Shown piece after piece: positions 1-64,000 of a DNA stretch of 64,000 bases. Location of the stretch: positions 2,628 through 66,627 of the forward strand of contig BTUR01000004.1 of assembly GCA_045863475.1 (NCBI GenBank), in the 5' to 3' direction. The number at the start of each line of letters is the position of its first letter. Position 1 is the first letter of the stretch. The position numbers and the translations under genes are program-made. The stretch is from Candidatus Campbellbacteria bacterium. GTDB taxonomy: Bacteria; Patescibacteriota; Minisyncoccia; Phycocordibacterales; EsbW-18. The notes under the pieces were generated by a model. The model was not told where the DNA came from and ran no database searches. It was given only the letters and a program-made list of their open reading frames with translations.

Positions 1-1469
1 GGGCAACCGTACACGCACTCGCACTCTCAAGTGATGGCGGAACGTTGTATCTTGGCGGAGAATTTGGCGCGGTCAACGGAGGTGGTGCCTTGAGGAACTA
101 TGTTGCGGCCGTCGACACGACAACGAGCCTCGCGACTGCGTTTGATCCTGATGCAGACGCACAGGTGCTTGCACTCGCGCTTTTGGAAGGTGACGGTACG
201 CTTTTCATGGCCGGAGATTTTACATCACTTGATGGTGGCGCGACTGTTCGCAACCGCATTGCGGCGTTCGATACGGCTGGCGCTGGTACTGTGACCGCCT
301 TCAACCCTGATGCTGATAATACGGTTCTAGATCTAGAGTTTGGCCCCGGAGAGACCACTATCTATGCCGGTGGGTCTTTCGCCAATATCGGTGGGGGAGC
401 ACGCAATGAATTTGCAGAGCTTGATGTAACGACAGGCTCGTCTACCCCACTTGATGGTCAGGTGATAAGTGGTGGTGGCTCTACTGTGTATGCAGTCGCA
501 CTCTCTTCGGATGAAAATACCATCTACCTCGGCGGCAGTTTCTCGGATGTGGGTGGTCAGTCACAATCTTTTTTCGGGGAGATAGATGCGACAACAGGCG
601 TCGCCACCGATTTCGACCCAGGGTTTAATCTACGGGTTAACGCGATCGCTGTTTCGACTACCACGACGCAGGTGTTTATTGGCGGCAACTTCTGGAACCA
701 CAGCCGCCAGACCGCCCCTGGTGACCCGATTGCAATCGATGTGTCAGACGCCGCTTTCGTTGACGCCTTCGAGGCTACTTTCAATGACGCGTCGATAGCG
801 CTTTCGTTGACATCAGATGACGAACTCTTGTATGTGGGTACCGAGGGAGTCGTCAGTGGACTGGAGACCGCGGACGGTGATGCGACCGCATTTCTGGATG
901 AAGACATATTCTTTGGGTCTGTCCTTGCCCTTAAACCGGACGATTCCGAACTCTATGTCGCGAGCTATGACCAGGACGACACAGGAGAAACGGAACTACT
1001 TGTTTTTGACGCTGGAGACGAAGGAGGAGATGACGAGGAAGAGGAGGAAGAGGAGGGTGGCGGTGGTAGCGGCGGCTCATCAAGTCATAGAAGGCCAGGC
1101 AGTTCCCAAACCAACATCATATTTATTCTCCTCTCCCGTTTGCAGGAATTGCTCAGAGAGATTGTTGCGCTGGGCGGTACGGTTCCGCCGGAGGCACTGC
1201 AGTACCTCAACATGCCGATTTCCAGGACGGACATCTACCTGAGAAATCTCACGGTTGGTGATGATGGTGGCGACGTCTTGGCACTCCAGAACTTTCTTAT
1301 TGCGCAGAACAAGGGGCCTGCGGCCCAAGCTCTTGCTGCCCATGGTGCGACCGGATACTTTGGTCCACTTACTCGCGCTGCGCTTGCTGAGTACCAGGCT
1401 GCGCTTAAAATCGACCCTGCTGTCGGATACTTCGGTCCCATCACCCGAGGGGTCATTGCCGGGCAATAA
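1..1469 (+). CDS. 5'-truncated secreted repeat protein: beta-propeller-like repeats (YxGGxF), acidic/Gly-rich linker, C-terminal peptidoglycan-binding-like domain
   Basis: The frame is open from the window edge; translating from base 3 gives ALALSSDGGTLYLGGEFG, continuing the repeat. Recurring 'TxIYxGGSF...DxTTG' repeats. The C-terminus, '...YFGPLTRAALAEYQAAL...YFGPITRGVIA', resembles PG_binding_1. Confidence 0.55.
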   Translation, partial: ATVHALALSSDGGTLYLGGEFGAVNGGGALRNYVAAVDTTTSLATAFDPDADAQVLALALLEGDGTLFMAGDFTSLDGGATVRNRIAAFDTAGAGTVTAFNPDADNTVLDLEFGPGETTIYAGGSFANIGGGARNEFAELDVTTGSSTPLDGQVISGGGSTVYAVALSSDENTIYLGGSFSDVGGQSQSFFGEIDATTGVATDFDPGFNLRVNAIAVSTTTTQVFIGGNFWNHSRQTAPGDPIAIDVSDAAFVDAFEATFNDASIALSLTSDDELLYVGTEGVVSGLETADGDATAFLDEDIFFGSVLALKPDDSELYVASYDQDDTGETELLVFDAGDEGGDDEEEEEEEGGGGSGGSSSHRRPGSSQTNIIFILLSRLQELLREIVALGGTVPPEALQYLNMPISRTDIYLRNLTVGDDGGDVLALQNFLIAQNKGPAAQALAAHGATGYFGPLTRAALAEYQAALKIDPAVGYFGPITRGVIAGQ

Positions 1470-1480
1470 CAGTTTGAGGA

Positions 1481-1517
1481 AAACAAAACTCCCCGCGCCG
1501 AAGCGCGGGGTTGTTGG
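1481..1517. terminator. GC hairpin (ccccgcgc-cgaa-gcgcgggg) flanked by A/T runs; bidirectional terminator between convergent genes
   Basis: A perfect 8-bp GC stem at 1491-1510 with A-rich 5' and T-containing 3' flanks. Confidence 0.55.
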
Positions 1518-1523
1518 TACGTA

Positions 1524-1979
1524 CTACCGCGCGGTGACAGGAAGTGGTAGGAGGGAATCTGCCACCATATCCACGAACCGCCTGATGAACTCGACGATGG
1601 ACACGTTGTACTCCCGACGGAAGAGGGCTGTGGTCTGAGCAGGGTTGGCAGGTCGTGACCACACCTGTTCCCACAATCCTTGTCCGCAGAAGTAGATTGG
1701 GCAGCCACCGCTCACGTCGCAGAGAAAGACCATCTTGCCGGCGGTTCCAAGAAGTTCTGCCGCCGCCTGGGCTTCTTCCGAGCGAAGAAATGCTTCCAGA
1801 TCTCGGATGTCTTCCTGAACATCCTCAGGCAGGTTGGAGTGGTGAAACAGCGGGCTGTTGGGATGCTGGATGCTATCCCTCCTCCCCTGATTTCCCGCGC
1901 ACCACATCCGCCACCTTTCCTCCACTTTCTTGACCAACTGTGCCTGCTGGGTCGCTTCCCGGACCTTTTCGATGTTCAT
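1524..1979 (-). CDS. hypothetical protein (about 151 aa from the internal Met with a GGAGG RBS)
   Basis: Long minus-strand ORF. A GGAGGCGAC motif precedes the ATG at 1979. No recognisable motifs. Confidence 0.4.
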   Translation of the reverse strand: MNIEKVREATQQAQLVKKVEERWRMWCAGNQGRRDSIQHPNSPLFHHSNLPEDVQEDIRDLEAFLRSEEAQAAAELLGTAGKMVFLCDVSGGCPIYFCGQGLWEQVWSRPANPAQTTALFRREYNVSIVEFIRRFVDMVADSLLPLPVTAR

Positions 1980-2086
1980 GTCGCCTCCTTGGTAGGTTGG
2001 GTCTGTGCCTTGTTTGTATACGCCCATTTGGCGCGGTGTGCAAGCTGTTGCACCGGCCTGTTATGCATGGTATTCTTCCATTCGCT

Positions 2087-2371
2087 ATGAAGGCAGATAC
2101 ACACCCGACATACTTTCCGAAGGCACACGTGAAGTGCGCATGCGGAAACACATTTTCAGTAGGTTCGACGAAGGAGCAGCTCGACGTCGAAGTGTGTTCA
2201 TCGTGCCATCCGTTCTACATCGGCGACGACAGCAAGAAAATTCTTGCCGGACGCCTTGAGAAGTTCAAGACACGCCAGACCGCAGCTTCTGCAAAACGCG
2301 AAGAGGCGAAGAAAGTCGCAACAACCAAAAAGACAAAGAAGGCGACCGCAGAAGAATCTTCGGAAAACTAA
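2087..2371 (+). CDS. rpmE: 50S ribosomal protein L31 (Zn-ribbon type) with a Lys-rich C-terminal tail
   Basis: MKADTHPTYF... with CxC...CSSCHPFY, a canonical L31 signature. The ORF-track start at 1940 is an upstream in-frame extension; ATG at 2087. Confidence 0.85.
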   Translation: MKADTHPTYFPKAHVKCACGNTFSVGSTKEQLDVEVCSSCHPFYIGDDSKKILAGRLEKFKTRQTAASAKREEAKKVATTKKTKKATAEESSEN

Positions 2372-2416
2372 CTACGTTGGAAGCACCCGACCGTTTCCTG
2401 GTCGGGTGCTTCTTCT

Positions 2417-3388
2417 TTGCATATGGAGCTTGACCTCGAACAACTCAAAAAGAATCCACGAACCGCATTCTATGCGGCTGAATTGGAGCGTCTTGCACTT
2501 GAGCGTAAAGATATCGAGCTGACGCTCGCGGCGGACCCGTCACTGCAGGATCTTGCACGGGAGGATTTACAGCAGATAGAAGCGTCAGAGCGTGCACTGA
2601 TTGAGCAGATACAGCATATGACGGCGGAGGAGAAAGCCGAAGAAGAATTCCCAAACGAGATTATTTTGGAAGTACGCGCCGGTGCCGGCGGCGAAGAAGC
2701 GGCGCTGTTTGCTGAAGAACTTGCACATATGTATGAGCGGTACGCCGAGAAGCGCGGCTGGAAGTGGACGATACTTGATGAAAGCCGTGCGGCGATGGAC
2801 GGCTACAAAGACGCGTCGTTTGAGATTCGCGGCAAGGGTGTTTATAAAGAACTTCGTTTTGAAACCGGCGTACACCGCGTGCAGCGTATCCCCGCGACGG
2901 AGAAGTCAGGCCGCGTGCACACCTCAACTGCGTCTGTCGTTATTTTGCCGGTGCGCACAAAACATACGCTTGAAATCAATCCGGCGGATATCGAAATGGA
3001 ATTCTCACGTGCTGGTGGTGCGGGCGGGCAGAACGTGAACAAGGTGGAAACGGCGGTTCGTCTCGTGCACAAACCCACGGGTCTTGCGGTCCGCTCTCAA
3101 GCGGAACGCAGTCAGCAGCGTAACCGTGAAAAGGCGATGGAAATGCTTTTGACGAAACTTGAGGCGCTTGAGGTGCAAAATGCCCAGGCGAGTCTCTCAA
3201 CAGAGCGTCTCTCACAGATAGGTACGGGCGACCGCTCGGAAAAAATCCGCACCTACAACTTTCCCCAGGACCGCGTGACCGACCACCGTATCAAGGAGAG
3301 CTGGTCAAATATCCCGGCAATTATGGAGGGAGGCATCGAGGATATCCTGGAAACCCTCGCACAGGCGTCTGAGAGGGCGGGGGCCTAA
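2417..3388 (+). CDS. prfA: peptide chain release factor 1
   Basis: GGQ motif ([24 protein letters not shown]) and the RF1-type PAT tripeptide ([14 protein letters not shown]). Confidence 0.9.
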
Positions 3389-3394
3389 AACCTT

Positions 3395-3504
3395 GCCCCG
3401 TTAGAGACAAAAAAAAGACAATGACCGTGGCACGTCATCATCACCTTACGCCGAATCAACTCTAAAAATAAGGATATTTCTATAGTCCTGTTCTCTAACG
3501 GGGC
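3395..3504. repeat. MITE-like element, copy 1: roughly 14-bp terminal inverted repeats (gccccgttagagac / gttctctaacggggc) around an 81-bp AT-rich core, upstream of rpsB
   Basis: Inverted repeat read directly in the sequence. The same IR core, cccgttagag / ctctaacggg, recurs at 33565-33683. Confidence 0.45.
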
Positions 3505-3569
3505 TTGCCTGAATCGCGGCTTTTTGCTATTCTCTACGAGGCCCACAAGGGCGCTTTTCTTTCATCAAC

Positions 3570-4364
3570 ATGACGACCACAGAAAACCAGAAATCAGTCG
3601 CAGACCTCTTTGCTGCAGGAGCGCACTATGCGTACCCGAAAGCGCGTCGGCACCCGAGCACGAAGAAGTTCATTTTCGGCACAAAAGGCCCTGTAGAGAT
3701 TTTCGATATTGAAAAAACAGCGGATGCGTTGACACGCGCCGTTGAGGCCGTGCAGAAAGTTGCCATGACAGGGAAGAAGGTGCTCTTCGTCGGCGGAAAG
3801 CGCGAGGCACAGAAGGCGGTTCGCAATCTCGCAACGGTTGCAGGCGCGCCGTTTGTTGCAGGACGCTGGGTTGGCGGAACGCTCTCCAATTTCGATATCA
3901 TCAAAAAGCGCGTCGAAAAACTCCTGACGCTTTCTGAAGAACGCGAGCAGGGAACGCTTACGAAGTACACCAAGAAGGAACGATTGCTTATTGATCGACA
4001 GATTAAGCGTCTTGAAGAAATGTTCGGCGGTATCAAAACGATGTCGCAGACTCCGGGCATGCTCGTTGTTGTTGATCCGAAGCACGAGAAAATCGCAATT
4101 GCAGAAGCGACGATGCTTAAGATTCCCATTGTTGCGCTCGCGAACTCCGACTGTGACATTTCAACCATCACGTACCCGATTCCGGGAAGTGATGCGAATG
4201 TTGCGGCAATTACGTACGTTCTTGAACAGCTCACCGGTGCGTATGCACGCGGTGCAGCAGAAGCCCCGAAGAAAACTATTACCATGGAGCGAAAGCCGCA
4301 GCACGAGGCGCACACAGGTGGACGCCGCCTTCCGCGCTCCCCGCGCCCTGCGTCTCGCGCATAA
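3570..4364 (+). CDS. rpsB: 30S ribosomal protein S2
   Basis: N-terminus LFAAGAHYAYPKARRHP...KKFIFG.KG...IFDIEKT and the central VLFVGGKREAQ region are typical of S2. Confidence 0.9.
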   Translation: MTTTENQKSVADLFAAGAHYAYPKARRHPSTKKFIFGTKGPVEIFDIEKTADALTRAVEAVQKVAMTGKKVLFVGGKREAQKAVRNLATVAGAPFVAGRWVGGTLSNFDIIKKRVEKLLTLSEEREQGTLTKYTKKERLLIDRQIKRLEEMFGGIKTMSQTPGMLVVVDPKHEKIAIAEATMLKIPIVALANSDCDISTITYPIPGSDANVAAITYVLEQLTGAYARGAAEAPKKTITMERKPQHEAHTGGRRLPRSPRPASRA

Positions 4365-4375
4365 TCTTTTTTGTT

Positions 4376-4840
4376 ATGTCAGTCAGTGTTTCTGATATCA
4401 AACAATTGCGCGACCAAACCGGTCTGCCGATGAACCAGTGCAAAGAGGCGCTCGAAGTGTCCGGCGGTGACGTTGAAAAGGCGCTTGAATTTTTGAAAGA
4501 AAAAGGCGCAGTGATTGCATCAAAAAAAGCGGGACGAAGCCTTGGATCAGGTTCAATTCAGGCGTACGTACACGGCCACGGTGGTGTTGCTGCACTCGCG
4601 GAGTTGCTCTGCGAGACGGACTTCGTTGCGCGTAATCCGGAATTCCAGACAGTCGCAAAAGATATCGCAATGCAGATTGCCGCGACCGACGATGCGGTAC
4701 TCGAACAGGGTGCAGATGAAATTCTCAAACAGCCTTTTTTCAAAAATCCTGAAGTGACGATTGCACAGCTTATCGAGAGCGCGGTGCAGAAATTCGGCGA
4801 GCGCACGGAGCTCGGCCGCTTCATTAAGTACACTATCTAA
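4376..4840 (+). CDS. tsf: elongation factor Ts, short form (154 aa)
   Basis: IKQLRDQTGLPMNQCKEALEVSGGDVEKALEFLKEKG (UBA-like N-terminus) and LAELLCETDFVARNPEFQ (EF-Ts core). Immediately downstream of rpsB, the usual rpsB-tsf order. Confidence 0.85.
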   Translation: MSVSVSDIKQLRDQTGLPMNQCKEALEVSGGDVEKALEFLKEKGAVIASKKAGRSLGSGSIQAYVHGHGGVAALAELLCETDFVARNPEFQTVAKDIAMQIAATDDAVLEQGADEILKQPFFKNPEVTIAQLIESAVQKFGERTELGRFIKYTI

Positions 4841-4881
4841 CACGCTGGCGCGGTCCCGCGTCACGTGTCATCATATTTATT

Positions 4882-5361
4882 ATGACCGTACTCGCGAGCA
4901 TGTTCGGTGGCTCCATACTCCTTATCTCCGCTTTTTTTGCATTCAAGGATTGGGAACGGGGACGCGGCAGGGAAACAGCGTTCTCCGCGCTTTTAAACCG
5001 GTATTCACCATCGGTAGAGCGCTTGTATCGCCGTGTTGTCGCCAAAATTGTTTTCTGGTTGATGGTAGCCGTCGCCACCGTCCGTGCGCTGTTTCGTTTT
5101 GGGTTTGTGCGTGCACTGACGCTTACCCGGGCTACGGTTGCGGTGCTCGGTGCGCACATGATTCATGTCGCACGTGGGGAGCATTTGATTGCAGAAGGAA
5201 AGATACCTTCCACATATTTTAAACTTCTCCATCGACACAAAGAGCGAATTAACGGTACGGATATCCCGAAAGGTATTATCCATCAGGGTATACCCCAGCG
5301 GGTGAAAGTGACGGTTGCCGAGGAAACTAGTAGCGCGACCGCTCCTGCGCAGGTAGAATAG
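4882..5361 (+). CDS. hypothetical membrane protein
   Basis: ORF with several hydrophobic helices and no known motif. Confidence 0.45.
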   Translation: MTVLASMFGGSILLISAFFAFKDWERGRGRETAFSALLNRYSPSVERLYRRVVAKIVFWLMVAVATVRALFRFGFVRALTLTRATVAVLGAHMIHVARGEHLIAEGKIPSTYFKLLHRHKERINGTDIPKGIIHQGIPQRVKVTVAEETSSATAPAQVE

Positions 5362-5370
5362 TCCTCGTAC

Positions 5371-5446
5371 GCCGCCTTAGCTCAGTCGGTAGAGCAACAC
5401 TTTTGTAAAGTGAAGGTCCCCAGTTCGAATCTGGGAGGCGGCTCCA
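5371..5446 (+). tRNA. tRNA-Thr (anticodon UGU), CCA encoded
   Basis: Manual cloverleaf. Acceptor gccgcct/aggcggc; D-arm gctc-agtcggta-gagc; anticodon stem cact/agtg with loop tTTGTaa; T-arm cccag-ttcgaat-ctggg; discriminator t; then cca. Confidence 0.85.
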
Positions 5447-5618
5447 AACAAGCCTGTCGGGAGAGAAGTGAGGTGCCGTGGCACGTCACTTCTTTTGTTA
5501 GTGAAGGTCCCCAGTTCGAATCTGGGAGGCGGCTCCAAACAAGCCTGTCGGGAGAGAAGTGAGGTGCCGTGGCACGTCACTTCTTTTGTTAGTGAAGGTC
5601 CCCAGTTCGAATCTGGGA
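5447..5618 (+). repeat. Two extra perfect tandem copies of an 85-bp unit: a 47-bp spacer containing a terminator-like hairpin, then the 38-nt 3' part of tRNA-Thr (anticodon-stem 3' strand to CCA)
   Basis: Unit aacaagcctgtcgggagagaagtgaggtgccgtggcacgtcacttcttttgtt + agtgaaggtccccagttcgaatctgggaggcggctcca is repeated at 5447-5531 and 5532-5618. The last copy ends ctcac. The spacer hairpin is agaagtgaggtgcc/ggcacgtcacttct followed by ttttgtt. Confidence 0.85.
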
Positions 5619-5683
5619 GGCGGCTCACAGAGATTAATTGAACAGCGCGTCCTTAGCTTGCCGGGACGCGTTTTTCTTCCCCT

Positions 5684-6442
5684 GTGCCAAAGACGGCACG
5701 GACAGGTATAATGATTTTTATGCAAGAACGAAAAGAATATCACCACCCGATGACCCAAGCGATACGCGATGCCGTGCGTATCTTCTCTAGTATGGGATTC
5801 TCCGTCGCCTCCGGTCCCGAGATTGAGGATGAGTGGCACAACTTTACCGCACTTAACGTTCCCAAAGATCACCCCGCGCGTGACATGCAGGACACGTTCT
5901 GGCTTCCCGACGGACGCGTATTGCGCACGCACACGTCTCCGGTGCAGGTTCGGTGGATGCAGACGCACGAGCCGCCAATTCGCGTTATTGTTCCGGGCAA
6001 AGTATTTCGCAACGAGGCAACCGACATGACGCACGAGGCGCAGTTCTACCAACTTGAAGGCCTTGTTATTTCAGAGGACACGACGCTCGCGCATCTCAAG
6101 GGAGTGCTCGAAAAGTTTTTTAAAGAATTTTTCCACGGAGAAGTTGAAGTTCGGCTTCGTCCGAGTTTCTTCGGATTCACCGAACCCTCTGTTGAGGTGG
6201 ACATGCGTCTTTCCGGCGAAGGGGCACCAGCGAAACTGCGCGACCGATGGATTGAGGTTATGGGCGCCGGCATGGTGCATCCGCACGTGCTCAATAATGC
6301 CGGTATTGATCCAAAGCGTTTCCAGGGATTTGCATTTGGTGGTGGTATTGAGCGCCTCTGCATGCTCCGCTGGGGGATTGATGATGTCCGCGTGTTCCAC
6401 GGAGGTGATATCAGGTTTCCGATGCAATTTCCCGCTGAATAA
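5684..6442 (+). CDS. pheS: phenylalanine--tRNA ligase alpha subunit, short form lacking the N-terminal extension
   Basis: Class II motifs: FTALNVPKDHPARDMQDTFWL, HTSPVQVRWM, FRNEATDMTHEAQFYQLEGLVI, FRPSFFGFTEPSVEVDM. The true start may be an internal Met (5711, 5720 or 5747). Confidence 0.85.
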   Translation: MPKTARTGIMIFMQERKEYHHPMTQAIRDAVRIFSSMGFSVASGPEIEDEWHNFTALNVPKDHPARDMQDTFWLPDGRVLRTHTSPVQVRWMQTHEPPIRVIVPGKVFRNEATDMTHEAQFYQLEGLVISEDTTLAHLKGVLEKFFKEFFHGEVEVRLRPSFFGFTEPSVEVDMRLSGEGAPAKLRDRWIEVMGAGMVHPHVLNNAGIDPKRFQGFAFGGGIERLCMLRWGIDDVRVFHGGDIRFPMQFPAE

Positions 6443-6444
6443 CT

Positions 6445-6729
6445 ATGAATCCCGATAGTGTAAAAAAGTTTTACTATGTGTATGTGCTCAAGAGTCGGAC
6501 AAATAATCAGTGGTATGTTGGCTATACATCTGATCTTCGAAAGAGATACATCGAGCATAGCCGCGGTAAGAGCACATACACAAAAAAACGCGGTCCGTAC
6601 GAATTAATATATTACGAAGCATACAGAAACGAGCAAGATGCAGTGTCACGAGAACAGCAACTTAAATCTGGGCAAGGGAAAATGTATCTACGCAGGAGAA
6701 TTAAAAGATTTTTAACACTATCGGGATGA
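6445..6729 (+). CDS. stand-alone GIY-YIG nuclease family protein (94 aa)
   Basis: YYVYVLKS...WYVGYTSDLRKRYIEH matches the GIY-YIG (URI domain) signature. Located between pheS and pheT with 4-bp overlaps on both sides. Confidence 0.7.
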   Translation: MNPDSVKKFYYVYVLKSRTNNQWYVGYTSDLRKRYIEHSRGKSTYTKKRGPYELIYYEAYRNEQDAVSREQQLKSGQGKMYLRRRIKRFLTLSG

Positions 6730-9149
6730 AAGTATCTCGCGCATGGCTCCAAACTTTTTTTGAAACACCACTTCCCGACGCGGGTGAACTTGAACGTGTC
6801 CTCACCTTCGGTGCATTTGAAGTTGAAGGTGTCGAGGAGAATGGTGAGGACAGTATTCTGGACGTGAAAGTGTTGCCAAATCGCGCGCATGACTGTTTGT
6901 GTCACCGCGGTATTGCAAAAGAACTCTCGGTACTGCTTGGGCTATCGCTGTCGCGTGATCCGCTTACGGAGGAGGTGCCGGCATTTGATTCTTTCGGTGA
7001 TGTCTCGGTTTCCGTTGAAAACACCTCCGCGTGTCCTGCGTACCATGCCGCACGCGTAAGCGGTGTGCGCGTCGGCCCGTCACCTGTGTGGCTTGTTAAG
7101 CGTCTTGCAAGCATCGGTCAGCGCTCCATCAATAACGTTGTGGATGCGACGAATCTCGTTATGAATGAACTGGGACAGCCACTGCACGCATTTGATGCCT
7201 CAAAGCTTGGTGGTGCAGACGGGAAGAAAATGATTGCGGTGCGCATGGCGCGCCCGGGCGAGTCGATAACCATCCTCGGAGGTGACAGCTACACGCTTGC
7301 GGATACGGTACAGCTTATTACCGATGCGGCGACGGACACACCTATTGCAATGGCGGGTATCAAGGGAGGAAGTGTTGCTGAGGTTGATGAGAATACAACC
7401 GACATTATTCTCGAGTCCGCGAAATTCCATCCGACGCTGACACGAAAAGCATCACAACTCCTGAAGTTGCGAACCGATGCGTCGTATCGTTTTGAAAATG
7501 AGATTCCGGATGAATTGCCGGCGTACGCGCTTTCCGAACTCATCACGCTCATTAAAGACATCGCCGGAGGCGAGCTTTCCGGATATGCGGGCGTTGTGCG
7601 CCCACGCGCCTCACTGCCGTACAAAATCGGCATCTCATCGCGTGAGGCCAACAAACTTCTCGGTACAGACCTTTCAGACAGTGACATGGAAAAGATTCTT
7701 ACTCGGTACGGTTTTGCATATGAAATGATAGAGGACCCGAGAGTGCGGATTGTGGGGCGCGCGAAGAGTGTTATTGGCGCTCCGTACAAACGCCTGGCGC
7801 GCATCCGCTTCGACACTCCCAAGAGTTTCAACTGCTCATCACTGTCGGCATGGTGTGCGATTGAGGCAGGGTGTTCATTTGGCGTTGCACGTATCGCGAT
7901 TGACCAGTTCGCGTATCTTGATCCTGTTGATGAAAAAAAATTGGCACCCGGTGACTTGGTGTTTACAAATACCGGAGAGGTTCGCACGATGGGGGGTGAG
8001 ATGTATTCAAATGTGCTGGACACGATGGTTCAGGATGAGGCAATTCGCACAAAGACATTGGAATTTTTGCCGGGGACAGATATCGGCCACGGTGTTGATC
8101 ACGTCGGCATCTACACAGGCGACGGAAAGGTTATACATACATCTTCAAAAACAGGGACGGTTGCCGAAGAGGTGCTCTCAGAGAGTCCGACGTTTGCACA
8201 CGAGAAATGGTACCGACGCATCGTCACAGAGGACGAGGTGCGGTTTTCAGTAACAGTTCCGTTTTCACGTCTTGATATGCGCTTGCCCGCCGACCTGATT
8301 GAAGAAATCGGCCGCGCGTACGGGTATGAGAATATTGCCGCACGTGAATTGCCCGCTCCTACCACATCGCCTGAACAGAATAATCTCTGGTGTGCCTCTG
8401 AGACGGTTCGCCGTGCGCTTGCTGGTCTCGGATTTATTGAGGTGTACTCGTATACATTGCGGGAAAACGGGGCGGTGAAACTCGTTAATGCACTTGCGGA
8501 AGATAAAGCATTCATTCGCAGCTCGCTTGTTCCCGGTGTCGTCGAGGCTCTTGAAAAAGGAGAATACCACGCGCCATTTTTGGGACTCACTGAGGTGTTG
8601 GTGTTTGAAATCGGCAATGTGTTTGATGAAAAGAATGAGCACCTGCACGTGTGTATCGGTGCCCGGCCGCTTGCGAGTGCAAAACGCAGTGAGAAGGCAA
8701 ATGCAAAACTCCTGGAAGCGAAAGAGACACTGGAGAAGGCGCTTGGTGTTCACCTCGATGAACAGGTGGGTGAAGAGACGCTTGCGTTCAATCTCAGTTC
8801 CGCCATTGAAGGCAAAACATATGCGTGTCCGGAGTTTTCTCCCGTTGTAGAGTCAGCAGCGTATATTCCACCGTCCTCGTACCCGTTTATGTTGCGCGAC
8901 ATCGCCGTGTGGGTTCCTGACGGGGAGGGAAGCGGGGATGACATTGTCTCTGTGGTGCGAGAGCATGCGGGAAATTTGTTTGCTCGCGCTGATGTGTTTG
9001 ATACGTTTTCAAAGGAAGGAAAGACCTCGTATGCGTACCATCTTGTATTTCAATCGCATGAAAAGACACTCACGGATGCGGAGGTAAACGAAATCATGCA
9101 AAAGGTGACGGATAGCCTTAACGGACGCACGGGTTGGCAAGTTCGTTAA
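6726..9149 (+). CDS. pheT: phenylalanine--tRNA ligase beta subunit carrying a roughly 170-aa NlpC/P60-like (papain-fold) insertion within or after the B5 domain
   Basis: The N-terminus MKVSRAWLQTFFETPLPDAGELERVLTFGAFEVEGVE, B3/4 and B5 regions, VTVPFSRLDMRLPADLIEEIGRAYGYENI, and the C-terminal FDX-ACB-like end are all PheT. The insertion (FNCSSLSAWC...PGDLVF...HVGIYTGDGKVIHTSS) has Cys and His motifs in NlpC/P60 order. Confidence 0.9.
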   Translation: MKVSRAWLQTFFETPLPDAGELERVLTFGAFEVEGVEENGEDSILDVKVLPNRAHDCLCHRGIAKELSVLLGLSLSRDPLTEEVPAFDSFGDVSVSVENTSACPAYHAARVSGVRVGPSPVWLVKRLASIGQRSINNVVDATNLVMNELGQPLHAFDASKLGGADGKKMIAVRMARPGESITILGGDSYTLADTVQLITDAATDTPIAMAGIKGGSVAEVDENTTDIILESAKFHPTLTRKASQLLKLRTDASYRFENEIPDELPAYALSELITLIKDIAGGELSGYAGVVRPRASLPYKIGISSREANKLLGTDLSDSDMEKILTRYGFAYEMIEDPRVRIVGRAKSVIGAPYKRLARIRFDTPKSFNCSSLSAWCAIEAGCSFGVARIAIDQFAYLDPVDEKKLAPGDLVFTNTGEVRTMGGEMYSNVLDTMVQDEAIRTKTLEFLPGTDIGHGVDHVGIYTGDGKVIHTSSKTGTVAEEVLSESPTFAHEKWYRRIVTEDEVRFSVTVPFSRLDMRLPADLIEEIGRAYGYENIAARELPAPTTSPEQNNLWCASETVRRALAGLGFIEVYSYTLRENGAVKLVNALAEDKAFIRSSLVPGVVEALEKGEYHAPFLGLTEVLVFEIGNVFDEKNEHLHVCIGARPLASAKRSEKANAKLLEAKETLEKALGVHLDEQVGEETLAFNLSSAIEGKTYACPEFSPVVESAAYIPPSSYPFMLRDIAVWVPDGEGSGDDIVSVVREHAGNLFARADVFDTFSKEGKTSYAYHLVFQSHEKTLTDAEVNEIMQKVTDSLNGRTGWQVR

Positions 9150-9193
9150 ATGCGAAAGCGGCGCAGAGAGGATCTCTGCGCCGCGGGGTTTCT

Positions 9194-16329: not shown

Positions 16330-19300
16330 ATGAAAACAAACTTCGCACACATGCTTTCAACGACAACCGCAAAGGCGCTCTCCATCGGCGTAACGCTTTT
16401 TATCGTTACACTGTCGGTGGTTGCACCTCAGACGATTGCATCGCTTGATGCACAAATCGCAGCTGACACGGACAGTGAAAAGTCCGAGAAGGCGGAGCCC
16501 CAGGAACAGGAACCTCAGGAGCAGGAGCCCACAACGACGGGAGGCGGTTCTTCAACGAAGCCGAACCCGAAAGACGAAAGTCCGGAGGTGTCGTGTGAGA
16601 CACCGACGACTGAGGAAGGATTCCGCGCCATCCGCGACAACATGGGTCGCTGGGATTGGGACCTTGAGAACGGCAGCGTGACAATCCGCAACAACGACGA
16701 GAACTGCTCATGGCCCGTTGGTTTGAAATCATTCAAAATCTACAGTGAACAGAATCCGCAAAACGGCCAAACTCGTTTCGACGAGGATTGGGCGACGCTT
16801 GCTCCCGGTGAGACACGTACGTTTCAGGTAGATGTTCCGTCATGCCGCTACCAGCTCGACGCGCTCATTTTCCCGGCGATGCCGTACACGTCTGCAAAAC
16901 TCATTCGCGGTGAAATTAATTTTGATCTCCCGGTATGTGAGCGTCAGCTGGAGCCCCCGGCGTGTCCGTTTACACCCGAAGATGGCACTGTTGTCGTTTT
17001 CTCTCAGGACAGCGGCACCTACCTCGCATCCACTCCCGCATCGCGTCACTCTATCGGTCCGATGCATGTAACGCTTCCTCCCGGCACGTACACCGTCAAG
17101 ACGTTTTCATGGGACGGCTATGTCGGCCGCGAAAACGTGATGCAGATCCACGAGCAGTGGAACGTCATGCTCCGCGACGGCGCGGGTACAACGACAGGAC
17201 TTGCCGGTCCGACGACCGATCTCGCGGATCAAGTTCGCCAGACATCTCGTATTGATACATTCATCAACGCATTCACGGCGACCGCGACGACAACGCGCAT
17301 TTTCGCGCTGCACGCATTCCCGAACGACACCTCAAGCGCAAACAGCGTCGTACCTGTCTGTGCGGCTTTCAAGCGCACAGCACTGCCGCCCGCTGATCCT
17401 GCAACGCTTACGGTTATAAAGACCGTTATCAACGACGACGGTGGCACGCGACAAGTATCAGACTTTAATCTCTACGTTGGCACACAGAATGTAACGAGTG
17501 GTGCTACAAACGAATTTGCTCCCGGCACGTACACCGTTCGCGAAGACAATCTTCCGGGTTACACAGCATCAAATTGGATGGGGGATTGTTCTGCAACGGG
17601 ACAGGTAACGCTCGCGGCTGGACAGCACAAAATCTGCCGCATCACCAACAACGACAACCCGCCCGTTCCTGCAACCATTACGCTCATCAAGACCGTTCTC
17701 AACGACGATGGTGGTACGGCAGAAGTTTCTGACTTCAATCTCTACATCGGCAACAATGCGGTGCAGAGTGGTGTTCCGATGCAAATCGGCCCCGGCACAT
17801 ACACTGCACGTGAAGACCAGCTCCCTGGCTACACGGCATCAGATTGGATGGGGGACTGTTCGGCAAACGGTTCAGTAACGGTTGCAGCCGGAGAGCACAA
17901 GATTTGCCGCATCACCAACAATGATATTCCGACTGAGCCGCAGCACGCGACACTCACCGTTATCAAGACTGTTCTCAACGATGACGGTGGTACGGCAGAA
18001 GTTTCTGATTTTAATCTGTACGTCGGCACGATGCAGGTTACTTCCGGTGCCACGAACGCGTTTAACCCGGGTACGTATACCGTTCGCGAAGACCAGCTTC
18101 CCGGCTACACGGCGTCAGACTGGATGGGCGACTGTTCAGCTGACGGAGAAGTGACGCTTGTTCTCGGAGAACACAAGATTTGTCGCATCACCAACAATGA
18201 CAATCCGTTTAACCCGGATGACGCAACACTCACGGTCATCAAGACCGTTATCAATGACGACGGTGGCACGGCGCAGGTGGAGGATTTTCACCTCTACGTC
18301 GACGAACTTCAGGTTATAAGCGGTGAAGAAAACCGTTTCGCTCCCGGTACCTATACTGTGCACGAAGCGAACCTCCCGGGGTACGTCGCATCCGCTTGGA
18401 TGGGTGACTGTTCGGCAGACGGACAAGTTACGCTTGCATCAGGACAAAATAAAATCTGCCGCATCACCAACAACGACACACCCATCACTAACGGTGAGAC
18501 AACGATTACGCTTATTAAGACGGTCATCAACGACGATGGCGGCACTGCACAGGTATCTGACTTCAATCTCTACGTCGGGAACACGCAGGTGACGAGCGGT
18601 AACGCACTGTCAGTTACACCTGGCACGTACGCGGTTCGCGAGGATAACCTTTCAGGCTACACCGCATCAGGTTGGACGGGCGACTGTTCATCTGACGGTT
18701 CGGTAACACTTGCATCAGGCGATCACAAAATCTGCCGCATCACCAACAACGACAACGCCGGTGGAGGCGGAGGCGGTGGCGGAGGCGGTGGTGGCGGCGG
18801 TAGCCGACGCCCGCGCGTGACACTCTTCTCCAACCCGGAGATCTTGGGTGCATCCATCTCGCTCTCTCAAGTTCCGTACACCGGTCTTGGCACGAGCATC
18901 CTGCAGATTATCCTCTTCCTTATCGGTCTCGTTGCAATCGCAGGCGGGGTTACCTACATGCTCCTTCGCCGCCGATTCCCGGCAGCGGGAATTGAAATCC
19001 CGATGGAGCACGCGCCGATTCTTAAAGCACAAACACACACAACACCGGCACCGCGTGTTGCATACGACGACCTTGACGTTGCCGTTGCAGACGAAGGACA
19101 AGACGAGCTTGCGGTGTACGGTGAATATGAACACGCATTTGTTGTGGAAGAGACTCCTCGAACATCTATGCAGGTTCCGACGAATCTCCCGGTTGCGCCG
19201 GTAGCGGTTGCCAGTGTGGTACGTCAGTCGCCGGCAGCTCGCATGGTGCAAGAACACCGTGAAGAGAAACGACAGGTAGCGGTATCACTTGGTAAACTCC

Positions 19301-19890
19301 AGAATGCGGCACGCGCATCACAGTCCATTATTTCAGAAGACGGTCTGAAGCTTGTCATTGCATCTGCTGAAGGCAACGAACAGAAAGCGCTTGAACGCCT
19401 CACGGCAGTTATTGAAGTGGCCAAGACGCGCTACCCGCGCGAAGACGGCTGGCTCGTGCTTGATGCAACACGCATCCGCGAATCACTCTTTATCTCGATT
19501 CTCTCAACAGTCCCGCTTTTCATTGAATGGATTGTTCGTGGAGAAGACCGCAACATCTTCAGCTTCCTGCGCATGCTTAAGTCACAGAACCAGCCGGTTG
19601 CAGACTTCATCCGTAAGGTCGTTGCAGAGCTCGACAATGCGCACCGCGCACGCCTCGAAGGGGCAAGCGACGTGACCGTTGACCCGCATGTTGCCGAGGT
19701 AACGTACCATCTCTCAAATCGTGATTTGGAGATGATCGTCTCGGAGCTGCTCTCAGGTGTTGACGAACGATATGACTCCGCCTTTACGTCCGTTCGCCTC
19801 GCTTTGGTTCGCGTGCTCGATATCGTCAAAGCAAACCACATGACGCGTATTGGGGGCACCTACGCCTTCCAGGAGGGCTCGGAGGCCTAA
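16330..19890 (+). CDS. large cell-surface protein (1186 aa): signal peptide, five tandem roughly 93-aa prealbumin/Cna-B-like repeats, a Gly14 linker, a sorting-signal-like segment (VPYTG, TM, RRRF), then a roughly 320-aa C-terminal domain
   Basis: N-terminal hydrophobic signal. Repeats 'TLTVIKTV(I/L)NDDGGTAxVSDFNLYVG...PGTYTVREDxLPGYTASxWMGDCSxDGxVTLxxGxHKICRITNND' occur five times. GGGGGGGGGGGGGG. Then SLSQVPYTGLGTSILQIILFLIGLVAIAGGVTYMLLRRRF. Adjacent to the sortase gene. Confidence 0.75.
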   Translation: MKTNFAHMLSTTTAKALSIGVTLFIVTLSVVAPQTIASLDAQIAADTDSEKSEKAEPQEQEPQEQEPTTTGGGSSTKPNPKDESPEVSCETPTTEEGFRAIRDNMGRWDWDLENGSVTIRNNDENCSWPVGLKSFKIYSEQNPQNGQTRFDEDWATLAPGETRTFQVDVPSCRYQLDALIFPAMPYTSAKLIRGEINFDLPVCERQLEPPACPFTPEDGTVVVFSQDSGTYLASTPASRHSIGPMHVTLPPGTYTVKTFSWDGYVGRENVMQIHEQWNVMLRDGAGTTTGLAGPTTDLADQVRQTSRIDTFINAFTATATTTRIFALHAFPNDTSSANSVVPVCAAFKRTALPPADPATLTVIKTVINDDGGTRQVSDFNLYVGTQNVTSGATNEFAPGTYTVREDNLPGYTASNWMGDCSATGQVTLAAGQHKICRITNNDNPPVPATITLIKTVLNDDGGTAEVSDFNLYIGNNAVQSGVPMQIGPGTYTAREDQLPGYTASDWMGDCSANGSVTVAAGEHKICRITNNDIPTEPQHATLTVIKTVLNDDGGTAEVSDFNLYVGTMQVTSGATNAFNPGTYTVREDQLPGYTASDWMGDCSADGEVTLVLGEHKICRITNNDNPFNPDDATLTVIKTVINDDGGTAQVEDFHLYVDELQVISGEENRFAPGTYTVHEANLPGYVASAWMGDCSADGQVTLASGQNKICRITNNDTPITNGETTITLIKTVINDDGGTAQVSDFNLYVGNTQVTSGNALSVTPGTYAVREDNLSGYTASGWTGDCSSDGSVTLASGDHKICRITNNDNAGGGGGGGGGGGGGGSRRPRVTLFSNPEILGASISLSQVPYTGLGTSILQIILFLIGLVAIAGGVTYMLLRRRFPAAGIEIPMEHAPILKAQTHTTPAPRVAYDDLDVAVADEGQDELAVYGEYEHAFVVEETPRTSMQVPTNLPVAPVAVASVVRQSPAARMVQEHREEKRQVAVSLGKLQNAARASQSIISEDGLKLVIASAEGNEQKALERLTAVIEVAKTRYPREDGWLVLDATRIRESLFISILSTVPLFIEWIVRGEDRNIFSFLRMLKSQNQPVADFIRKVVAELDNAHRARLEGASDVTVDPHVAEVTYHLSNRDLEMIVSELLSGVDERYDSAFTSVRLALVRVLDIVKANHMTRIGGTYAFQEGSEA
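17390..18790 (+). repeat. Five tandem roughly 280-bp coding repeats (the prealbumin-like repeats of the surface protein)
   Basis: Repeats are evident in both protein and nucleotide sequence (recurring acgcttacggt.ataaagaccgtt.tcaacgacgatggtgg..). Confidence 0.7.
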
Positions 19891-19904
19891 ATTGACACAA
19901 TATT

Positions 19905-19945
19905 AAAAAATACGCCCCGCCGGAAACGGCGGGGCGTATTTTGTC
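19905..19945. terminator. rho-independent terminator after the surface-protein gene
   Basis: acgccccgccg-gaaa-cggcggggcgt followed by attttgt. Confidence 0.65.
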
Positions 19946-19956
19946 GCCGGACCTTC

Positions 19957-20295
19957 ATGTGGTATGATACGCCCGTTATTTGGCGTCGTTATGAGGTCGT
20001 AAGACATCAGATGCCGCCCGTTATCAGTGATAATTTCTTGGACATGTTAAACCGACAAAAAGGTGGCGCAGGTGTGACGATTCTCATTATCGTCGTACTC
20101 CTCATCCTTGCTGGCGTTCTCTTCTACACCAACAAGCAGGATGACGCAACTCCGATCGAAGACGCAGTCTCAGGCGACGAAACGGCAACAGACACGCCGG
20201 CAGTCGAGGGAGCAAGCGCAACGATTGAGGTTGGCACGGAAGCTGAAGCTTCTACTGAAGTTGCAGCCGAAGAAGGAACAGAAGCTACCAACTAA
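19957..20295 (+). CDS. small membrane protein with an acidic Thr/Glu/Ala-rich tail (start may be an internal Met near 20046)
   Basis: One TM helix (VTILIIVVLLILAGVLFY) followed by a low-complexity acidic tail. Confidence 0.35.
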   Translation: MWYDTPVIWRRYEVVRHQMPPVISDNFLDMLNRQKGGAGVTILIIVVLLILAGVLFYTNKQDDATPIEDAVSGDETATDTPAVEGASATIEVGTEAEASTEVAAEEGTEATN

Positions 20296-20403
20296 CATCT
20301 CGTGCAGATGTATGAAAATCGTCCCGGTGTAACCGGGACGATTTTCTTTATTACGCGAACGGTTCTGGAAGTGCAGCCGCTTTCCGCGTATACTACGCCT
20401 GCT

Positions 20404-21498
20404 ATGTCACTTTCGCTAGGTATCGTCGGTCTGCCAAACGTGGGGAAATCCACGCTTTTTAACGCACTCACCAAACAATCGGTTCCGGCAGCGAACTATC
20501 CGTTTTGTACGATTGACCCGTCGGTGGGTATCGTGCGCGTTCCTGACGAGAGGCTTGATGCGCTCACAAAACTTTCAAAATCACAGCAAACCATTCCCGC
20601 GGCGGTACAATTTGTCGATATCGCGGGACTGGTCGCGGGTGCATCGGAAGGACAAGGACTCGGCAACCAGTTTCTTTCGCACATTCGTGAAGTGGATGCG
20701 ATTGCGCAGGTCGTCCGCATCTTTGAAGACGCGGACATTCTCCATGTGTCGGGTTCCATTGACCCGGTGCGCGACATTGAGGTTATCAATCTCGAACTCA
20801 TCCTTGCTGACTTACAGGCGGTGACGAAGCGCCTTTCTTCCGTTGAAAAAGAAGTACGCGCGGGTGACAAACACGCAAAGAGTGAACAATCGGGACTGAC
20901 AAAAGTAAAAGAGATGCTTGAGTCGAGCTCGTTTGCGTCGCGCGCGCAGTTGACCGACGAAGAGGCACTTGAAGTGCGGAAACTCACGCTCCTGACAATG
21001 AAAAAAATGCTCTATGTGCTTAACACCAAGTCAGGCGGACAGAACTTGGACGAAATCCGCGACGCACGCTGGGATGCGCTCATGGCGTTTTTTGAGAAAG
21101 AGCAGGCGGAGTACGTTGTGGTGGACGCAAACACGGAAGGGGAGCTCAATGCGCTTGATGTTGCGGAGCGCGCATCACTGCGCGAGGAGTTGCATGTGCG
21201 CGGAGGCATTGATGATCTCATCATTGCCGGCTACCGACTGCTTGATTTGATTACGTTTTTAACGACCGGCGAGAAAGAAACGCGTGCATGGACGACACAT
21301 CGAGGGGCCACTGCGCCCCAGGCAGGTGCGTCCATTCACACGGACTTTGAACATAAATTTATCCGCGCTGAGGTGGTGTTCTGGAAAGACCTCGTTGATG
21401 CGGGCTCGTATGCTGTTGCGCGAGAGAAAGGATTGGTGCGTACTGAAGGGAAAGAATACATCGTGAAAGACGGCGACGTCATTGAATTTAAAATCTAG
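20404..21498 (+). CDS. ychF: ribosome-binding ATPase YchF (Obg-family GTPase)
   Basis: G1 motif GIVGLPNVGKSTLFNAL and ANYPFCTIDP. The length (364 aa) and C-terminal TGS-like domain fit YchF. ATG at 20404; the ORF-track start is upstream. Confidence 0.9.
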   Translation: MSLSLGIVGLPNVGKSTLFNALTKQSVPAANYPFCTIDPSVGIVRVPDERLDALTKLSKSQQTIPAAVQFVDIAGLVAGASEGQGLGNQFLSHIREVDAIAQVVRIFEDADILHVSGSIDPVRDIEVINLELILADLQAVTKRLSSVEKEVRAGDKHAKSEQSGLTKVKEMLESSSFASRAQLTDEEALEVRKLTLLTMKKMLYVLNTKSGGQNLDEIRDARWDALMAFFEKEQAEYVVVDANTEGELNALDVAERASLREELHVRGGIDDLIIAGYRLLDLITFLTTGEKETRAWTTHRGATAPQAGASIHTDFEHKFIRAEVVFWKDLVDAGSYAVAREKGLVRTEGKEYIVKDGDVIEFKI

Positions 21499-21621
21499 GC
21501 ATAAGCGCCTACTCCATCCGAATCTTCAATTTTTTCCGAGAGTTCACAAAACTTTTCTGCAACTCTTGACTCGCCATTGTCTTGTTGTAGTGTGTTAGTG
21601 GACTGGAAAAAGGAGGTAGGT

Positions 21622-22056
21622 ATGAACGACACAATTTCAAGACAGTTTGTGGCTGTGAGAGCCGTCCTTGTTCACGACGGCAAGCTTCTTTTGATTCGAG
21701 AATCTGCAAGGTATGAAGGAGGAACCAACACGGGAAAGTACGATTTCCCGGGAGGTAAGGTTAAGGTCGGGGAATCTTTCACCGATGCTATTCAACGGGA
21801 ATCAGAAGAAGAGATCGGTGTACGTGTCGAAATTGGCCAACCTTTCTATGTTGGTGAGTGGCGGCCGACTATCCGTGGAGAACAGGTTCAAATTGTCGGA
21901 ATCTTTTTCCTGTGTAAGCCCGCTTCCCTTGACGTAAAACTGGGCGCTGATCACGACGAACATGTCTGGGTCACTGTGTCCGAAGCTAAAAGGATGCCCC
22001 TTATCAAAGAGACGGGTGAGGCAATTGATTCACTTTTGCGGCAAAAACTACTGTAG
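21622..22056 (+). CDS. NUDIX hydrolase
   Basis: Nudix box GGKVKVGESFTDAIQRESEEEIGV. AGGAGGT RBS 8 nt upstream of the ATG at 21622. Confidence 0.8.
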   Translation: MNDTISRQFVAVRAVLVHDGKLLLIRESARYEGGTNTGKYDFPGGKVKVGESFTDAIQRESEEEIGVRVEIGQPFYVGEWRPTIRGEQVQIVGIFFLCKPASLDVKLGADHDEHVWVTVSEAKRMPLIKETGEAIDSLLRQKLL

Positions 22057-22079
22057 GGATACAGTAGTTTTTACTTTTT

Positions 22080-22650
22080 ACGTAAAAAATTACAAAGGAA
22101 AGGGGCGCCGACTCGCTTGGAGTAACGGCGCCCGGGTGGGTTACCCGAAGGTCCCGTGGTTAATCGTCGCAGGGGGCAATATGCCTGGTTTCGCGCAGAG
22201 CGCTCAAATCGCAGGGACACTGGCCGCTCGACGAAACCTCCGTACCGAGGGATAGAGCCCGACCGATCTATAGACCGATCTCTGGGTGCTACTTGGTGCA
22301 TCGCTGTTTGTGGGCGGGGGGTAGTGGAAGTTACCCTCGCGCCGTCTTTTCTCTGCCCCGTAGGGCGGGTTACCGAGTACCGCTTCTCGTGCAGACTCTC
22401 ATCTGCAGCGATTCCCTCCAAGGGTCCGGTTTCTCGGTGCGGGAGATGGCATCTCCCACTCTTCTTTTCTCTCTTCCTTCTGTCGTGGGGGTTGGCTGCC
22501 ACGCTTTTTAGGGCGGGGGCCGTGCGAGCATAGCGCTCCTCCGTGGGGATACGAAGATGGGGAGTAGAAGAACAGCGACAAAGAACAATCCCCTGAGAAA
22601 CCCCGTTTTTCAACGGCGTTTTGCAGGTGCTGACGATACTACTCTCCGTT
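22080..22650. ncRNA. GC-rich, roughly 570-nt non-coding region with extensive hairpin potential; probable structured RNA of unassigned class; strand undetermined
   Basis: Both strands are tiled by overlapping Arg/Pro/Gly-rich junk ORFs. GC content is clearly higher than in flanking genes. Hairpins include gggcgccg...cggcgccc. No T-arm (GGTTCGA.TCC) is present, so it is neither tRNA-like nor tmRNA. RNase P RNA is already located elsewhere in the window. Confidence 0.35.
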
Positions 22651-22712
22651 CAAAATACTGTCAAGCATTGTGTGGTGGTATACTGGGTACATACCAATAA
22701 CCTTAATTTCGT

Positions 22713-23645
22713 ATGGAAACTCAACTTGAGAAACCGAAGATGACGCCGAAGGACTTCTTTTTGTACCTCGGCGTTGCTGTGTCGCTCTATGCGTCGGCAG
22801 GTGCACTGCTTGCACTTTTGTTCAGCATCATAAATATTGCACTTCCTGACCCGCTCAATCCGTACTATGCCGCGACATGGGCAAGCAGCGGTATGCGCTT
22901 TGCCATTTCAACACTGCTCGTCGCGTTTCCGGTCTATCTCGCCATCTCATGGCTCATCCGGAAAGATATTGCGGGTAACGTTGCGAAGTACCAACTTTCC
23001 GTGCGTAAGTGGTTCATTTACTTCACGCTCTTTATCGCCGGTGCGGCTATCGCAGGAGACCTCATCGCGTTGGTAAACACGTACCTAAACGGTGAAATTT
23101 CCGCACGCTTCATCTGGAAGATGTTTGCAGTGTTTGGTGTTGCGGGTGTTATCTTTGCCTACTATTTCTACGACATTAAACGTGCGGCAGCGGGAAACAC
23201 GAAGACAAATACAACACTCATTATTGTTGCCGCGGCAGGTGTGCTGGCTGCCGTTATCGCAGGGTTCTCAGTTGCCGGTTCGCCAGGGGAGATTCGCGAA
23301 TTGCGCTTTGATGAGCTGCGCATTGCCGACCTCCAGAGCATTCAGTGGCAGGTAACTGAGTACTATCAGCGTCATAAAACCCTCCCCGCAGATCTCGGCG
23401 CACTCCAAGACGACATCTCAGGCTACCGAGCACCGGTTGATCCTAAAACGGGTGAGGCGTACGAATACGCAGTGAAGAGTCAGCAGACACTGACGTTTGA
23501 GTTGTGCGCGACGTTTGGTGCATCCACCATCGATGCGACGAGCTCATACGCGGAACCGTCAGGAGAGACGTTCCGACACGAAGCCGGTCGCGTGTGCTTT
23601 ACGCGGACCATTGACCCCCTGGCGTATCCGATTCTGAAGCAGTAG
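22713..23645 (+). CDS. membrane protein (N-terminal multi-TM domain, C-terminal soluble domain)
   Basis: Five to six predicted TM helices, then a hydrophilic C-terminal domain. No catalytic motif. Confidence 0.55.
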   Translation: METQLEKPKMTPKDFFLYLGVAVSLYASAGALLALLFSIINIALPDPLNPYYAATWASSGMRFAISTLLVAFPVYLAISWLIRKDIAGNVAKYQLSVRKWFIYFTLFIAGAAIAGDLIALVNTYLNGEISARFIWKMFAVFGVAGVIFAYYFYDIKRAAAGNTKTNTTLIIVAAAGVLAAVIAGFSVAGSPGEIRELRFDELRIADLQSIQWQVTEYYQRHKTLPADLGALQDDISGYRAPVDPKTGEAYEYAVKSQQTLTFELCATFGASTIDATSSYAEPSGETFRHEAGRVCFTRTIDPLAYPILKQ

Positions 23646-23725
23646 CAGAGTATGCGCCGCCCCGTCCTCAAAAAGAGGGCGGGGCGGTTTTCGTATCTGT
23701 GCCGTGTGGTGTAGTATGTCCTCAC

Positions 23726-26119
23726 ATGGAAGGGTATGACCACAAACAGATAGAGCAGAAGTGGCGCGCACAGTGGGAAAAAGACGAACCGTGGCGCGCA
23801 CGGGACAACAGCGAGAAACCGAAATATTACACACTTGTTGAATTCCCGTATCCGTCAGGCAATCTCCACGTCGGACACTGGTACGCGTTTTCGGTACCGG
23901 ACATTTTTGCACGCTACCAGCGCATGAAAGGATTCAATGTGCTGTATCCGATGGGATTTGATGCGTTCGGGTTGCCGGCGGAGAACGCGGCTATCAAGCA
24001 CAAACTCAACCCGAGGGAGTGGACGCTTTCAAATATTGAGTACATGCGCAATCAACTGCGTTCTATGGGTGCGACATTTGATTGGTCGCGCGAAGTCGTT
24101 ACCTGCGACCCGTCGTACTATCGCTGGACGCAGTGGCTCTTCACGCAGTTTTTCAAAAAAGGACTCGCGTATCAGAAAGAAACGGAAGTAAACTGGTGTC
24201 CGTCATGCAAGACGGTGCTGGCGAATGAGCAGGTTGTCGCGGGGAAGTGCGAGCGCTGTAACACCGAGGTAGAGAAGCGCTCCATGCGTCAATGGAACCT
24301 CAAGATTACCGACTACGCGCCGCGGTTGCTGAAAGATCTCGAAACTGTTTCATATCCGGAACCTATCAAAGAAGCGCAACGCAACTGGATAGGAGAGTCG
24401 CACGGCGCGGAGTTGCACTTCAAGATTACAAATGCAGATGAAGTCATCACGGTGTTTACAACACGACCCGATACGCTTTTTGGCGCAACGTATGTAGTGC
24501 TCTCTCCCGAGCATGAGCTTGTCGAGAAACTTTCTTCCCGAATCACCAATATCGACACAGTACGCGCGTATGCGAAAGAAGCGTCTAAGAAAGCTGAGAT
24601 TGACCGTATTGCCGAAGGAAGGGAAAAAACAGGCGTGCGTCTTGAGGGTGTTATGGCACTAAACCCCGGAAACGGCGAGGAGATTCCGATATTCATTGCC
24701 GACTACGTGCTCTCCACATACGGCACTGGTGCCATCATGGCGGTTCCAGCACATGACGAGCGCGACCATGCGTTTGCTACAAAATTTGATTTGCCGATTA
24801 TCGAGGTTGTACACGGCGGCAAGGGAGAATTGTTTGAGGGTGACGGACCACTCACGAACTCAGGTGAGTTCACTGGTATGAACAGTGTTGAGGCGCGCGA
24901 AAAAATTACACAGCACGTCGGTGGTGAAATGAAGACGACATACCGTATGCGTGACTGGATTGTGTCGCGTCAGCGATATTGGGGATGTCCGATTCCCGTT
25001 ATTCACTGCAATACGTGCGGGCCAGTTGTCGTTCCTGAACAAGACCTTCCCGTTGTACTTCCGGAGATTGATGACTATCTGCCGACAGGGGACGGAAAGT
25101 CGCCGCTGGCAAAAGCGTCCGACTGGGTGAAAACAAAATGTCCGAACTGCGGCGGGGACGCATCACGCGAAACCGATACACTCGATACGTTCATCGACTC
25201 GTCGTGGTACTTTCTGCGATACACCGACCCGCACAATGAAAAAGAATTCGCATCAAAGGAAAAACAGGACATGTGGATGCCGGTGGACTTTTACTCCGGC
25301 GGCGCGGAACACACGACGATGCACCTGTTGTACTCGCGGTTCTTCCACAAAGTGCTCTTTGACCTCGGACTTGTATCTGAACCCGAGCCGTATCAACACC
25401 GCATGAACCGCGGGCTTATCCTGGGACCCGACGGCAACAAGATGAGTAAGTCACGCGGTAACGTCGTTGACCCGGATGAATACGTGCGCAACCTCGGTGC
25501 TGACACTGTGCGCATGTATCTTGCGTTCATCGGTCCGTACAACGAGGTCGGTTCGTATCCGTGGAACCCGGATTCCATTGTCGGTGTCCGTCGATTTCTT
25601 GAGCGTATCGTCAAACTTTCAGAGCGTCTTGGAGAAGGCGCGTTATCCGACGACGCGCACCGCGTTTTACACGAGACGGTCAAAAAGGTGGGGGAGGAGA
25701 TTGAAAGCTTCAAATTCAATACCGCGGTGTCGGCGTTTATGATTTGCCTGAATACCCTTGAGAAGGAAAAAAACGTTCCGAAGGGGGCATTTGAGATGCT
25801 TCTGAAGACGCTCGCACCCTTTGTTCCGTTCCTCACCGAGGAGCTCTGGGAACGCCTCGGATACCCGGGGTCTGTCCACCAAGAGGCCTGGCCGGCGTAT
25901 GACCCGCAAGCGCTTGTCAAAAAAGAGATATATGTTATAATCCAAGTCGACGGTAAGGTTCGGGGTAAGGTTTCGACCTACCCGGGGGCTACCCAAGACG
26001 AGATTTTGTCCTTGGTATATAAGGACGAAAAGGTCGTGGGGTACCTCGGAGGCAGGGAGCCGGAACGGGTGGTTTTTGTCCCCGATCGGCTGATAAGCTT
26101 CGTGATGCCGAAATCTTGA
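23726..26119 (+). CDS. leuS: leucine--tRNA ligase
   Basis: HIGH-region context (PYPSGNLHVGHWYAF), KMSKS (KMSKSRGNVVDP), and the LeuS-specific N-terminus (HKQIEQKWRAQWEKDEPW). The ORF-track start at 23699 is a GTG; ATG at 23726. Confidence 0.92.
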   Translation: MEGYDHKQIEQKWRAQWEKDEPWRARDNSEKPKYYTLVEFPYPSGNLHVGHWYAFSVPDIFARYQRMKGFNVLYPMGFDAFGLPAENAAIKHKLNPREWTLSNIEYMRNQLRSMGATFDWSREVVTCDPSYYRWTQWLFTQFFKKGLAYQKETEVNWCPSCKTVLANEQVVAGKCERCNTEVEKRSMRQWNLKITDYAPRLLKDLETVSYPEPIKEAQRNWIGESHGAELHFKITNADEVITVFTTRPDTLFGATYVVLSPEHELVEKLSSRITNIDTVRAYAKEASKKAEIDRIAEGREKTGVRLEGVMALNPGNGEEIPIFIADYVLSTYGTGAIMAVPAHDERDHAFATKFDLPIIEVVHGGKGELFEGDGPLTNSGEFTGMNSVEAREKITQHVGGEMKTTYRMRDWIVSRQRYWGCPIPVIHCNTCGPVVVPEQDLPVVLPEIDDYLPTGDGKSPLAKASDWVKTKCPNCGGDASRETDTLDTFIDSSWYFLRYTDPHNEKEFASKEKQDMWMPVDFYSGGAEHTTMHLLYSRFFHKVLFDLGLVSEPEPYQHRMNRGLILGPDGNKMSKSRGNVVDPDEYVRNLGADTVRMYLAFIGPYNEVGSYPWNPDSIVGVRRFLERIVKLSERLGEGALSDDAHRVLHETVKKVGEEIESFKFNTAVSAFMICLNTLEKEKNVPKGAFEMLLKTLAPFVPFLTEELWERLGYPGSVHQEAWPAYDPQALVKKEIYVIIQVDGKVRGKVSTYPGATQDEILSLVYKDEKVVGYLGGREPERVVFVPDRLISFVMPKS

Positions 26120-26179
26120 CGTTAATTCTATATAGTGATAGACTGATAGCCGAATCAACCTTCTAATACAGCCTCTGGT

Positions 26180-27250
26180 ATGTCAAAAACAACCAAAAAA
26201 GCGACAGGCGCGAAAGGACGGACCGCAACGGTTTCGTTCAACGCAAAACAGGTCAATAAGCGCTTGATGAGCGCTCTTTCTGAGCGTGCACGCGACGTTT
26301 TGACGAAGCGCTACGGTCTCGGAGAGAAAACAAAGCGCATGACGCTTGAGGCAATCGGCGAGCAGTACAGCATTACCCGTGAACGCGTTCGTCAGATTGA
26401 GAATTACGCAATCGCATCCATTCGCAAGTCGGATGTCTACGAAAAAGAAACAAAGGCCTTCTCAGAGTTGAAAGAGACACTCATGTTTTACGGTGGCATC
26501 GCATCTGAGCAACACTTTCTCGAACACCTCTCAGCTGATCCGGGACTGCGCAACCATCTGCACTTCATGCTCGTTGTCGGTCACTTTTTTGAAAAGCGAA
26601 AAGAAGACGAACACTTCCATCACCGCTGGCACACAGACTCCGCAACTGCGCAGAAAGTTGAGGATGCACTCCACAAGCTCTACGGCTCGCTTTCATACGA
26701 AGACCTTGTCTCTGAACAAGACATTATTTCGACGTTCCTCAACCTTTTCAAAGATATTACCGACGAGTACCGCAATGACGAGATTGCGCGCCGCTGGCTC
26801 TCACTCTCGAAGGTCATTGGAGTGAACCCACTGGGTGAGTGGGGACACGCCGCATCACCGAATGTGACGCCGAAGGGTGTCCGCGACTACGCATACCTCG
26901 CTATTCGAAACCACGGATCACCACTGCACTTCTCGGAAGTCAGCAAGCGCATCAACGAGCTGTTTGATAAGAAGGCACACGGTGCAACGGTGCACAACGA
27001 ACTCATCAAAGACAAGCGTTTCGTGCTTGTCGGACGCGGTCTCTACGCGCTTACTGAGTGGGGGTACGTTGAGGGAGTTGTACGCGATGTCATCAAGAAG
27101 ATTCTCAAAGAACACGACGCACTCTCACGCGAGCAAATAATTGATAAGGTGCTCAAAGAACGTTACGTCAAACCCAACACAATTGTCGTCAACCTCCAGG
27201 ATGCGAAGCACTTCGTGCGCAACCAGGACGGTACCTATTCTCTGGTCTAA
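26180..27250 (+). CDS. sigma-70 region-4 HTH domain protein with a C-terminal winged-helix-like domain
   Basis: LTKRYGLGEKTKRMTLEAIGEQYSITRERVRQIENYAIASIRK is a typical sigma-70 region 4 segment. The rest has no assignable domain. Confidence 0.55.
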   Translation: MSKTTKKATGAKGRTATVSFNAKQVNKRLMSALSERARDVLTKRYGLGEKTKRMTLEAIGEQYSITRERVRQIENYAIASIRKSDVYEKETKAFSELKETLMFYGGIASEQHFLEHLSADPGLRNHLHFMLVVGHFFEKRKEDEHFHHRWHTDSATAQKVEDALHKLYGSLSYEDLVSEQDIISTFLNLFKDITDEYRNDEIARRWLSLSKVIGVNPLGEWGHAASPNVTPKGVRDYAYLAIRNHGSPLHFSEVSKRINELFDKKAHGATVHNELIKDKRFVLVGRGLYALTEWGYVEGVVRDVIKKILKEHDALSREQIIDKVLKERYVKPNTIVVNLQDAKHFVRNQDGTYSLV

Positions 27251-27258
27251 CACAACGC

Positions 27259-27290
27259 ACAACAACGCCCCGCTCACGCGGGGCGTTGTG
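27259..27290. terminator. GC hairpin acaacgccccgc-tcac-gcggggcgttgt after the 26180 gene
   Basis: Perfect 12-bp stem read from the sequence; the trailing T-run is weak. Confidence 0.4.
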
Positions 27291-27304
27291 CTATCATACA
27301 AACC

Positions 27305-28600
27305 ATGAGCGAGTTGTTTCGGTCAATCATCGATGCAGTCGGCCCGGTGTGGCGCTTCATAGTCATCGTTTTTACCTACGCGCCTGTCTGGATGCCGGTA
27401 CTCCTGGTATTTGCCGGCTGGAAATCGTGGATGCGGTACCGCCGAACGCTCTTTTTGTCAAAAAAAGAACCGGCGCTTCTGGAAGTGCGTGTTCCGAAAG
27501 AGGTGAACAAATCACCGTTTGCGATGGAGATGGTGCTCAATGCACTCTATGCTCCTGGCGGAGAGGGAACTTGGAAAGAAAAATATTGGCAAGGCGGCGT
27601 CCGTCCGTGGTTTTCACTTGAGCTTGTATCTATTGAGGGGCAGGTGCGTTTTTTCATCTGGACATGGAAGGATAGCGTAAAGTCCATTCAAAACAGCATC
27701 TACGCGCAGTACCCGACGACCGAGGTGTTTGAGGTGCCGGACTATACACTCGCGTTTCTTTACGACCCGGATAAGGCGGATATATCGGCGGCAGAATTTA
27801 TTCTCAGCAAACCCGACCCGTATCCGATTAAAACGTACGTTGACTACAAACTTGATAAAGACCCAAAGGAGGAGTTTAAGGTAGATCCGATTGCGCCAGC
27901 GCTTGAGTATCTCGGTGGCCTCGGGAAAGGTGAGCAAGTGTGGATACAGATTTTGGTGCGTGCGCACAAGAAGGAAGATTCAAAGGGCGGGTCGTTGTTC
28001 GGCATCATCAAGTCGGTGGAAGACCTCTTTGACATCAACAAGAAAGTGAAGGAACACTTTGAAAAGACCGACAAGTGGAAGGATGATGTGAAAACTGAGA
28101 TCGACAGCATCATTAAGAAGCGCAAGATACAAAGCGGTAAGGATGAGGAGTTTGGCATGGTGCAGCTCACAACGCAGGAAAAAGACACAATAGAAGCACT
28201 TGAGCGCAGTGTTACAAAACTGCCGTTTGACGTCGGTATTCGCACGGTCTACCTCGCTGAGAAAGATTATTTCAATAAAGGAAACAAAGGAGCACTTAAC
28301 GGTGTATTTGCGCAGTACAACACCCAGCACCTCAACGGTTTCAAGAAAGTGAACGGTACGAGCTTTGACTACGACATTCAGGATCCGTTTGGCTGGCGTG
28401 TTGCGCGTATGAAGCGCGACATGTTTGAAGCGTACCGTTTGCGCAGTTACTTCCACCCGCCGTTTAAGAAAAAACACTTTGTGCTCAACTCGGAAGAATT
28501 GGCGACGATTTACCACTTCCCGGGAGGATCCGTGGCAACGCCAACCTTCGGACGCATCGAGTCGCAAAAGGCAGAACCTCCGATGAATCTGCCGGTCTAG
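27305..28600 (+). CDS. hypothetical membrane-anchored protein (two N-terminal TM helices, large soluble domain)
   Basis: Long ORF with a hydrophobic N-terminus. No known motif recognised. Confidence 0.5.
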   Translation: MSELFRSIIDAVGPVWRFIVIVFTYAPVWMPVLLVFAGWKSWMRYRRTLFLSKKEPALLEVRVPKEVNKSPFAMEMVLNALYAPGGEGTWKEKYWQGGVRPWFSLELVSIEGQVRFFIWTWKDSVKSIQNSIYAQYPTTEVFEVPDYTLAFLYDPDKADISAAEFILSKPDPYPIKTYVDYKLDKDPKEEFKVDPIAPALEYLGGLGKGEQVWIQILVRAHKKEDSKGGSLFGIIKSVEDLFDINKKVKEHFEKTDKWKDDVKTEIDSIIKKRKIQSGKDEEFGMVQLTTQEKDTIEALERSVTKLPFDVGIRTVYLAEKDYFNKGNKGALNGVFAQYNTQHLNGFKKVNGTSFDYDIQDPFGWRVARMKRDMFEAYRLRSYFHPPFKKKHFVLNSEELATIYHFPGGSVATPTFGRIESQKAEPPMNLPV

Positions 28601-28601
28601 T

Positions 28602-29534
28602 ATGCGCCGTCGGCACCTTCTTTTTGCGGCCCTCTCCGCACTTATACTCTTTATCACACTGCTTCACACGCCGCGTGATTTTGCCTCCCCGACACTTTCA
28701 ACTGTCGCAAAAGGCGCCTCATTTTCTGAGATTGCGCAGCAACTGGAAGTAGAAAATGTTATCACGTCGCCGTTGTTACTACGTGTGCTTGTCACGCTGT
28801 TTGGAGGAACCACGTCAGTGCAAGCTGGCGACTATTTGTTTGAAAAACAACAAGGCACACTGCGTGTCGCATGGCGCCTGACACATGGCGCGTTCGGACT
28901 CGCATCGGTCCGCGTCGTGTTACCGGAGGGGCTCACGGTTGTGCAAATGGGGGAGACGGTGCGGGAGGCGCTGCCGCATTTTGATACGGAAAAATTTGAG
29001 CGGCTTGCATCCGGTCGCGAAGGATACCTTTTCCCCGACACGTATTTCTTTATGGTGAATGCAACGCCTGAGACGGTTGTTGACGTGCTCACGATGCGTT
29101 TTGATGCGGTGTTGGAAGAACTCTCCGGTGAACTCGCATCATCTTCCCGAAGTATTCCTGACGTTGTGACGATGGCGTCAATTCTTGAGGAGGAAGCAAA
29201 AACACCCGAAGACAAACGGATTGTCGCGGGGATCTTGTGGAAGCGCATCGATATCGGCATGGCACTGCAGGTTGATGCGACATTCAAGTACACACTGGGC
29301 AAAGCGTCGCATGAGCTTACTGCCGACGATCTTGCGACCGATACCCCGTACAACACGTACACGCGCACCGGTTTGCCGCCCACGCCGATATCAAATCCCG
29401 GGCTTGAATCACTCCGCGCGGCGCTTGACCCCACTGCAACGGAGTACTTTTACTACCTGACAGGAAACGATGGACGCATGTACTACGCGGAGGATTTTGA
29501 AGGGCATAAGCAAAACAAGGCAAAACATCTCTAG
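28602..29534 (+). CDS. mltG: endolytic murein transglycosylase MltG (YceG family)
   Basis: N-terminal TM helix, then the YceG hallmark ...DTPYNTYTRTGLPPTPISNPGLESLRAALDP...YFYYL. Confidence 0.8.
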   Translation: MRRRHLLFAALSALILFITLLHTPRDFASPTLSTVAKGASFSEIAQQLEVENVITSPLLLRVLVTLFGGTTSVQAGDYLFEKQQGTLRVAWRLTHGAFGLASVRVVLPEGLTVVQMGETVREALPHFDTEKFERLASGREGYLFPDTYFFMVNATPETVVDVLTMRFDAVLEELSGELASSSRSIPDVVTMASILEEEAKTPEDKRIVAGILWKRIDIGMALQVDATFKYTLGKASHELTADDLATDTPYNTYTRTGLPPTPISNPGLESLRAALDPTATEYFYYLTGNDGRMYYAEDFEGHKQNKAKHL

Positions 29535-29537
29535 GTT

Positions 29538-30188
29538 TTGCTGTGCTATAATCGACCTGCTATGGTCATTACCTACAACACGCTTGAGTCGTTTCGGGTG
29601 CAGTTCGGCGATATGACGCTTTCGTTTAACCCCGTTTCTAAAAAGTCAAAACTGTCGGTGTCATCGTTCGGTGCCGATATTGTGCTCTCAACCATCAACC
29701 ACCCCGACTGCAACGGTATGGAAACCGCCGCGCGCGGCGACAAGCAGCCGCTTGCGATCACCGGTCCTGGCGAGTATGAACTCGACGGCGTCGTTATCCG
29801 CGGGTATGCAAGCAAAAGTCTGTACGGAGGGAAAGAGCGTATCAACACGGTGTACGTCGTAACGCTTGAAGACATGAAACTCTGTTTTTGTGGCGCACTA
29901 TCTGATGCAAATCTTTCACCCGAGCTGTTTGAAGCACTCGATGACATTGATATCCTCTTTGTCCCGGTGGGCGGGGACGGCGTCCTAGACGCAAAGGCGG
30001 CGCACAAGCTTTCAGTCTCACTAGAGCCCAATATCGTCATTCCGATGCACTACACTCCCGAGACGCTGAAGGCGTTTTTGAAAGAAGAAGGAGAGGGTTC
30101 CGTGTCGCCGCAAGACAAAGCGACACTGCGCAAAAAAGAAGTGCTTGAAAAGGAGGGAGAGGTCATCGTACTCTCGCCTCAGGCATAA
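29538..30188 (+). CDS. MBL-fold metal-dependent hydrolase (UPF0173-like)
   Basis: Pattern ...ILFVPVGGDGVLDAKAAHKL...IVIPMHY and overall length typical of the small MBL-fold hydrolase family. Confidence 0.6.
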   Translation: MLCYNRPAMVITYNTLESFRVQFGDMTLSFNPVSKKSKLSVSSFGADIVLSTINHPDCNGMETAARGDKQPLAITGPGEYELDGVVIRGYASKSLYGGKERINTVYVVTLEDMKLCFCGALSDANLSPELFEALDDIDILFVPVGGDGVLDAKAAHKLSVSLEPNIVIPMHYTPETLKAFLKEEGEGSVSPQDKATLRKKEVLEKEGEVIVLSPQA

Positions 30189-30194
30189 ACAACA

Positions 30195-30434
30195 ATGTTT
30201 GCACTCATCAACCGGCTGCGACAAAAACCGGAAGCACAACGCAGGGCAATCGCACTGTCGACTGCACTTATAGCAACCGCGTGCATCTTTGTCCTCTGGC
30301 TCGTGTACTTCTTTGTTCGTCTGGACGACGAGGCTGCAACGGCAACAAGACGTGATGTGGAGGAGGTTTCTCCGGTGCAAAGTCTCTCGGAGCTCGTCTC
30401 CTCGTTTTTCAGCGGTTTTAAGGACCGTTTTTGA
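30195..30434 (+). CDS. small membrane protein (79 aa)
   Basis: A single TM helix (IALSTALIATACIFVLWLVYFFV). Confidence 0.35.
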   Translation: MFALINRLRQKPEAQRRAIALSTALIATACIFVLWLVYFFVRLDDEAATATRRDVEEVSPVQSLSELVSSFFSGFKDRF

Positions 30435-30496
30435 CCCCTAAAAGTGGAAAAACGCCTTGATTTACAGGCGTTTTTGGTATATACTGTATCTGAACT

Positions 30497-32959
30497 ATGG
30501 CCGTAAAAACACCATCAGAAGAGCCGAAAAAAGACGTCGAGCGCGTGAGTATCGTACCGCGCAGCGTCACCACGGAGATGAAAGAGTCGTACCTCGACTA
30601 TGCGATGTCCGTTATTACGGCGCGCGCGCTTCCTGATGTTCGTGACGGTCTCAAGCCGGTGCACCGCAGAATTTTGTACGCAATGTACAAGATGCACCTG
30701 TTGCCCACGGCAAAGGCGAAGAAGTCAGCGTCAGTGGTCGGTGAGGTGCTCGGTAAGTACCACCCGCATGGCGATGCGTCCGTGTATGACGCGATGGTAA
30801 ACATGGCACAGCCGTTTTCGTACCGCTATCCGCTTGTACTCGGACAAGGTAACTTCGGTTCCATCGACGGTGACCCGCCGGCGGCGATGCGATACACCGA
30901 GGCCCGCATGTCGCGCGTCGCGTTTGAAATGATGCGTGACCTGGAGAAAGAGACGGTCAGCTGGCGTCCGAACTACGACGGTGCACACAAAGAGCCGACG
31001 GTTCTGCCCGCGCTGCTCCCGAATATTTTACTTAACGGAACACTCGGTATTGCCGTGGGTATGGCGACGAATATTCCGCCGCACAACTTACGTGAAGTTG
31101 TTGCTGCAACGGAACACCTTATTGATAACCCGGATGCGACGACGGACGATCTCCTGGAGTTCATCAAAGGTCCCGACTTTCCGACCGGCGGCATAATTTA
31201 TAATGCAAAAGACATCAAGCACGCGTATGCAACCGGCAAGGGTGGCATTGTCACGCGCGGTGACGCGGAGATTGTTGAAGGGAAGAAGGGACAGTTCCAC
31301 ATCATCATCACCTCCATTCCGTACCGCGTGAACAAGTCGGACCTCATCGTCAAAATTGCCGACTTGGTGCACGAGAAGAAAATTGACGGTATCCGCGACA
31401 TCCGCGACGAGTCGACAAAAGACATCCGCGTCGTTATTGATTTGAAAACCGGCGCGTTCCCGGAAAAAGTTCTTAACTATCTCTACAAACACACACAACT
31501 GGAAGACACATTCCATCTCAATGTGGTGTGCCTCGTTGATGGTGTGCCGCAGACACTGTCGCTGAAGTCAATTCTCGAGGAGTTCGTCAAACACCGCCTC
31601 ACTGTCGTGCGGCTCCGCACGGAATACGATTTGCGCGAAGCACAGGCTCGCGAACACATTTTGCTCGGACTTTCCAAAGCACTCGATCACATCGATGAGG
31701 TCATCAAGGTCATCAAGAAATCCAAGGACACGAATGATGCGAAGACCTCTTTGATGCAGAAATTCAAATTCTCAGAGATACAGGCACTTGCCATTCTGGA
31801 CATGAAGCTCCAGAAGCTTGCAGGACTTGAGCGCAAGAAAATCGAAGATGAACTCAATGAAGTACAAAAGCGCATCGCGGAGTTCCAAACACTCCTTAAG
31901 AGCGAGCGAAAGATGCGCGACGTCATCAAAGGTGAGCTTGTTGAGGCGGGACAGAAACACGGTGATGATCGCAGAACACGTGTCTCACGCGGCGGTATTA
32001 CGGCGTTCTCAGCGGAAGACCTCATTCCGAACGAAGAAAACGTCGTCGTCTTTACACAGGGTGGCTACATCAAGCGCACAAATCCGTCGGAGTATCGGGC
32101 GCAGAAGCGCGGCGGTGTCGGCGTGATTGATCTCAATACCAAAGAAGAAGATTTTGTGACAATGGTTGTTGGTGCACACACGCACGATGACCTGCTGTTC
32201 TTCACGGACCGTGGCAAGGTGTACCAAATCAAGATGTACGAGCTTCCGGAGGGCAAGCGCGCAACGAAGGGTAAGTCCATCATGAACTTCCTCCAGTTGT
32301 CAGACGATGAACACGTGACGTCTATTTTGCCTCTGTCCGCCGAGACGAAGAAATCCGCCTCCGGTGTCATGATGGTGACGCGTCAAGGTGTTGTGAAAAA
32401 AGTGAAGGCGGAAAGCTTCATGGATGTGCGCCGCTCCGGCATCATCGCCATCAAACTTGAAAAGGGCGACGAGCTCATTACCACGAACACCGTGTCTTCA
32501 GGCGACGAGATACTACTTGTCACGAAGAAGGGGCAGTCTATTCGGTTCAAAGAAAGTGATGCGCGTCCTATGGGCCGCGCGGCGGGAGGTGTTCGCGCCA
32601 TCCGATTGGGAGGAAAAGATGTCGTCGTCGGCAGTAATGTTGTGACAAAGAAGGACGAGTCAGCGCTTCTTATCCTGCTTTCCAACGGGTACGGCAAGCG
32701 AACGCAGGTTTCTGAGTACAAAGTGCAGAAGCGCGGTGGTGGCGGCGTTAAAACTGCGAACGTAACGACAAAGACCGGGGATGTCATGGCGTCACAGGTG
32801 GTGACGGATGAAAGCGGCGAGCTCGTCGTCATCTCGCAGAAAGGCCAGGTCATCCGTGTTGCACTCAAGGAAATCCCGATGCTCGGCCGCGTCACACAGG
32901 GCGTGCGCATCATGAAAATGCGGGAAGGCGACTCCATCGCTTCGTTTGTTTGCCTCTAA
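30497..32959 (+). CDS. gyrA: DNA gyrase subunit A
   Basis: [22 protein letters not shown], the active-site Tyr region (AMRYTEARM), and C-terminal beta-pinwheel repeats. Confidence 0.92.
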
Positions 32960-33024
32960 TCGCCGGCTTCGTTGTCCGACAGTCCCTTTGGCACCCGAGA
33001 GCGGGTGCTTTATACTTTTCCTAT

Positions 33025-33555
33025 ATGTTTCTCCGTCCTGAAGATGTCATAGAGCGATTCCAGCTCGGGGAGGGAATGACGGTCGCGGACCTCGGTGTCG
33101 GCACCGGTGTGTATACGCTTGCGGCCGCAGAAGCTGTCGGCGAGCACGGTGTCGTGTACGGCTGCGATATCCAAAAAGAATTGCTCAGCAAAGTGTCTGC
33201 TGAGGCACAAAAACGCGGGCTCAAGAACCTGCATGTTATCTGGGCCGACCTGGAGGAAGAACGCGGCTCAACGCTTGCAGACGCGTCTGTTGATGCGGTC
33301 ACGGCGACAAATATCCTGTTTCAGATAGAGCATAAAGAGCGTTTTATGAAGGAGGTAAGCCGAATTCTGCGTCCGGGCGGCAAGGTGCTCATTGTTGACT
33401 GGAGTGATTCAGTCGGAGGCATGGGTCCGCACGCAGGCTCGGTGGTTCGCAGAAGCGTTGCACAATCGCTTGCGGAAGGTGTCGGTCTGCAGTTCCAGAA
33501 AGACGTGGACGCCGGTTCGCACCACTACGGCATGGTATTTAGAAAACCAAAATAG
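33025..33555 (+). CDS. class I SAM-dependent methyltransferase
   Basis: SAM-binding motif I VADLGVGTGVYTL and motif post-I VYGCDIQ. ATG at 33025; the ORF-track start at 32950 is further upstream. Confidence 0.7.
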   Translation: MFLRPEDVIERFQLGEGMTVADLGVGTGVYTLAAAEAVGEHGVVYGCDIQKELLSKVSAEAQKRGLKNLHVIWADLEEERGSTLADASVDAVTATNILFQIEHKERFMKEVSRILRPGGKVLIVDWSDSVGGMGPHAGSVVRRSVAQSLAEGVGLQFQKDVDAGSHHYGMVFRKPK

Positions 33556-33564
33556 AGAGCATGA

Positions 33565-33683
33565 ATCCCGTTAGAGGCTCTCGGTTGAGAGTGATTTTTT
33601 AATAAGAATGCGTCATACTGTGCGTGATAACCTTACTCATGATAACCACGAAAATGTTCGGCATTTTCTTTCTCTAACGGGAT
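33565..33683. repeat. MITE-like element, copy 2 (atcccgttagag ... ctctaacgggat) immediately upstream of, and overlapping, the 33682 start codon
   Basis: The same 10-12-bp inverted-repeat termini as copy 1 at 3395-3504, with a roughly 95-bp AT-rich core. Confidence 0.45.
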
Positions 33684-34980
33684 GAAAACATTTCAAACGA
33701 TACTACTGGCGGTCTTTGGATTCTTCATTGTTGCGGGCGTCATTGCGATTGCCTCGTTTGGGAAGTTCGGCGGCGGGGATGGCGACACCGTTCCGGCGGA
33801 AGGCGTTGTGTGGGGGACGCTTGATCAAAATCTTTTTCTGAACGCGGTTAACTTGTATAACGAAGACCACGACAACACGCTGAAAATTTTATACAAACAA
33901 TTTTCAGAAGACACATTCGACGAAGAACTCACGAGCGCACTTGCGGAGGGACGCGGACCGGACATGGTGATTATCACGAATGAGCGTTTGCTCCAGCACC
34001 AACAGAAACTGTACCCGGTGCCGTACGAATCACTCCCTGAACGGGGCTTTCGTGATACCTACGCACAGGGCGCGGAAATTTTCCTCGGGGCGCAGGGTGT
34101 ATATGCACTGCCGCTGTTTGCCGATCCGATGGTCATGTACTGGAATCGGATACTGTTTAACGCGGAAGGTATCGCACGTCCGCCGAAGCTTTGGGAAGAG
34201 GTGACGGCACTTGTTCCGCAGCTTACGAAGTCAGACTCGGCGTTTAACATCACACAGAGTGCAATTGCACTCGGTGAGCATCGCAATGTGACTCACGCAA
34301 AAGAAATTCTTGCGACGATGATTATGCAGGCAGGCAATCCGATTGTCGTGCGCGATGGGGACAAGTATCAAAGCATTCTCTCGGATCGGCTTGATCTTCC
34401 GGAGACGCCGGCGGACGCCGCGACGCGTTTCTTCACGGAGTTTGCGAACCCGGTGAAACCGTCGTACTCATGGAACCGCGCGCTGCCGGACGCAAAGGAA
34501 TCATTCATTCGCGGCGATGTTGCGATGTACCTCGGGTTTGCCAGCGAGTTGTTTGATATCCAGGATCAAAATCCGAACCTCAATTTTGACGTAACCCGCA
34601 TGCCGCAGGTTCGTGATGCGGTTGATAAGACCACCTTCGGCAAAATCTACGGCGTCGCCATTCTCAACCAGTCCCGTATAAAGCCCAACGCGTTTTCTGC
34701 TGCGGTACTGCTCTCAGGGGCTGATATGGCACCTCTGTGGGTGAATGCATTCTCGCTCCCGCCGGTTCGCCGCTCCATGCTCGCTCAGCTGCCGACGGAC
34801 CCGTATATGGCGGTGTTCTACCAGGATTCGCTTATTGCGCGTGGTTTCTATGATGCCGACCCGGGTCAAACGGATGAGGTATTCCGCCAGCTTATAGAGG
34901 ATGTGACGTCAGGGCGTCTTTCTACCTCACTGGCAATATTGCAGGCGGACGGCCGTATGGACGCCTTACTGGCGAGGTAG
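33682..34980 (+). CDS. membrane-anchored extracellular solute-binding protein (ABC transporter substrate-binding-like)
   Basis: N-terminal TM anchor. Size and composition resemble family-1 SBPs. No catalytic motif. Confidence 0.5.
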   Translation: MKTFQTILLAVFGFFIVAGVIAIASFGKFGGGDGDTVPAEGVVWGTLDQNLFLNAVNLYNEDHDNTLKILYKQFSEDTFDEELTSALAEGRGPDMVIITNERLLQHQQKLYPVPYESLPERGFRDTYAQGAEIFLGAQGVYALPLFADPMVMYWNRILFNAEGIARPPKLWEEVTALVPQLTKSDSAFNITQSAIALGEHRNVTHAKEILATMIMQAGNPIVVRDGDKYQSILSDRLDLPETPADAATRFFTEFANPVKPSYSWNRALPDAKESFIRGDVAMYLGFASELFDIQDQNPNLNFDVTRMPQVRDAVDKTTFGKIYGVAILNQSRIKPNAFSAAVLLSGADMAPLWVNAFSLPPVRRSMLAQLPTDPYMAVFYQDSLIARGFYDADPGQTDEVFRQLIEDVTSGRLSTSLAILQADGRMDALLAR

Positions 34981-35021
34981 GTGGGGATAACTTTTCCTCT
35001 CTGCGGGCGTACAATAGGCGC

Positions 35022-35408
35022 ATGGATTGGAATCTGGTCAAGCGTGTAAGCGCGTATACATTGGTTTTTTTGATTATGGCATCACCGCTCTTAGTGCTTG
35101 CTCAAGGCGGCGGGCTGGTGCCATGCGGTGAAAAGGGGGACCCGTGTACATTCAATGACATCATCGCCCTCGTTAACACGATCATTAACTTTCTCATCAA
35201 GTTTGTTGCGATTCCCATCTCAACAATACTCTTTGCCTGGGCTGGTTTTTTGTATCTGACAGCTGCAGGGAACCCGACTCAGATAGGAAAAGCGACGACT
35301 ATCTTCACAGATGTGTTTATCGGCCTTGCCTTAGCACTTTCTGCATGGTTGGTGGTAAACCTAGTTACGAACGTTCTTACCGGCAAAAATCTCAATGAAT
35401 TCTTTTAA
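35022..35408 (+). CDS. TrbC/VirB2-like pilin family protein, paralog 1 of 6
   Basis: Signal peptide, Gly-rich GGGLVPCG segment, then two hydrophobic helices separated by AGNPTQIGK, as in VirB2 pilins. Confidence 0.55.
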   Translation: MDWNLVKRVSAYTLVFLIMASPLLVLAQGGGLVPCGEKGDPCTFNDIIALVNTIINFLIKFVAIPISTILFAWAGFLYLTAAGNPTQIGKATTIFTDVFIGLALALSAWLVVNLVTNVLTGKNLNEFF

Positions 35409-35805
35409 TTTAACTTTCATGAAAAAAAACTGCTTTAAAAACCTGCTTGCGTATCTGTTTACGTTTTTTCTACCAATCGTCTCACTTGCACAAAATCCCA
35501 GTACTATCAAAAATCCTCTTGAGGGAAAAGGGATCGATGATATCCCGGCGCTCATTACTGTTATCGTCGGTGCGGTGATGACCATCGGTTACTATATCGT
35601 CGTTGTTTTTATTATCTATGCCGGGTTTTTGTTTGTAACTGCGAGAGGAGACGAAAAAAAGTTGGGAGACGCAAAGAAAACGTTTCTCTACACAGTCATC
35701 GGCGCAACGATTCTTTTGGGCGCATCCATCCTTTCCACTGTTATTAAAAACACGGTAACCCAAGTCGGCGGACAACAGTCGTCCATCGTCGAATATCACG
35801 TATGA
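35395..35805 (+). CDS. TrbC/VirB2-like pilin family protein, paralog 2 of 6
   Basis: Shares the helix / xAxGDxxKxxxxK / helix architecture with the neighbouring paralogs. Confidence 0.55.
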   Translation: MNSFNLTFMKKNCFKNLLAYLFTFFLPIVSLAQNPSTIKNPLEGKGIDDIPALITVIVGAVMTIGYYIVVVFIIYAGFLFVTARGDEKKLGDAKKTFLYTVIGATILLGASILSTVIKNTVTQVGGQQSSIVEYHV

Positions 35806-36110
35806 AAAAATATCTAGGTATCCTATCCGCAATGCTCGCCACGCCACTTGTTATGTTTGCGGCAGCCCCGAAGAATCTCGGTGAGCTCATCGGCATCGCA
35901 ACAAGTCTCATCAATCCCATTCTAAGTTTACTGACGGGACTCGCCGTACTTTACTTCGTTTGGGGCATTGTGAAGTACATCAAGAGCGCGGGAGATGCAA
36001 AAGCCGCTGCTGAAGGGAAGAGCATCATGCTGTACGGAATTCTGGGGCTCTTCGTCTTATTTTCGTTCTGGGGTATCGTGCAATTCATTTACACCGATAT
36101 TTTCGGATAA
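35802..36110 (+). CDS. TrbC/VirB2-like pilin family protein, paralog 3 of 6
   Basis: LYFVWGIVKYIKSAGDAKAAAEGKSIMLYGILGLFVLF, the conserved family motif. Confidence 0.55.
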   Translation: MKKYLGILSAMLATPLVMFAAAPKNLGELIGIATSLINPILSLLTGLAVLYFVWGIVKYIKSAGDAKAAAEGKSIMLYGILGLFVLFSFWGIVQFIYTDIFG

Positions 36111-36132
36111 TTAACAATAACTAGTAATACTA

Positions 36133-36510
36133 ATGATTATGAAAAAAGGTCCATGGTTGATTTCAACGGGAACACTTACCCTTTTTACACTTCCGTTTAT
36201 TGCGGCTGCACAGGTGTTGCCTAAAACGAATGTGCTGCTTGGGAGCTTCGGCACGCTTGTTAACATGGCGCTTGGTATAACAGCGACCATCGCGCTTCTC
36301 GTGTTCTTCTGGGGTATCGTGAAGTACATTTCAGCGGCAGGGGACGCGGACAAGGCAAAAGACGGTAAGAGCATTATGCTCTACGGCGCCATTGCACTGT
36401 TTGTGCTGTTCTCAATCTTTGGCATCATCAGGTGGCTGCGCGGTGAATTCGGTGTCCTGGATAACCGCGATATGGGAAGTCCGCAGGTCAATCCGTACGT
36501 GCAACCCTAG
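36133..36510 (+). CDS. TrbC/VirB2-like pilin family protein, paralog 4 of 6
   Basis: LVFFWGIVKYISAAGDADKAKDGKSIMLYGAIALFVLF. Confidence 0.55.
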   Translation: MIMKKGPWLISTGTLTLFTLPFIAAAQVLPKTNVLLGSFGTLVNMALGITATIALLVFFWGIVKYISAAGDADKAKDGKSIMLYGAIALFVLFSIFGIIRWLRGEFGVLDNRDMGSPQVNPYVQP

Positions 36511-36624
36511 TCTTTGGGTTTCCACTCGGATTCTGTTGTGGAAGGGCGAATATTGGTATTATGGATATATGTCCGTACAGGACAGCACTTATTTAGAAAT
36601 TAAACGTTAACACAAGCTAATCGT

Positions 36625-36972
36625 ATGAAAAATTCTTGGAAAGCGCTCGTGGTGCTCGCGGCAGTAACGCCGGCATTCGCGTTCGCACAGCTCGGCAACA
36701 TCGAGAACATCGTTGAAGCCATTGGTAATCTCGTGCGCCTCGCAACACCTATTGTTGTGGGTCTCGCACTCCTCGCGTTCTTCTGGGGGCTGGTCAAGTT
36801 TATCTTCTCTGCAGGTGATGAGGATGCGCGTAAAGACGCAAAGCACCTCATGATCTGGAGCGTTGTTGCGCTGTTCGTCATGATTTCAATTGTCGGTATC
36901 ATCGGCTTCATCGGCAACGCACTTGATATTGACCAGGGAGGTACACTTCCGGTTCCTGAGGTTGAGGACTAA
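36625..36972 (+). CDS. TrbC/VirB2-like pilin family protein, paralog 5 of 6
   Basis: LAFFWGLVKFIFSAGDEDARKDAKHLMIWSVVALFVMI. Confidence 0.55.
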   Translation: MKNSWKALVVLAAVTPAFAFAQLGNIENIVEAIGNLVRLATPIVVGLALLAFFWGLVKFIFSAGDEDARKDAKHLMIWSVVALFVMISIVGIIGFIGNALDIDQGGTLPVPEVED

Positions 36973-36977
36973 GACAC

Positions 36978-37283
36978 ATGACGCTTGATGCATTCCTTCA
37001 AAACGTCGTTAGTACGATACTTGAGCCGGGGTTATTTCTTCTGTTTGGTATCGCATTCGTGATATTTGTGTGGGGAATCGTCACATTCATCCGTGACGCG
37101 GATGACGCGGGCGGACGTGAGACGGGGAAGAAGAATATCATCTGGGGCATCGTCGGTATGGTGATTATGGTGTCGGTGTACGGCATCATCCGGATTGCCT
37201 ACGGAACAATCGGAGGAAATCCGAACGACATACCTAACGAAGGTCCCTTCCTTCCTGAAAACACGGTGGAAAATCCGCTCTAG
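36978..37283 (+). CDS. TrbC/VirB2-like pilin family protein, paralog 6 of 6
   Basis: FVIFVWGIVTFIRDADDAGGRETGKKNIIWGIVGMVIMV. Confidence 0.55.
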   Translation: MTLDAFLQNVVSTILEPGLFLLFGIAFVIFVWGIVTFIRDADDAGGRETGKKNIIWGIVGMVIMVSVYGIIRIAYGTIGGNPNDIPNEGPFLPENTVENPL

Positions 37284-37292
37284 GAAAAACAA

Positions 37293-37378
37293 GACAAAAG
37301 AAAAAAACCGGGCCTCGCGCGCAATGCGCGGGGCCCGGTTCGGTTGTGGCTGCGTTTCAGGCAGCCTAGGTTACGGAC
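37293..37378. repeat. Duplicated 3'-end module, copy A: last codons plus stop of the 37371 gene, a ggctgc...gcagcc hairpin, and a bidirectional terminator hairpin ccgggcctcgcgcgcaatgcgcggggcccgg
   Basis: About 90 bp near-identical to 38727-38812; the single difference is ttacgGactt versus ttacgAactt. Confidence 0.7.
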
Positions 37379-38627
37379 TTGGAATCAACGTTGAGAGGTT
37401 CGGACACGAAAACGACATCGGCCGCTTAGTGCTGGGGCTCGAGGAACTCCACGAGAACCCGTTGAGCGTCTGTGTGGTGAAGTCCGGGTTGGTGAACTCG
37501 AATGCACCACGGTCCTTCGGGTACGTTTGTTCCCAGGTTCCCATCTCTGCCGTGACGAGCATGAATTGCGTGTTGCTCCGCCGGCGTTCAGAAACCACCT
37601 CGAACCTTCCCGGACCGACGATTCTGGCTGAGTAGGTTGTTCCTTCGATGAAGAAGGAGCACGGGTACTTCTCAGTAAACCTTGATGCCGGTCTCGCTAC
37701 CGAATCTGAGTCGGTCTGTGCGACACCTGTGATGTAGAAGGGAATCCACGCGTTGTCGCGACCGGTGTCGCGGAATTGTCCGAGGATTCTCATGCCGGAT
37801 CCTGGGGCGACCGGTTGTTCGAACCAATCACCACCAGTCCCGCCGAGATCGCCGTTGTTCTTCCAGTGTCCTTTGCCGCTGACGCGATCAAGGAAAAAGG
37901 AAGATGACTCCATTTCGCCGCCGTTCCGATGAAACACCGTGAACGACAGGACACTTTGCGTGTCCGTGTCGATACGGACGTCCAGGCAGGTCGCCCGAAG
38001 ACCGGGTTTATAGCCCTTTACTCCGGGAGGCTTGCTCCAGCACCACTGCATCTTGGTGGGAATGGTGCCTGCTGTCGCAGATGCCGCCGGCCCCGACCTC
38101 TGCTCCACCGCCCTCTTCTTGGCTTCCAACAATCCCCACTGGTCGATACCCGAAAGGGCACCAACGCAGATTAGGATTAGTCCAACAACGGAGAGTGGTT
38201 TGATTGCTCGGAAGGTTCCGAAAATCAAGGTCATGAAGGTGCTCACCACCACGGTAGCAAAACCGATTCGCATGATGGTTGTCCACGTTGGTCCGGCTGT
38301 TGGTATGAGACTTGTGAGTCTAAACAGGATACCAGCCAGGACAGTGATGCCGATGAGACCAATCCACTTGAGTCTGGCATCTTGGATGCCGGACACCTTG
38401 AGAATGGCCGCACCAACCAGAACCAACCCGAACAGAACTCCTACAATTGTGATGGTCCAGAAGAGATCCCAACTCCAGTCGCCGCCAGCAGCTACGAAAA
38501 GCAAACCAAGGCTAAGCGCAAGGAGTGTGGTAGTGATCACCATGGTGACAACAACCATCATTGCCACGCGAGGCGAGTACCGTGCAGCCTTTTCCAAGAG
38601 GTTGGACAGACGGTCAAAAATGTTCAT
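37371..38627 (-). CDS. membrane protein (five N-terminal TM helices, large C-terminal extracellular domain)
   Basis: The C-terminal domain (ARIVGPGRFEV...TAEMGTWEQTYPKDRGAFEFTNPDF...PSP*) is paralogous to the C-terminus of the 38801 gene. Confidence 0.65.
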   Translation of the reverse strand: MNIFDRLSNLLEKAARYSPRVAMMVVVTMVITTTLLALSLGLLFVAAGGDWSWDLFWTITIVGVLFGLVLVGAAILKVSGIQDARLKWIGLIGITVLAGILFRLTSLIPTAGPTWTTIMRIGFATVVVSTFMTLIFGTFRAIKPLSVVGLILICVGALSGIDQWGLLEAKKRAVEQRSGPAASATAGTIPTKMQWCWSKPPGVKGYKPGLRATCLDVRIDTDTQSVLSFTVFHRNGGEMESSSFFLDRVSGKGHWKNNGDLGGTGGDWFEQPVAPGSGMRILGQFRDTGRDNAWIPFYITGVAQTDSDSVARPASRFTEKYPCSFFIEGTTYSARIVGPGRFEVVSERRRSNTQFMLVTAEMGTWEQTYPKDRGAFEFTNPDFTTQTLNGFSWSSSSPSTKRPMSFSCPNLSTLIPSP

Positions 38628-38726
38628 TTAGCGCATCCTCCTATTTTCCAGTTTTGTTTTTTATGAACATCCTCTGCCAATGTAGCACGAAAAAGCTATA
38701 AAGTCAAATTATTGGAACTGCGGACA

Positions 38727-38812
38727 AAAGAAAAAAACCGGGCCTCGCGCGCAATGCGCGGGGCCCGGTTCGGTTGTGGCTGCGTTTCAGGCAGCCTAGG
38801 TTACGAACTTGG
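38727..38812. repeat. Duplicated 3'-end module, copy B (after the 38801 gene)
   Basis: See copy A; it includes the stop codon and the last codons (..PSS*). Confidence 0.7.
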
Positions 38813-39631
38813 ATGAGGAACGGCTCCCTCGCAGGTAAGTGTGATGATGCGCTCACCCCGGTACGGATACCGGTCGCTCTTGGACACACCCTTGAAGACG
38901 CCGTCGACGTAGTCGGCGCTGCTCCACTCGAAGGTTCCGTAGTCAGATTCGAATTCCTCAGACCAGGTACCTTTGTTGTAGAGGTTCCAGTAGAGGTCAG
39001 CGGTTACATGTCTGCCAGGGCGAATCTTGGCATGTCCCGGTCCGACGATGATTGCATCATGTCGGAACGCACACTCATTTCTTGGTGTGCCGAAGCAGTA
39101 AGAGCAACGTATGCTATCTTCCAGTGGTTTTCTGGATGACCCCGATTCACTGTGTGACACCGAGGCCGAGTTTGACTTCTGGCTGTCCTTGAGTTTCTTG
39201 AGTTTCTCGAGAAGCTCAAGGGTCATGGGAACGGTCTTACAGCCCGTGTCTGGGTCAAACTCATGCTCCGACAGCGCCTTTCCGACGACCTTGCCGTTAC
39301 AGATGACGGCTCTCGCGTTCGGCTGACCACTTTTCGGGTCGAAGTTGTCCTGCGGCAACCGCTCCTCGAACTGACGTGACAGCCACTTCATGGAAGCAGC
39401 AGTCGGTGACCATGCAGAGAGGAACAGCCAGGCGACGACGGCGGAGAGGCCGACAGTCAGCATCTTGTACAGCTTGTGCTCGCGCCCGGTCCACAGCATC
39501 GTGATTGCCATGGCGATGAGGCCGATGGCGACCCATGTGCTTCCTTCAGGCAGAGCTGAACGAACGGCTGCCAAGAGGAACAGTACGATGGCGACGGTTC
39601 CGAAGATCCGCCACTGCGTAGCTCTGGTCAT
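38801..39631 (-). CDS. membrane-anchored protein paralogous to 37371-38627 in its C-terminal domain
   Basis: Start at MTRATQWRIF... (ATG 39631), overlapping the upstream stop (ATGA). C-terminal IIVGPGHAKIRPG...GTWSEEFESDYGTFEWSSADY...PSS*. Confidence 0.6.
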   Translation of the reverse strand: MTRATQWRIFGTVAIVLFLLAAVRSALPEGSTWVAIGLIAMAITMLWTGREHKLYKMLTVGLSAVVAWLFLSAWSPTAASMKWLSRQFEERLPQDNFDPKSGQPNARAVICNGKVVGKALSEHEFDPDTGCKTVPMTLELLEKLKKLKDSQKSNSASVSHSESGSSRKPLEDSIRCSYCFGTPRNECAFRHDAIIVGPGHAKIRPGRHVTADLYWNLYNKGTWSEEFESDYGTFEWSSADYVDGVFKGVSKSDRYPYRGERIITLTCEGAVPHPSS

Positions 39632-40389
39632 TTCGTTTCTCCTGGAACAAGCCGGAAGATGTTGAAGGACGCGGTGAGGAGCGCTGATGTCGCGAGGGCG
39701 ACAATGAGTTTCCCTGCGCCCGGCGACACCACGAACCACCACCAGAACACGATGGACAGAACGAGCAGGGCGAGCATCATGATTGCGTAGGCCTTAGCGG
39801 ACCACGTGAGGATCTTGCCTGCCTTGTCAGCCGCTTCTTTGGCCGTCGCTTTCGCAGCCTCCAAAGCGGTATTCTTCTCGCGAACCTCTCGAAGCAGAAG
39901 CGACACCATCATGTCTGCCGCCTCCGGACTGCGAGTCGAGCTTCTGAGAAATCCGATGATGAGCGACTCCGGCTCAAATCCCGCCGGATATGCCTCGCGC
40001 TGAACCGGTTCCTCGATGACCTCCGTGACGCCTCCCTTGCGCTGTCGCGTCGTCTTCTTGATGAAGGTGAGCATGCGCGGGGGAAGGTAGCCGTCTTTCG
40101 CCTGCGTGAACATCTCAGCAATCGCTTGCTCGACGGCATCACGTTCGTCAGGCGTCTTGAGGCGGTTGATTGCATCAACGAGAATCTTGCGTCTCTTGAA
40201 GGGGAGAAACTTGTCGTTGTTCACGACCGTGTTGAAGTCCAGTTTCTCCTTCTTCTGATCGTCGGGCTTCTTGCTGTCCGTTGTGGTTGCGACCGTCTTC
40301 ACCGCCTCCTTCCCGAGTTTACCGAGAAGCGCCGCGATGGAATCGCGAATTGCGTGGGCGATCAAGTCGTCCCAGATGTTTTTGAACAT
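39628..40389 (-). CDS. hypothetical protein with a C-terminal TM hairpin (about 254 aa)
   Basis: RBS GGAGAA precedes ATG (MFKNIWDD...). Lys/Glu-rich and coiled-coil-like, with two C-terminal TM helices. Confidence 0.55.
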   Translation of the reverse strand: MFKNIWDDLIAHAIRDSIAALLGKLGKEAVKTVATTTDSKKPDDQKKEKLDFNTVVNNDKFLPFKRRKILVDAINRLKTPDERDAVEQAIAEMFTQAKDGYLPPRMLTFIKKTTRQRKGGVTEVIEEPVQREAYPAGFEPESLIIGFLRSSTRSPEAADMMVSLLLREVREKNTALEAAKATAKEAADKAGKILTWSAKAYAIMMLALLVLSIVFWWWFVVSPGAGKLIVALATSALLTASFNIFRLVPGETK

Positions 40390-40778
40390 CTTCGTTCTCC
40401 TTTGGAGAGTGAGGGGTAAAGACGATTGTATGTACAAGCTCTACGAGAGAGCGTTATTTTCCAAGTTCGTTGTTAGAGAGCTTCTGTTGAGAATATAGCA
40501 CAAACAGGCCAAAAAGTCAAGTTATGAAAAGACAAATCACGGCTCTACAGAGCCGTGGTTTAAGCAAAACAAAATCACCGAACGCGGTGCGCTCGGTTCT
40601 TTGTTTTGTGGGCGGGAGAGTCGGCCAAGCGCTCGCTTGTTGCCGTCGCTCCTCGCTCCGCTCAGCCCTGCTCTTGCGACCCCGTCTGCCACCGGGGTGC
40701 CCGCAATTCGCCTTCGAGTCCTCTCTCGCTGACAAACAAAATCGCCCAAGGACTCGCCCTGGACTCATTTGTTTGTTG

Positions 40779-40860
40779 TGGGCGGGAGAGGACTCGAACC
40801 TCCATGTCTTGCGACACCAGCTCCTAAGGCTGGCGCGTCTACCAATTTCGCCACCCGCCC
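40779..40860 (-). tRNA. tRNA-Leu (anticodon UAG), long variable arm, no encoded CCA
   Basis: Minus-sense gggcggg-tg-gcg-aaattggtaga-cgc-g-ccagc-cTTAGga-gctgg-tgtcgcaagacat-ggagg-ttcgagt-cctct-cccgccc-a. Confidence 0.8.
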
Positions 40861-40889
40861 ATCCATCATGCGAACCAAAACATAATAAT

Positions 40890-40962
40890 GTCCACCCAGT
40901 AGGAGTCGAACCTACAACCAACTCCTTAAGAGGGAGCTGCTCTGCCAGTTGAGCTATGGGTG
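40890..40962 (-). tRNA. tRNA-Lys (anticodon CUU), unusual C1-G72 acceptor pair, no encoded CCA
   Basis: Minus-sense ccaccca-ta-gctc-aactggca-gagc-a-gctcc-cTCTTaa-ggagt-tggtt-gtagg-ttcgact-cctac-tgggtgg-a. Confidence 0.7.
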
Positions 40963-41139
40963 GTAACCAGAGCTATTCTAGCAACAACAAAAAGGTTTTT
41001 CTAGGTGGGCCAGGTGGGAATCGGTCACGAGTATTTTTCTGCTGAAAAACCTCGCGACCCGTGAAAAGGTATTTGTATACCTTTTCACCGCGCCGTCGCG
41101 CTCCGGCTTTCGATTCCCACAACAAAAGTTTGTTTTTTG

Positions 41140-41221
41140 TGGGCCAGGTGGGAATCGAACCCACATCTCTTACGAGACACGATCTTAAGTCGTGCGCGTA
41201 TACCAGTTCCGCCACTGGCCC
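41140..41221 (-). tRNA. tRNA-Leu (anticodon UAA), long variable arm, no encoded CCA
   Basis: Minus-sense gggccag-tg-gcg-gaactggtata-cgc-g-cacga-cTTAAga-tcgtg-tctcgtaagagat-gtggg-ttcgatt-cccac-ctggccc-a. Confidence 0.8.
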
Positions 41222-41367
41222 AAAAAGGGAAGTGCGAACAGGAATCGGTCACGAGTTTCTAATTCGCTGCGCTCACAAGAACTCTTGACCTCGCCTCGTC
41301 GCCGCCGAAGGCGGCACACTGCGGCCTTCGATTCCCGACGAAAGCAAAGCAGTTTGCTTTCTTTCGT

Positions 41368-41439
41368 GAGGCACGAACGGGAATCGAACCCGTGCATAAC
41401 GGTTTTGCAGACCGTCGCGTTACCACTTCGCCATCGTGC
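41368..41439 (-). tRNA. tRNA-Cys (anticodon GCA), discriminator U73, no encoded CCA
   Basis: Minus-sense ggcacga-tg-gcg-aagtggtaa-cgc-ga-cggt-cTGCAaa-accg-ttatgc-acggg-ttcgatt-cccgt-tcgtgcc-t. Confidence 0.75.
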
Positions 41440-41454
41440 CGCTACATCCCCATT

Positions 41455-41775
41455 TTAATCGCGAATCGAAAGCGTGTCGATGTCCTGACGATTCTTCTCA
41501 CCGTAGTCAATTTCAAAATCAAAGAAGGGGATGACGCGCACGCGGGTCTTCTTCTTTACGTAGGTGCGCAGTTCGGGACGCTTTCGTTTTAGGAAATCCA
41601 GTGCGTGTTGCTCGTAACTCTCCGGCAGAACGCTGATGTAGATTGTCGCCTGTTTTTCATCAGTTGAAAGTGCCGCGCGTGTCACGGTGATAAGGGACTC
41701 ACGGTTTGATTCGAAGTTTACGAATTCCGCAGCTGTGTGTGCGAGCAACTCTTCCTTTTGTTCTTTGTGCGACAT
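41455..41775 (-). CDS. rbfA: ribosome-binding factor A
   Basis: ...SLITVTRAALSTDEKQATIYISVLPE... KH-like RbfA core, directly downstream of infB. Confidence 0.8.
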   Translation of the reverse strand: MSHKEQKEELLAHTAAEFVNFESNRESLITVTRAALSTDEKQATIYISVLPESYEQHALDFLKRKRPELRTYVKKKTRVRVIPFFDFEIDYGEKNRQDIDTLSIRD

Positions 41776-41776
41776 A

Positions 41777-43279
41777 TTATTTCTCGACGATAGTGAACGC
41801 GTTTATGTAGTCACCGACGACAAGTGTCACGGATGAGTCGATACGGGCACCGAATTCAACGCCTGCTTCCGCTGTCTTTATTTCATCACGCTGTTTTTGG
41901 AGCCCTAATATTTTTCCCGTACCAATTTCTTCGGTCTTGCGAACGATAGCGACGGTGTCTCCGACGTGCAGCGTTCCGTCCTCAACTTTTCCGCCGACAA
42001 CCTGCTTCGTTTTGACCGCAGAGAAGCAGCGTAATATTCGCGCGCTCCCGTGCACCTCCTGTACGTCATGCTTCGGGCGGCGCGTTACGACGATGTCTTG
42101 AAGCCACTCAGAGATGCGATAGATGATACTCTCCGTGTGTATGCTCATACCGGCACGCTCCGCCGCTATTCGGGCTTCCGATTCAACTGCGGTGTTGAAT
42201 CCAATGAGGACGGTTCGCGCATCACCGCCGCCGATTTTGACATCATTTTCCGTGATGGGACCGACGCCGGTGTGCAGAATCTTGAGAACGACACCGTCGT
42301 CGTGAATTTTTGCGATTTCATGTGCGATTGCATCAATGGAGCCGACGGCATCTGCTTTGATGACGACCGGTATGAGCGCACGCTCGTCGTCCTCTGAAAG
42401 TTCAATCATTGATTTTGTTGTCGGAGTATCATGGACAATTTGTGCGCAATAGCTTTCGGCATCCTTCTTTTTTGAGAATGCTTTGACCGTATCGCCGACA
42501 CTTGGCACGTCGTTCCATCCATTGATGGTCACCGGGGAAGAGAATGTTGCAGTCTCCACTGGTGCTCCGGTGAAGTCGAAGATAGCGCGTACCGGTGCAC
42601 ACGCAGCCCCTGCGGCAACGGCCGTGCCTTTTGCGAGCGTTCCGTTTTGAATGATAAATGTTGCAGAGATGCCGCGCTTTGCGTCGCGGTGCGCCTCGAT
42701 GACGAATCCTTCCGCGTCAGTATCCGGGTCAGCCTGGAGTTCCTGGAGTTCGGCGAGGAGCAAAAGCATCTCCAGAAGTTCTCCGATACCGTCGCCGCGC
42801 TTCGCCGAAACCGGGATGCAGGGGATTGAACCACCGTAGCCTTCAGGGTAGATGCCGTTTTCAATCAAACTTGAAATGGTGTGATTTTGATCGGCATTCG
42901 GTGAGTCGATTTTGTTAAGCGCAATGCAAAATGGAATACCTGCATCTTGGATGGCTTGGTAGGCTTCTTTTGTTTGCGCTTTAACACCGTCTTCGGCGGA
43001 CACAACGAGGATCGCAATATCGGCAACAGATGCGCCGCGAGCGCGTTGCGCCTTAAACGCCTCGTGTCCGGGTGTGTCGATGAACGTTATCTTTTTCGGG
43101 TTTCCGTTTTTGTCCGCGTGCGTAACTTCGTATGCTGCGGTGTGCTGGGTTATGCCGCCCGCTTCACCGGCGACAACGTTGGCCTTGCGAATGTAGTCAA
43201 GCAGGCTGGATTTGCCGTGGTCGACATGTCCGAGCACGACAATAATAGGGGGTCGTTCTGTTGTGCGTTTGTCGTGCAT
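41777..43279 (-). CDS. infB: translation initiation factor IF-2, short form (500 aa; G domain to C-terminus only)
   Basis: [47 protein letters not shown]-domain motifs and the IF2 C-terminal beta-barrels. Confidence 0.9.
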
Positions 43280-43392
43280 AGAGGTGTGTTGTGTGCCATG
43301 AGGGCGACCATGAGGCCTTTAATATACAACATTTTTCCCCGTTGTGAAAGTGCGCGTTTGTGTCGTGCTGACGTATCATTTTATGTATACAT

Positions 43393-44583
43393 ATGATGTC
43401 TTCTGCTCCTCCATCAAAACCGATACGCGTCTACCTTGATTACGCGGCAACAACACCGCTCTCACGGCGCGTTGCAGAACGTATGCGGCCGTTTGAAAGC
43501 GAGTCGTTTGCAAACCCGCGTTCACAGCACGCGTTTGGGAAGGTCGCGCGCGAGGCATTTGATGACGCGCGCTTTACCGTTGGAAAAATCTTAGGTGCTA
43601 CCGCTGACGAAGTGCACTTTGTAGACGGAGGAACCGATGGAAATCAGAAGGCAATACTCGGTGTTGTGAATGGACTGCAGGACGACGGAGTACGGCTGGA
43701 AGATATGCATATCATCGTCTCTGCAATCGAACACTCCTCAATTCGCTCGTGCGCGGAGATGCTTTCTCGTCGCGGCGTGTCGGTTTCCTATGCTCCGGTG
43801 AATCGAGAAGGACTTATTGATGTGGATGCGTTCGCAAAGCTCGTTAAAGATTCAACGGTGTTTGTGTCAATCATGCTTACGAACAATGAAATCGGGACGA
43901 TCCAGCCGCTGCGGGAGATCTCGCGTGTTTTGGAAGAGAAATCAAAAGGGAAGAAGTACCCGATTGCGCTGCATACAGACGCGAGCCAGTCTCCATTGTG
44001 GATGTCGGTACGTCCGCGCGACCTTGGTGTGCAGCTTATGACGCTCGATGGCCACAAAATGTACGGCCCGAAAGGCTCAGGGGCGCTTATCGTTTTGCAC
44101 GGTGTTCCGTACGCGGGTCTTTGCGGCGCACTTCATGAGAAGCACGGAAGCGATGATGGCGTTGATGGTACGCCAAATATGCCCGGCATTATCGGATTTA
44201 CCGAGGCGCTTTCCATGTGTGAAGAGAAAAGAGACACGGCCGTTCCTGCAGTCCGGGAGCTCCAAAAGTACTTTTTAGAGCGTCTAGAGGAGCGTTTTCC
44301 CGATGCACGCATTCACGGAAGCCGCAGTGAGCGCGTTGCCAACAACATTAACGTGTCGTTTCCGAATATTGAGGGAGAATTTCTTGTCGCACAACTCTCG
44401 GCTCAGGGCGTTGCCGCGTCGGCTAAAAGCGCATGTCTCTCATCCGGCGAGGAGGGTTCATACGTCATTGCGGCGCTTGACTCGGAGCGCCGGAACAACG
44501 CGGTACGTTTCACGCTTGGGTACGAGACGACCCAAGATGATATTGATTACGTTATCTCCGTGCTTGTTGATGCCGTTGCGTAA
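43393..44583 (+). CDS. cysteine desulfurase (class V aminotransferase, IscS/NifS-like)
   Basis: VYLDYAATTPL N-terminus, the PLP lysine in HKMYGPKGSGALIV, and the catalytic Cys loop SAKSACLSSGEEGS. Confidence 0.85.
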   Translation: MMSSAPPSKPIRVYLDYAATTPLSRRVAERMRPFESESFANPRSQHAFGKVAREAFDDARFTVGKILGATADEVHFVDGGTDGNQKAILGVVNGLQDDGVRLEDMHIIVSAIEHSSIRSCAEMLSRRGVSVSYAPVNREGLIDVDAFAKLVKDSTVFVSIMLTNNEIGTIQPLREISRVLEEKSKGKKYPIALHTDASQSPLWMSVRPRDLGVQLMTLDGHKMYGPKGSGALIVLHGVPYAGLCGALHEKHGSDDGVDGTPNMPGIIGFTEALSMCEEKRDTAVPAVRELQKYFLERLEERFPDARIHGSRSERVANNINVSFPNIEGEFLVAQLSAQGVAASAKSACLSSGEEGSYVIAALDSERRNNAVRFTLGYETTQDDIDYVISVLVDAVA

Positions 44584-44654
44584 CGAATTCTTTTGTTTTT
44601 CACATGTTTCCTCTATACTTGTAGGAGCACTAGCAGACTATCTCGCACCACCTT

Positions 44655-45410
44655 ATGGATATCGAACACCTTAATAAAACGCAGATGATACTCCTCGCGC
44701 TGCTCGTATCATTCGTGACGTCAATTGCCACGGGTATTGCAACCGTTTCACTCATTGAGAAAGCGCCGGCTGATGTCACACGCGTCATTTCGCGCATTGT
44801 AGAGCAGCCGATTGAAACGATTCTTCCGGGAGAAAAAGAGGTGGTGACGCAAACGGTCGTTGTACAGGAAAGCGATCTCATCGCACAGGCGATAGTCGCG
44901 ATTCGCCCGAGCATTGTGCGTATTTATCAGGGCGAGCGCTCCGACAAAACATTTCTCGCATTCGGCGTTATCCTTGATGAAAAAGGAACGGTATTGGCCG
45001 ACGCAACAGTGGTGAAAGAGAAGAAGCCGTACGTTGTTGTTTTAGATGACGGTATTGAATTTGAAGCAATAGCAGATGATGCGGTAAACGGAGTTGTTCT
45101 CCTTACTCCGAATAATGCACCTGAACGCGCGACGTTTATTCCGGCGGCGCAGGAGGCGTTCTCTGAGCTCGCCCTCGGACAGACGGTTGTGGCACTCGGC
45201 AACAGCAACGGCTCGTACACAGTTTCGCCCGGCATCATCTCAGAGATTGTCAGTCCGTCTGCGGAAGAGGGTAGCCGCGGTTTCGTACGAACAACCATCA
45301 CATCAAACAACATTGCCTCTGGTTCGCCTCTGGTGACCGTGGAAGGGAAGATTGTGGGTATTGCGTATCCGGTGGAAACAGGGCTGTTTCGAGGGTTTCC
45401 GCCCAGGTAA
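44655..45410 (+). CDS. membrane-anchored trypsin-like (S1C/HtrA-type) protease-domain protein, possibly degenerate
   Basis: N-terminal TM helix. VVALGNSNGSYTVSPGIISE and NNIASGSPLVTVEGKIVGIAY parallel the HtrA GNSGGPL.N..G.VIGI region. Confidence 0.5.
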   Translation: MDIEHLNKTQMILLALLVSFVTSIATGIATVSLIEKAPADVTRVISRIVEQPIETILPGEKEVVTQTVVVQESDLIAQAIVAIRPSIVRIYQGERSDKTFLAFGVILDEKGTVLADATVVKEKKPYVVVLDDGIEFEAIADDAVNGVVLLTPNNAPERATFIPAAQEAFSELALGQTVVALGNSNGSYTVSPGIISEIVSPSAEEGSRGFVRTTITSNNIASGSPLVTVEGKIVGIAYPVETGLFRGFPPR

Positions 45411-45460
45411 GCGGTCAAGAGTGTTGACCAAAGGTCAATTTTGAGTTACAATTTTTTCGT

Positions 45461-48172
45461 ATGCCTCCATTCGGCAAATTCACCACAAAAGCAAAAGAAG
45501 CCATCAAACGGGCTCATGAGCTTGCCATTGAGCGTGGCCAGAGCAGCGTGAACGTCATGCACCTGCTCTCGGCACTTATCCTGCAGGAAGAGAGTATGGT
45601 CGCGTCCATCCTCGACCGGCTTGAAATCGACACCGTAGCGCTCACGGACGAACTCCTGGATGCACTGGAACCTGCCGACAGCGGCACGGTGTCGCCGTCG
45701 TACCAGATGTTTCTCTCACCTGAGCTTGCAAAGACCTTGGAACAATCCATGCAGATTGCGGTATCACTCGGTGACCAATTTGTTTCAACCGAACACCTTT
45801 TCATTGCGGCGCTTGATACGCAAGGTGAACACCAGGATATCCTCGGTGATTTTAAGATTGAGCGAGACACTGTGTTTCGCGTACTGAAAGAGTTGCGTGA
45901 GCGCAGTGAGACGGATGAAACCAATGTGCAGAAAAAACCTCGCGCTATCGCACGCTACGCACGTTCACTGACGCAGATGGCTCGCGAAAACAAACTCGAT
46001 CCGGTTATCGGTCGCGACCGTGAAATCAACCGCATCATCCAAATTCTTTCCCGTCGCACGAAGAACAACCCGATGCTCATCGGTGATGCTGGTGTCGGCA
46101 AGACCGCGGTTGTTGAGGGTTTGGCTCAGCGCATCGCGGGAGGTGATGTACCGGAGTCACTCAAAGACAAAGATCTCGTTTCACTGGACCTCGGCTCGCT
46201 CATTGCCGGTACAAAGTACCGCGGTGAATTCGAAGAGCGCTTGAAAGCAATCGTCAAAGAGGTGGAGAAATCCAACGGCAACATCATCATGTTTATTGAT
46301 GAGATTCACACCATCGTCGGTGCCGGTGCCGCAGACGGTTCACTCGATGCGTCCAACATGCTCAAACCCGCACTCGCACGCGGCGAGCTTCGCGCCATCG
46401 GCGCAACGACCCTGAAGGAATACCAGCGCCACATCGAAAAAGATCCGGCACTGACACGTCGTTTCCAGCCGGTACACATCAACGAACCGTCCGTGGACGA
46501 CGCGATCGCCATCATGCGGGGACTTAAAGAGCGTTATGAGTTGTACCACGGTGTCAAAGTTACCGACGATGCCATCATCGCGGCAGTACAGCTTTCAAGC
46601 CGATACATCACCGACCGATTCTTGCCCGACAAAGCGGTCGACCTTATTGATGAGGCATCGTCAGCACTTCGGATTTCACTTGAAAACAAGCCGCCGATTT
46701 TGGAGGAGACACATCGTAAGATTTTGATGCTTGAAATTGAGAAAGAAGCGCTCAAAGGGGAAGCGGCGGGCAAGAGCGCGGCATCCGCGAAGGTGAAGGG
46801 ACGCATGAAGAAAATTGACACGGAAATTGCCGACCTGAAAGAAAAGGTGTCGGAGATTGATCTGAAGTGGAAGAACGAGAAAGAAACCATCGGGGAGATT
46901 AAAGAAATCAAAAAACAACTTGAGCAGGCGCGTCTTGATGCAGAAGCTGCGGAAGCGACAGCCGACCTTGCGCGTGCCGCGGAGATTCGCTACGGCAAGA
47001 TTCCGGCGCTTGAGAAGGACCTTGAGATGCGTAATACGCGTCTGAAGCGACTGCAGAAATCACGACGTATCCTGAAAGAGGAGGTCACGGAAGCGGACAT
47101 CGCGGAAATTGTGTCGCGATGGACCGGCGTGCCGATTTCCCGCATGCTTGAAAGCGAAGTGCAGAAACTCTCCCGTATGGAGGAAGGGCTCAAGGAGCGC
47201 GTTGTCGGACAGGAAGAGGCGGTACAGAAGGTGTCTGACGCGGTGAAGCGTTCACGTGCAGGCATCGCCGACCCAAATCGCCCTATCGGCTCATTTATAT
47301 TCCTCGGACCCACCGGTGTCGGAAAGACCGAACTTGCCAAAGCGCTCGCGGAATTTATGTTTGATGACGAGAAGGCGCTCATTCGCGTGGACATGTCTGA
47401 ATACATGGAGAAACACTCGGTGTCCAAGATTATCGGTGCACCTCCGGGATATGTCGGTCACGAAGAAGGTGGCGGACTTTCTGAGCGCGTTCGACATCGT
47501 CCGTACAGTGTCATTCTCTTCGATGAAATCGAGAAGGCACATCCGGAAGTGTTTAACATTCTTCTGCAGGTGCTTGATGATGGTCGTCTTACCGATGCCA
47601 AGGGCAGAACGGTAAACTTTAAGAACACTATCGTCATCATGACGTCCAATATCGGCGCGCAGTATCTCGACCGCATGCACGGCGTCGGCTTCGGCTCAAA
47701 TGACGAACAGGAGCAGTCAAACCAAAATATCCGCGAGAAAGTGATGGACGCACTCCGTGATCAGTTCCGTCCCGAATTCCTCAACCGACTCGACGAAATC
47801 GTGGTGTTTAACGTGCTCTCACGTGACGCGATTGCACAGATTGTCTCCATCCAGTTGGACATCGTACAGAAGCGTCTCTCTGAGAAAGAGATTACGCTTG
47901 TCGTATCAAAAGAGGCAATCGACTACCTTGCCCAGAAGGGATACAACCCGACGTACGGTGCACGCCCGCTCAAACGACTCATTCAAGACAAGATTCTCAC
48001 GAAGGTCGCACAACTCATGGTATCCCGTGGCATCCTTGAAGGTGGAGAGGTAACCATCGGTGTCGGCCAGAATGAAAAGGGAGAAGAGGACATTACCTTT
48101 TCGATGACGAAAAAAGGGAAGGCCCCGAGACAGCGCCGCACCCGCGGGAAAAAGGAGGAAGTGGCGGCGTAA
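45461..48172 (+). CDS. clpB: ClpB/ClpC-family AAA+ chaperone (Clp_N domain, two AAA+ modules, long coiled-coil middle domain)
   Basis: Clp_N repeat ([27 protein letters not shown]). Walker [16 protein letters not shown] and [16 protein letters not shown] long coiled-coil between the NBDs. Confidence 0.85.
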
Positions 48173-48193
48173 AACGAAACTATAATAAAAAAC

Positions 48194-48220
48194 AAAAAAC
48201 CGGCATGTCGCCGGTTTTTT
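48194..48220. terminator. bidirectional rho-independent terminator (aaaaaaccggc-atgt-cgccggtttttt) between clpB and tRNA-Tyr
   Basis: GC stem flanked by an A-run and a T-run. Confidence 0.7.
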
Positions 48221-48227
48221 GATCGGG

Positions 48228-48310
48228 TGCGCCGGGGAGGATTCGAACCTCCGTAGCCCGAAGGCGCTAGATTTACAGTCTAGTGCGATTGACCGCTCCG
48301 CCACCGACGC
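48228..48310 (-). tRNA. tRNA-Tyr (anticodon GUA), long variable arm, no CCA (CCC follows)
   Basis: Minus-sense gcgtcgg-tg-gcgg-agcggtcaat-cgc-a-ctaga-cTGTAaa-tctag-cgccttcgggctac-ggagg-ttcgaat-cctcc-ccggcgc-a. Confidence 0.8.
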
Positions 48311-48409
48311 ATCTAAAGACGCTCTATAAACTACATCAAAAAGCCCAAAAAAACAACGAAAAAGGCTTTTATTGCGCACTCTTTCCGGCTATGGTAGTAT
48401 CTCAGAGCT

Positions 48410-48577
48410 ATGTCACAGGACGCATTGGTAAAAATGAAATCAACGAAATCCGGGCACGTGTATTACACGCGCCGGAACAAGAAGAGCAAGGGCGTGCAGA
48501 ACAAGGAAAAGCTCGAGTTCAAGAAATTCGACCCCACACTTCGGGAGCGAGTGGTCTACAAGCAGGCCAAAAAATAA
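48410..48577 (+). CDS. rpmG: 50S ribosomal protein L33 (55 aa; below the ORF-track length cutoff)
   Basis: MSQDALVKMKSTKSGHVYYTRRNKKSKGVQNKEKLEFKKFDPTLRERVVYKQAKK, an L33-like pattern (short basic protein ...KKYDP..R.HV.YKE.K), followed by a strong terminator. Confidence 0.75.
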   Translation: MSQDALVKMKSTKSGHVYYTRRNKKSKGVQNKEKLEFKKFDPTLRERVVYKQAKK

Positions 48578-48584
48578 CGACATC

Positions 48585-48611
48585 AAACGACCCCTTCGGG
48601 GGTCGTTTTAC
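48585..48611. terminator. rho-independent terminator (acgacccc-ttcg-ggggtcgt-ttta) after rpmG
   Basis: Perfect 8-bp stem, UUCG loop, and T-run. Confidence 0.7.
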
Positions 48612-48646
48612 TAACCACCCGTTGTACTGGTACAATTCTCCAGAAC

Positions 48647-48717
48647 GGGCGATTAGTTAAATGGTATAACAGTGGTCTCCAAAACCACTATTGGGGGTTC
48701 GATTCCCTCATCGCCCG
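48647..48717 (+). tRNA. tRNA-Trp (anticodon CCA), no encoded 3' CCA
   Basis: gggcgat-ta-gtta-aatggta-taac-a-gtggt-cTCCAaa-accac-tattg-ggggg-ttcgatt-ccctc-atcgccc-g. Confidence 0.8.
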
Positions 48718-48893
48718 CAACGACCGGTGAAGACAGCCGGGGGCTGTCGGAGTCGGACGTCGGCGGATGCGAGAAGGGAATCGAACGGCGGAGTTCCGGT
48801 TTACCGGAACGAGCCGCGTCCAGCAGTACTTAGGAGCGAAGCGACTTAGTAACTGCGGGACGATTCCCTCAGGAATTCTGTTACACCAGAACC

Positions 48894-49349
48894 ATGAACA
48901 ACAAGCGCACAATCCTTGAAATAACCCTTGCGGTACTCGTTATTGTCGGCCTGGCGTGTTTGGTACGTTGGTATTTTCCGAAAGTTCCAAGCAAACTTCA
49001 GATACAGGGCGCGGCGATTACTCTTGAGGTCGCCGACTCTTCAGATGAACGACGCGTGGGCTTGAGCGGTCGCAGGAGCCTAGAGCGAGGAACCGGAATG
49101 TTATTTGTTTTCAGGAATCTCGGGTACCACTCGTTCTGGATGCCGAATATGTTTTTTCCGATAGATATAATTTGGATGGACCGTGATTTCACAATTGTTG
49201 ATGTAGAAACCAACGTTATACCCGACTCATACCCGACCTTGTACCGGCCATCAACGGAAGCATTGTACGTTCTTGAGTTGAACGCCGGTGAATCTGAAAC
49301 GTTCGGTATACGCACAGGCGCGACGTTTACTCCTGTGTACGGCAACTAA
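48894..49349 (+). CDS. DUF192 (COG1430) domain protein
   Basis: N-terminal TM helix. ...ERRVGLSGRRSLERGTGMLFVF...FWMPNMFFPIDIIWMD...YVLELNAG fits the DUF192 pattern. Confidence 0.7.
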   Translation: MNNKRTILEITLAVLVIVGLACLVRWYFPKVPSKLQIQGAAITLEVADSSDERRVGLSGRRSLERGTGMLFVFRNLGYHSFWMPNMFFPIDIIWMDRDFTIVDVETNVIPDSYPTLYRPSTEALYVLELNAGESETFGIRTGATFTPVYGN

Positions 49350-49360
49350 TAACAAGACGC

Positions 49361-49390
49361 ATAAAATCCGCCGGTGAGGGCGGATTTTAT
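49361..49390. terminator. bidirectional terminator (aaaatccgcc-ggtgag-ggcggatttt) between the DUF192 gene and rnpB
   Basis: Perfect 10-bp stem flanked by A-runs and T-runs. Confidence 0.65.
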
Positions 49391-49392
49391 GA

Positions 49393-49830
49393 TGTCGCTT
49401 GTACTGGTAAGCCGAATTCTGTATCCCGCCCTCTATGCTCCCTGAATAACGTTTTTAGTTACTCCGAAAGCTTAGAGGGCGGGACGACGATTATTTCTCT
49501 TGCCCGTACGTTACCGTACGGATCTTTGCGGCACTCCGCACTTCCAAAAGAAAGCGCGGCACGGCCTTGCATGTAGGTAAGGATTTTGCCGTTTCACCCC
49601 TCGACTTCGCTCGGGGCAAGCCCCAAACTATTTCGAAGGTTATCCCGTTACCGGGACCCGAAGTTCTTTCGAACTGCGGCGTCACTGCTCGCACCTCTGC
49701 CGGAGCTCTCTGTGAAGAGAGCTCGGCGGTGGGCGTTACCCACTACCGTCCTCCTGTTTTGCAACAGGACATGTTCGGACTTTCCTCACTCTGTGAAAGA
49801 TCACAGGCGCAATCGCCTTATACAAGCGGT
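49393..49830 (-). ncRNA. rnpB: RNase P RNA (bacterial type-A-like)
   Basis: Minus-sense contains the P4 5' strand GAGGAAAGUCCGAACA, GGUAACGCCCACC, GGUGAAACGGCAAAAUCCUUACC and the 3' P4 strand ACAGAAUUCGGCUUACC. P1 pairs gcttgta (49822-49828) with tacaagc (49396-49402). The ORF track reports only spurious ORFs here. Confidence 0.8.
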
Positions 49831-50005
49831 CCGTAGTATACATCCGCAGTACCTGAACGCAAGTGCTCTTTTTGAAAAATACTGATACCATAAGGGTTAT
49901 TAGCGACGTAGAGCGAGAGAAATGGGAACAAAGAGTCCCATTTCCAAGCCGAGGAGCTAATATAGTCCTTCACTGCCTTGAGGGACTATATTCGGGACGT
50001 ATCGT

Positions 50006-51685
50006 ATGATGCAGAGAATCTTTTCCTTTTTTTCCAGGACCGTTAACGGCCTCCACGAGGCGGCCTATATCATTGCTTTTTTTGCGTTTCTTTCGCAGCT
50101 TTTGGGGCTGGTACGTGACCGCATTCTTGCGCACATGTTCGGCGCCAGCGGGACATTGGACGTGTACTATGCGGCGTTCCGCATTCCGGACGTTATCTTC
50201 GCGTCCATCGCCTCATTTGTTTCATTGTTCGTTCTCATTCCGTTTTTGACGAAACGCATAGAGGAGAACGGGGGAGAAGCACGTCGGTTTCTCTCTGAAA
50301 TCACGACGGTCTTTACCGTCTTTATGATTGCTGTGAGCGGGGTTCTGTATTTCTTCGTGCCACAGCTTTCGCGTTTTCTGTACCCAGGTTTTTCAAGCGA
50401 GCAAGTCGAGATGCTCTCACAACTGACGAGGATACTGTTGCTGTCCCCGATATTTCTTGGTCTCTCCAATATCGTTGCATCCATAACGCAAATTAAAAAG
50501 AAGTTTTTCATCTACGCACTCTCTCCCATTCTCTACAACCTCGGTATCATCGCCGGCGTACTCGCGCTGTATCCTCTGTGGGGTATGCGGGGGCTGGCGT
50601 ACGGTGTTGTGCTCGGTTCGTTTTTACACCTCGCTATTCAGATACCGACGATTATACGTGAACGCCTCATGCCGAAATTGACGCTTGCTATCTCTTGGAG
50701 CGACATTTTCTCCGTTATTCACGTTTCCATTCCTCGCACCATGACACTCGCGTTCAATCAGATTGTGCTGCTCGCACTTCTCGGTATTGCCTCGAAACTA
50801 TCCGAGGGATCCATCGCTGTTTTTACATTCGCGATGAACATTAATCTCGCGCCGCTGACCATCATCGGCGTCTCGTATTCGGTTGCCGCGTTCCCGACGC
50901 TCTCGAAACTATTCTCCAACGGGGACCGCGAAGTGTTTGTGTCGCACTTACTCACCGCCATTCGCCACATCCTGTTTTGGTCGCTGCCGGCAATTGCGCT
51001 GTTTATAGTCCTGCGCGCCCACATCGTCCGCGTGCTCTTGGGTTCAGGCGCCTTTGACTGGACGGCAACTCGACTTACGGCGGCCACGATGGGAATTCTC
51101 ATGCTCTCGCTCGCTGCGCACGGTCTGATGTTGCTGTTTGTGCGCGGCTACTATGCTGCGGGCAAGACGGCCCGGCCGTTTTGGATCAATATTATGTCGT
51201 CAGTGGTGACGCTGTGCGCCGTGTATGCCGGTATCGCGCTGTTCCGCGGGAATGAAACCTTCAGGTTGTTCGTTGAGGCGCTGTTTCGTGTGGAAGACGT
51301 TCCGGGCACGGTCGTGCTCATGGTCTCCTTGGGGTATACCGTCGGTATGATTGCTAACGCCGCCGCGTTCTGGCTTTTGTTCCGACGCGACTTCGGCGGC
51401 CACGTACCAAGAGGTATCTATACGTCTGCCTGGCAGGGTTTTGCGGCATCCGTTCTTGCAGGAGCGGCCGCATATGCTGTCCTGGCGGTGACTCAAGGAT
51501 TTGTCGACCTCGACTCGTTCTGGGGCGTCTTTTCGCACGGGTTTGTCGCGGGAATCGCGGGCATCGTCACAGGTATCGGTGTTTTGTTACTGCTGAAGAA
51601 CACCGAAATGAAGGAAATTTGGTCCGCTACCCACGCACGATTCTGGGCCTCAAAGCCGATTGCGCCGTCACCTGAGGAAATCTAG
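50006..51685 (+). CDS. murJ: lipid II flippase MurJ (MviN family)
   Basis: About 14 predicted TM helices and the typical MurJ N-terminus (...AAYIIAFFAFLSQLLGLVRDRILAHMFGAS...YYAAFRIPD). Confidence 0.85.
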   Translation: MMQRIFSFFSRTVNGLHEAAYIIAFFAFLSQLLGLVRDRILAHMFGASGTLDVYYAAFRIPDVIFASIASFVSLFVLIPFLTKRIEENGGEARRFLSEITTVFTVFMIAVSGVLYFFVPQLSRFLYPGFSSEQVEMLSQLTRILLLSPIFLGLSNIVASITQIKKKFFIYALSPILYNLGIIAGVLALYPLWGMRGLAYGVVLGSFLHLAIQIPTIIRERLMPKLTLAISWSDIFSVIHVSIPRTMTLAFNQIVLLALLGIASKLSEGSIAVFTFAMNINLAPLTIIGVSYSVAAFPTLSKLFSNGDREVFVSHLLTAIRHILFWSLPAIALFIVLRAHIVRVLLGSGAFDWTATRLTAATMGILMLSLAAHGLMLLFVRGYYAAGKTARPFWINIMSSVVTLCAVYAGIALFRGNETFRLFVEALFRVEDVPGTVVLMVSLGYTVGMIANAAAFWLLFRRDFGGHVPRGIYTSAWQGFAASVLAGAAAYAVLAVTQGFVDLDSFWGVFSHGFVAGIAGIVTGIGVLLLLKNTEMKEIWSATHARFWASKPIAPSPEEI

Positions 51686-51723
51686 GTATCCGCGGCTTTT
51701 CAATGTAGGATAGTGGCTCCCTT

Positions 51724-53511
51724 ATGAAACCCAAACTCATACGAAACTTCTCGATTATCGCGCACATCGACCACGGCAAGTCAACGCTGGCTGACCGCAT
51801 GCTGGAGGTGACACACACCATTGAAAACCGCCTTATGCGCGAGCAGGTGCTGGATTCCATGGATTTGGAGCGCGAACGTGGCATTACCATCAAAATGGCG
51901 CCGGTGCGCATGCAGTTTGGTCATGAGGGAGAAACGTTTACGCTCAACCTCATCGATACTCCCGGTCACATCGATTTCTCGTATGAGGTATCCCGTGCGC
52001 TCAAGGCCGTGGAAGGAGCAATCCTGCTTGTTGATGCAACGCAGGGTGTGCAGGCGCAGACGCTCACGACGCTTTCCATGGCGCACGAGCAAGGTCTCAC
52101 GATTATTCCTGTTGTTTCAAAGATTGACTCTCCGCTTGCTCGCGTTGACGACGTGAAGATGGAGATTGTGGATATTCTGGCGTGCGACCCGGATGAAATT
52201 TTGTCGGTGTCGGGTAAGACGGGCGAAGGCGTTGAAGCACTCCTCCGTGCGGTCATACAACGTATTCCGCCGCCGGAAATTGTTGCGGGTGACCACTTGC
52301 AAGCGCTTGTCTTTGACTACACCTACAGCAACCACCGCGGCATCATCGTGCATGCAAGAGTTTTTGGTGGGGAAGTCCGCGAGAAAGACCGGCTTCGATT
52401 CATCGCGGCACATGAAGAATTTATTACCGGAGAAGTCGGTGCCTTCGTGCCGAAAGAAAAACCGCTACCCGAACTTACTGCAGGGCAAATCGGCTACATC
52501 GTGACCGGCATCAAAAAACCGGGCATCGTCTCCGTTGGTGACACGCTGACGCAGGTAAAAAATCCGGGCGCCGCACTTCCCGGATATCAGCAGCCGAAAC
52601 CTGTGGTGTGGGCGAGTGTGTTTCCTGAGAGCCAAGATGACCTGCACATGTTGCGCCAAGCGCTTGAAAAACTCCGACTCTCCGACTCGTCACTGTCATA
52701 TGAAGAGGAATCGTCGGGAACACTCGGGCGCGGGTTCCGGTGCGGGTTCCTCGGGATGCTCCACCTTGAGATTGTCACTGAACGTCTCAAGCGTGAATCC
52801 AACATGGCGATTATCGTGACGACACCGTCGATTACGTACGAAGTTACCTACCACGACGGACGCACCGAGACCGTCTACTCTCCGTCACTGTTTCCCGAGC
52901 ATGGGCTTACAAAACTTATACGAGAACCGTGGGTAGACGTACACCTCATCACACCGAGCTCGTATCTCAACAATCTTATGCAGCTTTTGTTTGAGCACGA
53001 ATCGTCCATTTCAGATTCCAAAACACTTCGCGACGGACGTGTGTCACTCCATCTCTCTATGCCGTTGCGCGAGCTTATGCGCGGATTCTTTGACGCAGTG
53101 AAGAGTGCGACATCCGGTTACGGTTCGCTTTCATACGAAATAGGGGGAATGCGCGACGCGGACGTCGTGCGACTTGATCTGCTTGTTGCTGAGGAACCGG
53201 TGCCCGCATTCTCGCGTGTTATTTCAGAGCGTGTTATGGAAACTGAAGCTCGAAAGGCCGTTGAAAAACTGAAAGGACTTCTTCCACGCCAATTGTTTGT
53301 TACAAAGATTCAGGCACGCGCAAAGGGACGCATCGTCGCATCCGAGACACTCTCCGCGTTGCGTAAGGATGTTACCGGGTATCTCTACGGTGGAGACATC
53401 ACGAGAAAAATGAAACTGCTTGAAAAGCAAAAACGCGGCAAGAAAAAGATGCTTGCCAACGCAAAGGTGAATATCCCGCACGACGTCTTCTTGAAAATGG
53501 TGAAGAGTTAG
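51724..53511 (+). CDS. lepA: elongation factor 4 (LepA)
   Basis: IRNFSIIAHIDHGKSTLADRMLE, DTPGHIDF, the LepA-specific C-terminal domain, and a length of 595 aa. Confidence 0.92.
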   Translation: MKPKLIRNFSIIAHIDHGKSTLADRMLEVTHTIENRLMREQVLDSMDLERERGITIKMAPVRMQFGHEGETFTLNLIDTPGHIDFSYEVSRALKAVEGAILLVDATQGVQAQTLTTLSMAHEQGLTIIPVVSKIDSPLARVDDVKMEIVDILACDPDEILSVSGKTGEGVEALLRAVIQRIPPPEIVAGDHLQALVFDYTYSNHRGIIVHARVFGGEVREKDRLRFIAAHEEFITGEVGAFVPKEKPLPELTAGQIGYIVTGIKKPGIVSVGDTLTQVKNPGAALPGYQQPKPVVWASVFPESQDDLHMLRQALEKLRLSDSSLSYEEESSGTLGRGFRCGFLGMLHLEIVTERLKRESNMAIIVTTPSITYEVTYHDGRTETVYSPSLFPEHGLTKLIREPWVDVHLITPSSYLNNLMQLLFEHESSISDSKTLRDGRVSLHLSMPLRELMRGFFDAVKSATSGYGSLSYEIGGMRDADVVRLDLLVAEEPVPAFSRVISERVMETEARKAVEKLKGLLPRQLFVTKIQARAKGRIVASETLSALRKDVTGYLYGGDITRKMKLLEKQKRGKKKMLANAKVNIPHDVFLKMVKS

Positions 53512-53627
53512 AAGATTCCCAGGCGGAAAGCCGGAACGTAGAACGCCACCATCGAAACGATGACGAGCACGGCAACGATAATCCAAAGGACCTTGACGAC
53601 CTTCTGTGTTTTCTTGTTGAATAACAT
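53508..53627 (-). CDS. possible 39-aa hydrophobic peptide (MLFNKKTQKVVKVLWIIVAVLVIVSMVAFYVPAFRLGIF) overlapping the lepA stop
   Basis: Open frame with a single TM-like helix. No RBS recognised. Below the ORF-track cutoff. Confidence 0.2.
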   Translation of the reverse strand: MLFNKKTQKVVKVLWIIVAVLVIVSMVAFYVPAFRLGIF

Positions 53628-53719
53628 ATCGATTACTCAGAGTGTAGCACAAGGGAACGTGCTATATCCAGAGACGATTTCTGGCTGTACGGTCGCCTTA
53701 GATATACAATGAAGGCCGT

Positions 53720-54091
53720 ATGCTCGAATTCAGATTACGTCAAAAGAGGCGCCGGTTGCTGTCGTCCAATCTGACGATACTCGTACTGTGCATCGTTATC
53801 ATTATTCTCGGCAAGGAAGTGTGGGACGTGTATCAGCGGGAGCGTCTTGCGCGCGAGTCGCTTTCGCAGGCGCAGGTTCAGAAGGAGAGCTTGGATAAGC
53901 GAGAACAGTTCTTACGGTCGGAAATTGACCTTCTTGAAAATCAGGAGGGGGTTGAGAGCGAGCTTCGTGAACGGTACGGTATCGCCAAGCCGGGCGAAAA
54001 GGTTATTGTGCTTGTTGATGCGGAGGCAACAACAACGCTCCGCCAGGAAAACACGAGTTGGTGGAAAAAAATATTTTTCTGGCTACGCTGA
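53720..54091 (+). CDS. septum formation initiator (FtsB/DivIC-like) protein
   Basis: N-terminal TM helix followed by a coiled-coil (LARESLSQAQVQKESLDKREQFLRSEIDLLEN), the FtsB/DivIC architecture. Confidence 0.55.
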   Translation: MLEFRLRQKRRRLLSSNLTILVLCIVIIILGKEVWDVYQRERLARESLSQAQVQKESLDKREQFLRSEIDLLENQEGVESELRERYGIAKPGEKVIVLVDAEATTTLRQENTSWWKKIFFWLR

Positions 54092-54119
54092 CGACTTCTC
54101 TTGTATACTAAAACGTGCG

Positions 54120-54193
54120 CGGGATTAGTTTAGTGGCAGGACGCGACCTTCCCAAGGTTGAGGCGCGAGTTCGATTCTCGCATCCCGCACCAT
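54120..54193 (+). tRNA. tRNA-Gly (anticodon CCC), CCA encoded
   Basis: gcgggat-ta-gttt-agtggcagg-acg?-cgacc-tTCCCaa-ggttg-aggc-gcgag-ttcgatt-ctcgc-atcccgc-a-cca. Confidence 0.8.
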
Positions 54194-54194
54194 G

Positions 54195-54265
54195 CCCCTG
54201 TAGTTCAACGGATAGAACAACTCCGTCCTAAGGAGTGGATCTGGGTTCAATTCCTGGCGGGGGCA
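54195..54265 (+). tRNA. tRNA-Arg (anticodon CCU), no encoded CCA; begins 2 nt after tRNA-Gly
   Basis: gcccctg-ta-gttc-aacggata-gaac-a-actcc-gTCCTaa-ggagt-ggat-ctggg-ttcaatt-cctgg-cgggggc-a. Position 32 is G, which is unusual. Confidence 0.7.
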
Positions 54266-54336
54266 CAAAATCTACGTTAACTAATTGAATGGGGGTTCAA
54301 TTCGGGGTGGGGGCACTGGAGTGATATACTGTTTTC

Positions 54337-54579
54337 ATGAATCCTGACGAAAAGAAACTTCTCGAAGAGACGGCAACACTTGCGCGAGAGACCAGTGTGC
54401 TCGTCAAAAAAATACACCGCCACGTGATGGTGAATAGCGTAATGCGTTTCGTGTATTGGGTGATTATTATCGGTGCCTCACTTGGTGCGTTCTGGCTCAT
54501 TCAGCCGTACATCGATTCAGTACGCTCTCTTACGGGTGGCGGAGAGGGCCAGGAAAGCCTCATGGATCTCTTTTTTTAG
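54337..54579 (+). CDS. small membrane protein (80 aa)
   Basis: One TM helix (FVYWVIIIGASLGAFWLI). Confidence 0.4.
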   Translation: MNPDEKKLLEETATLARETSVLVKKIHRHVMVNSVMRFVYWVIIIGASLGAFWLIQPYIDSVRSLTGGGEGQESLMDLFF

Positions 54580-54628
54580 GCTGGAAAGAGGCCAAAAGAC
54601 GTGGTAGCATCTTCTCTGTTCCGTACAT

Positions 54629-54705
54629 GCCGAGGTAGCTCAGTTGGTTAGAGCATCTGCCTGAAGAGCAGAGGGTCGGCGGTTCGAGTCCGCCCCTCGG
54701 CACCA
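54629..54705 (+). tRNA. tRNA-Phe (anticodon GAA), CCA encoded
   Basis: gccgagg-ta-gctc-agttggtta-gagc-a-tctgc-cTGAAga-gcaga-gggtc-ggcgg-ttcgagt-ccgcc-cctcggc-a-cca. Confidence 0.85.
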
Positions 54706-54707
54706 AA

Positions 54708-54745
54708 TCAAAACAAGACAGCTTCGGCTGTCTTGTTTTGATTTC
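54708..54745. terminator. rho-independent terminator after tRNA-Phe (aaaacaagacagc-ttcg-gctgtcttgtttt)
   Basis: Perfect 13-bp stem with flanking A-runs and T-runs. Confidence 0.7.
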
Positions 54746-54987
54746 TGCGTTGTATCGCGGCGGACTCGAAGGCCGCAGGAACGAGGCGGGGTCGAGAACA
54801 CTTAGGATTTTGGAGCCCATAGGGCGAACAAAATACTTAGTGATTCGTGACCGAGTCCGCCCCTCGGCACATAACAAGAAAAAGACAGCATGTGCTGTTT
54901 TTTTCTTGTTACTGCATGGTTGTTTTTGGTTTCTGTCTTGGTATCGTCCCTAAGGGACGCGTGCGTCCCTTAGGGACGACCGGTGTG

Positions 54988-55452
54988 TTAGATAGTTCGG
55001 ATGCGAAGTTTCGTCTGTTTCTGCTTATCAATCTTTGGCAGACGAATGGTGAGTAGCCCGTGTTTGATTTCAGCGACGGCGTCCTCAGCTTTTACTTCTG
55101 AGGGCAGGAGAATGGTGCGTGCAAATGAGCCCCAGTAGAGCTCGCGGTGGAAATAGTCATCATCGTCCGCTTCGTATGACTCTTGGCGCGAACCGCGAAT
55201 AATAACCATTTCTTGTGAAATGGAAACGTCGAGGTCTTCAGGAGCAACACCTGCGACCATGGTTTTTATGATGATTTCTGTCGGTGTTTGTTTGACGTCA
55301 ACGGCAAGCTCGGCTTCCTGTTCGCGTTCCTCAAGCGGTTCGGTTATGGAACCTCGTTTCAGAGAACGTGTTGCTATCGGTTCGTCTTCAAACATCTCCT
55401 CATCGGTATTGATGGCGCCGGTGAGTCGTTGAAAGAATGATTGTTTTCCCAT
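54988..55452 (-). CDS. Hsp20/alpha-crystallin family small heat-shock protein
   Basis: Alpha-crystallin domain signatures (...VKAEDAVAEIKHGLLTIRLPKIDKQ...). Start taken at the internal Met (MGKQSFFQRL). Confidence 0.8.
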   Translation of the reverse strand: MGKQSFFQRLTGAINTDEEMFEDEPIATRSLKRGSITEPLEEREQEAELAVDVKQTPTEIIIKTMVAGVAPEDLDVSISQEMVIIRGSRQESYEADDDDYFHRELYWGSFARTILLPSEVKAEDAVAEIKHGLLTIRLPKIDKQKQTKLRIRTI

Positions 55453-55521
55453 ACGAATGAAGATGCGTGCTATGTGTGTTGCTAAAGTTGCTTTGTATTG
55501 TAGCACTCCGAATGCGGCGCG

Positions 55522-56214
55522 CTAGAGAACAAGTGGACGCACCCGCTTTACCCGCTCAAAGAGGAGCATGAGGCCGATGACGCATACCCACAAGATGATA
55601 AGGACAATGAACAAACCGTTGCTATCTGATTGCAAGATGAAGTGGTTAAACGTGGCGTGTATCCATACCGCAACCGCCAACCCGACCCAGAAGTACTCGT
55701 GACGCACCTTTCTGCTCTTGTAGAAGGAAAGGGCGATAGCGGCGCCGATGATTGATGATGATATGACGTGCAAAAGCGATGTGCCGATAAAACGGATATT
55801 GCCGGTGATGATACCAACGAATACGTCGCCCTCAATAAGGGGATTAAGGATAAACAACATGTTTTCCGCTGCCGCAAAACCTAACGCTGCGGTTAACAAA
55901 TAGACCATGGCGTCTATCGGCTCGTTTTCCGCATGCGTGTGCATACCACCGGTGTAGGCGGCAACGTATTTCAAAAGTTCTTCTACGAGCGCCCAGATGA
56001 CGATGACAGCAAGGGACACCGGAATGAAATATTCCGCGAGTTTTTCAAACGGAATGGCCAGTGGAACGCCGAGCATGCCGAGCAGGAATGTTGCGACGAG
56101 CAATCGGCGCGGCTCGGGGTGCAATCGATCTTCACGAAGCCAGAACCACAACCAGAAGAAGGCGGGCAAGACGCCGCCGAGGAATGCAATGGTTACTGAG
56201 TGGATGACGGGCAT
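55522..56214 (-). CDS. PrsW-family intramembrane metalloprotease
   Basis: Multi-TM protein with the EExxK motif (ALVEELLKYVAAY) and FxxxHxxxN (WIHATFNHF), both characteristic of PrsW. Confidence 0.7.
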   Translation of the reverse strand: MPVIHSVTIAFLGGVLPAFFWLWFWLREDRLHPEPRRLLVATFLLGMLGVPLAIPFEKLAEYFIPVSLAVIVIWALVEELLKYVAAYTGGMHTHAENEPIDAMVYLLTAALGFAAAENMLFILNPLIEGDVFVGIITGNIRFIGTSLLHVISSSIIGAAIALSFYKSRKVRHEYFWVGLAVAVWIHATFNHFILQSDSNGLFIVLIILWVCVIGLMLLFERVKRVRPLVL

Positions 56215-56215
56215 G

Positions 56216-58405
56216 TTAGTTGGAGGGCCACGGTGACACCATGAGCATCGGGTGTCGGCGGTTGGGAAGTGACTGCCAGATTTCTTCGGTTATAAACGGC
56301 ATGAACGGATGGAGAAGTGAAAGCGACGTTTCGAGTATGTGCATGAGCGTCCATTGTGCGGAGTGTTTTGCCGCCGCGTCGTCACCGGAGAGCACTGCTT
56401 TGCGTTCCTCCAGAATAACATCGGCAAGCGTGTGCCAAACGTAGTGGTACAGCTTCTCTGCGGCGAGGTAGAAACGGTATGCCTCCATGTCATCTGTAAT
56501 TTCTTGTGTGAGCGCTGAGAGTTCTTTGACGCATGTCGAGTCCTGAGCCGTGAGTTCAGGTTGCTCGGTCGGCGCTCCCTCACATTGTTCCAGGACGAAA
56601 CGCGTGATGTTCCAGATTTTATTTGAAAACTTTTTGTATGCGCGCACTTTGTCTTCGGTAAAGTTGCTGTCGTTGCCCGGTCCGATACCGACGATGAGCG
56701 CCATGCGCAGAGCATCCGCGCCGTACGTGGCGATGATATCAAGCGGGTCGATACCATTGCCCATGGACTTGCTGAACTTCTTTCCATGCGCGTCACGCAA
56801 AATGCCGTGGATATACACCGTTTTGAAAGGAATGGAGCCGAGCAAGTAGCCGCTCATGAGAATCATGCGTGCAACCCAGAAGAAGAGGATTTCGTACCCC
56901 GGCGCCATGACGGAATTGGGGAAAAATGTCTTCATATCTGCCGTTTCCTCTGGCCAGCCCAGTGTTGAAAACGGCCATAGGGCTGATGAAAACCAGGTAT
57001 CCAGAGTGTCGGGATCCTGTGTCCAGCCATCTCCTTCAGGCGCCTCCATGCCGACAAACGTCTCGTCGCCGCGATACCACACGGGAATCTGGTGTCCGTA
57101 CCAAATTTGGCGTGAGATACACCAGTCGCGCAAGTTGTCTATCCAGTGGAAATAAATTTTCTCAAATCGTTCAGGGAGAATAGAGATTGCACTGTTCTCA
57201 ACTCCTTTGCGCATAATCTCTTTAAGCGTCGTCTCAGAACCTGATGCGATGCCGGGAATAGTAGAGTGGGGGAGCGTGAAGCGCTTGTTGACGTCTACAA
57301 ACCACTGCGTCTTAGGAAGCGGCTCAATGATGCCGCCGGAGCGCTCTGCTTTTGCGATGTTTTGCTTGATGTCCTCCTCTTTCTCAAGCAGTCCTTCCTC
57401 GCGCAGCCATGCCACAACCGCCTCGCGCGCCTCAGCGACTTTCTTACCCTTAAGGTTCTCTCCGCCGACGGTGATGCGGCCGAACTCATCAATGACCTGA
57501 ACGGTTTTGAGATTGTGTCGTGTGGCCATTTCCGCGTCGATGTGTGAGTGTGCCGGTGTGACACCGAGTGCGCCTGTACCGAACTCCGGATCGACAGCTT
57601 CATCTGCAATAACAGTGACTGCAATTGGCACGCCGCAAAATTCCATTTCATACGTTTTGCCGATGTACTCTTTGTAGCGAGCGTCGTCGGGATGCACTGC
57701 AACACCGGTGTCGCCGAGTTTTGTTTCGGGGCGTGTTGTTGCAATGGGGAAGGGAAACTCTTTTCCGTAACGGAACGTGTAGAATTTTGCGTCACGTTCC
57801 TCATACACGACTTCATCGTCGGAGATTACTGTCTGACCCTTCGGGTCCCAGTTGACGATTTTATGTCCGCGATAAATGAGTCCGTCATCGTACATCCGCT
57901 TGAATGTCGTGCGGACCGCGAAGTTGCGCTGCTCATCCAGCGTGAATGCCTCGCGTGACCAGTCGAGTGAGGCACCGGTTGCCCGCACCTGCGAGACGAT
58001 GGTGTCGTGGGACTCTTGTGCGAATTTCCGGACGCGCTCCAAAAAGGCCTCGCGCCCCAAATCACTGCGGCGCAGACCGTCTTTCTCAAGGAGTTTTTCT
58101 ACCTTCGTTTGTGTGGCAATGGCGGCGTGGTCGGTACCGGGCACCCAGAGTGTTCTTTTGCCTCGCATGCGCGCAAAACGAACCATGGCGTCCTGCAGGG
58201 AATCCTCAAGCGCGTGGCCGAGATGGAGTGTTCCGGTGACGTTAGGTGGCGGGAGCACAATGCAGAACGCCTCTGCGTCCGGCGAGGTCACTTCTTTTTC
58301 TACACACACGTCAGGACTGAAAAAACCGCTTTCCTCCCATTTTTTGTAGGTGGCGGTTTCGGTTGCTTTCGGATCGTACGGTTTCAGGAATTTATCAGGA
58401 ATCAT
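56216..58405 (-). CDS. valS: valine--tRNA ligase, short form (729 aa; no C-terminal coiled-coil)
   Basis: PPPNVTGTLHLGHAL (HIGH), TLWVPGTDHAAIATQ, and KMSKS (KKFSKSMGNGIDP). Confidence 0.9.
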   Translation of the reverse strand: MIPDKFLKPYDPKATETATYKKWEESGFFSPDVCVEKEVTSPDAEAFCIVLPPPNVTGTLHLGHALEDSLQDAMVRFARMRGKRTLWVPGTDHAAIATQTKVEKLLEKDGLRRSDLGREAFLERVRKFAQESHDTIVSQVRATGASLDWSREAFTLDEQRNFAVRTTFKRMYDDGLIYRGHKIVNWDPKGQTVISDDEVVYEERDAKFYTFRYGKEFPFPIATTRPETKLGDTGVAVHPDDARYKEYIGKTYEMEFCGVPIAVTVIADEAVDPEFGTGALGVTPAHSHIDAEMATRHNLKTVQVIDEFGRITVGGENLKGKKVAEAREAVVAWLREEGLLEKEEDIKQNIAKAERSGGIIEPLPKTQWFVDVNKRFTLPHSTIPGIASGSETTLKEIMRKGVENSAISILPERFEKIYFHWIDNLRDWCISRQIWYGHQIPVWYRGDETFVGMEAPEGDGWTQDPDTLDTWFSSALWPFSTLGWPEETADMKTFFPNSVMAPGYEILFFWVARMILMSGYLLGSIPFKTVYIHGILRDAHGKKFSKSMGNGIDPLDIIATYGADALRMALIVGIGPGNDSNFTEDKVRAYKKFSNKIWNITRFVLEQCEGAPTEQPELTAQDSTCVKELSALTQEITDDMEAYRFYLAAEKLYHYVWHTLADVILEERKAVLSGDDAAAKHSAQWTLMHILETSLSLLHPFMPFITEEIWQSLPNRRHPMLMVSPWPSN

Positions 58406-58467
58406 AAAGCCATTCTAGCAACAGATGGGGAAAATACGAATATGCGTTTGTTTTTCTTGCGTACATC

Positions 58468-58513
58468 TATAAAAGACATGGATGTCCTTTATAAAGGACA
58501 TCATAAAGGACAT
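58468..58513. promoter_or_regulatory. Four copies of an 11-bp motif (ATAAAGGACAT) in the valS / surface-protein divergent intergenic region, including a perfect 22-bp palindrome gatgtcctttataaaggacatc
   Basis: Read directly: ataaaagacat, gatgtcctttat/ataaaggacatc, ataaaggacat. Confidence 0.45.
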
Positions 58514-58890
58514 TTATTTCAAACCCAGAAGCGGTGTTTCGAAGCACCACCGCCCATTGAAGAAAATATTCCTGTGGATAACTTTCATTTTGTAATCATG
58601 TGATATCTGAACCGTCATCGAACATCAGACAGTCGTTGTGGACCGGTGGGGTATTTACAAAAACTATAAATGACTTCTGGTTTTATCCCCTCATTACACA
58701 CAAAATTAAAATTTAATGAAGTTGACACAGATATTGACGAGAGTAGAGTAGTACTGTGTTTTGGGGAATGCCGCGAGCGGTAGCAAAGAGCTCGAGGCGT
58801 TTTGGCTATCTTTAAAAATCAAAAATTTGACACTCGTTTCGTTCTTATTTAGTTAGTTTCGCCTAGTGCGGATAACATTACGTATTACTT

Positions 58891-61800
58891 ATGAATACTC
58901 TTACGTATATTGCGTCTAAGTTGTACCGAAGCCTCGGTGTGACTCTCTCGGTTTCTTTGGTATTGGGTACACTTCTCGTTGCAGGTGTTTTTGTGGGTGA
59001 TGTTTTTGCTCAAGAAGGTGACCCGGACACTCAAACAATAGATGAGTCACAACCAGCAAGTCCTGAAGTAGGAGAGGGGAATGGAGAAGATATACCCTCT
59101 GGAGTCGACGCTGGAGGAGACACTCCTTCGGACACCAATCCTGACGAACAAGGAGAGGAAAACGGCGGTCACGTTCCTCTGGACAGCGACTCTGACGGTA
59201 TTGTGGATGAAGATGATAACTGTCCCAACGAGGCAAATGCCGGACAAGAAGATACGGATGGTGATGGGATAGGTGATTTCTGCGACGACGTAGACGATTC
59301 AGCTCCTGTTGTAGAAGGTCTGGCGGTCCCTGCGGGGAAGGGATCTTCTGGAGATGATGAAGAAAACACGGGTGGGGAAGACTGGGACGAGGACGGCATT
59401 TCAAACGAAAGTGACAACTGTCCTATCACACAAAACCCCGGTCAGGAAGATGAAGACAAAAACGACATCGGAGACGTCTGTGAAGATTTGGCAGTTGGGC
59501 CACAACAAGACGAGTCAATGATGCGATCGTTCTTTGTCCCGCAAATCGAATTTCCCAAAAAAGTAGACATCTGTCACGCGAATAACGGCAACGGATACAC
59601 GTCAAACAACGTCTCTATAAGTTCGATTCTTGGATTCCACGGACATCATTCGCACGGTGGAGATATTATTCCTCCATTTTGGTACAAGGTTGTAATTATT
59701 CCCTTCTACTACTCTGGAAAAAATTGGGACACCGAGGGGCAGGCAATCTGGAACAATGGTTGTGAACCACTTCCTGTTGAAAACTTCTGTCGTGTTGAAG
59801 TTGTGAGTGACACAACAAACGAGGTTGTCGAAACGGGCAACGATGCTGTCGCAACGTGGGACGACCACACCGCATGGACGGCAAACATCCCAGGTGCAAC
59901 GTGGATCTGGAAGTCACCGTTTGTGGAGAATCCGACAGCGAACGAGACGTATACCTTCAAGAAAACGTTCCTGGTTGAGGATGTTGACACCGCGGTGCTT
60001 GATATTGCTGCCGACAATAGCTATGAAGTATTCATCAACGGAAACAATGTAGCCATTCCTACACAAGGTGATGAAGACAACTTCCGTTCCACAACCCAAG
60101 ACAACAACGTAGACATAGCGGTAACGGGTTTTCTCAATGAAAATGCACCCAACTCAATTGAGGTGCGTGTTCGAAACTGGGCACAGGGCGGCGGCACCGC
60201 ACAGTCAAACCCTGCAGGTGCGCTCTACAAACTTACCGTAAACGAAGAGTCGGAAGAGGACTTTTGTCCGCAACCGCCTCCACAAGGACCCGATACACTG
60301 CTCACCATCATTAAGAAGGTGCTTGGTGAGGGGCTCCTTTCGTCGGGCGATTTCACGCTCGGATTGAGCTGGTACACAGGAGACAACGACAACGAATCAT
60401 TCCCCGGCGAAGACGAACCAGGAACGACGTTTGAGGTGAATCCGGGGACATTTATTGTTGGGGAGAATCTTACCCCGGGCTACTCCATGCTCCGCGACAA
60501 CATCTGTGTCGGTGGACAGATAGACGAAGGCGAGACGGTTACCTGCACAATAACGAACAAATATCTTCCGCAGGGTGGTGATGATTATATGTGTGAAGAT
60601 TTCCCGCAGCTCTCGGGTTGGTACGGGCAGTACTACAACTATCCGAAGAGCCGCGATGACATGTACGATGTGTACAACGGCGATCCGGTTCCCGGTAATG
60701 ATGGCCTTGGTAGCTCGATACACGGCGAGCCTGTACTCCTCGGCGACGACGCATACGAGTGGTACAACACGGAAGATTACTTCCGTTTCAGTCGCGTTGA
60801 TGCGGACCTCGAATTCGGCGAGATGTTCTTCCCGTTCTACGGCTCGTCCGTTGAAGAGGTGGTGTACTACCCTGACGTTGACTATCATTTTGGTGTCCAC
60901 TGGTCGGGAGAAGTCACGGTTCCGGTTGATGGCGCAAGCTATAACTTTACCGGCAAGGTTGATGATGATCTCTGGATTTACGTCAATGGAAACTTACACA
61001 ACTTCCCAGCACCGGCACCAACGGGTGTTCACGGACCGGTTGCGATAAGTGGCGCACTCACACTCTCTTCGGGCGACATCATTGATATCTACTATGCAGA
61101 GCGCGCACCGAGTGAGGCGGCTATGCGCTTCGCATTTACAGATGAAGGTGTCTCGGTTCAGCCACACTCCGCGTCGTGCGGGCAGTGTGTTGAAGGACCG
61201 ACATGGGCCGCGTACGTTGTTGATTCCGAGCAAGGCACGAACAAGGGTGGTAATCCTATTGCTCCCTCACGTTCCATTCCTGGAAACGTACTTGGCACAC
61301 CGGATGGAAGTGGCACTGCTCCGGGAACCGGATTCTTCGCACTCGGTGTTGAAGGAACCATTACCGTTGAGTTCGATCACTTTGTTGAGAACGTTCAAGG
61401 TGACGACCTCTCATTCCACGAAATCACGAATGGGCGCTCGACGTACCCCGAAGAAAACGCTGTCGTCGAGGTGAGCCAAGATGGAGATGATTGGGAAGAA
61501 ATCGGAGAAGTGTCGAGTTTGGTTGCCGTTGATTATCTCGACTTCGATTCAACAGGGTGGTCATGGATTAAGTTCGTCCGCGTTACTGACTCAACGAACT
61601 ATGGACCGCACACAGACGATGCCGACGGCTACGACATTGACGCAATTGATGCTACCAATGGGCTCTGCAAAGAGCCGGATGGCGGGGGAAACGGTGACGA
61701 AGAGCAGATTATCGTTGTCAAACAAAGCAATCTACAAGGATGGGTTCATGGACCCGAAGGCGGTGATGATGCCGCTGGAGCATTCATCGACGGCCCCCTT

Positions 61801-62874
61801 ACCGCGCCCCGCGGCGATGGTAGCTTCCAGATGGTTCTCGATGATGGGTCGGATTCATACGTTCTCGCGCTCGCGTCGTACCTCGGTGTTCGCCTCGCGG
61901 ACATTCAGGAGCTTGGGTACAAAACCTTTGTCGACGTGGCATCACCTGGGACTGTCCAGACCATCGCGTTCCAGTTCAACATTGATGATAACGTTACTGA
62001 TTTAGACAATGGCTGGAAGGGCCGACTTGTCTATGAACCGTATCAGTCAGGAGAGACCATCACGAAGGGTGTGTGGCAGGAGTGGTCACCACTGGGAGGA
62101 GAGTGGTGGGCTACTGGTGCTCCATTGAACGCGCTTTGTCCTCAGGCAGATCCTTGTACGCTCTCTGAAATATTGACCGCATATCCAGACGCGGGTATCC
62201 ACCCAACACTCGGTGCGGTGCTCTTCAAGGCAGGAAGTGGCTGGGCACCAGGGTTCACCGGCTCGGTTGATGACTTTGTCATCAAGACCGGTGGCATGAG
62301 AACCATTTACGACTTCGAACCGGAACAGGGTACACCAACATTCGCATGTAGTGATGATGTGGATAACGACCAGGATGGATTGACGGATTATCCCGCGGAC
62401 CCCGGCTGTGGTTCTCTTGAGGATGATGATGAGACCAACCAGACCACAGTGACTACCAATGGCGGAGACAACAGCCCAAAGAGCCAGAGTAGACGACAAG
62501 GATTTAGCCGCAGCAGGGGATCGGTTTTGGGTGCATCAACAGGCTCCCTCTGTCCTTTCCTTAGCGACTATCTCCACATCAGCTTCCAGAATGATCCGAC
62601 TGAGGTCAACAAGGTGAAGATTTTCTTCAACGCGTACCTCAACAAGAACCTTGTGCTCGACGGAGTGTTCGACCAGGCAATGTTTGATGCCGTTGTCGAA
62701 TTCCAGAGCATGTTCAAACCGGACGTTCTTGATTCGTGGGTTCAGCACTACAGCTTCTTGGATGAAAACCCGACAGGATATATTTATCAGACCACAAAAT
62801 GGAAAATAAATAGCATTTTGTGTCCTGGGTATGAAGCGTTTCCTGACACGCTTATCATCGATCCTCGTGCATAA
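58891..62874 (+). CDS. giant secreted surface protein (1327 aa): signal peptide, thrombospondin-type-3-like Ca-binding repeats, a prealbumin-like repeat, a PA14-like domain, and a C-terminal peptidoglycan-binding-like domain
   Basis: N-terminal hydrophobic signal. DSDSDGIVDEDDNCPNEANAGQEDTDGDGIGDFCD and DEDGISNESDNCPITQNPGQED (TSP3-like). LTIIKKVLGEG...LTPGYS (the same fold as the 16330 repeats). GWYGQYYNY...FRFSRVDADLEF...HFGVHWSGEV (PA14-like). C-terminus FFNAYLNKNLVLDGVFDQAMFDAVVEFQ. Confidence 0.75.
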   Translation: MNTLTYIASKLYRSLGVTLSVSLVLGTLLVAGVFVGDVFAQEGDPDTQTIDESQPASPEVGEGNGEDIPSGVDAGGDTPSDTNPDEQGEENGGHVPLDSDSDGIVDEDDNCPNEANAGQEDTDGDGIGDFCDDVDDSAPVVEGLAVPAGKGSSGDDEENTGGEDWDEDGISNESDNCPITQNPGQEDEDKNDIGDVCEDLAVGPQQDESMMRSFFVPQIEFPKKVDICHANNGNGYTSNNVSISSILGFHGHHSHGGDIIPPFWYKVVIIPFYYSGKNWDTEGQAIWNNGCEPLPVENFCRVEVVSDTTNEVVETGNDAVATWDDHTAWTANIPGATWIWKSPFVENPTANETYTFKKTFLVEDVDTAVLDIAADNSYEVFINGNNVAIPTQGDEDNFRSTTQDNNVDIAVTGFLNENAPNSIEVRVRNWAQGGGTAQSNPAGALYKLTVNEESEEDFCPQPPPQGPDTLLTIIKKVLGEGLLSSGDFTLGLSWYTGDNDNESFPGEDEPGTTFEVNPGTFIVGENLTPGYSMLRDNICVGGQIDEGETVTCTITNKYLPQGGDDYMCEDFPQLSGWYGQYYNYPKSRDDMYDVYNGDPVPGNDGLGSSIHGEPVLLGDDAYEWYNTEDYFRFSRVDADLEFGEMFFPFYGSSVEEVVYYPDVDYHFGVHWSGEVTVPVDGASYNFTGKVDDDLWIYVNGNLHNFPAPAPTGVHGPVAISGALTLSSGDIIDIYYAERAPSEAAMRFAFTDEGVSVQPHSASCGQCVEGPTWAAYVVDSEQGTNKGGNPIAPSRSIPGNVLGTPDGSGTAPGTGFFALGVEGTITVEFDHFVENVQGDDLSFHEITNGRSTYPEENAVVEVSQDGDDWEEIGEVSSLVAVDYLDFDSTGWSWIKFVRVTDSTNYGPHTDDADGYDIDAIDATNGLCKEPDGGGNGDEEQIIVVKQSNLQGWVHGPEGGDDAAGAFIDGPLTAPRGDGSFQMVLDDGSDSYVLALASYLGVRLADIQELGYKTFVDVASPGTVQTIAFQFNIDDNVTDLDNGWKGRLVYEPYQSGETITKGVWQEWSPLGGEWWATGAPLNALCPQADPCTLSEILTAYPDAGIHPTLGAVLFKAGSGWAPGFTGSVDDFVIKTGGMRTIYDFEPEQGTPTFACSDDVDNDQDGLTDYPADPGCGSLEDDDETNQTTVTTNGGDNSPKSQSRRQGFSRSRGSVLGASTGSLCPFLSDYLHISFQNDPTEVNKVKIFFNAYLNKNLVLDGVFDQAMFDAVVEFQSMFKPDVLDSWVQHYSFLDENPTGYIYQTTKWKINSILCPGYEAFPDTLIIDPRA

Positions 62875-63028
62875 CAGTGGGGCAGAGGATATACAAAAAC
62901 CGTTCCGGAGAACCGGAACGGTTTTTGTTTTTTGGAGTATTGTGGAGATATTGCCTTTTTTATAAAACGTGTTATTATGAACATACGAAAAATCAGGTTT
63001 GTTACAATAAACATTGATGTTTGAAGCC

Positions 63029-64000
63029 ATGAGACGACACCTCACTGACTACTTCATACCGCACGGTGGCAACGACCACAAGCCGCACATGGTTCGCGAT
63101 GCGTCCATTGTCGTGCTGTTGCTCGTGGTTGTGCTGACCTTCGGTTTCTCCGTGTTCCAGTCGCTCCTTATCCGCACATCAACGGAGTTTACCGCGGCCG
63201 TGCTGCCATCAGTTCTCGTGGATCTGGCCAACGAAGACCGGGAGGATGAGGGGCTGTCACAGCTTACCGTCAATCCTGTTTTGGCAGAGGCTGCGCGCAT
63301 GAAGGCGGAGGATATGGCCGAATACGAATACTTTGCACACACGTCACCTGCGGGCATCAACCCGTGGTACTGGTTTTACCGTGCAGGCTACGAATTTGTG
63401 CACGCCGGTGAGAACTTGGCGGTGAACTTTGTGGATTCAGAAGATGTTGAGCAGGCGTGGATGGATTCTCCCGGACACCGTGCAAACATTCTCAACGGAG
63501 ATTTCACTGAAATCGGCATTGCAGCAATTCCGGGAACCTACAAAGGAAAGAAGACGATTTTCGTCGTGCAGTTGTTCGGTACGCCTGCCGCGGCAAGCAT
63601 CACAGGTACCGTTGAACGAACACCGGTTGTTCAAGCAACGGAGAATCCACAGGTTGCGGGCGAGCAGGTTGAAAATGTTCCCGCACCTGATATGTACCGC
63701 GAGGTGACGCTGACACAAGAGTTTGTTCCGAGTGGACCAGCCCAAGACGTCGTCGGAGCCGCGGCCCAGGAAACGCAGGTAGCGCTCTCAGATGCCCCCC
63801 AGAACGTCGAAAACGAGCCGGCGACGGCTCCTGTGGAGAAAGTCTCGCAGGCGTCTGTGTGGCAGAAATTCCTCACCCAGCCGCGCTCTCTCGTCAAAGG
63901 TGTCTACTTCTTTATCGGCGCACTTTTACTGCTCGTTATTGTGCTCATGGTGTGGTATCAGGTGCACTACCGCCACGCGCGTGAATTCTTACATGCGGTT
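63029..64000 (+). CDS. CAP (SCP/PR-1-like, YkwD-type) domain protein, 3'-truncated at the window edge
   Basis: Frame open from the ATG at 63029 to the window end. TM helix, then LAEAARMKAEDMAEYEYFAHTSP...GENLA...AWMDSPGHRANIL...FTEIGIA, the CAP-domain signature. The ORF track lacks it because there is no stop codon in the window. Confidence 0.65.
   Translation, partial: MRRHLTDYFIPHGGNDHKPHMVRDASIVVLLLVVVLTFGFSVFQSLLIRTSTEFTAAVLPSVLVDLANEDREDEGLSQLTVNPVLAEAARMKAEDMAEYEYFAHTSPAGINPWYWFYRAGYEFVHAGENLAVNFVDSEDVEQAWMDSPGHRANILNGDFTEIGIAAIPGTYKGKKTIFVVQLFGTPAAASITGTVERTPVVQATENPQVAGEQVENVPAPDMYREVTLTQEFVPSGPAQDVVGAAAQETQVALSDAPQNVENEPATAPVEKVSQASVWQKFLTQPRSLVKGVYFFIGALLLLVIVLMVWYQVHYRHAREFLHAV

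Follow-up and report, generated by a model that had tools for sequence, protein, structure and literature searches.

tRNA genes are classic landing sites of prophages and genomic islands, which are kilobases long and carry their own integrase. Among the tyrosine-integrase prophages and islands that integrate into tRNA genes, those using the T-loop sublocation leave a direct repeat that spans the tRNA from its T-loop to its 3' end, which is a known mark of this type of integration (bioRxiv 10.1101/2020.11.02.365908; PMC9897764); PMC9897764 attributes the sublocation to Williams 2002. Such integration restores the tRNA and displaces its old 3' end, and the elements vary in presence and absence, accrete in tandem and form hybrid junctions. 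The window (the whole 64-kb stretch of DNA analysed here) contains units of a family that is alike in all these respects, with an intact tRNA at one junction of the direct repeat and a fragment at the other. In contrast to the kilobase-long integrative elements, however, the present units measure 95-304 bp, a spacing that holds no ORF and no integrase gene (a cupin ORF in one relative is the sole exception), and they have a folded three-way-junction core, an inverted copy of the target and at least 30 anticodon types as hosts.

The units were recognised in a tRNA cluster at 40,564-41,440. Four minus-strand tRNA genes, proposed earlier in a sequence-only reading, were confirmed as cloverleaves by both ARAGORN and the Rfam tRNA model (RF00005, 59-71 bits), and neither predictor found further or intron-containing tRNAs in 39500-42500 that could explain the tRNA fragments among them. 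The features of the cluster, and two additional copies of the unit, are as follows.

41480 to 41452: promoter-like site upstream of tRNA-Cys(GCA)
41368-41440, minus strand: tRNA-Cys(GCA)
41339-41367, minus strand: spacer hairpin P0 of the element E_Cys (acgaaagaaagcaaaCTGCtttgctttcg)
41327-41338, minus strand: E_Cys inverted piece tcgggaatcgaa, reverse-complementary to the T-loop and 3' T-stem of tRNA-Cys
41248-41326, minus strand: E_Cys conserved core, comprising P2 with an inserted UUCG hairpin, and P3
41231-41247, minus strand: E_Cys direct piece, which copies the tRNA-Cys 3' end from C56 in degenerate form
41139-41221, minus strand: tRNA-Leu(UAA)
41109-41120, minus strand: E_LeuUAA inverted piece gtgggaatcgaa
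41024-41108, minus strand: E_LeuUAA core
41006-41023, minus strand: E_LeuUAA direct piece, an exact 18-nt tRNA copy from C56 to the discriminator
41003 to 40975: promoter-like site belonging to tRNA-Lys(CUU)
40890-40963, minus strand: tRNA-Lys(CUU)
40778-40860, minus strand: tRNA-Leu(UAG)
40732-40777, minus strand: terminator-like hairpin 1, between tRNA-Leu(UAG) and E_LeuUAG
40607-40731, minus strand: E_LeuUAG, a degenerate member (14 bits, E 0.11), with the whole tRNA 3' end copied in inverted orientation (40713-40731), core (40624-40712) and direct piece (40607-40623)
40564-40606, minus strand: terminator-like hairpin 2, past E_LeuUAG
48773-48871, plus strand: E_Trp (51.8 bits, E 2.6e-12), behind tRNA-Trp (48647-48718)
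54759-54871, plus strand: E_Phe (92 bits), behind tRNA-Phe (54629-54705)

The three inserts of the cluster and the two copies behind tRNA-Trp and tRNA-Phe belong to one element family, whose members stand behind roughly half of the stretch's tRNA genes; none lies behind tRNA-Lys(CUU) in this genome. Each element consists of the reverse complement of the T-loop and 3' T-stem of the upstream tRNA (inverted piece), a conserved three-way-junction core (GAARGCCGGA … GAGGCGGGGUCGAGAG … ACUCGUGAC) and a direct piece that repeats the tRNA sequence from C56 through the discriminator. A covariance model run on the 64 kb matched these five copies and nothing else, with 79 bits for E_Cys (41238-41338) and 56 bits for E_LeuUAA (41014-41120); E_Trp was matched despite having been left out of the seed. 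E_Phe, the top-scoring member in the window, has a terminator hairpin on either side (54706-54744 and 54873-54910), and the two are related.

The 18-nt sequence TGGGCCAGGTGGGAATCG occurs exactly twice in the window, within tRNA-Leu(UAA) at 41140-41157 and in the direct piece at 41006-41023 (18/18 nt), the expectation by chance being 0.00 in 100 shuffles. The sequence-only reading had noticed this exact repeat and placed its second copy at 41013-41030, 7 nt off. The inverted piece gtgggaatcgaa is complementary to the tRNA T-loop and T-stem at 12/12 positions and to the direct piece at 10/10, and inverted T-arm pieces noted earlier are present at 40713-40731, 41109-41120 and 41327-41338. A perfect 12-bp hairpin also exists, at 41061-41088 and not at 41067-41107 as first described; it is no separate feature, being a lineage-specific insertion within the E_LeuUAA core that the orthologues in L007 and L008 do not have. 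In E_Cys, we detected a degenerate copy of the tRNA-Cys 3' end that had been overlooked (cgattcctgttcgcact vs cgattcccgttcgtgcct). It lies 9 nt before tRNA-Leu(UAA), so E_Cys must be co-transcribed with both tRNAs. Many family members have hairpins akin to P0, with a loop of the CUGC type. The end of tRNA-Leu(UAG) and its flank are repeated, as reported, with 86% identity (40600-40620 vs 40770-40790), and terminator-like hairpins 1 and 2 have an A-tract and a GATTTTGTTT tail in common; from the sequence, this likeness suggests that the duplicated segment extends beyond the tRNA end. The ORFs called here were rightly dismissed as spurious, since all six listed overlap tRNAs and elements and Pfam matched none of them at E<=0.1.

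A pattern scan of metagenomes found at least 120 loci, mostly true elements, and among the matches listed 100 reached E<1e-3 with the covariance model. A same-strand tRNA lay within 330 nt upstream in 78/97 analysed matches, and these tRNAs represent 30 anticodon types. The distance from repeat to repeat was 95-304 bp in ~100 metagenome relatives among the matches listed, the insert in L103 being 1 kb. The flanking repeat is variable in length (at least 17 nt) and often runs on into the terminator. The junction is constant: among the matches listed, an intact direct piece always starts at the T-loop CGA, immediately after GTGAC. Core subtypes are mixed across tRNA identities, such that the core of E_Phe in the window resembles that of E_Trp in L008, and tRNA-Trp is associated with three different core subtypes. 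Rfam 15 gave only tRNA and chance matches in 39500-42500 at E<=10, and only tRNAs at the gathering threshold in the element-rich loci L037, L041 and L056. A pattern scan of a viral contig collection had 0 matches, blastn against phage and plasmid collections returned no match, and a full-text literature search found no description of this element. This is a widespread, undescribed family of folded elements of ~100 nt from CPR (tiny-genome) bacteria.

The inserts had been interpreted as att-site scars, and in part this stands: the direct repeats bounding them start in the T-loop, one side has an intact tRNA and the other only a fragment as in the classical outcome of an integrase, and E_LeuUAA is precisely absent from a relative. 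A repeat spacing of 95-304 bp is also near the size of a full attP, which is ~240 bp in lambda. We give very little credence, however, to the view that ordinary large prophages or islands integrated into tRNA genes, lost their interiors and left unrelated scars. Independent deletions would not produce the same architecture and core at 30 tRNA types, and the window copies are not unrelated decaying scars; they form one family conserved in sequence and structure (79, 56, 14, 92 and 52 bits), with hairpins upheld by compensatory changes. An integrase-bearing, kilobase-scale version was found at 0 of ~75 pattern-positive sites checked for the upstream repeat, and the phage, plasmid and viral collections lack a match. 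Bacterial MITEs, REPINs and Correia-type repeats are similar in being non-coding, hairpin-forming, non-autonomous, ~100-150 bp long and present in several copies per genome. Their terminal inverted pieces are constant and their target duplication short and fixed, whereas the present pieces copy the adjoining tRNA, the repeat comprises 17-21+ bp of tRNA, and the sites are 3' of tRNA genes; the copies thus do not share the same terminal inverted repeats or a short duplication of fixed length.

Relatives show the inserts both filled and empty. The closest syntenic relative, L004 (79% IF-2 identity; an IF-2 search of the genome contigs gave only a distant Peptostreptococcaceae match), precisely lacks E_LeuUAA: directly after its tRNA end comes 'cctagaaaaac', which in the window is the flank found past the downstream repeat, so that the flank of the E_LeuUAA direct piece is orthologous to that of the element-free tRNA. 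The insert is therefore present or absent at the exact repeat boundary, in a filled/empty comparison that comprises one clean pair. E_LeuUAA has orthologues in L007 and L008, E_LeuUAG has one in L004, and L005 and L131 have no element at this tRNA cluster; conservation of the inserts across the lineage, which the sequence-only reading had named as evidence against itself, is partial. At tRNA-Leu(UAG) of L004, the T-loop (caaat) and the inverted piece (atttg) have changed together while the downstream piece is still cgact, as expected if C56 through GTGAC constitutes one unit. Elsewhere, a Gly-type unit splits a Pro T-arm fragment exactly at TT|CGATT (L024/L072), tandem or partial second units occur in L071, L031, L058 and L091, and L103 carries a cupin ORF of 146 aa that separates tRNA-His from a His-type element.

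The precise indel, the tandem units, the Gly-in-Pro hybrid, the gene-bearing unit and the joint variation of T-loop and inverted piece all point to recombination at T-loop position 55|56. We tentatively favour, short of holding it probable, the explanation that the inserts are miniature, non-autonomous elements that integrate into tRNA T-loops and have a folded ssDNA or RNA core. Each insert would be a copy of a unit recombined into the T-loop between 55 and 56 (TT|CGA). The unit would carry a substitute for the tRNA 3' end, spanning C56 to the discriminator and often including a terminator, followed by a spacer hairpin, the inverted copy of the T-loop and 3' T-stem, and the three-way-junction core ending in GTGAC. 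Because the unit brings a 3' end with it, the tRNA would remain intact after integration, and the original end would be pushed downstream, free to decay into the observed partial tRNA copies. The inverted piece can pair with either copy of the tRNA end, which would seat the core on a helix reproducing the target sequence, like a folded attachment site. The predicted empty site at tRNA-Leu(UAA) reads ...GGGTTCGATTCCCACCTGGCCCA then CCTAGAAAAACC; a predicted circle junction reads ...ACTCGTGAC then CGATTCCCACCTGGCCCACAAAAAACAAAC.

The units encode no enzyme in cis, and we infer that recombination is catalysed in trans by a putative recombinase of the tyrosine or HUH type. Pfam annotated only housekeeping genes among 27 window ORFs, with no recombinase, transposase or reverse transcriptase in the 64-kb window; none of the three was found adjoining the elements, no excised circle was observed, and the cargo of the 1-kb insert, the only one of its kind, is a cupin and not an integrase. 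Several observations count against a mobile unit. Slippage between 18-bp repeats 134 bp apart could give the empty site without any enzyme, and mobility does not account for how a unit would acquire an inverted piece and 3' end matching a new tRNA. The cores in the window genome are old and diverse and close relatives have orthologous copies, which implies long vertical residence under purifying selection; this is odd for an inactive selfish element and points to a host function as the better fit.

The core is conserved in its structure. Compensatory double changes were observed at 23/26 modelled base pairs, and the covariation score, obtained on an alignment fitted to the covariance model, was 0.474 compared with 0.148 in shuffles (0/500 reach it) and 0.05-0.09 in slid controls; paired cells amounted to 91.9% vs 73.5% in shuffles. 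This covariation identifies a structured RNA or ssDNA element in the generic sense. P3 is conserved at its base, where it has a G.U pair, a bulged A and an AxG mismatch, and varies at its tip. The G.U pair is found in 95/100 copies, and together with the purine-rich GAAR junction and its tandem G.A variants it looks like an RNA tertiary core. Aside from this pair, G.U outnumbered A.C by 75 to 50, a difference too weak to serve as a test of RNA or strand. C(GNA)G triloops dominate the hairpin tips, GCGAAGC occurring 16 times vs 1.1 expected, and UNCG loops are nearly missing. d(GCGAAGC) is an unusually stable DNA mini-hairpin. In the explanation we favour, the folded form would be single-stranded DNA, not RNA.

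Integron cassettes with attC and the folded single-strand attP of CTXphi-type elements (IMEX) are likewise small, mostly non-coding recombination modules, and they act as a folded imperfect hairpin. Near its base their stem is conserved, as are its mismatches or bulge, and only the tip varies; P3 may be comparable in this, although the predicted fold of the present element is a three-way junction. In both, the hairpin would rebuild a duplex copy of the target, and arrays occur, with occasional cargo. The present element differs from attC in lacking RYYYAAC/GTTRRRY boxes, its core ending in GTGAC|CGA; there is no IntI, attI or dif, the target is the tRNA T-loop, and P2 is an extra branch. Analogies to IS200/IS605, IS91, IS110 bridge RNA and TnpB omega-RNA were rejected by reading, with motifs or gene partners missing.

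A host-beneficial structured non-coding RNA, derived from the tRNA 3' trailer, is possible though somewhat doubtful. In such an RNA the function would reside in the three-way junction, which might for example bind a protein or serve in processing. The two tRNA-derived pieces, inverted and direct, would close it with a helix or pair alternatively with the 3' region of the tRNA, and the repeats would stem from local duplication and not mobility. The strong covariation, the near-invariant sequence positions and the conserved G.U pair, AxG mismatch and GAAR junction are consistent with this reading. By eye, the E_Cys cores of the window and L004 differ at ~7 of ~90 positions while the adjoining spacers are unalignable, and about five copies have been kept in 64 kb of a streamlined CPR genome. 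E_Cys and the elements of L037 are located inside polycistronic tRNA units and so are necessarily transcribed; many other copies, however, lie behind an intrinsic-terminator-like hairpin and have no promoter of their own. The complete lack of copies at the same cluster in L005 and L131, and of individual copies in L004, indicates that they are dispensable. Hybrid, tandem and cargo arrangements are unexpected of a fixed RNA gene, the terminal loops lack GNRA/UNCG motifs, and no function explains the matching to each tRNA.

E. coli 3'ETS-leuZ, YrlA (PMC4201824) and the tRNA-like domain of tmRNA are also non-coding RNAs that come from or resemble tRNA parts, and some present copies form a helix like an acceptor plus T-stem. 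In the present element, though, a three-way junction replaces the T-loop, each copy matches a different tRNA, no Rfam family matches, and the structure is not an acceptor stem with a T-arm and T-loop. An inverted acceptor copy (<=1 mismatch) was found in only 12/78 elements, and we rejected a tRNA-like minihelix as a defining feature on this ground. Where this copy exists, it agrees with the tRNA and not with the diverged downstream piece.

Compact three-way junctions, conserved purine-rich linkers and G.A pairs are also seen in the hammerhead, hairpin and twister-sister ribozymes, and archaeal non-canonical T-loop tRNA introns interrupt the tRNA 3' segment at the same position. The element could be mobile or processed at the RNA level, as a small ribozyme performing reversible cleavage and ligation at GAC|CGA, and possibly also at UU|CGA of the tRNA T-loop, since the guide pairs with either copy; the unit would resemble an 'intron' of the T-loop, or a small circular RNA copied at greater than unit length. 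The putative reaction site falls exactly at the three-way junction, where P3 stacks on P1 without a linker, the nucleotides flanking it are highly conserved, and the 5' piece resembles an internal guide that pairs with the 3' fragment of the tRNA. If circular, the unit would be a closed three-way junction whose two ends meet at the junction itself, and the tandem units recall ribozyme-bearing repeat families. We nevertheless regard this as highly unlikely. No ribozyme or other Rfam family matched even at E<=10, and the core motifs of hammerhead, hairpin and twister were not present by reading. The minimal core has 84 nt with only short junctions, terminators are frequently upstream, and DNA copies would need reverse transcription, of which no enzyme was seen. 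Unlike the archaeal introns, the element has no bulge-helix-bulge, no covariance-model or motif match was obtained, and the upstream tRNA is complete without splicing. The hammerhead, hairpin, K-turn, C/D-box and BHB analogies were all rejected by reading, as defining motifs or gene partners are missing.

It is unlikely, though less so, that the three-way junction is a new catalytic or self-inserting module that uses the inverted piece as an internal T-loop guide and breaks and rejoins at 55|56. It would act either as RNA, in a new class of small ribozyme whose products are small circular RNAs or T-loop 'introns', or as folded ssDNA with a new recombinase specific for tRNA T-arms; either way it would represent a previously unrecognised CPR-specific class of mobile element.

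Units of ~100-300 bp here follow the same target logic as large islands: T-loop crossover, replacement 3' end and displaced fragment. If mobile, as in the explanation we favour, they are a minimal tRNA-targeting element and imply a trans-acting enzyme that recognises T-arms; if RNA, they are an abundant undescribed class of structured RNA in Patescibacteria. A tRNA-Thr triplication was judged a separate, slippage-type tandem duplication and set aside. The repeats break assemblies at tRNA clusters: contigs L129 and L130 stop there, and a 100-N gap interrupts L007. The elements also yield spurious ORFs and partial-tRNA calls, and may drive rearrangements of tRNA order among relatives.

ARAGORN and the Rfam tRNA model concurred on four minus-strand tRNA genes, as proposed by the sequence-only reading, and neither predicted further or intron-bearing tRNAs in the cluster region.

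40778-40860, minus strand, tRNA-Leu(UAG)
40890-40963, minus strand, tRNA-Lys(CUU)
41139-41221, minus strand, tRNA-Leu(UAA)
41368-41440, minus strand, tRNA-Cys(GCA)

The infB-rbfA pair lies immediately upstream of tRNA-Cys, and the other window genes include ClpB, L33, gyrA/gyrB, aminoacyl-tRNA synthetases and the like. This housekeeping content and an IF-2 identical to a protein from a Candidatus Campbellbacteria MAG indicate that the window belongs to the core chromosome of a member of the CPR/Patescibacteria. Pfam searches of 27 ORFs in the 64-kb window gave no domain of an integrase, transposase or reverse transcriptase. The six ORFs dismissed earlier as spurious overlap tRNAs or repeats, and Pfam matches none of them. 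A weak NlpC/P60-like stretch was observed in PheRS beta (6726-9149, plus strand) at residues 445-487, between the B3_4 and B5 domains.

The inserts behind tRNA-Cys, tRNA-Leu(UAA) and tRNA-Leu(UAG) (E_Cys, E_LeuUAA and E_LeuUAG) have an identical order in the tRNA sense: a spacer, frequently a hairpin, an inverted piece, a core and a direct piece. The inverted piece is the exact reverse complement of the T-loop and 3' T-stem of the upstream tRNA (e.g., gtgggaatcgaa); inverted-repeat analysis located these previously suspected T-arm fragments at 40713-40731, 41109-41120 and 41327-41338. The cores have the motifs GAARGCCG..., ...ACGAGGCGRGGUCRAGA... and ...CUCGUGAC in common. The direct piece adjoins GTGAC at once and copies the tRNA from T-loop C56 to the discriminator. 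Repeat analysis recovered the reported copy of the tRNA-Leu(UAG) end and flank at 40600-40620. The recurrence of the tRNA-Leu(UAA) 3' end also exists, 7 nt away from where it had been placed: the 18-mer TGGGCCAGGTGGGAATCG occurs at two sites only in the window, 41140-41157 and 41006-41023 (chance expectation 0.00). Two further copies lie outside the cluster.

48773-48871, plus strand, element behind tRNA-Trp (E_Trp; 52 bits, E 2.6e-12, not in the covariance-model seed)
54759-54871, plus strand, element behind tRNA-Phe (E_Phe; 92 bits, the best score in the window)

Each of the five window copies folds as a three-way junction, in which the inverted and direct pieces form a closing helix, P1, and the remaining arms are the hairpins P2 and P3, with folding z-scores from -1.5 (degenerate E_LeuUAG) to -8.6. 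E_Phe is flanked on both sides by two related terminator hairpins. The perfect 12-bp hairpin noted earlier is present, at 41061-41088 rather than 41067-41107, and forms an extra stem-loop between P2 and P3 of E_LeuUAA that the orthologues in contigs L007 and L008 do not have. The minimal element version is 84 nt. Some copies carry an extra module, GAAAAGCGTACTCGCG, between core and direct piece (L110, ~5885-5900; L008, 3' of tRNA-Tyr, 4938-5021, minus strand). A sub-family has GAGAA in place of TCGAA at the 5' piece, converting two Watson-Crick junction pairs to tandem G.A pairs.

A covariance model built from a seed of 25 elements and run on the window with filters off hit element sites exclusively, with E_Cys at 79 and E_LeuUAA at 56 bits besides the two copies listed. 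E_LeuUAG scored just 14 bits (E 0.11) and is a degenerate family member. The degenerate pattern GGCGRGGTCRAGA-N(20-50)-TCGTGACCGA was found at no fewer than 120 metagenome loci, of which, among the matches listed, the majority were true elements and the rest chance matches in GC-rich coding sequence. The covariance model gave 100 matches at E<1e-3 from 77 sources, commonly several per contig, and 78 of the 97 analysed matches had a same-strand tRNA ≤330 nt upstream, representing 30 anticodon types. In a 100-sequence alignment, itself fitted to the covariance model, 91.9% of cells were paired vs 73.5% in shuffles, 23 of the 26 modelled pairs showed double changes, and the covariation score was 0.474 against 0.148 in shuffles (0/500 reached it) and 0.05-0.09 in slid controls. 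Pairing reached ~97% in P2 and P3 and only 82% in P1; a G.U pair in P3, adjoining an AxG mismatch and a bulged A, was retained in 95 of the 100 sequences. An independent MAFFT/RNAalifold alignment yielded the identical compensatory pattern. No Rfam 15 family and nothing in phage, plasmid and viral collections matched the element, and we found no description in the literature. The family is real and widespread, and apparently undescribed. Plain decayed att scars, as first suggested for the cluster, agree with the T-loop direct repeats and a precise indel (below) but do not account for an architecture that is constant across 30 tRNA types and shows compensatory evolution, and we consider them very improbable.

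The proposed presence/absence comparison, run on the same four-tRNA cluster in syntenic relatives reached via IF-2 homologues, revealed patchy occupancy. Contig L004 (IF-2 identity 79%) has elements behind tRNA-Cys and tRNA-Leu(UAG) and none behind tRNA-Leu(UAA); in L007 and L008, tRNA-Leu(UAA) is the one cluster tRNA with an element; the L005 and L131 clusters have none. At the end of tRNA-Leu(UAA), L004 continues at once with the flank found behind the downstream repeat of the window, and the absence of E_LeuUAA is therefore a precise 134-bp indel. This was the only clean filled/empty pair, and the insert could have been lost through slippage between the 18-bp repeats, 134 bp apart. In tRNA-Leu(UAG), the T-loop and inverted piece read caaat and atttg in L004, and cgagt and actcg in the window; the downstream piece reads cgact in L004, and the window has the identical g-to-c change. 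Where present, an inverted acceptor copy matches the tRNA, not the diverged downstream copy. These patterns fit a unit that begins at C56 in the functional tRNA and closes with GTGAC; the downstream copy would then be the displaced original tRNA end. The E_Phe core nearly equals the L008 E_Trp core, though IF-2 identity is just 65%, and tRNA-Trp carries three distinct core subtypes across contigs; core subtype thus does not track tRNA identity.

Intact direct pieces always start at CGA (position 56), right behind GTGAC, and the direct repeats often extend beyond the tRNA end into the terminator. Tandem second units, complete or truncated, occur. In L024 and L072, a Gly-type unit sits at the exact TT|CGATT inside a tRNA-Pro fragment (variable loop, 5' T-stem and T-loop) 3' of an intact tRNA-Pro, a heterologous T-loop junction. 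L024 also has a tRNA-Pro 5'-half copy, to the anticodon loop, immediately 5' of the intact gene (569-612, locus minus orientation); its co-occurrence with the Gly/Pro hybrid points to several nested recombination events. The sole gene-carrying unit seen is in L103, where a 146-aa cupin-like ORF (1129-1569, minus strand) separates tRNA-His from a His-type element and its direct repeat. These hybrid, tandem and cargo-carrying forms, and the complete absence of elements in close relatives, fit poorly with a functional trailer RNA that serves the host 3' of the tRNA. We rate that possibility as doubtful, though it would agree with the very strong conservation of the three-way junction, the ~7/~90 differences (by eye) between the E_Cys cores of the window and L004 beside unalignable spacers, the copies within polycistronic tRNA units (window E_Cys; L037), and the retention of copies in a streamlined genome.

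Our tentative preference, held at somewhat under even odds, is a miniature, non-autonomous unit that integrates in tRNA T-loops. The constant junction, the indel, the extended and tandem repeats, the hybrid, the cargo and the unit and core-subtype patterns all speak for an origin through recombination in the T-loop. The arrangement carries the signature of T-loop-type integration known from integrase-bearing islands (PMC9897764; bioRxiv 10.1101/2020.11.02.365908), differing in that the element is ~1% of island size and gene-free. We accordingly file it among tRNA-targeting integrative elements, as a variant form; it falls outside integrons, MITEs, known ribozymes and tRNA-like RNAs. A circular form would comprise one tRNA 3'-end copy, the spacer/terminator, the inverted piece and the core. 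In the folded unit, the inverted piece and the 3'-end copy would form a duplex target replica stacked on P3, placing the exchange point at the three-way junction. An exchange at the TT|CGA site in a tRNA gene would insert the unit, keep the tRNA whole and displace the old end, with an enzyme that would have to act in trans. Neither a circular form nor an element enzyme was seen. A ribozyme or circular-RNA mechanism would account for where the junction lies and for the guide-like 5' piece. However, such a mechanism requires reverse transcription and finds no support in motifs or Rfam; we regard it as unlikely.

For the integrating unit, we lean towards folded single-stranded DNA as the active site form, by analogy with integron attC or CTXphi attP. 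The hairpin tips are mostly C(GNA)G triloops, UNCG loops are nearly absent, and GCGAAGC occurs 16 times vs 1.1 expected; d(GCGAAGC) is an unusually stable DNA mini-hairpin. The lean also rests on the many copies that sit between two terminator-like hairpins and on the fixed mismatches in the conserved stem.

A second, different ~100-nt hairpin element was found behind tRNA-Lys in L004 (6122-6224) and L008 (15665-15770), with the common core ccagcaagccgYacctggttcgYgcgaag and a diverged tRNA-Lys 3'-end copy as its end. The window lacks it and has a Lys-Leu spacer of 29 nt. This element suggests more than one family with equal architecture.

The order and orientation of the four tRNAs vary, with Cys inverted in L005 (11821-12308), the Leu-Lys-Leu block in L007 (11868-12396) and Lys in L131 (6564-6987). 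In L008 (11859-15924), a 3.5-kb stretch that carries an apparent duplicate of the downstream gene pair interrupts the cluster. The region is a rearrangement hotspot. Between rbfA and tRNA-Cys of the element-free L131 lies a free-standing ORF (5935-6555) with a weak LAGLIDADG homing-endonuclease match. Where tRNA genes cluster, the element repeats are the probable reason for breaks in short-read assemblies. L007 has exactly 100 N (~3475-3574) where the tRNA-Trp element is expected, and contigs L129 and L130 terminate ~100 nt or less from rbfA.

Elsewhere in the window, the 3' half of tRNA-Thr(UGU), which starts at the 3' strand of the anticodon stem, recurs twice more in tandem behind the gene (5371-5627, plus strand), with a 91-nt period and an identical 54-nt terminator-containing spacer each. 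Microhomology (CTTTTGT) common to the unit boundaries suggests that slippage, not the T-loop element, produced the copies. A diverged copy of a T-arm and acceptor 3' strand (gggggttcaattcggggtgggggcac; 54291-54316, plus strand) lies 24 nt 3' of tRNA-Arg(CCU) (54194-54266); since no core accompanies it, this is a 'bare' duplication of part of a tRNA.

Follow-up and report, generated by a model that had tools for sequence, protein, structure and literature searches.

Structured elements of RtT-like design lie behind tRNA genes in Patescibacteria and Elusimicrobia

The RtT repeats of the Escherichia coli tyrT operon (Rfam RF00391) have been known for decades and, to our knowledge, neither their origin nor their function has an accepted account; one proposal connects them with the stringent response. 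Copies of tRNA 3' ends are also familiar from the att duplications of prophages and genomic islands, where the tRNA gene remains whole and functional and a displaced copy of its 3' part, starting in the T-loop or the anticodon loop, lies behind it. Hairpins that rebuild a target duplex sequence are known from the integron attC site and the attP site of CTX phage. Further afield, target-primed reverse transcription or tRNA-like ends are found in SINEs, in R2 (with its 5' ribozyme) and in the Mauriceville retroplasmid of Neurospora.

The DNA analysed here is a 64-kb stretch (the window), in which ARAGORN and Rfam agree on 10 tRNA genes. Seven of these are followed by a copy of their own 3' end that exceeds every match found in 1000 random 300-nt windows (maximum match 9-11 nt). 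The longest exact downstream match to the last 30 nt of the tRNA is 30 nt for Thr, 19 nt for Leu-UAA and for Phe, 13 nt for Leu-UAG and for Cys, and 11 nt for Trp and for Arg, the Cys value being partly inflated by the next tRNA, which has the same T-loop. The remaining three tRNAs have no downstream copy, and the 5' ends of the window tRNAs gave none in the same test. An earlier note on this DNA had reported partial 3' duplications at six of 12 tRNAs, far above expectation; the phenomenon and the excess are both borne out, although the count becomes seven of 10. Its suggestion that one systematic process lies behind them applies in part. The segments between tRNA and copy belong to a single family at Phe, Trp, Cys, Leu-UAA and Leu-UAG, which agrees with its alternative, a family of repeats mimicking or targeting the 3' ends of tRNAs, whereas Arg and Thr have no such core and are different.

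The five loci share a common architecture. Behind the tRNA, and separated from it by a hairpin or a short spacer, its T-loop and 3' T-stem recur in inverted orientation (11-13 nt); a conserved three-way-junction core comes next, and a direct copy of the tRNA 3' end (11-19 nt) closes the series. At the first of them, tRNA-Phe(GAA) (54629..54705, + strand; ARAGORN, Rfam) runs into a trailer with a perfect 18-bp hairpin and a T-rich run (54705..54744, +). The element itself occupies 54758..54861 (+) and is matched by the covariance model R1, described below, with 59.9 bits (E 5e-18). Its 5' arm at 54759..54770 (+), TTCGAGTCCGCC, is the exact reverse complement of the tRNA-Phe T-loop and 3' T-stem and forms the 5' strand of helix P1; this is the inverted fragment that the earlier note had seen, there at Phe only, and it is present as GGCGGACTCGAA at 54759-54770. 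Together with a GAAGG junction and two hairpins, P2 and the long, apically extended P3, helix P1 makes a three-way junction. The 3' arm and tail (54852..54870, +) repeat tRNA-Phe directly and without a mismatch over the 19 nt between T-loop C56 and C74, just where the earlier note had placed this copy. A second hairpin at 54872..54911 (+) is a diverged duplicate of the trailer hairpin, so that the Phe repeat extends beyond the tRNA into the terminator hairpin: the duplicated block is 69 nt long and 75% identical, with the trailer hairpin belonging to copy 1 and the second hairpin to copy 2. Within this repeat the tail is identical to the tRNA at 19/19 positions while the trailer is only about 66% identical.

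An inverted copy of the host's own T-loop and T-stem likewise lies between tRNA and direct copy at the other four loci, whose hosts are all called by both ARAGORN and Rfam. Behind tRNA-Trp(CCA) (48647..48718, +) there is a partly decayed element (48773..48870, +; R1 42.3 bits) with its inverted copy at 48775-48786 and its direct copy at 48861-48871 (both +); the direct copy, CGATTCCCTCA, had been placed at 48858-48868 in the earlier note. On the - strand, tRNA-Cys(GCA) (41368..41440) is followed by an element at 41238..41339 (58.6 bits; inverted copy 41327-41337), which is preceded by a hairpin with a AACUGCUU-type loop and whose tail is partly decayed, matching at 12/13 nt before the repeat stops. 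The element of tRNA-Leu(UAA) (41139..41221, -) lies at 41005..41121 (-), scores 57.7 bits over 41014-41121, and has its inverted copy at 41109-41120 and an exact 19-nt direct copy at 41005-41023 (both -). That of tRNA-Leu(UAG) (40778..40860, -) lies at 40608..40725 (-) and is strongly diverged (14.3 bits, E 0.05), with inverted (40713-40725, -) and direct (40608-40620, -) copies that are both exact over 13 nt. All five elements fold into a three-way junction whose closing helix is made by the two arms, and three of them have z-scores of -5 to -7. The five copies are only about 60% alike, which suggests either that any mobility in this genome is old or that the copies arrived separately. A kissing interaction between the AACUGCUU loop of P0 and the AGCAG loop of P3 is suggested by eye, but not consistently across copies.

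The element is not confined to this genome. Structured elements of about 85-120 nt stand behind many tRNA genes across Patescibacteria and Elusimicrobia, where the family is widespread. The pattern TCGAARGCCG..CGTGACCGAKTCC occurs three times in the window and never in shuffles, and it matches at least 80 genome loci, mostly in these two groups; matches in Actinobacteria, Streptomyces and others are regarded as chance, none of them being matched by R1. This covariance model, which was built from the element, finds at least 85 copies at E<1e-3 in 56 loci among the matches listed. When the window, its relatives and the loci among the matches listed are taken together, 77 of 95 copies have a tRNA on the same strand within 400 nt upstream, and a further six are truncated by the edge of the locus; in this combined set the host tRNAs span 18 amino-acid identities. 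The core is nearly invariant (UCGAARGCCGGAG ... CGAGGCGGGGUCG ... CGUGAC) and includes two covarying hairpins of variable length. P1 pairs the 5' arm (inverted copy) with the 3' arm (direct copy). Over the fold, 91.8% of cells are paired, and sliding the partners lowers this to 47% or less. For covariation the score is 0.379, as against 0.076 at most, and none of 500 shuffles attains it; 16 pairs show changes on both sides. Moreover, 24 of 25 sequences retain a G.U pair, where the other strand would give an A/C mismatch. The covariation and the conserved G.U pair indicate an RNA on the tRNA strand.

Rfam holds no matching family: over the whole window at gathering score nothing beyond the 10 tRNAs was returned, and a search of four regions at E up to 10 gave noise and one weak RtT lead. 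No description of this family in Patescibacteria was found in the literature, of which the coverage was partial, so that this is not proof that none exists. The family is a candidate for a new Rfam entry. The same four regions, again at E up to 10, gave no Rfam match to self-cleaving ribozymes or group I/II introns. By inspection against the hammerhead core (CUGANGA, GAAA, UH), the junction has a matching GAAA but no match to CUGANGA or to the nucleotide at the cleavage site, and the hammerhead reading was rejected. An intron in the T-loop was also discarded, as the tRNA is already complete with the first copy.

The conserved core bears directly on two simpler accounts. If each locus had undergone its own slippage or template switching, the copies would be tandem or quasi-palindromic duplications with no common element. 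Strand-switching can indeed yield an inverted together with a direct copy, Thr is a clean 91-nt tandem repeat, and tandem units are found elsewhere (locus L061). However, independent events cannot produce the same near-invariant core and fold behind tRNAs of 18 identities in two phyla, and this account, which is contradicted at the five element-bearing loci (though not at Thr or Arg), is scarcely credible as a general one. The second account takes the copies for unrecognised tRNA genes or pseudogenes, a possibility that the earlier note had also raised. Some full-length elements do have an acceptor-like stem and a cloverleaf-like outline. Nevertheless, ARAGORN and the Rfam tRNA model (RF00005) find only the 10 known tRNAs and are negative at the copies, even at E up to 10; an anticodon-armed cloverleaf is absent, the T-loop sequence forms part of a helix, and the T-stem of the Arg copy cannot pair (GGGGG/CGGGG). 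This account can be practically dismissed.

The closest match in design is RtT. All five window copies, and the 77 of 95 noted above, lie directly downstream of a tRNA on the same strand, as E. coli RtT lies after tyrV. In E. coli the fold of the unit starts with an inverted copy, GGGGAAGGAU, comparable to the 5' arm here, and the last 19 nt of the tRNA, AAUCCUUCCCCCACCACCA, are repeated directly at the end of the unit; the present element likewise ends in a direct copy, 19 nt long at Phe and Leu-UAA. The RF00391 consensus pairs the inverted with the direct copy as a closing helix and leaves the acceptor 3' strand unpaired, which is also the arrangement of P1. Both have a branched core with hairpins; those of E. 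coli RtT contain AGCGaAGcgAGA, and many copies here have similar GAGCGAAGCGA loops. E. coli RtT units are in tandem with a spacing of 178 nt, and tandem units occur here too, but most copies are single. The two are not significantly similar in sequence. RF00391 aligns over its full length, but weakly (12 bits, E 9, against a gathering score of 45), to the full-length copy at locus L020; it has no match in the window regions at E up to 10 and none on locus L059, and R1 in turn scores at most 7.8 bits on E. coli RtT. In addition, the repeat starts at T-loop C56 here and at A58 in RtT, the conserved sequences of the junction core differ, and the hosts are Patescibacteria and Elusimicrobia as opposed to Gammaproteobacteria. 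In design, then, the element is a counterpart of E. coli RtT, of a known kind although a new variant. The presence of the RtT design in very distant, genome-reduced bacteria makes that design general and old.

The direct repeats themselves recall att sites, and the earlier note had proposed serial site-specific integration and decay. Under such an account the copies would be attL/attR-type scars of integrase-mediated integration into tRNA genes, the integrated DNA having mostly been deleted later. In its favour, the repeats run from C56 to, in most cases, within 3 nt of the end of the tRNA, like those of the T-loop class of att sites; the Thr repeat starts from the anticodon arm, and both Arg and Thr, which are coreless, could be scars of this type. 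At the five element-bearing tRNAs, however, only about 100-145 nt separate the repeats and there is neither cargo nor integrase. Pfam searches of neighbouring genes found no recombinase or integrase near the window elements (the neighbours include ClpB, DUF192, MurJ, LepA, DivIC, Hsp20, PrsW and an aaRS), and all-against-all clustering of 477 ORFs from the 8-kb neighbourhoods searched showed no protein family that recurs across the 56 loci; no enzyme able to move the element came to light in these neighbourhoods. Phage records gave no match, and the sole pattern match on a viral contig lies inside a coding region with no tRNA nearby and is attributed to chance. The spacer is not a random remnant but a conserved 85-120-nt fold of RNA type, the target-complementary 5' arm is left unexplained, and one copy stands behind a protein gene with a 74-nt duplication (see below). 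Integration scars are therefore very unlikely at these five tRNAs. In the genomes of Patescibacteria, many 'att-like' repeats and seemingly partial duplications of tRNAs are accounted for by elements of this kind, which could be mistaken for integration scars, pseudo-tRNAs or errors of assembly.

Two further types of element were considered and rejected. The order of parts (target copy, short body, inverted copy, structured middle of variable form, target copy) mirrors that of an integron cassette with its attC, and as in attC and the CTX-phage attP a hairpin rebuilds the target duplex sequence. However, there is no integrase in the window or at the other loci and no IntI or Xer context; the arms consist of tRNA T-loop sequence and not of RYYYAAC/GTTRRRY; the conserved junction nucleotides and the G.U pair are RNA-like; and duplications of 19-74 nt are not made by those systems. 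A MITE is equally unsuitable, since the inverted arms are not borne by the element but change in sequence with each host tRNA and with topA, and the duplications are not of fixed length (about 18 to 74 nt).

The arms and tail are matched closely to their host. The 5' arm is the reverse complement of the T-loop and 3' T-stem, and the 3' arm with the tail repeats the tRNA from C56 to its last base, sometimes continuing into the trailer. Among the matches listed, the direct copy is exact through the end of the tRNA in 35 of 49 loci and stops between -2 and +3 nt from that end in about 36 of 58. In three orthologous tRNA-Arg(CCG) elements each tail carries the acceptor variant of its own species. 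As judged from the sequences, tail identity and co-evolution with the tRNA suit a function under selection no less well than a scar in decay. In about a quarter of the copies (12 of 49, none of them in the window) the tail is also paired with an 'anti-tail' situated upstream; the transcripts of these copies are predicted to imitate the acceptor/T-stem helix of their own tRNA, with the junction core replacing the T-loop. Given this frequency, the anti-tail was not accepted as a general feature.

An alternative is a host-beneficial RNA of tRNA operons that is not mobile, either a processed spacer RNA with a helping or regulatory part in tRNA maturation or a decoy or regulator that works through its tRNA-like end. 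In its favour, the fold is conserved with covariation across phyla, the elements are adjacent to and co-oriented with tRNAs, the tail is identical to the tRNA and co-evolves with it, and some copies imitate its acceptor/T-stem helix. In addition, RtT is described, in work cited in PMC4986893, as a stable RNA released by processing of the tRNA primary transcript, and RNAs of the RtT family give signals on Northern blots in Actinobacillus pleuropneumoniae (PMC4986893). The distribution of the copies argues otherwise. Three of the window tRNAs have no downstream copy, and occupancy is patchy in close relatives: the carrier is Phe in the window but Gly in relatives L084 and L085, and of six lineages with the same tRNA-Phe 3' end only two have the element. 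Of the orthologous Trp element, L084 has an intact copy (75.5 bits), the window and L082 (26.7 bits) have decayed ones, and L085 has none. Decay is also seen in Leu-UAG and L092, and tandem copy number varies, with tandem units in L061, L054 and L058. The Phe locus was scored among relatives for presence or absence only, since divergence or rearrangement of the flanks left no exact empty site to align: the locus is rearranged in L082, the closest relative, and the syntenic L091 is too diverged to align beyond the tRNA.

Only one clear insertion outside a tRNA gene was found. In L062 an element with arms AGUUUUCG/CGAAAACU lies behind topA, whose ORF is preserved by a 74-nt target duplication without mismatches; relatives have the topA gene end in single copy. 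A copy behind a protein gene, together with the patchy occupancy and decay, makes a fixed host RNA unlikely.

The best explanation, to which a probability of about 0.6 is assigned, is an RtT-like insertion element at Phe, Trp, Cys and both Leu genes, with the Arg copy being a displaced gene end. The element would be non-autonomous and either selfish or nearly neutral. Its point of entry would be directly 5' of a CGA, the one at T-loop C56 in the case of tRNA genes. From there, insertion would copy the target as far as roughly the end of the host transcript, leaving the host gene intact. The matching 5' arm could be made from the target by snap-back copying or could be a guide that chooses it; if the arm does specify or record where insertion occurs, the element would amount to a targeting system of very small size in which the host gene is saved by duplication of its end. 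From strand, position and the E. coli analogy, the element is probably co-transcribed with its host gene, and its tRNA-like ends may let tRNA-processing enzymes free the element RNA. The copies, with their covariation, arms, decay series, tandem units and the topA insertion, provide comparative material on how such elements originate.

A bolder reading goes beyond this insertion element to a new class of small mobile RNA-structured elements, with a guide or copied 5' arm, an RNA or single-strand intermediate and a new core RNA. The 5' arm would be a reprogrammable guide or a copy of the target, insertion would take place 5' of a match that starts with CGA, with tRNA T-loops preferred, and the intermediate would copy the 3' part of the host transcript, in a SINE-like or RtT-type retro-insertion. 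The near-invariant three-way-junction core might then be a new catalytic or protein-recruiting RNA. As in the retroelements mentioned at the outset, there is no promoter of the element's own, and the element is probably co-transcribed with host RNA genes or derived from them; the lengths of target duplications vary, structured RNA ends are set by host sequence, and a tRNA-like 3' end could start copying. Those elements are much larger, however, whereas these are bacterial, have no reverse transcriptase nearby and possess an RNA intermediate only hypothetically. This reading, which if true would also explain E. coli RtT, is offered tentatively and is doubtful at present.

The Arg and Thr copies are separate cases. 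tRNA-Arg(CCT) (54194..54266, +; ARAGORN, Rfam) begins 1 nt past tRNA-Gly(CCC) (54119..54192, +; ARAGORN, Rfam), which has no element in the window. A degenerate copy of its last 31 nt (25/31 identical, 81%) lies at 54286..54316 (+), where the earlier note had seen it, and R1 finds no element core between the two. The copy resembles the 3' end of tRNA-Arg of L082 and occupies the same place as that end, before the promoter of an 80-aa ORF. Because of this resemblance and shared position, the copy is best read, from sequence comparison, as a displaced older 3' end of tRNA-Arg outside the element family. An earlier tRNA-Arg allele would have been displaced when the present gene came to sit 1 nt behind tRNA-Gly, and its 3' end would be what is left over.

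At Thr there is a tandem repeat (5400..5626, +) of 2.5 copies of a 91-nt unit at 98% identity. The repeat has neither inverted copy nor core, and so the Thr case is a plain tandem repeat and a different phenomenon from the element; its unit comprises tRNA-Thr positions about 30-76 and the trailer hairpin.

The partial copies of tRNA 3′ ends in the window are genuine and lie far beyond chance expectation, more clearly so than the earlier note had stated. The window holds 10 tRNA genes, on which ARAGORN and the Rfam tRNA model are concordant, rather than the 12 counted before. When the last 30 nt of each tRNA were used as a query against 1000 random 300-nt windows, the downstream direct match exceeded every random match for seven of the ten (Phe, Trp, Cys, Leu-UAA, Leu-UAG, Thr and Arg), which bears out the statement that such copies are far above expectation. 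A significant inverted match was seen at five tRNAs, and the same test applied to tRNA 5′ ends gave no significant matches. The 3′ CCA is encoded by only three of the ten genes (Thr, Gly and Phe), and in several loci the tail copy ends inside or before the CCA.

The repeat sequences reported for tRNA-Arg and tRNA-Phe are both present. The tRNA-Arg gene (54194-54266) has its last 31 nt repeated in degenerate form (54286-54316; 81% identical), starting 19-22 nt past its end. Behind tRNA-Phe (54629-54705) lie an inverted fragment, GGCGGACTCGAA (54759-54770), and an exact 19-nt copy of the tRNA 3′ end (54852-54870); this repeat extends beyond the tRNA end, across the trailer hairpin (69 nt at 75% identity). 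The copy reported for tRNA-Trp also exists, at 48861-48871, 3 bases from where it had been placed. The inverted fragment, noted earlier at tRNA-Phe, is not peculiar to that gene: behind each of Phe, Trp, Cys, Leu-UAA and Leu-UAG, the T-loop and 3′ T-stem of the same tRNA recur as an exact reverse complement of 11-13 nt, with a direct copy of its 3′ end ∼ 80 nt further on.

The earlier note had asked whether the intervening segments share a common family, and those of five of the seven cases (Phe, Trp, Cys, Leu-UAA and Leu-UAG) are indeed mutually alignable and predicted to adopt one shape. In the predicted fold the inverted copy pairs with the beginning of the direct copy to give a closing helix, P1, which is followed by a short purine-rich joint (GAARG), a hairpin P2, and a long hairpin P3 abutting the 3′ strand of P1; the remainder of the direct copy, corresponding to the acceptor 3′ strand, forms an unpaired tail. 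An alignment of 52 copies contains three near-invariant stretches (UCGAARGCCGGAG, CGAGGCGGGGUCG and CGUGACCGAKUCC), and the two hairpins between them vary in length and sequence. Among 25 compact copies, 91.8% of cells in the proposed helices are paired, a share that never exceeds 47% once the partners are shifted by 1-3 columns, and the covariation score is 0.379 versus at most 0.076 for controls, a value attained by none of 500 shuffles. Both sides have changed at 16 pairs. One G.U pair is retained in 24 of the 25 sequences; since this would be an A/C mismatch on the opposite strand, the constraint acts on the tRNA strand and so looks like a constraint on RNA.

An upstream ‘anti-tail’ complementary to the tail is present in 12 of 49 copies, and these full-length copies are predicted, with fold z-scores of -7 to -10, to combine an acceptor-like stem and a side hairpin with a P1 that encloses the junction core. 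Folded in this way, full-length copies imitate the acceptor/T-stem helix of their cognate tRNA, the core taking the place of the T-loop. The copies in the window are of the compact kind and have no anti-tail. An extra hairpin immediately 5′ of the inverted arm, with the loop AACUGCUU, was seen in many copies, at loci L011, L016, L042, L047, L056, L063 and L074 of other genomes and at 41340-41367 of the window. This loop is complementary to the common P3 loop AGCAG, and a loop–loop contact is possible, although inconsistent across copies.

A search pattern drawn from the conserved parts of the element has three matches in the window and none in shuffled sequence. Across genomes sampled as one representative per species it occurs in at least 80 loci, dominated by Patescibacteria (Paceibacterota, Saccharibacteria, Parcubacteria and others) together with Elusimicrobia. 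R1, a covariance model made from the element, scores the window copies at 59.9 (Phe), 58.6 (Cys), 57.7 (Leu-UAA), 42.3 (Trp) and 14.3 bits (Leu-UAG), and at E < 1e-3 it identifies 85 copies in 56 of the 80 pattern-matched loci listed. It finds no copy in the matched loci from Actinobacteria and others, so the pattern matches there are attributed to chance. A weak R1 match within a long ORF of the window, with no adjacent tRNA (4281-4344; 12.6 bits, E 0.21), is probably noise.

A same-strand tRNA lies within 400 nt upstream of 77 of 95 copies, typically at 7-90 nt, and a further six lie at a locus edge; the host tRNAs span 18 amino-acid identities. At 35 of 49 loci the direct copy reproduces the tRNA without a mismatch from T-loop C56 through its last base. 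In ∼ 36 of 58 its end falls no more than 3 nt from that of the tRNA, and in 17 (among 58) it is decayed. A few recent-looking copies continue 34-36 nt past the tRNA end and reach the terminator hairpin (53/53 positions in L035, 53/54 in L011). Neither Rfam, searched with the whole window and four regions, nor viral contigs and phage records contained anything matching the element; as far as could be found, the family is undescribed in the literature and in Rfam.

The window LepA is 76% identical to that of CP064977, and the host is a member of the Paceibacterota near Candidatus Campbellbacteria. Comparison with syntenic loci of three relatives (L082, L084 and L085), a check proposed in the earlier note, shows that occupancy differs. 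The tRNA-Phe element is present in the window and in none of the three. At tRNA-Gly(CCC) the window has none, L082 has a relic discernible by eye only and undetected by R1, and L084 and L085 carry an element. At tRNA-Trp the element is decayed in the window and L082, intact in L084 and absent from L085. A metagenome scan with the last 33 nt of the window tRNA-Phe gave four additional contigs: three without an element, one of them with the same tRNA-Phe-to-Hsp20 arrangement, and one with a decayed element. By its unusual P3 extension the window Phe element is closest to the Gly element of L085, a resemblance that suggests an earlier transfer from one tRNA to another. Tandem units are found in Elusimicrobia as well as elsewhere, with at least two R1 matches behind a single tRNA in L061, L054 and L058, versus one in L064.

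The only clear non-tRNA target seen is in locus L062 (4336-4601), where an element lies just behind the topoisomerase I gene. Its arms, AGUUUUCG/CGAAAACU, are not T-loop sequence, and an exact direct repeat of 74 nt stands on either side; because this repeat starts within the coding sequence and takes in the stop codon, the gene remains intact. Neither of the two nearest topA genes (87% and 83% identical) carries an element, and in both the 3′ end is single-copy. Together, the variable occupancy, the tandem units and the topA case indicate that the element has been inserted. At either kind of site CGA opens the duplicated target, the 5′ arm matches the occupied target in every case, and the host gene is kept whole through the duplication.

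Of the two explanations offered previously, the one invoking a repeat family, mimicking or targeting tRNA 3′ ends, holds for the five cases with a shared core. Serial integration and decay is not borne out for these five, given their conserved fold and the lack of a nearby integrase: no integrase, transposase or reverse transcriptase was found near the element, the window neighbours are housekeeping genes, and no linked protein family recurs in more than five of the 56 loci. Nor does one systematic process account for every case, as Arg and Thr, both lacking the core, are separate events. The Thr case is a 91-nt tandem repeat (2.5 copies, 98% identity) of the tRNA 3′ half plus trailer hairpin, in which neither an inverted copy nor a core was found. 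At tRNA-Arg, R1 detects no core and the gap between gene and copy is only 19-22 nt. In L082, the closest relative, tRNA-Arg stands directly before the promoter of a conserved 80-aa ORF, and its 3′ end, TTCGACTCGGGGTGGGAGCAC, resembles the window pseudo-copy, TTCAATTCGGGGTGGGGGCAC, at the equivalent position; the working tRNA-Arg of the window is of the L084/L085 type and begins 1 nt past tRNA-Gly, where relatives have the Gly element. The Arg copy is therefore most plausibly the displaced end of a former allele that a replacement or rearrangement left behind. The tRNA-Arg(CCT) gene, which follows tRNA-Gly by 1 nt (window 54192-54194), is on the + strand in the window and L082 (6341-6413) and on the opposite strand in L084 (12738-12810) and L085 (13045-13117), which indicates inversion or replacement of this small block in the course of the clade's history.

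The cores of three orthologous tRNA-Arg(CCG) elements are clearly related, and each tail carries its own species' acceptor-stem variant (CTGAGAGC, CCGAGAGC or CCAAGAGC). At the window Phe locus the 19 tRNA-derived bases are identical, and the duplicated trailer is only about two-thirds identical. The tail is thus kept like its tRNA, whether by selection, at the level of element or host, or by conversion between repeats.

The element thus combines a conserved RNA-type fold on the tRNA strand, behind tRNA genes, with ends that are inverted and direct copies of the occupied site; copies have been gained and lost, have multiplied in tandem and have decayed, and a non-tRNA site can also be occupied. 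A single-strand or RNA intermediate would fit these features best. In rough order of confidence, highest first, the element would be promoterless and transcribed together with its host gene; it would insert immediately 5′ of CGA, with T-loop C56 preferred; insertion would copy the target from CGA to about the 3′ end of the host transcript, so that most duplications stop at the mature tRNA end and longer ones at the terminator; the 5′ arm could be synthesised from the target, by snap-back copying at the base of the folded core, or serve as a guide that selects it; and the tRNA-like ends may let tRNA-processing enzymes excise the element.

RtT, the tRNA-linked repeat of the E. coli tyrT-tyrV operon (Rfam RF00391), is similarly arranged. 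Egan and Landy reportedly described the 178-bp repeat in 1978, and Bösl and Kersten are said to have described rtT RNA in 1991. Three RtT units, spaced by 178 nt, lie behind tRNA-Tyr. As with the 5′ arm and tail of the element, the fold of the RtT unit starts with GGGGAAGGAU, the reverse complement of the tRNA-Tyr T-stem region, and the unit ends with AAUCCUUCCCCCACCACCA, the last 19 nt of tRNA-Tyr; likewise, its Rfam consensus structure is closed by a helix of GGGGAAGGAU with the direct copy and leaves the acceptor strand single-stranded. Its core hairpins, with AGCGaAGcgAGA, resemble the GAGCGAAGCGA loops of many element copies. The shared closing helix and tail point to one design. However, the element is not a member of the RtT family: RF00391 falls far under its gathering score on element copies, aligning over its full length but very weakly with one full-length copy (12 bits, E 9), and E. 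coli RtT scores no higher than 7.8 bits with R1. The element is, in kind, a distant RtT counterpart. RtT RNA is reported to be freed from the tyrT transcript, and Pasteurellaceae express RNAs of the RtT family (PMC4986893); the role of RtT is still termed unknown (bioRxiv 10.1101/2024.07.17.603846). The element copies make this kind of repeat tractable.

Several further sequences were seen around these loci. A second core type lies directly behind tRNA-Leu(UAA), before the standard element, in L002 (∼ 2890-3020, - strand), L015 and L003 (∼ 5650-5790); its arms are those of the element (GUGGGAAUCGAAAG ... CGAUUCC) and its middle is different (ACUUUUCCGUACGAGCGAAGCGAGGUGGAAAAGU...), which implies at least two core families with one insertion logic. 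In L078 (6263-6349, - strand) a core copy comes immediately after a tRNA-Glu-like sequence limited to its 5′ two-thirds, a complete first copy being absent, and a further GGAAUCGAA arm lies beyond it; a tRNA pseudogene with a nested or rearranged insertion is one possible reading. Just upstream of tRNA-Phe, L082 has a ∼ 60-nt tandem direct repeat (..ttgccggtgtaatcgggctttcgccctcttgcctcggcggcgttcggaaataaa..; 5920-6050, - strand reading), with a similar motif in L084 and none in the window. Finally, the stretch from the Phe element to the end of the convergent Hsp20 gene contains a perfect 17-bp palindrome, TCGTCCCTAAGGGACGC/GCGTCCCTTAGGGACGA (window 54944-54979); the palindrome has no relation to the tRNA repeats and may be a bidirectional terminator or a protein-binding site.
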